Assembly (NCBI GenBank): GCA_048213135.1 | Contig: PS015067.1 | Coordinates: forward strand, 15,021 to 57,024 | DNA: 42,004 nucleotides | Source of the DNA: Reclinomonas americana ATCC 50394 | Lineage: Eukaryota | Direction: 5' to 3' | Shown: positions 1-42,004 of the stretch, one piece after another | How the letters are laid out: every line of letters starts with the position of its first letter | How positions within the stretch are numbered: position 1 is the first letter of the stretch | The notes under the pieces: model-generated | What the model was told of the DNA's origin: nothing | Databases searched by the model: none | Seen by the model: only the letters and a program-made list of their open reading frames with translations | Position numbers and translations under genes: made by a program

Positions 1-48
1 CGTACGTACGTACGTACGTACGTACGTACGTACGTACGTACGTACGTA

Positions 49-131
<83 letters not shown>
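1..131. repeat. (CGTA)n tetranucleotide repeat (1-48) followed by a (CT)n microsatellite, within an intron of the first gene
   Basis: Direct read of the sequence; followed by an acceptor-like ...gcgcgcag at 145. Confidence 0.95.
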
Positions 132-135
<4 letters not shown>

Positions 136-145
136 GTGCGCGCAG

Positions 146-2176
146 CAATATGTCGTCACCGTCCACGCTGTGCCCGCCGTCGATCGCCAGCCAGTAAAGG
201 GCGTGGCGGTGTCCTCGTTGTCGCCCATGTGCACACTTGGCGAGTTGTTGGCAGAGGCCACCTGTTTGCTGCGCGCGGCGCTCCGCAACGATGCACTGCA
301 CATTGAGGGTGTGGTGAAGCCGGTCGCCTTCAATCTCGCCGCCGTGTCTCACCTGCGAGCAATCGATCTCGGAATCAAGCACAACTCCAGCATGACGGTG
401 CTCATGTTGCGTGCGCCGGCCGCCATTGTCGCCAAGTGCAGACTGTCACACTCACCGTTGTCACACAGCGCCTCTGCGCCGCCGCCGCCACCACCACCAC
501 CGGAAGACATCGCCGAATCACATCCTCCGCTTCCCCCATCTGCCGCCGCCTCCACACACCTTGCTCCTGCATCGCCGGCGCCGGCTCCCCCTTCTCCACC
601 GCCACCACCACCGCATTCGCCGCGCGCACCGTATCTGCTGCGCGTCAAGCTGGTCGGTGTGCCTGGGTTGGTGACGACAACGTTCACCTTGGACCATCTG
701 CATCAGTTGTCCAAGAAGGCGGCAGTGCGAGCGTCAGTGGCGGCCCTGCTCAGCCGTCTCCCTGGTGGTGCAACACTGCAGGTCATGTCAATCGTCAAGC
801 CCATCGACTTTGCCGACGAGTCGAAAGTGGACGACCTGCGAAACTACAATAGTGGGACAAAAATCAAGTGCCGTGTGCGCGACACGTTGCGTGTGCTCGT
901 GCTGTTCCGTCGCGTGTGTGTGTTGATATATGCGTAGTCAATGTCGCGGCCGTGGTGCGCAGTGCCGAACCCGAATTTTCTCCCTCGCCAACGGTGGCGA
1001 CACCCAGTCCTGTGCCGGATGTCGGTGATCAAAGCGTGCAGTCGCGGTTCGTGTTCGTCTCACTCGTGACCTGTGTGGAGGTGGGGTCGGCTGACACACA
1101 CTGAATGATCGGCACAGAGCCATGAATCACATTCGGTTGGTGATGGCCATCGGCCACTTGACACGCGCGCTGCAGCAGCGGGTGGAGCTGGCGTTGCCGG
1201 TGTTTTGTCGCCAGTACCATGTTAATGTGCGCGACTGGTGCGACAAGCCGTCGTCGTCATCGTCGTCGTCGTCGGCAGCTTCCGCGGCAGCAGTGCCGTC
1301 GTCACCCTCGCCCAAGTACGTGTGAACCACCCGCCTTCCGAAGAGTCAGGTCGTAGGGGAGGTGCATGCTGATCGCGAGTGTCGTACGTACCGCAGACCA
1401 GCGACATCTCGCAAGTTTGTCAAAGTCAGCGCCGACATGCACCATGTTGTGTTTGAGTGGAAGCAACGCTTCGACGCCGAGGGAGAACATGCGCAACCGT
1501 CTTGTGCCAGGTTCGACATTACCCTGTTGGCCTCGATTCTCCAGTATGCCTTTGCGGTTGACGCCAACGGAGTGGAGCATTTGCTCGTTGAGGGCGTTGA
1601 GGAGGTTTGGTCGATATTTTCTCTCTCAGTGCTTATCGCCTTCCCCCTCTCTCCCTTACTCTCCTCGTGCTCTCTCACTCTCTGAAGCGCGATGCAATCC
1701 ATCGCATGGTCCAATTCCGCAATGCGATAGTGCACCGCCCATTCCCGACCGCCGACGACACTGAAGTGGAGGCACTACTTGGCGACGGTCACAGCAATCC
1801 AGGAATACTGCTTCAGCTTGCAAGCTCGCTGTCGCTGTCACCGGAGCAGCGACAGGCATTACTGGATGGACTCGACTGTGCGCGCCGCGGTGAGTGCAAG
1901 TCTCGGCGATGGGCGCGCTTACCGAGCACGCCGCTGTCGTCGCTGAACAACCTGTGCGCGCTGCAGCCGTCTTTCTGCAAGTCGACGTGCACAATGTGCT
2001 CGAGCGCAGGTGTGAGCGCGAGCTGGCTCACTTTCGTGAAGACGAGTCGATATCTACGCTTTTGTCGACGTGTGTGCCCCTGTCATGCACCGACGACCCG
2101 GCCAAGCGGACCGCGCAACGAACACTGGACGAAGAGGTGAGGAACCGCGCGGAAATGGGAGAGTTGATTGCAGCAA
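146..2176 (+). CDS. Multi-exon protein (5' end outside the window, 3' end in a gap) with two possible ubiquitin-like repeats, Pro/Ser-rich linkers and a DZIP3/hRUL138-like HEPN domain
   Basis: Spliced frames: QYVVTVHAVP...IDLGIKHNSSMTV, poly-Pro, YLLRVKLVG...SGTKIKCR|VNV...; ...ARFDITLLASILQYAF...VEE|RDAIHRMVQFRNAIVHRP (FDITLL plus RNxxxH); short GT-AG introns at ~875-937, ~1036-1117, ~1316-1396, ~1604-1687, ~1890-1966. Confidence 0.6.
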
Positions 2177-2535
2177 NNNNNNNNNNNNNNNNNNNNNNNN
2201 NNNNNNNNNNNNNNNNNNNNNNNNNNNNNNNNNNNNNNNNNNNNNNNNNNNNNNNNNNNNNNNNNNNNNNNNNNNNNNNNNNNNNNNNNNNNNNNNNNNN
2301 NNNNNNNNNNNNNNNNNNNNNNNNNNNNNNNNNNNNNNNNNNNNNNNNNNNNNNNNNNNNNNNNNNNNNNNNNNNNNNNNNNNNNNNNNNNNNNNNNNNN
2401 NNNNNNNNNNNNNNNNNNNNNNNNNNNNNNNNNNNNNNNNNNNNNNNNNNCGGAAAAAAGGGTCAGTCATTGTCCTTTGTTGTCCCAGCTGACGTCGTCA
2501 GAGCGCGCACACCGACGACGGATCGCACACACAAT

Positions 2536-4306
2536 ATGCTCCGACTTTTGTGCCCCGCGCGATTGCTTGCAAAGCGTCGAATGTTGCGGCGCACGCCATA
2601 TTATGCCTTGTTCTGTGTGTGTCTTGTGACAACGACAAAATCTCGCATTGGTCGACTGCTGCACTCGTCGTTTGCGGTGGCGCTCTTTCTTGTCTATATA
2701 GATCATTCACTCTTTGTGTGAGCAACGAACTGTCTCTGCGTGGCATGTGTGTGTGCGTGTGTGTCTCATGTGTGCGCATGGGCGCGCAAGTGGGTTTTGT
2801 TGGGTGCGCATTTTTTCGAGTCTCCCCCCAGTCGTCCACGTTACATTCGCCTCCTCTCGTGTCGCCTGTTGCTGACAAACTTGCACGTGCGTACAGTGAT
2901 GTCGGTCGCACTCTGTTTCCGTCGACTGCGCGATCATCATCATCGTCTTCATCATCTCCGTCTCCATCTCCGTCTCCCTCTGCACCGCCACTCGATGCTC
3001 CTCCACCTCCCTCACGACCACCAGCAACCACCGCGACCACCGCCTCTCTTTCCAATGTGATGTTGGCCAGCAATCCGACCCAGTTGTCGGTGTTGCGCAA
3101 GCGGGCCGACATGGTTGGCGGAGTGCACTTTGGCAAGCCGCACGTCAAGCAGGTCGAACGTGAGCTGTTGAGTACGCTGGCCGAGTTTCGGCAGGTGCAT
3201 GGATTCGGGCGAGCGATTGCGGCGCCACAGATTGGTCACCTGGTCCAGATGATTGGCCTCAATCTCGGGGCCGACATGAATCGCCTGGTGTCGGGCCACC
3301 CCGACCCGTTTGTCATTGTCAATCCGCTGATCATTGAGCACAGTCGGCACATGTTTACGTTGCGTGGGGGGAGTGGAGGGGGGAAGGGGGGAGGGAAGGG
3401 AAGGGAGGAGGGGACAGCGAGAGTGGCCAAGGAGGGGGAGAGGAAAACAGTGAGACAGGGAAGACGAAGAGGAGAGGAAGGGGAGGGATGAGCAAGAGTG
3501 GGTGGATGGTGTCTCACATCGTGCGGAAGGAGGGGGAGGGGGGAAAGAGAGGAGTGAGAAAGGAAACATGAAGGAAGAGGATGCGAAGGGAAAAGGGAAG
3601 ACGAAGAGGAAGGGGAGGGAGAGGATGGAGAGGGGACAGCGCAAGTGGGTGCATAGTGTCTCACCTGTGCCTGTAAACCGGCTTCTCACATCGTGCGGAG
3701 GGAGGGGAGGAGGAAAGGGGAGGAGGAGAGAGAAATGCGAGAGCGGATGGATGGTATCTTGCTGTGTCTGTGCACTGGCTCCACGCATTGTGTGGAGGGA
3801 GGGCGGGAAGGGGGAGAGTGGCAGATCTGAGAACGCGTTGTGGTGCCGTTCCTGCGCTTGCTGATGATTGTGCGCCCTTGGCTGTGCGACGAGGCCCGAA
3901 AAACTCGTGGAATCACGTGTGTATGGGATTTCTCTCTCTCACTCTTTCTCATTCGTCCAATCCTTTCTCTCAGACGTCCTCCTCCTCCCTCACATTCGCC
4001 TCCCTCACAACCTCCTCTTGCAACAGCCTGTGGGACGACTGCATGTCGTTTCCCGACTTGATGTTCAGAGTTCGCCGCCACACATCCATCAGCATCGAGT
4101 ACCAGCTGGCCGACGGGAGTCCGCGTCGCTGGTCGAACATAACGCGCGAATTCTCCGAGTTGCTGCAACACGAAATCGATCACCTCAACGGCGTGCTCAT
4201 GTGCGATCGCGCACTGCCGGGCTCCGACGCGGTTTTGCGCAGCGACTACTTGGAGCGCAAGCAATTTTACGACCTGCAAGTAGACTACAGCATTCAACCC
4301 ACATGA
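2536..4306 (+). CDS. def: Peptide deformylase family protein with a probable organellar targeting peptide (start approximate)
   Basis: GRAIAAPQIG (3207-3236), VIVNPLI, then intron 3359-4026 joining MFT|LWDDCMSFP, and QHEIDHLNG (~4166-4192); stop at 4304-4306; MLRLLCPARLLAKR N-terminus at 2536. Confidence 0.85.
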
Positions 4307-4450
4307 CTCTTGTCACCTCTGCCACCAATGAATGCTGCAACTTGAAAGAACTTCTGTTGTTGGTGTGTCACTTTTACTACTCGCCGCGATGGCCACACTA
4401 ACTGTTATTGACACAAATTCGTACTGTACTCTGATGCTGTCTGCGCCGTG

Positions 4451-5951
4451 CTACACATTGGCCGACAACTTGGTCGACTTGCCAAGCTCCAGCTGCATCG
4501 GCTTTGTTGTCTTGCCCTGTTGTGCATACCTGGTGGGGCACAAAAAAATCGTGAGTAACAGCACATCAGCACCACCACCACCACCACCAACACCACCACT
4601 GCTACTCACGTGTCCATTACGCTCGTCACATAGGTCTTGAACATTTCCTCTTCCTCCGCCATGGCCTGCTGCAACAATCGGCCCTCCAGTCGCTCCAGTT
4701 CCTTCTCCTCCTGCTCCGTGAGCTGGCGCTCGTGCTGCAACGCAACAACGAAACATCCCGCCGGTCAGCATCAGATTCTCTCTTACATGCATGCGCCCGC
4801 GTGTGTGGCAACAACGCAACTGCTTGTCGCTGTTGGTATTCCATGATTCTGCGCCGCTCCTCGTACACGCGCTGTCGCTCGGCGGCTTCCTGCTCCAGCA
4901 GGTGCTCACGGAGGATTTCTTGCGCCATCCTATTCTGCGCCTCCAATCCGCTCTCGGCGCTTCGCACACGCTGCTTGTGTACCATCTGCGCTTGCCGACT
5001 GCGATGCAGCTCCTGCTTGATAAGACGCTGGCGTTCCGCCTTGGCCGCCTGCGTGGCCTGGAACTGCTGCTCTTGTGCTTGTTTCTGTAATCGCGGTGGC
5101 GGCGTGCGTCAGTCTCGTGCAGTACACGTCAACCCACTCGTCCTCTACCACACTGGCTCACCTGCTCCTCCACTCGTCGGTTGATGACCGCATCCAGATC
5201 GACCAGTTCTCGCCGCTGCTTCTCAATCAGTCTGTTGAGCTCCTTCAGTTTCGTCTCGCGACGCTCCTTGGCCGTCTGCTGAATGTGCGACTGCTCCTCG
5301 TGCTTCATGGAAGCGTAGGCGAGTACCGCGGCTTCGTATTCGCGCTCCGACTCGGCGAGCGCCTGTCGCTTTTGCTGTGATTGTCGGAAAAATGGTAAGC
5401 GCACGAAGAAGAAAAACAGTCTTGCTGTCGTCCATCCTCACCTCACGCTCCTCGAATGCCTGGTGGTACATGGCCATCAGCTCGCTCGCCTCTGCCTTGC
5501 GAGTCGACCTTCGCGTCACCTCCTTTTGAATCTGTGCCGTTGCCGCTTGCCGGATTGTGTCACCCTCCGACAGGTACTCCTGTGCGTGAAGCGTCAACCA
5601 CCAAAATGTGCCAGCGAGTGAGCGCGCCAGAAAGAGAAAGAGATCAAGACAAACCTCGCGTGCCTGCTGCTTCTGTGCACGGCGCTCCACAATCTGCACC
5701 GCGACCTCCGACTTGTGCTCACGAGCACGTTGCCATTTCTCCAACTTCTCGCGGCGCTCCTTCTCATCGCCAGCCCTCACCGTCTCCAAAATGCTGCAGC
5801 CGAACCGATAAGCACATCTCCCTCCTCCTGCCTACAAGCAAGACAGACACGACCAGAGAGAGGTGGTACGCAACACTTGAGTGAACTCGTCGTCAATGGT
5901 GGCCTTTTCTGCCTGACGGGCACGCTTGATTTCGATCTGCCGCTCTCGCTC
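4451..5951 (-). CDS. Trichohyalin-plectin-homology (TPH) coiled-coil protein, CFAP210/CCDC173-like (5' part probably missing at the gap near 6014)
   Basis: Successive E/Q/R/K-rich helical exons (ERERQIEIKRARQAEK; DEKERREKLEKWQRAREHK; YEAAVLAYASMKHEE; ELHRSRQAQMVHKQR; MAEEEEMFKT) and C-terminal YAQQGKTTKPMQLEL. Confidence 0.55.
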
Positions 5952-6468
5952 CTGCACGTGGGTGCGCACGAGTGTTAAACATCCCGCTGCCTCTGCTGCT
6001 GCTGCTGCTGCGCNNNNNNNNNNNNNNNNNNNNGGAGGAAGAGAGAGAGCAGCAACAGCGCAATCTCACCGACAATCGATTCAGATAAACGTCCGCAGTC
6101 GGTCAGTCGAGCGGATCGGTCGAAATCAGCGAACGTTGCTGTCTCGGAAGGCTCGATCTCGCAGACTTGCTGGCCACGACCAACCATACGTAATGGTCTG
6201 CATACACGCAATTGTGAAGGCAGCTGCAGGTTTCGAATTATCTAAATGCAATTGTTCGAATTTGCTTTTCGCTTCACGGATCCGGACCCGGCTATGCTTT
6301 GTTTGCCTGGCGTATGCCCTTTTCCCGAATTCGATGTGCCGTGTACGATCGCAGAAAACGCTATGCGTCTATGCAAGTGTGTCAAATCCACTGGTCAACC
6401 ACGCTTATGCGGTGAAGATCGCAGTTCTCGACTTGTTCGGAGCTCCGACAACAACAACAACAACAACA

Positions 6469-7160
6469 ATTCATTCACCAACAAACAAGCAACAGCTGTC
6501 TTGATGACCAACAACAACAACTTTACTAATCCAAACAGCAGCAGCTGCATGATGATCACCATCTTGAGTGAGCACCAGAAACTCAGACATCACGTGCTAT
6601 CTTTCTTGCTTCCTTTTGGAATTCGGCGTCAAATCCATGCTTGTCATGAGCAGTGGTTTCTCTTGCAGAAACGCCAGCNNNNNNNNNNNNNNNNNNNNGT
6701 GCTATCTTTCTTGCTTCCTTTTTGGAATTCGGCGTCAAATCCATGCTTGTCATGAGCAGTGGTTTCTCTTGCAGAAACGCCAGCATTAGCCATCTCGACT
6801 TTCTCTCAGTGTTCACGTGATGTCTGAGTTTCTGGTGCTCACTCAAGATGGTGATCATCATGAAGCTGCTGCTGTTTGGATTAGTAAAGTTGTTGTTGTT
6901 GTTGTTTGGATTAGTAAAGTTGTTGTTGTTGTTGCAGCGAACACACACACACAAGGAACCTGCTGCTGCCTTAAGATTGGTGTCTGTGTTGATGTTTTGG
7001 ATACGCTGCGGTTGAACTTGGTCATCAAGACAGCTGTTGCTTGTTTGTTGGTGAATGAATATTGAGGTAGCCAGACCAGTAAAAGTTTCCGTGATGCATC
7101 AGTTCAAGATGGTGATCATCATGCAGCTGTGTTGCTAGTAAAGTTATTGTTGTTGTTGTC
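6469..7160. repeat. Imperfect inverted repeat (fold-back) with a third partial copy
   Basis: 6469-6511 is the reverse complement of 7018-7060; ~6508-6596 is the reverse complement of 6814-~6903; partial copy at ~7102-7160. Confidence 0.85.
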
Positions 7161-7196
7161 ATTCTTGTGCATTAATTATTCGCCACCCGCCCCTCA

Positions 7197-10100
7197 TTAT
7201 CTCTCTGTCTCCACTCGGCCATCCTCCTCAACATCATTGTCAACAAATCTCGGTCCTCCCTCGAGCTCACTTCCTCCCGGAGCAGCGGCAGAGGCAGTCG
7301 CTTCACCCTCTGGCAGCAGCAGCATTTCTCGCATGGAAGCATCGTGAGAGGGTGCAGCCTTCCGTCGTCGACCGCGATGCCACCACTGCATGCAACGAGC
7401 AGCGAGCATGACCACCGCATCGGCCACCACCGGAATGTACACTGTGACTGTCACCACCGACAAGATCACTGCCGTCCAACATGGAATCAGCCGTCTGCTC
7501 TCACTCCACATCACAGGCGCACTAACACACTCACCCACAGAGGTCACATATTGGAAATACTCGTCGGCCGGCGCCGCGAACACACAGCCCACTGCCGACA
7601 ATGCAAACTAGCACCACCAGGAATGAGCATTGAGCAAACACAGCAGCTCTCTCTCTCTTTCACACACACCAGCATGGTCTGCTCCGACAGGTTGTCCCAT
7701 CGCGTACGATAGGCGGCCACAAACAACTCGATGACAAACATGCCGGAGACGGCCAGCCACAGCGACAAGTGGAGTGGCGTCAAATCATCGCGCACGGCCA
7801 GTGGCGTGAAGAGCAGCAAGAGCACAATACGGCGGGCGAGCAGAACGGATTCCCACCTGCATTCACACAAGTCAGTACTTTCAGTACACATGAGAGTCAT
7901 CGAAGGATACGGAGAAGAGCAACAAACCAGTACACCGGCGCTCTGTAGTTCTCGAACCACACGCCTGGGAGACAATGCCAGAGGATGAGCGTAGCGCATC
8001 CAACATGTTCGTCAACTGTCGTGCACATACTCACCGACAATCTTCGTGAATCGCGGATGTGCAACTGGTTTCGTGAGCGTGGGAGCCTCCACTTCCAGTC
8101 GGCCTGTACGTCGCCATCTCCACAACAGCAAGCCAACCGTTATCGGGAACAGGCATTCCTGTGAAACGATATTAACACCACACACATAATCACTCGTTTC
8201 TTTTCCTCTCCACTTTCTCTCGTTTCACTCGGGGACAGGCATTCTCGCGAAATGATATAAACATTAATGTCGATAGACGTATTCCCTCTCTCTCTTCTCT
8301 TAAGGAACATTCACTAGTCCGTACACATCAATCGACTAGTCTCGCGCGCGCGCTCTCTCTCTCTGTGGAACAGGCATCTCGCGAACACAACTTTACGACA
8401 GCGACACACATATCCCCAATTTTCTCTTTCTCTCACTCTCCTCTGCAGGGAACATGCATACCTGCGAAAACTACGTCACTACGGACACAACTCTCTCTCT
8501 CCCCCCTTTTTTTCACACCTCTCTAGAGAGCAGGTATTCCTGCGACAAGACATAATCACCACACACATAATCACTCATTTCGCTCCCTCCAAAGCTCTTT
8601 CTTCTCTCCTCTGCTCCTCTCTCAATCTCCCTGCTTCTCTTCGGGAACAGGCGCTCCTGCAAAAGACGTAAACAAAGCTATGCTGACACACATATCCGCA
8701 CATCCCTCTCTCTTTCTCTCCCAGAAGCATCCAGTACTACCAAACTGACACATGTTTCCTCTCCTCTCTCTCTCTCTCTCTGTGGTCTCTCTTCCCTTCC
8801 CCTCTCTCCCTTCCCCTTTCCCCTCCCTCCCCCTTCCCACTTTCTCACCAACACCAACAGCGTAGCATACAATCCAGTCCAATGGCGGAAGGTATCCGTG
8901 TCACACTGGATGGCCGGCAAGAACGAGTTGTACATACTGTGCACGCGCAAGTCAGTCGTGTGCCTCAAGTGCGTTCGTGGAGAAAACATGCACGCACTTG
9001 CCACCCGGGAGCGTCTTGCAGTTGAAAAAGGAGAAGGTGGTCTGCAAAGGGTGATGGGATTAGAGAGAGAGAGAGAGGTGGGACAATGCAATCAGTGCGC
9101 AATGTGAGATGATTGTCTTGCGTGCTCGCTCTCCTTCGCTCTTCGTGCCTCTGAGAGCATGAGCACGAGTGAACCACCAACCTGCGTGATGCCGGGAAAG
9201 ACATTGACCACTACAGTGCGGTAGCAAACGGGTGAGTGAAATAGCGCACAGCGTGCAAGGCAACTCTCTCAGCTGCTCTTCACGCAACCCATTGCCAGTG
9301 TGGTTCGCGAGTAGTAGTCCGGATGTGCCCACAAGCAAAAGTTGACGACCCACGTGGGTGATGTGGAATCTGTCCCGCACCGCCAGTGAGGAGACTGGAA
9401 TCACTGGCACAGCATGCAGCATCGCAGCAGCTCACCAACAGCAGCAACTGTTCGCACAATGCGTGCAATCGTCCAGTGCACCAGGAACACAATCCAGACA
9501 AACACTTGCATGGAGGGTAAAGGGCGCCCGTCAGAATGTACAGCAAGAGCGTCGCACACGCGCACGAAAACATGTACCAAAGCAAAACAGCGGCTGTATG
9601 AGTCCAACAATAAGAGTGCCGTACGGCGACACTTGGAAGGGACACTGTGAATGCTATAGTAAGACATATGCCATGCACACAAATCACAGCATTCTCTGCA
9701 CTCAGCCCCTCTTCCCCATTGCCCTTCTGTGTCCTCAACTCACCGACGAGTGGCCGGTGAAGGACGCGCGAAAATCGAATGCCCGCTGAATCACATAGTA
9801 CGAACTCTGCGCGCACATGTTGGCGTTGTGAGTGAAAACGCGTCGGCACCGCCGCTCCCCGCAGTCGCGCACGCACCGATGGGTAGAACATGAGACCTGC
9901 GGATTGGAAAGCAAGGCGAAAGTGAACAAGAGATGCACAAAGTAGTCGCGAAACTGCACGACATCGTACACACCAGCCGACTGCCACATGAAAATGACGA
10001 TTCTGGTGCTGGCTGACACCTTGCGCTGCGATAGTACGTGTACCAGTAGCGCAAGGAATAGACCTTGCGCAATCCACTGTCCAAGCCACGCACCGTCGGT

Positions 10101-13100
10101 CAGACCAAAGAGACGAACGCTGGGTACTATCGCCGCAAATTTTTTTTACACACCAGCGCAATGACACTGCCGCTTCCGCTGCCCGTGCACGGGACGCAGT
10201 CGTGCATCCATGGTACGTAGCCAGCGTCACATTGACCACACAAGGGCGACGCGCTGTCTCGATGCGTCCAGGGAGCACAGAAGGTGCCTTGTGGCACCCC
10301 AGAAACCACACCCGTGACCATGCCGGGGGTTGGCTGCCGTCAAATGGATGAGCACAGACGCAATACGCGCACACATGCTACTGCGTGTGTGTGTGTGACA
10401 TACCGGTGGCGGAGCCACATTCCGAGGAGTTGATGATGACGACGGTGGGGCCGAGCTGCTGGAGCGCAAGCACCAGTCGAACGGACACCGCACAGGCGAC
10501 ACAGTTAGAGTCACAGGATCCACGGCAGGCCAGTACCCCTCGTCAACGATTAGGGTATTGCCGCCCTACATGTGCGCGAGGAGCTGGCAATGTGAGCGAG
10601 GGCTGATCAAAAAAACACTCCGCACGTCACACGCAACTGGACATTGCGCCACGGAGGGACACGTGGCACAACTCGCAGAGTTGAGGGAAAAGTCATATTG
10701 GCCGTACGGACACGCACTGCAGCGAATCGGGAATAGGCGTGGAACAACACCAAAGCCAGGCGGGCAGCCGCTCATGGTGGGCGACATGGTCACCAAACCA
10801 CGCACAGTCGCCGTCGCTAATCATACACGCACAAGCAGAACGTGCCGTGAGCAGCCATCCGTACGTGTATTCCGTGGAGAGACCCTATCACCGCAGACGC
10901 AACATGGCAACTGGTACCAACTGGGTGTGGAAACATAGACCACGATCTCGTCGCCGATGCTCCCTTCAGGAAGCAATTGTAGAAAGCCGACGCCACTCAC
11001 CGTGGACGCCAACACATCGACAACAGTGCTGCGCAATAAAAGAACAAACGAGTTACGGCATGTACCTTGCGTCAATCCATGAGAATCACTGACCAGTTGG
11101 TGCATTTCGCCTCGACTACAAAATTGTTCAGTGTCGACATGAAATTCTCAAACACGTCGTAGACGCTGTACAGCACAGCACACACAATGTACGATTGTCA
11201 GCGATATGCACTTGAAGGTGGGCAGGGCAGAGAGGAAATGCCGAAGCACACCTTACGTTGAGGGTCGTAGGCAACCCGGGTACGAAAGACCACTGCGAGC
11301 CAACGTCGACGCGGTACGGAGACGATGCCATGCTCGGCCCGTACTCTGCGTAGTTGTTGTCGAACACGGTCTGCGACAGCAGATCGTCGCACAACGACAC
11401 AGCCAGCAATGCCGACAGATCCTGCCAACGTCAACAGTGAACATAGGCAGGCTCGCGCGCAGTCGCACAACAGCAATGTACCTCCGACTGAATAAACATG
11501 CCTCCACCGCCACCTAGCCCACCGTTTGGCAGAAGGGCAGTGCTGGCCACGACACTTGGCGCGCTTGCACGATTACCACGCATGTATACGTTCTGCACGT
11601 GGAACGGCTGGACACAGGGTGATTGCGACGAGCTGGTGGCACAGGCATGATGAGACGAAGGCATGCAACGAGATGCAGGTGGGCCCGGGAGTACTCACGA
11701 GATCATGGGCGGCACTGCGGAACTATTGACAAACATGGCGCCACCGAGCTGCGCCGTGTTCTCCAGAAACCACTGCAGAGTAAACCCACCAATGCGTTAC
11801 AGCCCATGGCACCACGTCGCTACTCGCTGTCTCTCTCCTGTCGCCACTCACCGATTGCACCACCTGCACGCTCCCGGTGCTTCCGATCCACAGCCCACCA
11901 CCGTTTGAGGCAGTGTTACCAGATAGCGTCCTGTAGTGCAAACAAACATCAACCACCGCACACCCTCGAGACGATATCCGTCGCAGAGAGACGCAACGTG
12001 TTCGCTACAAGAGCGGTGGCACTGTTCGACACAAACACTGCACCGCCCAGTGTTGCGCTGTGTAGTAGACCAGTGAATAGGGAGGCTACTTTACGAACTT
12101 TCTGACAAACCAAAAATGCGCACCTATTCGCGACAAATGACTGCGCCGCACCACCTCACAGCCATCAGCGCAACAACAACACACCATCGGGAGACAAGAG
12201 CAGCAACAAAAAAAGACGCAACGCAATTGGTCAGGGCCACCGACGACCTGCAGCATGGCGGCACACGGCAGGAGTGAGCGTACACGTCAGCACAGACAAC
12301 TGCGTGGGTAAACGACCACACAACTGCAGACGACCGCTAACAGCGCCACCATAGTAGGAAGTCGAATTCCCAAATGTGCATTGCGTAAAATTCACTTGGG
12401 CCTGCAAGCATTATCGTCACGCTCCGTGGAGACGCAAACACAGTACAGAACAGGAACTCTTATTTCATCCCCAACGCACCTGGTTTTCCAGATCAACAAC
12501 GCCCCCGTTGCCGACGCTCGTGCAGTTGCTGAATTGCACGTTGAAGACGTCAATCACGGAGCGATCATCGACAACCTGTGGACCCCGTGCGGGTGTTCAG
12601 AATAACGGACGACAGAGACCACCGAGGAGGCATGTGGACTGCTACTCACCAGGGCACCTCCGGCGTTGCCGCCAACTGCGCCCACAACAATCGAGTCGTG
12701 GAGCTGCAATCGAGAGGCGTCTGTCACGTAGAAACAGCTGCAAGAAAAACAACACCGTCAACATAAGCCCACGATTGTTATGGACACATTTGTGTCGGTC
12801 ACAGACACACCCTCCTGCAGACAAGTGAGATTGTTAGAAGACTGCATGGAAGCTGCGCAAGAAAAAAACAGTCAACACAGACAGCCAGCCAACCTCGCGC
12901 CGATGCTTGACACCGCAGCAGTGATGATGTACGCACAACCATGGTCGCGGTCTGCCGAAGGATGGCAACTCCTGCGTACTAGAAGATTAGCTGTCGACTG
13001 ACACATGCTTCGGCGGCAGACCACACACACACACCGCCATTGAAGGTTGCCGAGTTGCCATCAAAGAGTGAGTCGGTCACGGTCACCGGACCACTGCACA

Positions 13101-16100
13101 TGACAGCACCCTTTTGTTTGCAACATAGCGCAATCACGCATCACTCGCCCATTCCCTTACACGCACCTGCCGTCAACAAAGNNNNNNNNNNNNNNNNNNN
13201 NNNNNNNNNNNNNNNNNNNNNNNNNNNNNNNNNNNNNNNNNNNNNNNNNNNNNNNNNNNNNNNNNNNNNNNNNNNNNNNNNNNNNNNNNNNNNNNNNNNN
13301 NNNNNNNNNNNNNNNNNNNNNNNNNNNNNNNNNNNNNNNNNNNNNNNNNNNNNNNNNNNNNNNNNNNNNNNNNNNNNNNNNNNNNNNNNNNNNNNNNNNN
13401 NNNNNNNNNNNNNNNNNNNNNNNNNNNNNNNNNNNNNNNNNNNNNNNNNNNNNNNNNNNNNNNNNNNNNNNNNNNNNNNNNNNNNNNNNNNNNNNNNNNN
13501 NNNNNNNNNNNNNNNNNNNNNNNNNNNNNNNNNNNNNNNNNNNNNNNNNNNNNNNNNNNNNNNNNNNNNNNNNNNNNNNNNNNNNNNNNNNNNNNAAACC
13601 CCCACCATGCAGTGCATTGGCCGAATTGCTGAGCAGAACCGCCAATTGAATCGTCGCCGCTTGCGATGTGGTCAAGTAGAAAGCCCCTCCCACCGGCGCA
13701 GAGTTGTACTGCAGGATGGCGCTGGTCACGTGCAGCACGCATGCGTCCTCCACAGCTGTCGCACCACCGGCCACTGCGCAGCGACCAAGATGTTATCACC
13801 CACTCTCTCTCGCACCCCCTTCCTGTCTTCGTCATCCCATCACGCAACACAACGCCGTGTTATTGCCCATGGTTCCTCCAGTCACCGTGACTGCGCCTTG
13901 CGTGTGCGCCGACAGACAACCACCGTTCTGCGTGTCGTCGTTGAGTACAATACGCGGAGACGACAAAGTTAACACACATACACATATAGATCTATACGAA
14001 CCAGTGCTGCCGTATTGAACTGCGTAAGCGAGAGCAATACAGTGAGAAATCAAGCCAGACTTCATAGACACAACTCAGTAGCACCACACACCAGACAATC
14101 TGTAGCGTACATGGTGAGGGCGCCGCTTTCGGCGTAGACGGCGCCACCATCCTTGCTCGCCGAATTATTCTTCAGCTGGCAGTTGTCAAAACTCAAGGTG
14201 CCGGAACTCTCCAGGGAAGCCGCACCGCCACTGCCCGCCACGGTATTCTGCTGCATGATGCAGGACGAAGCGTTGACAGAGGACGATGTCTCCACCGCCA
14301 ACGCTGTGAGATCGGTGTCAGAAACTGTGTTCGACATGGACACGAAGAGCAGTAGTCGTGCACGCGATGGTCACCAGCGCCAATGCCCTCAAACGGCAGC
14401 AGACCAAACGAGCCCAGCACCGAGTTCTCGACAAGTGTGCGCGTGAGCTGAGCGGAGACGTACGCCGAAAAGTACAGAGCGCCACGAATTCTGTTCGACA
14501 AGCAGAGTGAGACGTTTCAACAATGGGGCGCACATCGGTCGAGCGGCTTACCTTGGCCGCGACAGAAAGCTATACGGTTGGTCAATTGCACCCACGAGGG
14601 TCCGTGTGGCGTTGAAGAAGCAGCTACGCAGTCGATCAGCGAGAGTTTGCTGACACGCACGACGTACACAAACAAACTCGCGCAACTCGGTGACAGTCAA
14701 CTGGCTGTACTGGCAGGCGAGCAGCGCACCGCCACCAGCATCCACTCCCGTCGCTGTTGACAAGATTGACACTTGCACCGTGTTCGCCTGAAACTGAACA
14801 TTGCTTAGCACCGCAGGAGCCACTTCCAGGAGCCACAGCGCGCCGCCACCGACCCTGCGTTCATCGTCAGATACATTGACGGTGCGGTGCGACTGACCAT
14901 CATCTCCCAACGCGTACCAGCTGGACTGTGCCGTTGCGGACGACACTGTCGCCACAACAGAGCAGTTGACAAACTGGCTGTTGGTAATCCGGAGTGGTGT
15001 CGGCGCATTCGAATAGCCGGACACATAGATGCAACCTGCGTCCGCACGCAACGGTCAGTCTCTCTCTCACAGACACGGCTCGGAGCCGATCACGGTCTTG
15101 CTGGCACGAACGCACCCCCTCCAAGCTGGGTCTGAGAATAGGTCACGTTCTGAAAGCGAACCGAGCAGTTCGCCATGTACAAGCGATCAGCAATAAATGA
15201 TGATCCTCGCCTACCACAAACGGATGCAACGTGTTCAGCGGGCAACACAGTCGCGGCAGAAAAATGAAGCTGCTGAACACGCTACGAAACCAAATAAAGA
15301 TTCCACCGCCACCGGATGCGCTCAGCTGATTAGTGGCGCCCACAAACAGTGTCGCATCCACAATCGTTACATTTGAGGCCGTGACGGTACCTGTGAAATG
15401 GAGCCACAAATGAATCGGCAGCCCGGACGAGCGATCGTGATTATCACTGCATTTCTCACCCTGCAAAAACATCGCTCCGCCGCCACCATAGTTGAAGAGA
15501 TCGCTGCCGGTGGGGAAGGTCACTGAATCGAGAACGACAATGCCGGTCAGTGCACAAACAAACGAAAAGTTTGTTGAGACAACTGGCGCATAAAACTTTC
15601 GCCAAAGTACACGCTGCACTGCGTCAAAGTGACGTTGGTGAGCATCAGGTTGAACGTGAACTGCGTCCAAAAACATCCACCGCCGCTGTTCGGGAACACT
15701 GACGGCGCGGTGGTCTGTGGCGTCGATTGCGTAATCGAAGTAGAGCACCTGGGCGACACACACACAGTCAGTTTCAGCTCTTTCTCTCTTTCTCTCTCTC
15801 ACAGAGACAGGGCCTCCCACCGCGTCATCGCCACATTCGTCAGCGATCCAAGTGCCATTGCAATGCATCCGCCAGACGATTGCACACGGCCACTCAACGT
15901 TTCGTGCACCTAAAAGATGCAAAAGTCAGCCCACGAAACATAAGCGGGAGTGCGTACAACGGAGACACCAACCGTGACTGACGAGCTGGTGGACGATGCG
16001 ATGCGTACACAGAGCAAGTCAGTCACCACCAAGCGTCACATGCCTTTACCCCCACTCGTACGCACTTGCTTACACTGGTCCCGTGGAGGTACATGGTGCC

Positions 16101-17991
16101 CTCAAACGTTCCATCCAGGGCACCAACGCCCAGGACGCTACCATCTTGCTGGCAAGTCACAGACACAATCGTCCGACAACCCGCAATGTAGGAGCCGTAA
16201 TCGATCCACAAACCGGCCGTTGCAATTGCAACAGCACTTCCGCCCACGAGAAGTTGGACGGTTGGATCGACCCTGCAGCACCACATGCACACCCATCCGT
16301 TGCCTCCAACTCAGTCACTGTGAGAGACGACGACGCATGTAGGAACAGATAAAATACGCAACGCCGACGGTGGTGTGATCGACAAGACAGTGACTGTGGA
16401 ATTCGTCACACTGCAGTCGATAGTGGTGAGATTCTGCGTGCCGGTCGCATACAACGCTCCGCGGACATTGTACACCACAGACACGGCGGACTGCGAGCTT
16501 TCCAAATACACCTGCACAATGCGAGTCAATTTTAGTGACAGGCAGGCGATTACTTTTCTCACCGCATGGGGCGATCCGCACCTCGTCCGAACTCATTTGC
16601 ACGCGCGTGAGAACCGCAGAGCCCGTGGACAGCAATATCGAAGAACCGCCCATCAAACTAGTGTTCGCGTTAAACTGATTGCCCACCTGCGAGGCGACGA
16701 TCCGGTTGCGTGCAAACACACTGCTGGTTACCGACAGCGCAATCTGCATGGTCATCAGCGCACTTCCACCCATCAACGACATCACATGCGTGCTGTTGGT
16801 TATTTGGAAGAGATTCTACGTGGCCACATGCACGGCTGGTAAGCATGACTGCATCGAGTACGAGGGCGATTGCGTAGTGTACCTCGGTGAACGTGCAGTT
16901 GACCAGTTGCATGTTTGCATTCGTGACCGACATTGATACCGCACTGGTGGCACTCAACCATGCCAGTCCTGCGCCGCCCGAGTTCGGCTACCAGCAGGCA
17001 CACAGATGCTTAGCGAACGTATCGCGAGACACAGCGACAGTATAGTTTGAGTCACGCACCGTTGATCCCTGAAGGTTGAATAAATTTACGGAATTCGTGA
17101 CGAACTGCGAACCGGTGGCGTTGAGGCTGAGATACGTGCCTGCGACACGATCCACCACCATCACTTAGCAAGATAGTAGCCAACAAAGACACACCGAGCT
17201 GTCACCGCGATTGCCGTACCACTTGCCAGCATGCCAGCGCCACCAAGCGCACATGTCACCGTTTCACCACCGGATTGCACCGTGTTGCCACCAACCATAT
17301 TGCCTGTGAATGTGGTGCTGCCGAAGAGTGCGACGGAGAGCAGAGGTGCTGTCGAGCCCACCACACATGCATCAGTCAGTGGCCACGAAACAAACAGGAG
17401 AGAACAATCGCTACGCACCGGCTCCGGGCGGTGGATTGTTGGTCAGCACCGGCGTCAACACAGCACTAGTATGCATGCTAGTGAGCACAGAGAAACGTAC
17501 AACAGGATATCCACGCGTGCAGCTGACCCACCAGCCTGCACCGCCACCACCGAGGTACGACGAGCCCGTCAGGGACACCCACTGCGTGACTGTCACCGTG
17601 TTATTGGCAAACAGGCAGTCGCCAATGTTCACCGTGGACGCCAGATAAGGTGCCGACGCTGCGATACACGTTGTCATGAACAGACGACAACAAGATCGCA
17701 CTACACAAGCTGCTGCTCACCGACAATACTATAAACGAGCAACCCAGCGCCGGCAAACACGGGAGTGGTGCTGAGCGTCACCGTCGGATTGGACACTGAG
17801 ATGGAGTTGCCCGCAAACGTAGTGCTGGTGACTGCCATCACAGTCTGCCCTGTCGACACAATGCCTACCGCTGCGCCGCCCCACGCAAACTGTGTGTATG
17901 GGACGCCAGCGCTGTTGGCGCCAATCTAATTCGACACGCATCCACCAGCGAGTTAGTCAACGCGTTGTGTCGGCACCTCCTCCTCCTCCTC

Positions 17992-18027
<36 letters not shown>

Positions 18028-19461
18028 CAAAGCAACGCACCGCACACAGCAGCGAGTTGGCAGAGAAGAGGCTGTCGTGAATCGCCACATACTGCACACC
18101 GACAGCAGTCACCGCACCGCGCAGGGTTCCCGCGTGACTCGACAAGTGCACATTGGAGAGCATCAAACTCGCCTGCGATGCACTCTGTGGAGAAGCAAAA
18201 GAAAAAAANNNNNNNNNNNNNNNNNNNNNNNNNNNNNNNNNNNNNNNNNNNNNNNNNNNNNNNNNNNNNNNNNNNNNNNNNNNNNNNNNNNNNNNNNNNN
18301 NNNNNNNNNNNNNNNNNNNNNNNNNNNNNNNNNNNNNNNNNNGCCGCTCCATCAGCCACACGGACATGAATGCAGCGGAGAGGGAAACCGAACACAACAT
18401 TGGAAGAAGGAGCATGAAGCCACGCGTGACCGCCGACAAAGCCGCTCACGGTCACATTGGCGAGTGAAAGCTGTGCGATCACATAATGAGCTCTGAGAGG
18501 CTGAGGGGCACAGGTGGTGCACACTCGTGACGGGGAATTACCGTGGTCGACAGCGCCGTGGTGGCGATGCCGGTCGGTTCGGCCACAAGAGAGCACTGGG
18601 CCAGCGACGCGGCAAAGCAGGCGAGAAACACAGGTTGCGGCAGTGTGCTTGACGGCGACGCCACCCAACCCAAGCCCTCCACCGTCAGCTGACCGCGAAC
18701 CGACAGCGACGAATGCACCCCGAACACAGCAAGGAGTGGTGCTGTCAGCAAGTCGTCATTGTGCAACTGCATGGTGACAGGCCCGGTGGTGGCCACGGTG
18801 ATGTTGGCGTCTGTGCGAAGCGAGTGAGGGTGATGCGATAGTGCCGGCACCTCCGCCGCCCAGTGCGCCTCACCGACAAACTGCGAGGAGAGTGGGAGAC
18901 TCGGCGATGGCACATACACTCCGGCTGTCAACTCGATCACGAGGTTGGCCACACAGACGCCCGACAGGTTTGAGGTGGCCAGCGTCGCCAGTGCACACGG
19001 CGGTGCAGCTGGCGGAGGCGTTGCAGTGGGAGAGAACGTGCATGGAGTCGCGGCTGCTGCTGATGCCGAAATGCCAACTGCGCCAAAAATAAAAATGCAT
19101 GCGGTCAAAGTCAAGCATGAGAGCATGAGCGTGCCCACAACAGCCGTGTTTGACAGCGCGCACACATACACGAATCACACACAAAGAGAGAGGGAGAGAA
19201 AGCGCGCGCGCACACATGCAAGCAGGTCACATGTTTTCCACGATCCTCCGATGTTCCTCTCTCTCGCTCTCTCCCCTGCCCTCTCACTCTGACTCCCCCT
19301 CACGCACACCACCCACCTGAAGACACACAGGAAGCCACGGCGAAGCGCACAGCACCCGGTACAGCCACGGACAGAGCAATCGCCACGAGCAGTGCGCCGA
19401 GGCAACTCAGCAGTCGACTGCCCCGACCACCATTGTGCGGGGCTCGCCGCCGCAGGCGCAT
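7197..19461 (-). CDS. Large multi-exon cell-surface protein: signal peptide, beta-helix (Chlamydia PMP-like FxxN/GGA) repeats, Cys-rich region, C-terminal multi-pass TM domain
   Basis: ATG 19461 MRLRRRAPHNGGRGSRLLSCLGALLVAIALSVAVPG; repeats such as QQNTVAGSGGAASL, NNSASKDGGAVY, LQYNSAPVGGAFY, FDNNYAEYGPSMASSP; CPPGFG...CSACPYGQY...CATCP, PLCGQCDAGY; TM region YATLLVL|ECLFPITVGLLLWRW...WFENYRAPVYW|WESVLLARRIVLLLLF; stop at 7197. Confidence 0.75.
8144..8672. repeat. Intronic array of ~6 degenerate copies of a splice-acceptor plus exon-start unit, mostly ~80-135 bp apart
   Basis: GGGAACAGGCATTCCTG-like cores at ~8145, 8231, 8366, 8448, 8527 and 8643; the first copy is the real acceptor CAG|GAATGCCTGTTCCC on the - strand. 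Confidence 0.75.
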
Positions 19462-19700
19462 GCGTCACAAGCCTGGGGGATGCTCACGCACAGAGCAATA
19501 GACGAAGGCTTGCGCTGCGGTGGAAGGAGGAGGATTGACAATTTCGTTGCATTGCATTGCCATCTCTCAGGACCTGGCGCCATGGCCATGGCGGAGTCGC
19601 CCGGAAGATGTTGATTGTGCAGGCAAGTTTATATTACAGTCGCAGCTGCAGCAGTGATCCAATCACTTACTCTTTCTTTTTTTCCATCCTAGTCTGTCTG

Positions 19701-22700
19701 TCACGGTCCACCCTCGGACGGCGACAGGCTGGACCGCCGGTTGCGGATGCCGGCGCTGGCGCTGGTTGGCGACAGGAACGACACACTCGGTCGTCTTCGG
19801 CTTGCGCTATCCGGTGTGCGCGCCACCGAGGCAGGCGTTCTTACGTCGGATCCGGACGTCGGCCTCACGCTCGAACGCTCACGTCCACCGTTGCTCGACA
19901 GCGATAATCTGCGGTCGCCGGGCGGCAGTGAACCACCGTTGGCCATGCTGGAGAAAACGCGGTTGACATCGCAGTCCAGATCCTGTTGCAGCAGCTGATG
20001 CTCGGAACCCATTCGTCTGCGAGGCGTGCCTCCCGACGAGTGCTCGCTGTGCGACGTGCCGGGCTCGTCAAAGAACACCACTTGTGCCGACTTTTGTTTT
20101 TTCTCGCGATCGTCTCCGGCGCCGAACTCGTCGCGCGCGGGAAGCGGGCTACCTGGTGGTGCCGCATACAGCGTGGAACGGCTGTTGGTGGCTGACGGGG
20201 GTCGACTGCTCCTCAACGCAGACGGCGGTCGATTTGCGGCGCCGACAACTTCCACAGCCACTTGCAGATCTTCCTGTCGACCATCTGGATCCTTGGCATC
20301 CTCCAAGCTTGGAGATACGGCGGATGGGATAGAGTTGAACATGTTCCACCCCTCCGGCAAGCGATCTTGCAGGCGCTCCGGCAGAATCTGGAACACTGTG
20401 TGCACGAGACGGGAAACGCAATCAGCACATTGTGGATCACGAAAGACGACATGCATGATCAGCTCACCGTGCATCACCTCCGACACGCCCTTCAGCTCCA
20501 TTGGCTATCACACCAGAGATTGTCAATCACGCCATTGGAAAGCAGGAGAGAGAGTAAGAGACAGCACACAATAGACGCACCCCAATGTAGTTGGTCACCA
20601 CCGGCATGTCCAGCTCGAGTCGCCCTTCAGAGTCCTGTGTGTGTACCGCGCCGAGTGTCAGCGAAAACAATCAACACCAAGGTGTGTCTGTTCACCCGCG
20701 ACTGACACGCAACTCGTGGCAAAGTGCGCAGGAACTCGTCCGATACGTGGATCATGCCGCCCTTGGCCGTGCCGGACACACGCGCACCTCGATTGATCGT
20801 CGTGCCTGTGTGTGTCATCATGCCAGTAAGCGTAATGAATTGAATGAGAGTGGGACACAGGGGCGCAGTGCACCGTAGTAGTCCAGCCGACCCACGACCT
20901 CGTCCATCTGCGTGTCGTGCGCAACATGCAGTGAGTAAGCACGACTTCACAAGCTGATATGACAATCGTAGATAGTGCTCACCTTGTGCGTGGCTTCGCC
21001 AAAGTGCAAGCCCATACGAATTCTGAGTCCACGGTAGATGACGCCATATCTGGCCGAGTCCACAATCGCGCCATAGTTGAGCTTGTAGAGAGCTTTCGGC
21101 CAGCGTGTCTGCGGTATAGAAAATGGTGGTGAGATGCGATGCAATCCTTGTTTCCCCCGCAAGTGTGGTGTCTGTTACTGTACCTCCAGCAGTGCCATTT
21201 GCGTCTCCAGCGCCCAGTGAATCGCATCGAACGGCTTGGTGAAGGACACCATGAAAGCGTCACCTGCCCCACAGCAACAGAGTTAGGCACAGTTCTCTTG
21301 TCTCGGTGTGCTGAACGTGTGAACACGATGCACACCTTCTGTCTTGACCTCGAAGCCGTTGTGGTCGCGCAGTCCGCGACGCATGATGCGGTGGTGCTGC
21401 TGAATGCAGCGCGACATCAGATCGGCGTCCGTCTCCCACAGAGCCGTCGAGCCTGCGCAGACTGTGTCAGTATCTCAACTCAGTTCAACCTGCACATTGC
21501 GCCGACTCACCTTCAATATCCTGTGCGATGGAAGGATACACAAAGAAGACAAGATCACAAATCAGCAACACATCACATCGCTTTCGTTAAAAATGAACCC
21601 ACCGTGAAGCCGACCACAATCTATACATCCATAGAGAATGAAAATGAGCGACCTGCTGACGGTATAAGTGATGGACGCGACAGCACTGACCGTTCCCTTT
21701 GGTGCGTTGTCCAGAGCGGCGACATAGAGATCCTCGGCGTCGACGCCGTACGCTTGGCTGTCGTTGTGCTCCTCGCGGTAGGTGCGGTCCTTGTAGATGA
21801 AGCGCGAAAGGTACATGAAAACAGCGGTGTTGGCGAGCACAAATGAGGCCACGACGACGGAGGTGAAGATTTGAATCAGTAGCTGCATGCCGCGATTCGC
21901 CGGGATATTTCCATGAACTATGCACGCAATCACGATAAGCCTCAAGATACATCCTGCACTCCGTTGAAAGCACACAGGACCCACCGCTCTTCACATGCTC
22001 GTCCTTGTAAAACACGCCCGTCAACACGAGGCCCACCACAGAGCACACTCCATGGACACCAATGGCGTCGCACGGATCTGCATGCACATCGTTCAGTTTG
22101 TTGTCGACTAGCGAAAAGAATTGTGAGAGAGCAGTACCGTCAATGTGCAGACGCTTGGAGAGCCACTGCGATGCAACGGGGAAGAGGAATGAGAATGAGG
22201 AGTGCGCACGGAATGCCATTGCCATTGCCATGCTTTCCAACTGACCACGCCCGAGTGGTATGCAGCGCCGCACACACAGCCGATGATGAATGCTGCCCAC
22301 GGTTCCACGAACGCGCATGCTGTGTGTTTCCACTTCAGGCAGCGACGAGGATGTGAAAAGACTACAGCTTATTGTCAGACGAACCAGATGTAACGCCAAC
22401 CAAGCCGGCCAGCGACCCGTTGAGCATCGAGTTGACATCGTAGATGCCCATACGCATGCTAGATGCATACATACACACATATACACATACGTGTGTAAGT
22501 GCAAGAAAGCGATCATGTTTTGGATGTTCACTTGCACACACCGAGCAATGAACAATGCGGCGAGCGTGGCACCCGAACCGGCAACAATGGTGTTGATTGC
22601 TGCGCGACCTGCGATGCGCGTAGATGGTTCAGCGAACCGCGTTCACAGGCACTCACTGTGTTGGCCTACTGTCAAATCGTACCTGCAGTGCGCATTTGAT

Positions 22701-24662
22701 CTGTACCGGGTGCGATGGTGACGGTGGAGATGGAGTTGAACCCCTGCGACACGTCGCGAGTTAGTTCCAAGAAGGACGACGCCAGCCGAATGGTCAGTGA
22801 AAACTTACCAGCCATCCGAACCACAAAATGAAACTGCCCAGCGCCTGCAACATTTGTTGCGTCTTCACCCACTGTGAGCGAACCATCTCCAGTGTGGTGT
22901 CGGCCTGCACATGCACGCATGAGTATCGCTCGTGGACGGCTGCAGATACCAAAGACACAACGCATGCATATATGCACCGCCACGTTTTCCACAGAGTCGT
23001 CCTCGGTGGCTCCGCCCACCGAGGATCCGCGGTCGGAGGAATTGTTGTCAGGGGTGACCTTTGGCGTGCCGAACACCACACCCGGGCGCGGACCGATAAT
23101 CTGAAGCGTAGGCGTCAGGAGAAGAGATCGTTGAAGTGCACGCCCAAGAAGATCTCACAGTACGCACCGCTGCACCGGCGATCGAAGCATATCCGCCAAC
23201 CATGTGCACAGCGCAGTCGCCAGCGAAATCGAGCACATAGTAACCACCGAGAATGCGCTTCTCCACCGGCGCAGAGCTGCACAGATCGCCAAGATTAGGG
23301 CATCATCTGCGCGGTCACATAGACACACACATTCCACGTGCATACCCGCTGAGCCAGCCATCTACATTTGTCAGAGGTCAGCAAAACGAATAAAAACTCG
23401 GACATCTGAGCGCACAAACACCGTCTGCCTCACCTTTGCTCCATGTCCAGTGCGCGATCACACCATAGACCCAGCTGCAAATGAACAGGTTCAGTATGAG
23501 ATAGCCCTGCAGCGGCGTCGGGTGAGATCATAGACGGGATCACAGTGCGCACGCAGCCACCAAGTGCGAAACTGAAAACTTGATGCGCTCCTGTGTGTTG
23601 TCGCATTGTCAGCTCGCATTACTATCAGTGAGGGGGAAAAGGACAAATGGGACGCAACGGCCACAGCTCCAGACATCACAGTGCCCTGCTCAGCGAGAGA
23701 GTGTCAGACGCGCGCGTGCGCGTGCTGTGTGTGCGCGGATTTCTAAACTCCATAAGGACGCAACAGCTGCAGCGCAGAAACCAAAACCGTACATCCACAC
23801 CAGCGCCTCGTTGGTGTTGTTGGGAATGGCAAACACCTGATTTATGTTGAAACCAAAAACACCATTCGACTCTGTGTGTGTGCGCGGTGAGAAATAAGGA
23901 GATCAACTGCTTTCCAATTTGAGAAACAGTATGTGCGTGAAAGCAGAGGGCAAGGAGGAGAGTCTGACTGGCTGCGCGCGTAAGCCCACGTGTTTTTGTG
24001 TGCAGGTATGTGCGTGTATGTATGCGCTCGAGGCGAGAAGAGTACTCTGAAGTGCAAAACCGAAAGTGACCGTTGACGTACCCGAATAGGCAAGAGTGCT
24101 TCCCAGCGCCCACCAGGCCAGCGCCGCCGTTCCCGTGTCGGCATAGTTTTTGAGCACGATAAGTTGCACGCCCTTTTTCACACTTGCTGCCTGTGACGTG
24201 CACGGGGGAAAGAGAGAGCGAGAGAGTGAGCGAAAGAGAGTCAGAACGAAACACCCAACGAACACACACACACGCCACAAGGCATGCAACGTGCGACAAC
24301 TCACCTCAATGAGCAAAAAGCCAGCCTTCATGAAGAACACGAGTGCGGCACCGACGAACACCCACTGTCATAGAAAGACCAGCGTGAGACTGCCTTCCTT
24401 GTTTGGCGCGCACACACCAATAAGGACGTTTCTTCTTCGTTTCAGGCACACAAGCGAGGGAGAAAGATGTGGTGGTGTGTACCAGACACACACGCACGCA
24501 CACACGCGAACAGATCGAGAAAGAGAAAAAAAGAAGGCAGCCACACGCTTGCAACAGGGAGAGAGTGATGTTCATGGAGAGTTTTGGTGCAAGTCAGTCA
24601 TCGCACGCAACAACAGCATTGACGCTCAGCGTCAGCTCTGCGCTGGCGTTGGTACCGCTCAT
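19701..24662 (-). CDS. Ammonium transporter (Amt/MEP) - class III adenylyl cyclase fusion protein, paralog A
   Basis: Spliced: WVFVGAALVFFMKAGFLLIE|AASVKKGVQLIVLKNYADTG...|ILGGYYVLDFAGDCAVHMVGGYASIAGAA|GPRPG...LGSFILWFGWL|GFNSIS...|DPCDAIGVHGVCSVVGLVLTGVF...FMYLSRF...LDNAPKGT|IVVGFT|DIEG|STALWE...GFEVKTEG|DAFMVSF...RGLRIRMGLHFGE|GRLDYY|GTTINRGARVSGTAKGG...ELKGV; Ser/Arg-rich tail, stop at 19701. Confidence 0.92.
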
Positions 24663-24913
24663 GAGAGGAGGCCAAATCCGTGAAACCGACGACAACTGAG
24701 CCACAATCACTCCGTGCGACACAAACAATAAAAACGACGTATGATGCGTACGAAGGACAATTTGGATGCGGCCAACGACATGCATAGGGAGGGCAGTAGC
24801 TCTCACTGATCTGTCAAGCCCGCGTACCCCCAAAGAAAAGAGAAAAAAACTGTATTTCTCACGCGCGTGGTGCGCCGTACAACACAACTTCCGAAACTTG
24901 CTTCTCGACGCAC

Positions 24914-26051
24914 TCAGAACCGCTCGCCTGTGCCGCCGCCACCACCACCGAGACTCCAGAAGTCACCCTCGAGACCTACTTGTGCGAATATGTCACGCGC
25001 CTCCTGCACGGACCACTTGCGCCAGTCGCGGCGCGCATGCTGCCCGTACCACACTCGAGAGAGCGCAATGAGCTGCGGCATGGGCACGACGGCACCGCGT
25101 GCGCTCTTAATGGCCCCTCCACCGCAGTGCCGCTGCACCCACGCGTCAATATCGTCGGCGCAGCGAAACGGCACACAGCAGCTGCATGTGTGATGCACGT
25201 TGTCCCAGGCGCGCCGAGGCGGTACCGAAAAGTGCACCACCAGCTCCGGCTGGTCACACTGCATCGTGTCGCCGCCATCGACGCGAATNNNNNNNNNNNN
25301 NNNNNNNNNNNNNNNNNNNNNNNNNNNNNNNNNNNNNNNNNNNNNNNNNNNNNNNNNNNNNNNNNNNNNNNNNNNNNNNNNNNNNNNNNNNNNNNNNNNN
25401 NNNNNNNNNNNNNNNNNNNNNNNNNNNNNNNNNNNNNNNNNNNNNNNNNNNNNNNNNNNNNNNNNNNNNNNNNNNNNNNNNNNNNNNNNNNNNNNNNNNN
25501 NNNNNNNNNNNNNNNNNNNNNNNNNNNNNNNNNNNNNNNNNNNNNNNNNNNNNNNNNNNNNNNNNNNNNNNNNNNNNNNNNNNNNNNNNNNNNNNNNNNN
25601 NNNNNNNNNNGCACACATTCTCGCGCTCCGCCCCGAGGCGAGTGTGAATGAGCACTGCCGTCGCCGCACCGCTGCCGCCGCTGTCGACGAGGAGGAGAGT
25701 GGCGATGCCGAGAGCGCACCACATGCATGGTGCCCACCAGCCCCGCGACGCATCGCCCTCCACCTCCACCCACGTGTGCGTTGGTGACATGGAGAACGGG
25801 TGCACCACCCACAGCGGAGGCAAGTGCACTCCGTCGGCGTGCTCCTCCTCGTACGGGTGCAGCACTGCCGCGTGACCAGCCTCCATGCGGCGCAGTGAGG
25901 ATGCCAGCGCCGCCAGGCTGCCACCAAACACTTCGTCGGCGAGTGTGGCGTAGGTGGGCGGTCGGCCGTCGTGAAGCATGCCTGTCACAATCAAGTGATG
26001 GATCAATGCATCGGCTTTCTCCTCCTCCTCTTCGGCCGCCTCCCTCTCCAT
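24914..26051 (-). CDS. Alkylmercury lyase (MerB)-like protein, interrupted by an N gap that probably holds an intron
   Basis: N-terminal HTH-like GRPPTYATLA; WVVHPFSMSPTHTWV; WWAPCMWCALGIATLL; VVHFSVPPRRAWDNVHHTCS; DIDAWVQRH; LSRVWYG...WRKWS...IFAQVGLEGDFWSL. Confidence 0.75.
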
Positions 26052-26292
26052 CGCTGCCGGTGCGCAGGCTGACAACATTGGGGGCAATTGTNNNNNNNNN
26101 NNNNNNNNNNNNNNNNNNNNNNNNNNNNNNNNNNNNNNNNNNNNNNNNNNNNNNNNNNNNNNNNNNNNNNNNNNNNNNNNNNNNNNNNNNNNNNNNNNNN
26201 NNNNNNNNNNNNNNNNNNNNNNNNNNNNNNNNNNNNNNNNNNNNNNNNGTATTAGCTGCCTCGCTCTCTCCTCTCACCACTCTCTAGATCAA

Positions 26293-29200
26293 TTACAATG
26301 AATGTTTTGCGTTGGGGGACGGCACCGACGACGCTTGACTTCCGCGACGATTTCTTGTGCTGGCCGACGTCGGCGACAGGAAAACCACGCTTGGCCGCGG
26401 AGCTTGTGACGATATGATGCTCTCTTGTGGAGCAACGCTGGGCCGTCGGTTGTCGGCGGCCGACAGGGGTCGTGAGTGCGATCCTGTTGATGAGTCTGAT
26501 ATTCCCGCAAAGGCAACACTTCTTCGTCGATTTTCTTGCCGGCCGGCGCCCAGCAGACTGGTGCGCGACGATGGCCGCGAGGATCGCCACTCCGCAGCCG
26601 GCAGCGGCTCGCCGGAAACCATGCTGGAGAAGGCGCGGTTGCCCTCGCAGTCCAGATCCAGCTGATTGAGCAGAGTGGCGGCCGAGGGTGTACCGGGTAA
26701 TGACCCGTTGCCACCGACGTACTCGGCCGACATGCTGCCGAGAGTGGGTCGCCGCTCAAGCGTGCGCGACTGTGACCGATCCCGCACATGCATCACCATG
26801 TTGGCGTCGCCGGGTGTCACCGACGCGATATACACACTCGAGCGCCCCGACATTGCCCTCTCCACCGGTATCGCCTGCACCGGGTCGCTCGTCCTTGATT
26901 GTGGACTGGTGAGCGACTCAACAGTCACATGCAGGCCGTGGTTGCCGCCATTGGCTGACATTTTCTCCATGTACTCCTCAGCCGCCTCCGACGGCGCCTG
27001 ATTGTTGCCTGGAGTCATCTCTGCCGGCATGATGCCACCGACCGGCACCGAGTTGTACATGTTCCACCCCTCCGGCAAGCGATCTTGCAGGCGCTCCGGC
27101 AGAATCTGGAACACTGTGTGCACGAGACGGGAAACGCAATCAGCACATTGTGGATCACGAAAGACGACAGTCATGATAAGCTCACCGTGCATCACCTCCG
27201 ACACACCCTTCAGCTCCATTGGCTATCACACCAGAGATTGTCAGTCACGCCATCGAAACGCAAGCGAGGGCGAGTAAGAGACAGCACACAATAGACGCAC
27301 CCCAATGTAGTTGGTCACCACCGGCATGTCCAGCTCGAGTCGCCCTTCAGAGTCCTGTGTGTGTACCGCGCAGAGTGTCAGTGAAAACAATCAACAGCAA
27401 GGTGTGTCTGTTCACCGCGACTGACACGCAACTCGTGGCAATGTGCGCAGGAACTCGTCCGATACGTGGATCATGCCGCCCTTGGCCGTGCCGGACACAC
27501 GCGCACCTCGATTGATCGTCGTGCCTGTGCGTGTTATCATGTCAGTCAGCGTCATGAATTGAATGAGTGGGACACAGGGGCGCAGTGCACCGTAGTAGTC
27601 CAGTCGACCAACGACCTCGTCCATCTGTGGCGCAACATGCAGCAGGTGAGCACGACTTTACAAACTGATATGGTAATCGTAGATAGTGCTCTGTTCACCT
27701 TGTGCGTGGCTTCGCCGTAGTGCAAGCCCATACGAATTCTGAGTCCACGGTAGATGACGCCATATCGTGGCGAGTCCACAATCGCGCCATAGTTGAGCTT
27801 GTAGAGAGCTTTCGGCCAGCGTGTCTGCGGTATAGAAAATGGTGGTGAGATGCGATGCAACCCTTATTGTTCCCCACAAGTGTGGTGTCTGTTACCTCCA
27901 GCAGTGCCATTTGCGTCTCCAGCGCCCAGTGAATCGCATCGAATGGCTTGGTGAAGGACACCATGAAAGCGTCACCTGCCCCACAGCAACAGAGTCAGGC
28001 ACAGTCCTCTTGTCTCGGTGTGCTGAACGTGTGAACATGATGCACACCTTCGGTTTTGACCTCGAAGCCGTTGTGGTCGCGCAGTCCGCGACGCATGATG
28101 CGGTGGTGCTGCTGAATGCAGCGCGACATCAGATCGGCGTCCGTCTCCCACAGAGCCGTGGAGCCTGCCAAGACTGTGTCAGTTTCTCAACTCAGTTCAA
28201 CCTGCACACCGCACCGACTCACCTTCAATATCCTGTACGATGGAAGGATACAAAAAGTAGACAAGATCACTATCAGCAACACATCACACACAGTCAACAG
28301 AATCAGCAGTGTAATCACCGTGAAGGCCACCACAATCTGCACATCAGGAGAGCGAGACAAATGAGCGATATACAGAAAGGAGTTGGTGGTGGACGCGACA
28401 GCACTGACCGTTCCCTTTGGTGCGTTGTCCAGGGCGGCGACATAGAGATCCTCGGCGTCGACACCATACGCCTGGCTGTCGTTGTGCTCCTCGCGGTAGG
28501 TGCGGTCCTTGTAGACGAAGCGCGAAATGTACATGAAAACAGCGGTGTTGGCCAGCACCCACACTGCCACGGTAAGGCTGCCAACAAGCTGCATGGCCAG
28601 CTGCATGCCGCGATTCGGCGGGATGAAGCCGAACACTGCACAGTCACTCTGTGAGCAATACAGAAACGGCGCGCGGAGCGCGATTTCCTGGCGAGTACAA
28701 CACACACCGTTGAAGACGTGCTCGTCCTTGTAGAGTACGCCAACACAGAGGAGGCCGACAATCGAGCACATGCCGTGCACACCGATGGCATCGCATGGGT
28801 CTGCAGCAGAATGAGAATCGTAGAACAACAGACACATCGCGGCAGTGGTGACCAACCATCAATGTGCAGCACTTTTGCCAGACGCTAGAGCAAGGTAAGC
28901 GAAGGTGTGTGTTTCTTAGTCAGCAGCAACAAATGAGAAGCTACACCAGTGCGGTAAACTCACCACTCCAATGTGGTAGCACGCTCCACTGACGACGCCA
29001 ATGATGAATGCCGCCCACGGCTCGACAAATGCGCAGCCTGTGTGCCGTGAGACACGAAGCTGGAGACAGAATCAAACGTCAGTAGCACACACCGGAAGTG
29101 ATGCCGACGAGGCCCGCGAGCGAGCCGTTGATCATCGAGTTGACATCGTAGATGCCCATTTTCCAGCTGCGTGTGATCATGACCACCAACGTGAGTGCGC

Positions 29201-31348
29201 ACAGAGCTTCCGATTCTCTCAAGATTCACACGTACCGAGCCACCAGCAAGGCGGAGAGTGTGGCTCCAGATCCCGCAATAATAGAATTCACCGCACACCG
29301 CCCTGCAGCACGCATTCAGCAGAACGCACAATCACTGTAAGTGCGTGCAGCATGAATGCGCACCTGCTGTGCGCATCTGCTCAACGCCTGGAGAGATAGT
29401 GACCGTGGAGCACGCATTGAAACCCTGTTCGTCCCACGCCACATATCAGCAACCACGAATGCAGCACAGTACAGGTGGTGAAAATGGCTGATGACGCACC
29501 AGCCAGCCGAACCACAGAATGAAGCTTCCGAGTGCTTGCAGCATTTGCTGAGTCTTGACCCACTGCGAGCGGACCATCTCGAGCGTGTTGTCGGCCTGCT
29601 CTGAGTTGAGCATAAAGCAAGAATCGCGGGAAGGAAGGTCTCTTGCGCACCGCCACATTTTCCACTTCATCGTCCTCCGTCATGCCGCCCATTGAGGAGC
29701 CACGATCGGACGAGTTGTTGTCGGGTGTGACCTTGGTCTCGAAGACAACACCCGGCCGAGGCCCGAGAATCTGCGTCGGCGCCGTCGTGTCAACAACAAG
29801 TGTGGCCATCGGTGCTGACCGCATTATGCGAGCACTTACCGCTGCTCCAGCAATCGAGGCGTACCCACCGACCATGTGCACGGCGCAATCGCCCGCAAAG
29901 TCAAGGATAAAGTAGCCGTAGAACGGACGCTTCTCAATCGGTGCGGCTCTGCAGTGCAAGCGGCGGGTGAGCGGACACGTACTTTGTGTGTGCCGAGCAT
30001 ACACCACGCTGCTGTGTGACAGACCCACTCATCCAGCCATCTGCATCGCGTGTTTATGAGAAAAGAAATCCATCAAAATTAACGTCGAAGTATGTTCTCA
30101 CCTTTGCTCCACGTCCAGTGGGCAACCGTGCCGTAGATCCAGCTGCAGACGAACAGGTTGAGCATCAAGTATCCCTGTGCAAGTGGGTGAGTACGGATCC
30201 AAACGGCCACCACCGCACACATTCATCATGGCCGACGAAACGGAGAGTTTGACACGCTCCTGCAGATGAAATCCGAACCCGAACCACACGGTAAGATACC
30301 TCTCTCGACGAAAACGGCAAACGAAACGGAAACGCAACAGCCATGGCGCCCGACATGACAGTTCCCTGTGGAGGAAGAAGGCAAAACGCTGAGTTTACAT
30401 GGCTGGACTGGCGGAAGCTCTTGGACACGCAACTGCACAAGCGCAAAAGCCAAAGCCGAATACCCACACTAAACCATCGGTGGTCGAACTGGGTACACCA
30501 AACACTTGTGCCGAATCAAAGCCGAATACACCATTCAGTGCTGCCATTGTACATCAAGCGAATCACCAGTGAGCAGAAAGGAGGGAGAGGAGATCGGTCA
30601 CACAGGTGCCAAATCTGGAGAGACACATCGACCGTTGACTCACGTGCGTTTTGGAGAGTGTAGCCCAGCCCCCACCAGGCCAACATCGCCGTTCCCGTAT
30701 CCGCGTAGTTCTTGAGCACGATAAGCTGTACACCCTTGCGCACACTGGCCGCCTGCGTTTTGTGTGTAATGTGACGCAAGTTTGTCACAAAATGCGACGA
30801 CTCTCCGAACAGAGACGGAGAGAGAGAGAGAGCACACACACACACAGACTCTCCCTGCTGGTGTCTCGCGACTCACCTCAATGAGCAGGAAGCCAGCTTT
30901 CATGAAGAACACCAGAGTGCCACCGACAAAGATCCACTGCGGCACGCAGTGCGTGTGAGAAAAACGACAAAATACCGCTCACAGATGAGTGTGCATGAGT
31001 GGGTCGCATGCATGTGCGTATCAAGTGGGCGAAGAAGAGTGTGCACGGTGTGTGTGTGTGTGTGTGTGAGAGAGAGACAGCACTATGTGTTGTATCATCT
31101 CCACACTTGTGGAAAACAGCAAGCGAAAGGAGATCTCAGTGCGTCTCCGTTAGAGTGCGCGTGAAAGAGTGCGCGCGTGTGTGTGCGAGGGAGGGTGGGA
31201 GGGAGGGAGAGAGAGAGAACGATAATCGTGTTCGCGAATGAGCCGTTAGTGAGTGGTGAGACGCAACGACAGCGTTGATACCAAACGGCAGATCTGAGTA
31301 TGGATCGGGCGCCGCTGCCGCTGGCATCGATGCCGACGCGTCGTCCAT
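26293..31348 (-). CDS. Ammonium transporter (Amt/MEP) - class III adenylyl cyclase fusion protein, paralog B
   Basis: Spliced: WIFVGGTLVFFMKAGFLLIE|AASVRKGVQLIVLKNYAD...WVFGFGFCACAVA|GTVMSGAMA|ERVKLS|GYLMLNLFVCSWIYGTVAHWTWSKG...DFAGDCAVHMVGG...LWFGWL|GFNACS...NGSLAGLVGITS|GCAFVEPW...DPCDAIGVHG...NAPKGT|IVVAFT|DIEG|STALWE...EVKTEG|DAFMV...GLRIRMGLHYGE|RLDYY|GTTINRGARV; stop at 26293. Confidence 0.92.
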
Positions 31349-32284
31349 TGTGACGGGGGTGTAAGTGGAAACACTGCGTGTGAGTGCGTGAAACAGCTGC
31401 TGTCTCTTCTCGCACAACCCACGAACAAAACTAACACTCAAATATTCGCTGCGCAAAAATGGAATCCAGTACGTGAAAGGAGACAACGGCGAAAACATCA
31501 CCTGCGTTGTTTCTTCGAGGCGTTGAGAACGTTCGCCGTGGGCATGGGAATACGAGGAGCTGGGACGCCGGCTGCGCAGCGTGTGCTTGCGGCGGTGGAA
31601 CGGTGTGGTCAGTCGAAAGAATCGATCGTTCAGGATTGCAATTCGCGGAGCTCCCTCATTTCGTCGCGCCGTTCATCACGTATCGCAGTTTGTCGATGGG
31701 TTTGTCCGCCCTTCAGCGCTGCGCTGGCGCGCCGCTCATGCTCAGCGGTCGGCGGGTGCCGACAAATCAAGCAGAACTCTGCGGCCGGATTCGAGAAACT
31801 CTCTGCTGCTGCGCGTTTCGCCCCGAAGAGAGTGCATTGCATGATACATGTACATCTACTGCAGCGGCCACCACAGTCAAGTTGGCTGCTGTTCACCATC
31901 TGCACTCGCTCCACCCCACCACTGCTCGCCGCCAGTGTGTGTGTCCCGACAGCCAGGGTCAGTATCTAACGACCATTCCCCTGCTCTCCTTCTTTTCGCT
32001 GCAACGAACTCTCTCCCTGGAAACACCCGCAACGCGGCGATTCTCTTGCCTAACAGTCGAGGCTGCTGTTGCTTCCCTTCTCTCGCCAGCCCTCATGATC
32101 ACCCACCCATCGATCTTCCCTTCAACATTGTCGGCATCGCGATCGACACAGACCGCGCAGCGCGGTCGCGATCACTCATTCCACAACGCTTGACACGGGC
32201 CCACAACACAAGAGTGACTATCGTCACAGCAGCACCCGTGCGCAACAAAAGACGAAGCTCTAACCGCCGTCTTCGAACATCTCT

Positions 32285-33282
32285 TTACGCATCTGTTCCA
32301 CCGGCACCACCGCCTGCCGCCCACCGCCGCTCACGCTCCTTCTGCCGCACCTCGCGCTCCAGCTCGAACTGCCGATGATCAGCACGCACGAGAAACTCTT
32401 GCCGCTCGATGAACCTTTCGCGGCACCACATGAGAGAAACAAACAAACACACGCAGCAGCACAGCAGCCGCAATTCACAAACCCGTCCTTTCGTGCACCG
32501 GCCAGCTCGTCCTCCAGACCCTGGTCGTTCTTGTACGAGTCCCAGTCGCGCTTGGATCGATCCAGCACCGACTCCTTCTTCGGCTTCTTGATGGCGTTGA
32601 TCATGTCGTCGATGGAGTTGCCGGCGGGACTGTAGGAGAGACAGAGAGCGTGGTGAGAGGAGCGGCCAAAAGAAGAGAGAACGCTCGGGCGACCAAACGC
32701 GCCGTTTCGTGCCGGCCAGTCGCGCTGTCGGAGGCGAGACGACTGGCGGAGGTGGGACAGGCGCAGGTGGAGGCGGAGGTGCAGCAGCAGGTGGCTTGCG
32801 CACACGACTGCTGGCCTGCATCTCAGCAAAGAAATCATCGACCGACTTGCCGGACGCACCACCACTCTTCTGTGCGCCGCCGGAGATGGTCGCGGCAATC
32901 GCAGTCGCCGCGACCGCAGCAGCGCCACGTGTCACACGCGCCTCTCGCGGTTTCACTCCACCCTCAATCGCCGCCCAGTCCTCATCATCATCATCATCAC
33001 CAGAGTCCGATGTCTCCGCCTCGTCCTCCTCCTCATCCTCCTCGTCTCTCCCGACTCGCTTGCCCTTCTTGCCGCCCGCAGATCGCGGAGGCTTTGCTTT
33101 CTTTGTCGCCGCTGCAGATGCGCTCGTCGACTTGCTCTTGGCCGCTTTCTCTACACACACACACGCACACATGCACACACATAGTGTGAGTTGCGCCTGT
33201 TGTTGCCTGTGCGGCATCACCCCGTCAAACCTGGCACGTAGTCCTCGTCAGCGGAACTATCGCTGTGTTCGTCGTCGCTCAT
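32285..33282 (-). CDS. CFDP1: BCNT-C domain protein (CFDP1/Swc5-like, SWR1/SRCAP complex)
   Basis: MSDDEHSDSSADEDYVP N-terminus, acidic/basic low-complexity middle, C-terminal KKESVLDRSKRDWDSYKNDQGLEDELAGARKDG|FIERQEFLVRADHRQFELEREVR. Confidence 0.85.
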
Positions 33283-33415
33283 GTTTGAGTGTTTGAATTG
33301 CTGACGCAGGACATCTTTGCCTCTTTGTTCTTGCTGCTTCCATACGACCATTCATTCACTAACGAGCAAGTCTATCAACGACTACGAGGACGGCAACGCC
33401 ATGCTTGCAAATTCT

Positions 33416-33843
33416 CTAAAACACTGGCTGCGCCGCTCGTACTTCCGGCTCGACCTCGGCAAAGGCCTTCTTGTAGGGCGAGTCGGCCCCGGGTGGTGTC
33501 ACCAGAATCACCGAGGTTGGTCGCTTGGTGCCTGCGGCGGCGCCCAGCTCGGCCTTTGACGGTGTGTAAATGTAGGGAATGCCGGCGTCTTCGCACAGCA
33601 CCGCCAAGTGCGAGATCACGTCAATCGGGCTAATGTCGCCCGCAATGATGCACACTCTGTGCACGACGAGAGAGAGAGAGAGAGAGAAGAGGGTGAGAGA
33701 AGAGTGTAAGAGGGAGAGGGAGAGAAGAGTGTGAGAAGAGAGTGAGAGGGCAAGAGTGGAAAAGGGCACTTGAAAAAGGATCCATTCGCGTGAGGCCAGA
33801 AGCGTGCATGCACTCGATCACAGACGCAGGCCAGGAAAGAACG

Positions 33844-33882
<39 letters not shown>

Positions 33883-34497
33883 GGAGAAGAACGCGGACAC
33901 TTGCACTCTCACTCACTTGCACTGTCACTCAATGACACGGAGACGAATGTGTGTCTTCGCACTCTCTCTTCAAACACACTTGCACACAGAGAAGCACTCC
34001 CAAACACGCACTCACAACACACACACACACACACACACATACTTTCTCACTGGGCCACACTCTCATTCACACTCTCACTCCAATCATTTCACGGAATGCA
34101 ATGCCGCAGTCAGGACGACACATGTGAATGCACGCACACGCACGCACACACATAGAGAGAGAGACAGCATGTGTGTGCGTGCGTGAGAAAGAGAGAGAGC
34201 GCGCAAAACGCACACACACACTCTGCTCACGGAAGAGAGCAAGTAAGTCACGCACCCCTTTGCGCCCTTGCGAATGCACTTGACGACCTCACGCACACCA
34301 CGCTTGATGCCCTTGGCCTCCGTTGCTACAAACACACACACACAGATGAGCATCAACACACACGCACTCTCTCTTTACACACATATGCACACACCCTTCT
34401 TGACCAGCTTCAACAGCGACTTGTTGAGCTTCTTGGGCGCCAGCGGACTGGCAATCGCACACACAAACTGGCCGTACGCAGCAGCAGACTCGTCCAT
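33416..34497 (-). CDS. NHP2: H/ACA snoRNP subunit NHP2 (L7Ae family)
   Basis: AIASPLAPKKLNKSLLKLVKK|ATEAKGIKRGVREVVKCIRKGAKG|VCIIAGDISPIDVISHLAVLCEDAGIPYIYTPSKAELGAAAGTKRPTSVILV. Confidence 0.93.
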
Positions 34498-34565
34498 CGC
34501 ACTCTCACACACAAACAAAAACTAACAATGAGTGTGTCCTTTGAGTGTCCCTCTTGTCGCAAACA

Positions 34566-36554
34566 ATGAGTGCCTGGGAGCTTTTGTGGCTGCTGCTTGC
34601 CGCACTGTGCGCCTTTCATGTTACGCACTGCCTCTCACTCACATCTCTATGCGCTCTTCTGCTCACTCACTCTCTCAAGTAGGTGTGGGAGAGTGTGGTG
34701 TGGCCGCGTTTGCGCTTTGGAGGTGCAGGTGGTGCGTTGCGTGCGGGTGCGTGTGTGGTCATCACAGGTGCGAGCTCGGGCATTGGGCGGGCGGCGGCGC
34801 TGGAGTATGCCAAGGCCGGGTGTCGTGTCGTGTTGCTGGCGCGCACAGAGGTGATTAGGAGAGACGGAAGGCAAGGGAAAGGGTGTGAGAGACACAGACG
34901 CTTTCCTCGTTGCATCGGAGCTTTGTGGCGTCTCTGCACATGACACGCTTTGCTCAGTGCCACAACAACACTGTTCGCTGGGCGGTTCTTCCCTCATGAG
35001 AGGCAGCACAGACGAATTCTACTCGCTCGCCTTTCTTGTTCTCGTTGCATCGGAGCTTTGTGGCGCTCTGCATGACACGCCTTGCTCACATTGTTTACTC
35101 TGGTCGGTTCTCCCTCGTGAGAGGCAGCACAGACGCTTTCGTTCTCGTTGCATCGGAGCTTTGTGGCGTCTCTGCATGACACACAGACCTCTTCCTTGCT
35201 CAGTGCCTCTTCCACGCTTCACTCTGGTCCATCTTTGTGAGAGGCAGCACAGACGCCTCTGTTCTTGTTCTCGTTGTATCGGAGCTTTGTGGCTTCTCTG
35301 TACGACACACAGACCTCTTCCTTGCTTAGTGCGTCTTCCACGCTGTTCACTCTGGTCGGTTCTCCCTCGTGAGACGCAGTACAGACGCCTTCCTTGCGCT
35401 GTACCAGTACTGTTCTTCTTGTCGTTGCATCGGCGAACCGTGGCTTCTCTTCACACTCCTTCTCCCTTTGATCCTTACCTGACATACCGTCCTTCTCCCT
35501 TCTCCCTTCTCCCTTCTCCCTTCTCCCTTCTCTCTTCCTCCTCTGCCCTTCTACCACTCACTTGCTGCTGTGATCGATTTGTTTGTGCGTTGTGCAGTCG
35601 AAGCTTCGCGAGGTGGTGGCCGAGATCGCGCAGCTCAAGGGCGGTCGTGTGCCGCGAGCCACGTACCACGCCGTGGACGTGTCGGACGCCGATGCCATGT
35701 TGAGTGTGGCCGACCGCATTGTGGCCGACAACAACGGCCAGCCGCCGGATGTGCTCGTCAACAATGCGGGCGCCGGTCAGTGGCTGTTTGCGAGCGAGAC
35801 CAAGCCGTCGCAGATGGTCGACATGATGTGTGTGCCGTACTTTGCCGCCTTCAACGCCACGCACGCCTTTTTGCAGCGCATGAAGGCCAACCGACGCGGG
35901 CAGATTGTGTTTGGTGAGACTTCATCCTCCGCCCGCTTGCTGCAAACCTCGCTGCTCTCACCTCCGCTTTGACAGTGACATCGCCGGCGAGCTACGTGTC
36001 GATCCCCGGTGCCGCCTGCTACACGGCCGCCCGCCATGCTGGTCTGTCGCGCGTGTGTGTGTGAGAGAGAAAATGAGTGTGCTGATTGCTGCGGTGAACA
36101 GTCAAGGGCTTTGCCGAGTGCCTGCAGGCCGAGTTGAAGGGCTCCGGCCTCAATGTCTCCATTGTGGTCATGGCCAAGGTGCGGTGAAGCGAGGATAAGT
36201 GGCCACCATCTGCGTACTAACCCTCGCCACGCACGTGCAGGTGGCCTCGACCTACTGGGCCAACAACCCGGGATCAGAAGAGGTTTTCTTCTTGTCGCCA
36301 AGCTCCTCTTGACCCCCCGCTCTTCTCACCCTGTCTCTATGCACCCCTTCCACCAGCGCGTCCCGGGCATCAGCGTGCTCATCCCGACCATGTCCGAGGA
36401 GGCCGCCGGTCGCACGCTGGTCGAGGCCAGCCGCTACCCGCGCGACCTCATCACGGCTCCGTTCATTTTCACCATCATTTACGAGGCATACCTGCTGCTT
36501 CCGCGCGTCGTCACCTGGCTCCTGCATGTGACCTCCACCAAGGCCAAGCACTGA
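34566..36554 (+). CDS. Classical short-chain dehydrogenase/reductase with an N-terminal hydrophobic anchor
   Basis: MSAWELLWLLLAALCAFH|VWESVV...VVITGASSGIG...LLARTE|SKL...VDVSD...VLVNNAGAG...GQIVF|VTSPASY...YTAARHA|VKGFAECLQAEL; stop at 36552-36554. Confidence 0.9.
34886..35450. repeat. Intronic minisatellite, ~120 bp unit, ~4.5 copies
   Basis: Recurring GAGAGGCAGCACAGACG...TTCTCGTTGCATCGGAGCTTTGTGGCG...CATGACAC at ~34886, 34998, 35118, 35238 and 35370, inside SDR intron ~34851-35597. Confidence 0.85.
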
Positions 36555-36659
36555 GTAGACAGACTAGACTGTCTGACTGAGGGAGAGTCAATGAACAACG
36601 TCGAGTCCTGTGAGATGTGACTCCGCGCACACTCCGTTTGCACACCGAGGGCGTGCACA

Positions 36660-42004
<5,345 letters not shown>

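Follow-up and report, generated by a model that had tools for sequence, protein, structure and literature searches.

Amts are trimeric membrane proteins with 11 transmembrane helices, the N-terminus being outside and the C-terminus inside. Two eukaryotic members, yeast Mep2 and Dictyostelium AmtC, are 'transceptors' that signal ammonium availability, in yeast upstream of PKA. In the bacterial proteins Ks-Amt5 and Sd-Amt1, NH4+ binding is coupled to an output domain on the same chain, a kinase in the former and a diguanylate cyclase in the latter, and for Sd-Amt1 a break from trimer to dimer symmetry was modelled by its authors (PMC5764959, PMC11152129, both cited throughout from part of their text). 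The signature published for the N1/N2 site of such ammonium receptors (AmR) is Q-x6-E-x15-N-x2-D-[FT]-x54-60-T-x2-[ST], and Mep2 was placed in cluster 1, without an N1/N2 site (PMC11152129, partial text). Here we describe a pair of eukaryotic genes in which an Amt is predicted to be joined to a class III adenylyl cyclase.

Structure of the Two Genes

The window (the whole stretch of Reclinomonas americana DNA that was analyzed, 42,004 nt) contains two neighbouring paralogues on the minus strand, gene A (19701..24662; 891 aa) and gene B (26293..31348; 942 aa), so that positions 19701-31348 are bounded exactly by the A stop codon and the B start codon. The gene models were built by hand and then checked by script. 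The exon table of A was verified for AG/GT boundaries, and the exons of B were mapped from A under AG/GT and phase constraint; both spliced frames are open. Each gene has 28 exons separated by 27 introns, all of them GT..AG and identical between the genes in position and phase, with no in-frame stop codons. The acceptors are CAG in 22 cases and TAG in five in A, and CAG in 25 and TAG in two in B; intron length varies from 55 to 331 nt (median 72) in the two genes. No third copy was revealed in the window by tblastn, none of the 22 HSPs lying outside 19600-31400.

In both predicted proteins the domains follow in the same order: Amt, a conserved linker of 26 aa, a single class III cyclase domain and a disordered tail. 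An earlier note on this DNA had described a tandem pair of Amt-cyclase fusion genes, and the spliced 28-exon models together with the domain profiles bear this out; all the sequence features that it had listed for A and B were found where it had placed them. A chance origin of the predicted pattern is excluded, because in each of the two genes 27 consecutive frame-preserving introns yield Amt and cyclase domains that are full-length and collinear, and because omega between A and B is below 0.1 in both domains. Thus, the models indicate that Amt and cyclase are joined in a single gene, in A as well as in B.

The junction itself lies in exon 18 (A, 21691..21917; B, 28409..28635; both minus strand), which encodes the last Amt helix followed by the linker ending in PKGT; in A this exon is stop-free and bounded by AG and GTCAGT. 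It is followed by two micro-exons. Exon 19 (18 nt; minus strand, 21603..21620 in A, 28319..28336 in B) encodes the first cyclase beta-strand and is bounded in A by ATAG and GTGGGT; its inclusion restores both the frame and the motif. Exon 20 (10 nt; minus strand, 21511..21520 in A, 28223..28232 in B) encodes DIE plus one nucleotide, including the first metal-binding Asp; it is bounded in A by CACAG and GTGAGT and is conserved in B, where both micro-exons are likewise flanked by AG and GT. The suggestion that one exon runs from the last Amt helix straight into the cyclase was therefore correct for helix and linker, which share exon 18, but not for the start of the cyclase, whose first strand and first metal-binding Asp lie on the micro-exons.

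A search with exon 18 of B retrieved two public ORF fragments, P0001 (E 4e-10) and P0002 (E 7.6e-4), that show the same junction as A; in each, a single ORF covers last helix, linker and FTD(I/V)EG. In P0002, which comes from a separate source, last helix, linker and FTDIEGSTSLW follow one another in an unbroken ORF. The two fragments provide independent support for the predicted helix-linker-cyclase junction. Alignment revealed that the linker is conserved across four sequences of at least three different origins and that it sits where the Amt C-terminal region lies in a stand-alone Stygamoeba Amt. No Pfam family matched the linker exon of A, and no HAMP, DHp, PAS or coiled-coil transducer was detected between Amt and cyclase in either protein.

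Amt Domain

The Amt domain comprises aa 17-445 of A (21769..24662, minus strand; exons 1-17 plus the initial part of exon 18) and aa 27-455 of B (28484..31348, minus strand). The profile check that the earlier note had proposed for the spliced proteins was made with a local HMM built from 13 bacterial PF00909-matching domains. It returned a complete domain in both, at 256 and 249 bits (255.6 bits over HMM positions 1-383 of 398 in A, 248.7 bits over positions 1-384 in B), and phmmer against bacterial Amt ORFs gave E 7.5e-39 for A and 1.7e-41 for B. By this whole-domain match the predicted proteins belong to the PF00909 family. When exons of A were scanned, five of 18 matched PF00909 collinearly (profile positions 145-168, 190-205, 247-267, 269-290 and 304-330), and exon 17, with 24.5 bits, was the sole one above the curated cut-off of 23.2. 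Exon 17 of B aligns with residues 310-332 of E. coli AmtB (E 0.017), and all 30 Atlas matches to the exon 17-18 piece were PF00909 clusters. A crude hydropathy scan gave 10 overlapping peaks in A and 14 in B; profile coverage from position 1 to 383 implies that all Amt helices are present.

The pore motifs DGW[LM]S, DFAGxxxxH, WxGFNxxS and DDPxDxxGVHG, and with them the pore residues, were found in both spliced proteins. We equate these motifs with W148, D160, H168, F215, S219 and H318 of E. coli AmtB, from which we also take the presumed roles: the Trp of the ammonium site, the Asp of DFAG, both pore His residues and the gate Phe and Ser.

The strict AmR signature is absent from A and B, which have Lys for the first Gln and a spacing of 14, not 15, between Glu and Asn. 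A relaxed form, which accepts any first residue and also x14, was matched by both at six of seven residues. In particular, gene A carries K30, F33, E37, K51, N52, D55, T56, T111 and S114, that is, six of the seven residues of the signature together with the Phe and Lys flanking the Sd-Amt1 site. Among 16 Amt sequences compared, the relaxed signature was found in A, B and an Amt-PAS-cyclase fusion of Trichodesmium only; it was absent from all 12 stand-alone bacterial Amts and from the Stygamoeba Amt. One further published AmR feature was recognized in both proteins from the spliced models and the Amt and cyclase profiles (PMC11152129, partial text). It should be noted that the N1/N2 signature also occurs in transport-competent plant AMT1 proteins (PMC11152129, partial text) and so does not separate sensors from transporters. 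Since the strict signature is lacking, we classify A and B from their predicted sequences as AmR-like and not as proven AmR members.

Cyclase Domain and C-terminal Tail

The cyclase domain extends from aa 472 to about 665 in A (20382..21620, minus strand; exon 19 to the start of exon 28) and from aa 481 to about 674 in B (27100..28336, minus strand). Its assignment is based on a local profile, one significant exon match and the catalytic motifs. The local HMM, made from 30 bacterial PF00211-matching domains, gave 35.0 bits over aa 474-629 of A and 36.0 bits over aa 481-638 of B; it covers profile positions 3-155 of 178 in both, with the catalytic residues aligned to conserved positions. The motifs FTDIEG, KTEGDAF, LDYYG and TINRGAR are located at 476, 517, 596 and 602 in A and at 485, 526, 605 and 611 in B. 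Accordingly, six catalytic residues are complete in each protein: two metal-binding Asp, the Lys and Asp that specify ATP, and the transition-state Asn and Arg, whose roles we take to be those of mammalian and bacterial class III enzymes.

Comparison of single exons with PDB revealed one significant match, that of exon 21 to GRESAG4.3 and GRESAG4.1 of T. brucei (E 0.0015-0.0038, residues 23-59). All four matches of exon 25 were nucleotide cyclases, at weak E values of 0.22-1; four of the eight matches of exon 22 were the Ma1120 cyclase (E 1.4-1.8) and the remaining ones were unrelated, while exon 23 had no PDB match. PF00211 was not matched at E <= 1 by any of four cyclase exons of at least 20 aa searched singly, and phmmer of spliced A and B against 30 bacterial cyclase loci found just one or two matches (E about 4e-4). 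The canonical class III catalytic set and the trypanosome-type affinity proposed earlier both stood up, the former through the motifs and the profile alignment in both proteins and the latter through exon 21, whose nearest solved relatives are the GRESAG4 enzymes. In sequence, A and B thus lack none of the catalytic residues of a class III cyclase specific for ATP, and are predicted to be active.

The C-terminal tails (with stop codon, 19701..20381 in A and 26293..27099 in B, both minus strand; 226 and 268 aa) are disordered and rich in Ser, Arg and Pro. The tail of A consists of 51% S/T/P/R/G, contains three R[RK]x[ST] sites and matched no Pfam family; there are three to four such sites per protein, and RRxS-type sites near the C-terminus are conserved between the two tails.

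Selection and Gene Conversion

The two genes diverged unevenly along their length. The Amt sensor halves are 78% identical, with dS saturated, and in blastn they can be aligned solely as exon patches of 67-79%, while the halves comprising last helix, linker and cyclase are 98.5% identical; the tails retain 38% identity with omega 0.43. For the Amt half (dS 1.77), omega between A and B is 0.09, and for the cyclase it is 0.07; these values indicate purifying selection on both halves, and the dS of the Amt half points to an old duplication. A tract from exon 18 into exon 28 (20332..21906 in A, 27050..28624 in B, both minus strand) is 90.4% identical in blastn over 1591 aligned columns, introns included, and its dS is 0.09-0.17 versus 1.77 in the Amt half. 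This pattern indicates that the linker-cyclase half was homogenized by gene conversion.

Discussion

A and B look like one-piece ammonium sensors, of a kind so far unstudied in eukaryotes. That each gene encodes, in one polypeptide, a candidate ammonium receptor with cAMP output is a reading to which we give a little better than an even chance. Since a lone catalytic domain is unable to form the active site, the cyclase domains would have to pair for activity. NH4+ would enter the Amt pore and settle on its pore side in a site resembling N1/N2 of Ks-Amt5 and Sd-Amt1; occupancy could shift the last helix and the C-terminal region, this shift could alter the choice of cyclase partners, under one trimer or between trimers, and the altered pairing would change cAMP synthesis. 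Ammonium gating of this kind is plausible for A and B; we infer that the Amts form trimers and that the cyclases pair, as well as the way in which coupling runs and the sign that the response would have. A bolder version, in which A and B would be founding eukaryotic one-component receptors that convert pore-site occupancy directly into cAMP and work as mixed A/B trimers with cross-pairing catalytic domains, is in our view doubtful. If it were true, the diverged Amt halves could span different ammonium ranges, and gene conversion would keep the cyclase halves near-identical because the catalytic domains of A and B must pair across the trimer-to-dimer symmetry break.

The Amt could instead serve mainly as a membrane anchor, an oligomerization scaffold or a targeting device (e.g., to the flagellum), perhaps still transporting, with the cyclase controlled by, say, bicarbonate, pH, Ca2+ or tail phosphorylation; joining the two would then merely co-localize cAMP production with ammonium uptake. 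We regard this as unlikely, but several features fit it: the pore residues are all retained, so plain transport is possible, no recognized transducer domain separates the modules, and the long tail with its three to four R[RK]x[ST] sites offers another regulatory input. In addition, many protist cyclases are carried by transporter-like anchors of unproven ligand role, such as the K+-channel-like Chlamydomonas CYA18 (PMC9561859, partial text). However, a short linker conserved in four sequences of at least three origins points to mechanical coupling rather than a loose tether, and the receptor-type signature was confined to fused Amts, three of the 16 tested. The coupling could also run in reverse, cyclase and tail forming the regulatory C-terminus of a working transporter whose uptake is tuned by local cAMP or by PKA phosphorylation of the tail. 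Plant AMT1 proteins are regulated via the C-terminus, and the C-terminal region trans-activates neighbouring subunits; the position of the linker, in place of the Amt C-terminal region, and the RRxS-type sites conserved near the end of both tails agree with such a scheme. Yet a full catalytic set at omega 0.07, homogenized between the paralogues, argues that catalysis itself is selected, and we consider reverse coupling distinctly improbable as the main explanation; being compatible with the receptor function, it could hold together with it.

That the fusion is an artefact of the gene models, the Amt and the cyclase being separate adjacent genes or the copies unexpressed pseudogenes, is hardly credible. 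Exons of 10 and 18 nt are unusually small, and the frame of exon 18 stays open for 42 further codons past the chosen donor, so an Amt-only product by intron retention is formally possible. But the first cyclase strand begins 71 nt past exon 18 and has no separate start codon; without this strand, the cyclase would be dead. Moreover, the same 27-intron structure with the frame kept is present in both paralogues, omega is below 0.1 for each half, and in P0002, from another source, one uninterrupted ORF joins the last helix and the linker to FTDIEGSTSLW.

How, then, would candidate receptors with cAMP output compare with described proteins? The earlier note knew of no characterized eukaryotic example, and our literature search likewise found no paper on an Amt-cyclase fusion of this kind; the novelty of the architecture as such is nevertheless lowered by the bacterial Amt-PAS-PAS-PAS-cyclase of Trichodesmium erythraeum IMS101 (1209 aa; L147:1968-5597, minus strand). 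Its Atlas cluster has 57 members and the automatic name 'putative adenylate cyclase', and no paper characterizing this fusion was found in the literature search. Like A and B, it is a single chain in which the Amt precedes a class III cyclase, and its Amt carries the receptor signature, here in the strict form. Unlike them, it has about 530 aa with three to four PAS domains between the modules, and possesses a typical PF00211 cyclase (217 bits) that phmmer of A and B did not match at E <= 1e-3. Most likely, the two fusions arose independently.

The catalytic domains of known structure that come nearest to exon 21, those of T. brucei GRESAG4.1 and GRESAG4.3 (PDB 1fx2, 1fx4), share with A and B the layout of one catalytic domain per chain, which in the trypanosome enzymes must homodimerize. 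In place of the Amt, these enzymes have a large extracellular domain resembling periplasmic binding proteins and one transmembrane helix. Mep2 and AmtC are without an enzymatic output domain and signal via partners, whereas A and B hold the second-messenger enzyme in the same chain. The ion-channel-like cyclases of Paramecium, Plasmodium and Tetrahymena and CYA18 of Chlamydomonas are similar to A and B in that a protist membrane-transport module precedes a class III cyclase, but the module is K+-channel-like and another stimulus is proposed (PMC9561859, partial text).

Among the fused bacterial receptors, Ks-Amt5 of 'Candidatus Kuenenia stuttgartiensis' is, like A and B, an Amt with a directly fused transducer and without HAMP; its Amt was repurposed as an ammonium sensor and its ligand at position 51 is Thr, as in A and B, but its output is a histidine kinase feeding a two-component pathway, in a bacterium (PMC5764959, partial text). 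Sd-Amt1, from Shewanella denitrificans, is an Amt-HAMP-GGDEF protein in which the Amt, as in A and B, is C-terminally fused to a nucleotide cyclase-type output that needs, or in A and B would need, dimerization under a trimeric sensor, and most of the N1/N2 ligand set is common to them: Glu, Asn, Asp, Thr, Thr and Ser, plus the flanking Phe and Lys. A and B differ from it in having Lys for the first Gln of the signature and one spacer shorter by one residue, a 26-aa linker alone instead of HAMP, a predicted class III adenylyl cyclase producing cAMP instead of a GGDEF domain producing c-di-GMP, a long disordered tail, and a eukaryotic, intron-rich host (PMC11152129, partial text).

Structure of the Two Fusion Genes

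Paralogous genes A (19701–24662) and B (26293–31348), both on the minus strand, were modeled from three-frame displays, AG/GT boundaries and comparison of the paralogs, and all boundaries were checked by script. Listed from exon 1 to exon 28, from high to low coordinates, the exons of A are 24662–24612, 24364–24305, 24190–24082, 23871–23765, 23685–23659, 23590–23573, 23506–23434, 23361–23346, 23276–23168, 23100–22978, 22904–22809, 22743–22683, 22608–22542, 22458–22385, 22319–22246, 22165–22138, 22077–21985, 21917–21691, 21620–21603, 21520–21511, 21452–21336, 21263–21184, 21108–20983, 20907–20874, 20805–20714, 20634–20581, 20504–20468 and 20395–19701. Those of B are 31348–31268, 30936–30877, 30752–30644, 30540–30434, 30365–30339, 30259–30242, 30174–30102, 30040–30025, 29948–29840, 29770–29651, 29595–29500, 29424–29364, 29302–29236, 29166–29093, 29037–28964, 28884–28857, 28800–28708, 28635–28409, 28336–28319, 28232–28223, 28164–28048, 27975–27896, 27824–27699, 27624–27591, 27524–27433, 27354–27301, 27222–27186 and 27113–26293. 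The spliced products have 891 aa (A) and 942 aa (B).

The median exon length is 74 nt, and the introns (55–331 nt, median 72) have GT..AG ends in 27 of 27 cases per gene, with positions and phases identical between A and B. Exons 21–24 of A share a genomic frame that has three stops if read through. For exon 25 of A the choice of donor is uncertain, as an alternative lying 18 nt beyond (20696) would give six extra residues; we used the donor common to both genes because a one-base deletion in B abolishes the alternative. The unusual donor GTTGCG occurs four times per gene, in the same introns 1, 4, 5 and 25 (e.g., after 24612, 23765, 23659 and 20714).

The surrounding DNA is eukaryotic nuclear, with a GC content of ~55% and 11 assembly gaps. 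None of these is inside either gene, while two (N runs at 25289–25610 and 26092–26248) fall in the 1.6-kb A–B spacer, leaving the assembly incomplete in the A promoter region and in the region of the B 3′ end. Rfam gave no match in the whole window. The neighboring ORF pieces at 2493–4303 (+), 32263–33247 (−), 33419–33817 (−), 35574–35969 (+) and 40827–41282 (−), with matches to peptide deformylase, BCNT, the ribosomal L7Ae family, short-chain dehydrogenase and AAA ATPase, are ordinary eukaryotic housekeeping genes functionally unlinked to the pair.

The Ammonium Transporter Half

Single exons were compared with Pfam and PDB, and the full spliced proteins with local profiles and by phmmer, the local references coming from five bacterial genomes that were found via a 16S-primer scan and searched for PF00909 and PF00211. 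Pfam detected PF00909 in 4 of 16 stop-to-stop ORFs and, collinearly, in 5 of 18 A exons (E 1.4e-5 to 0.086, one over the curated cut-off). Two other Pfam hits were dismissed as chance: UNC80 in a stop-to-stop ORF (E 0.0016, under its Pfam cut-off) and Citrate_synt in an exact exon (E 0.31). Exon 17 of B resembles residues 310–332 of E. coli AmtB (E 0.017). The spliced proteins matched bacterial Amt ORFs by phmmer with E 7.5e-39 (A) and 1.7e-41 (B), and a local profile of 13 PF00909-matching domains scored 255.6 bits in A and 248.7 bits in B, covering positions 1–383/384 of 398 (residues 17–445 of A and 27–455 of B).

Both proteins contain the motifs with the external Trp, the Asp of DFAG, the two pore His residues, and the Phe and Ser of the gate, a set whose numbering follows E. 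coli AmtB. The sole insertion is a conserved acidic Asp/Ser-rich loop of ~50 residues (~199–250), located after the helix with the first pore His and encoded by exon 10 (A 22978–23100, B 29651–29770, minus strand). It is missing from the bacterial reference Amts, to which the alignments by phmmer and HMM are broken or gapped at ~199–250.

The Cyclase Half

No single cyclase exon reached PF00211 in Pfam. Against PDB, exon 21 matched only GRESAG4.3 and GRESAG4.1 of T. brucei (E 0.0015 and 0.0038, residues 23–59). Nucleotide cyclases made up all four matches of exon 25, which were weak (positions 130–154, E 0.22–1), and the Ma1120 cyclase accounted for four of the eight matches of exon 22 (residues 59–82 or 92–115, E 1.4–1.8), the other four being unrelated; exon 23 had no PDB match. 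A local profile built from 30 bacterial domains that match PF00211 gave 35.0 bits for A and 36.0 for B over positions 3–155 of 178, and the conserved columns matched in both include both metal Asp, the ATP-specifying Lys and Asp, and the Asn/Arg pair. From these PDB matches, the profile and the aligned catalytic residues, the domain is predicted to be a divergent yet complete class III adenylyl cyclase, closest to the trypanosome type, in line with the assignment made in the earlier note.

The Junction and Its Relatives

The last Amt helix shares exon 18 with a 26-residue linker whose final residues are PKGT. This exon is followed by a ~70-nt intron, an 18-nt exon encoding the first beta-strand, an intron of 82–86 nt, a 10-nt exon with the metal Asp, and exon 21. 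As a query we used the only long uninterrupted piece (131 aa), which runs from B exon 17 across an in-frame intron through exon 18, and searched 1.84 billion representative proteins at E ≤ 0.001. Three matches were obtained: two public ORF fragments, P0001 (159 aa, E 4e-10, one 925-bp contig) and P0002 (79 aa, E 7.6e-4, two contigs of ~927 bp), and the stand-alone Amt P0003 from Stygamoeba regulata (476 aa), which is 38% identical over 104 residues. No full-length annotated relative was obtained.

In both fragments a single ORF spans the last helix, a recognizably conserved linker and FTD(I/V)EG, and P0002 extends on to STSLW; the fusion is therefore present in at least two further sources. 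The two end at differing points, which fits introns placed elsewhere in their organisms. Word-index protein searches for longer relatives, a method blind to distant ones, gave nothing at threshold with the A junction exon (17 candidates), the B exon 9–intron–exon 10 read-through (91 candidates) or P0002 (58 candidates).

A Bacterial Counterpart

The chromosome of Trichodesmium erythraeum IMS101 contains a 1209-aa ORF (locus L147, 1968–5597, minus strand) that is also an Amt–cyclase fusion, with Ammonium_transp at 104–495, three to four PAS domains and Guanylate_cyc at 1025–1204 by Pfam. Its Atlas cluster has 57 members and the automatic name "putative adenylate cyclase". Homologs at E ≤ 1e-30 were found in 162 of 301 sampled cyanobacterial genomes; in at least 16 other genomes (G007, G013, G019, G043, G082, G097, G177, G183, G195, G199, G203, G225, G235, G251, G269 and G299) the Amt part plus ~50–120 residues beyond it lies in open frames of 844–1210 aa. 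Amts with long C-terminal extensions seem to be common among cyanobacteria. An Archangium Amt (locus L148) in an "open frame" of 1017–1022 aa was rejected as a fusion, the frame being a high-GC artifact.

Neither A nor B gave a phmmer match to the Trichodesmium cyclase at E ≤ 1e-3 and, unlike the Trichodesmium protein, both lack PAS domains; the eukaryotic fusion therefore most likely had an independent origin. The existence of this separate cyanobacterial Amt–PAS–cyclase suggests that this kind of coupling arose more than once.

Evolution of the Pair

The Amt halves of A and B share 78% protein identity (dN 0.165, omega 0.09, with dS saturated at 1.77). Over the tract that opens with exon 18 and closes ~20 codons into exon 28, the DNA is 90.4% identical, introns included; within it, the last helix and linker are 95% identical (dS 0.165) and the cyclases 98.5% (dS 0.092, omega 0.07). 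The tails have 38% identity and an omega of 0.43, save for one conserved C-terminal patch. The simplest reading is that the genes duplicated in tandem long ago and that gene conversion later acted on their output halves. Both copies are under purifying selection.

Receptor, Anchor or Regulated Transporter

The best-supported reading, which we favor by a modest degree, is that A and B are ammonium receptors with cAMP output. An Amt trimer would display three C-termini, each with one catalytic domain that is functional only when paired, and ammonium occupancy would shift the last helix and C-terminal region, thereby altering cyclase pairing. In its strict form the N1/N2 signature of the pore-side two-ammonium site, defined for the bacterial ammonium receptors Ks-Amt5 and Sd-Amt1 by Pflueger and colleagues (PMC11152129), was absent from A and B and present in the Trichodesmium fusion. 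At the corresponding places A and B have Glu, Asn, Asp, Thr, Thr and Ser, as well as the flanking Phe and Lys of the Sd-Amt1 site; Lys replaces the first Gln, and one spacer is shorter by a residue. Of 16 Amts tested, just three had a relaxed signature, namely A, B and the fusion from Trichodesmium; in this small control set it was lacking in the Stygamoeba Amt and in all 12 stand-alone bacterial Amts. Since the signature is, according to the same paper, common to plant AMT1 transporters (PMC11152129), its form in A and B points towards a sensing-capable Amt and not towards loss of transport.

That the Amt is merely an anchor or a co-localizing transporter is unlikely, if still worth considering. 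The reverse coupling, with transport regulated by the cyclase and tail, appears improbable. The tails (A 19704–20381, B 26296–27099, minus strand) consist of ~50% S/T/P/R/G and carry R[RK]x[ST] motifs of the PKA-type consensus, three in A and four in B; two of them fall in the patch near the C-terminus that is conserved between A and B, which makes feedback phosphorylation of the tails a possibility. There is very little chance that the fusion is a gene-model artifact; a separate cyclase gene is not credible, because it would have no start codon of its own and would lose an essential first beta-strand. Explanations not considered here take the remaining probability.

Comparison With Known Systems

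Ammonium sensing by eukaryotic cells is a long-standing open question. Yeast Mep2 signals upstream of PKA, and in Dictyostelium ammonia antagonizes cAMP-driven development; we know of no transporter-to-second-messenger link for either. If ammonium reception with cAMP output is the correct reading, A and B would have the Amt sensor and the cAMP enzyme in one chain, making such a link testable directly in vitro, and could also be put to use as a compact ammonium-to-cAMP converter that is genetically encoded.

Bacterial Amt-based receptors and protist cyclases bearing transporter-like modules are already known, and bacterial Amt–PAS–cyclase is already in databases, unstudied. We found no description of an Amt–class III cyclase fusion in the literature searched, passages of PMC9561859, PMC11621555, PMC11152129, PMC5764959, PMC4620153 and PMC2758714 included; the kingdom-by-kingdom tables of fused-Amt domain organizations in PMC11152129 (Fig. 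7B and supplements) may include Amt plus Guanylate_cyc. With A and B as receptors, the bacterial principle of the Amt as receptor, exemplified by Ks-Amt5 and Sd-Amt1, would reach eukaryotes and cAMP. The proposed mechanism would parallel that of Sd-Amt1, for which PMC11152129 proposes dimerization of two of the three output domains on activation, and would provide a second natural case of a dimeric enzyme driven by a trimeric sensor.
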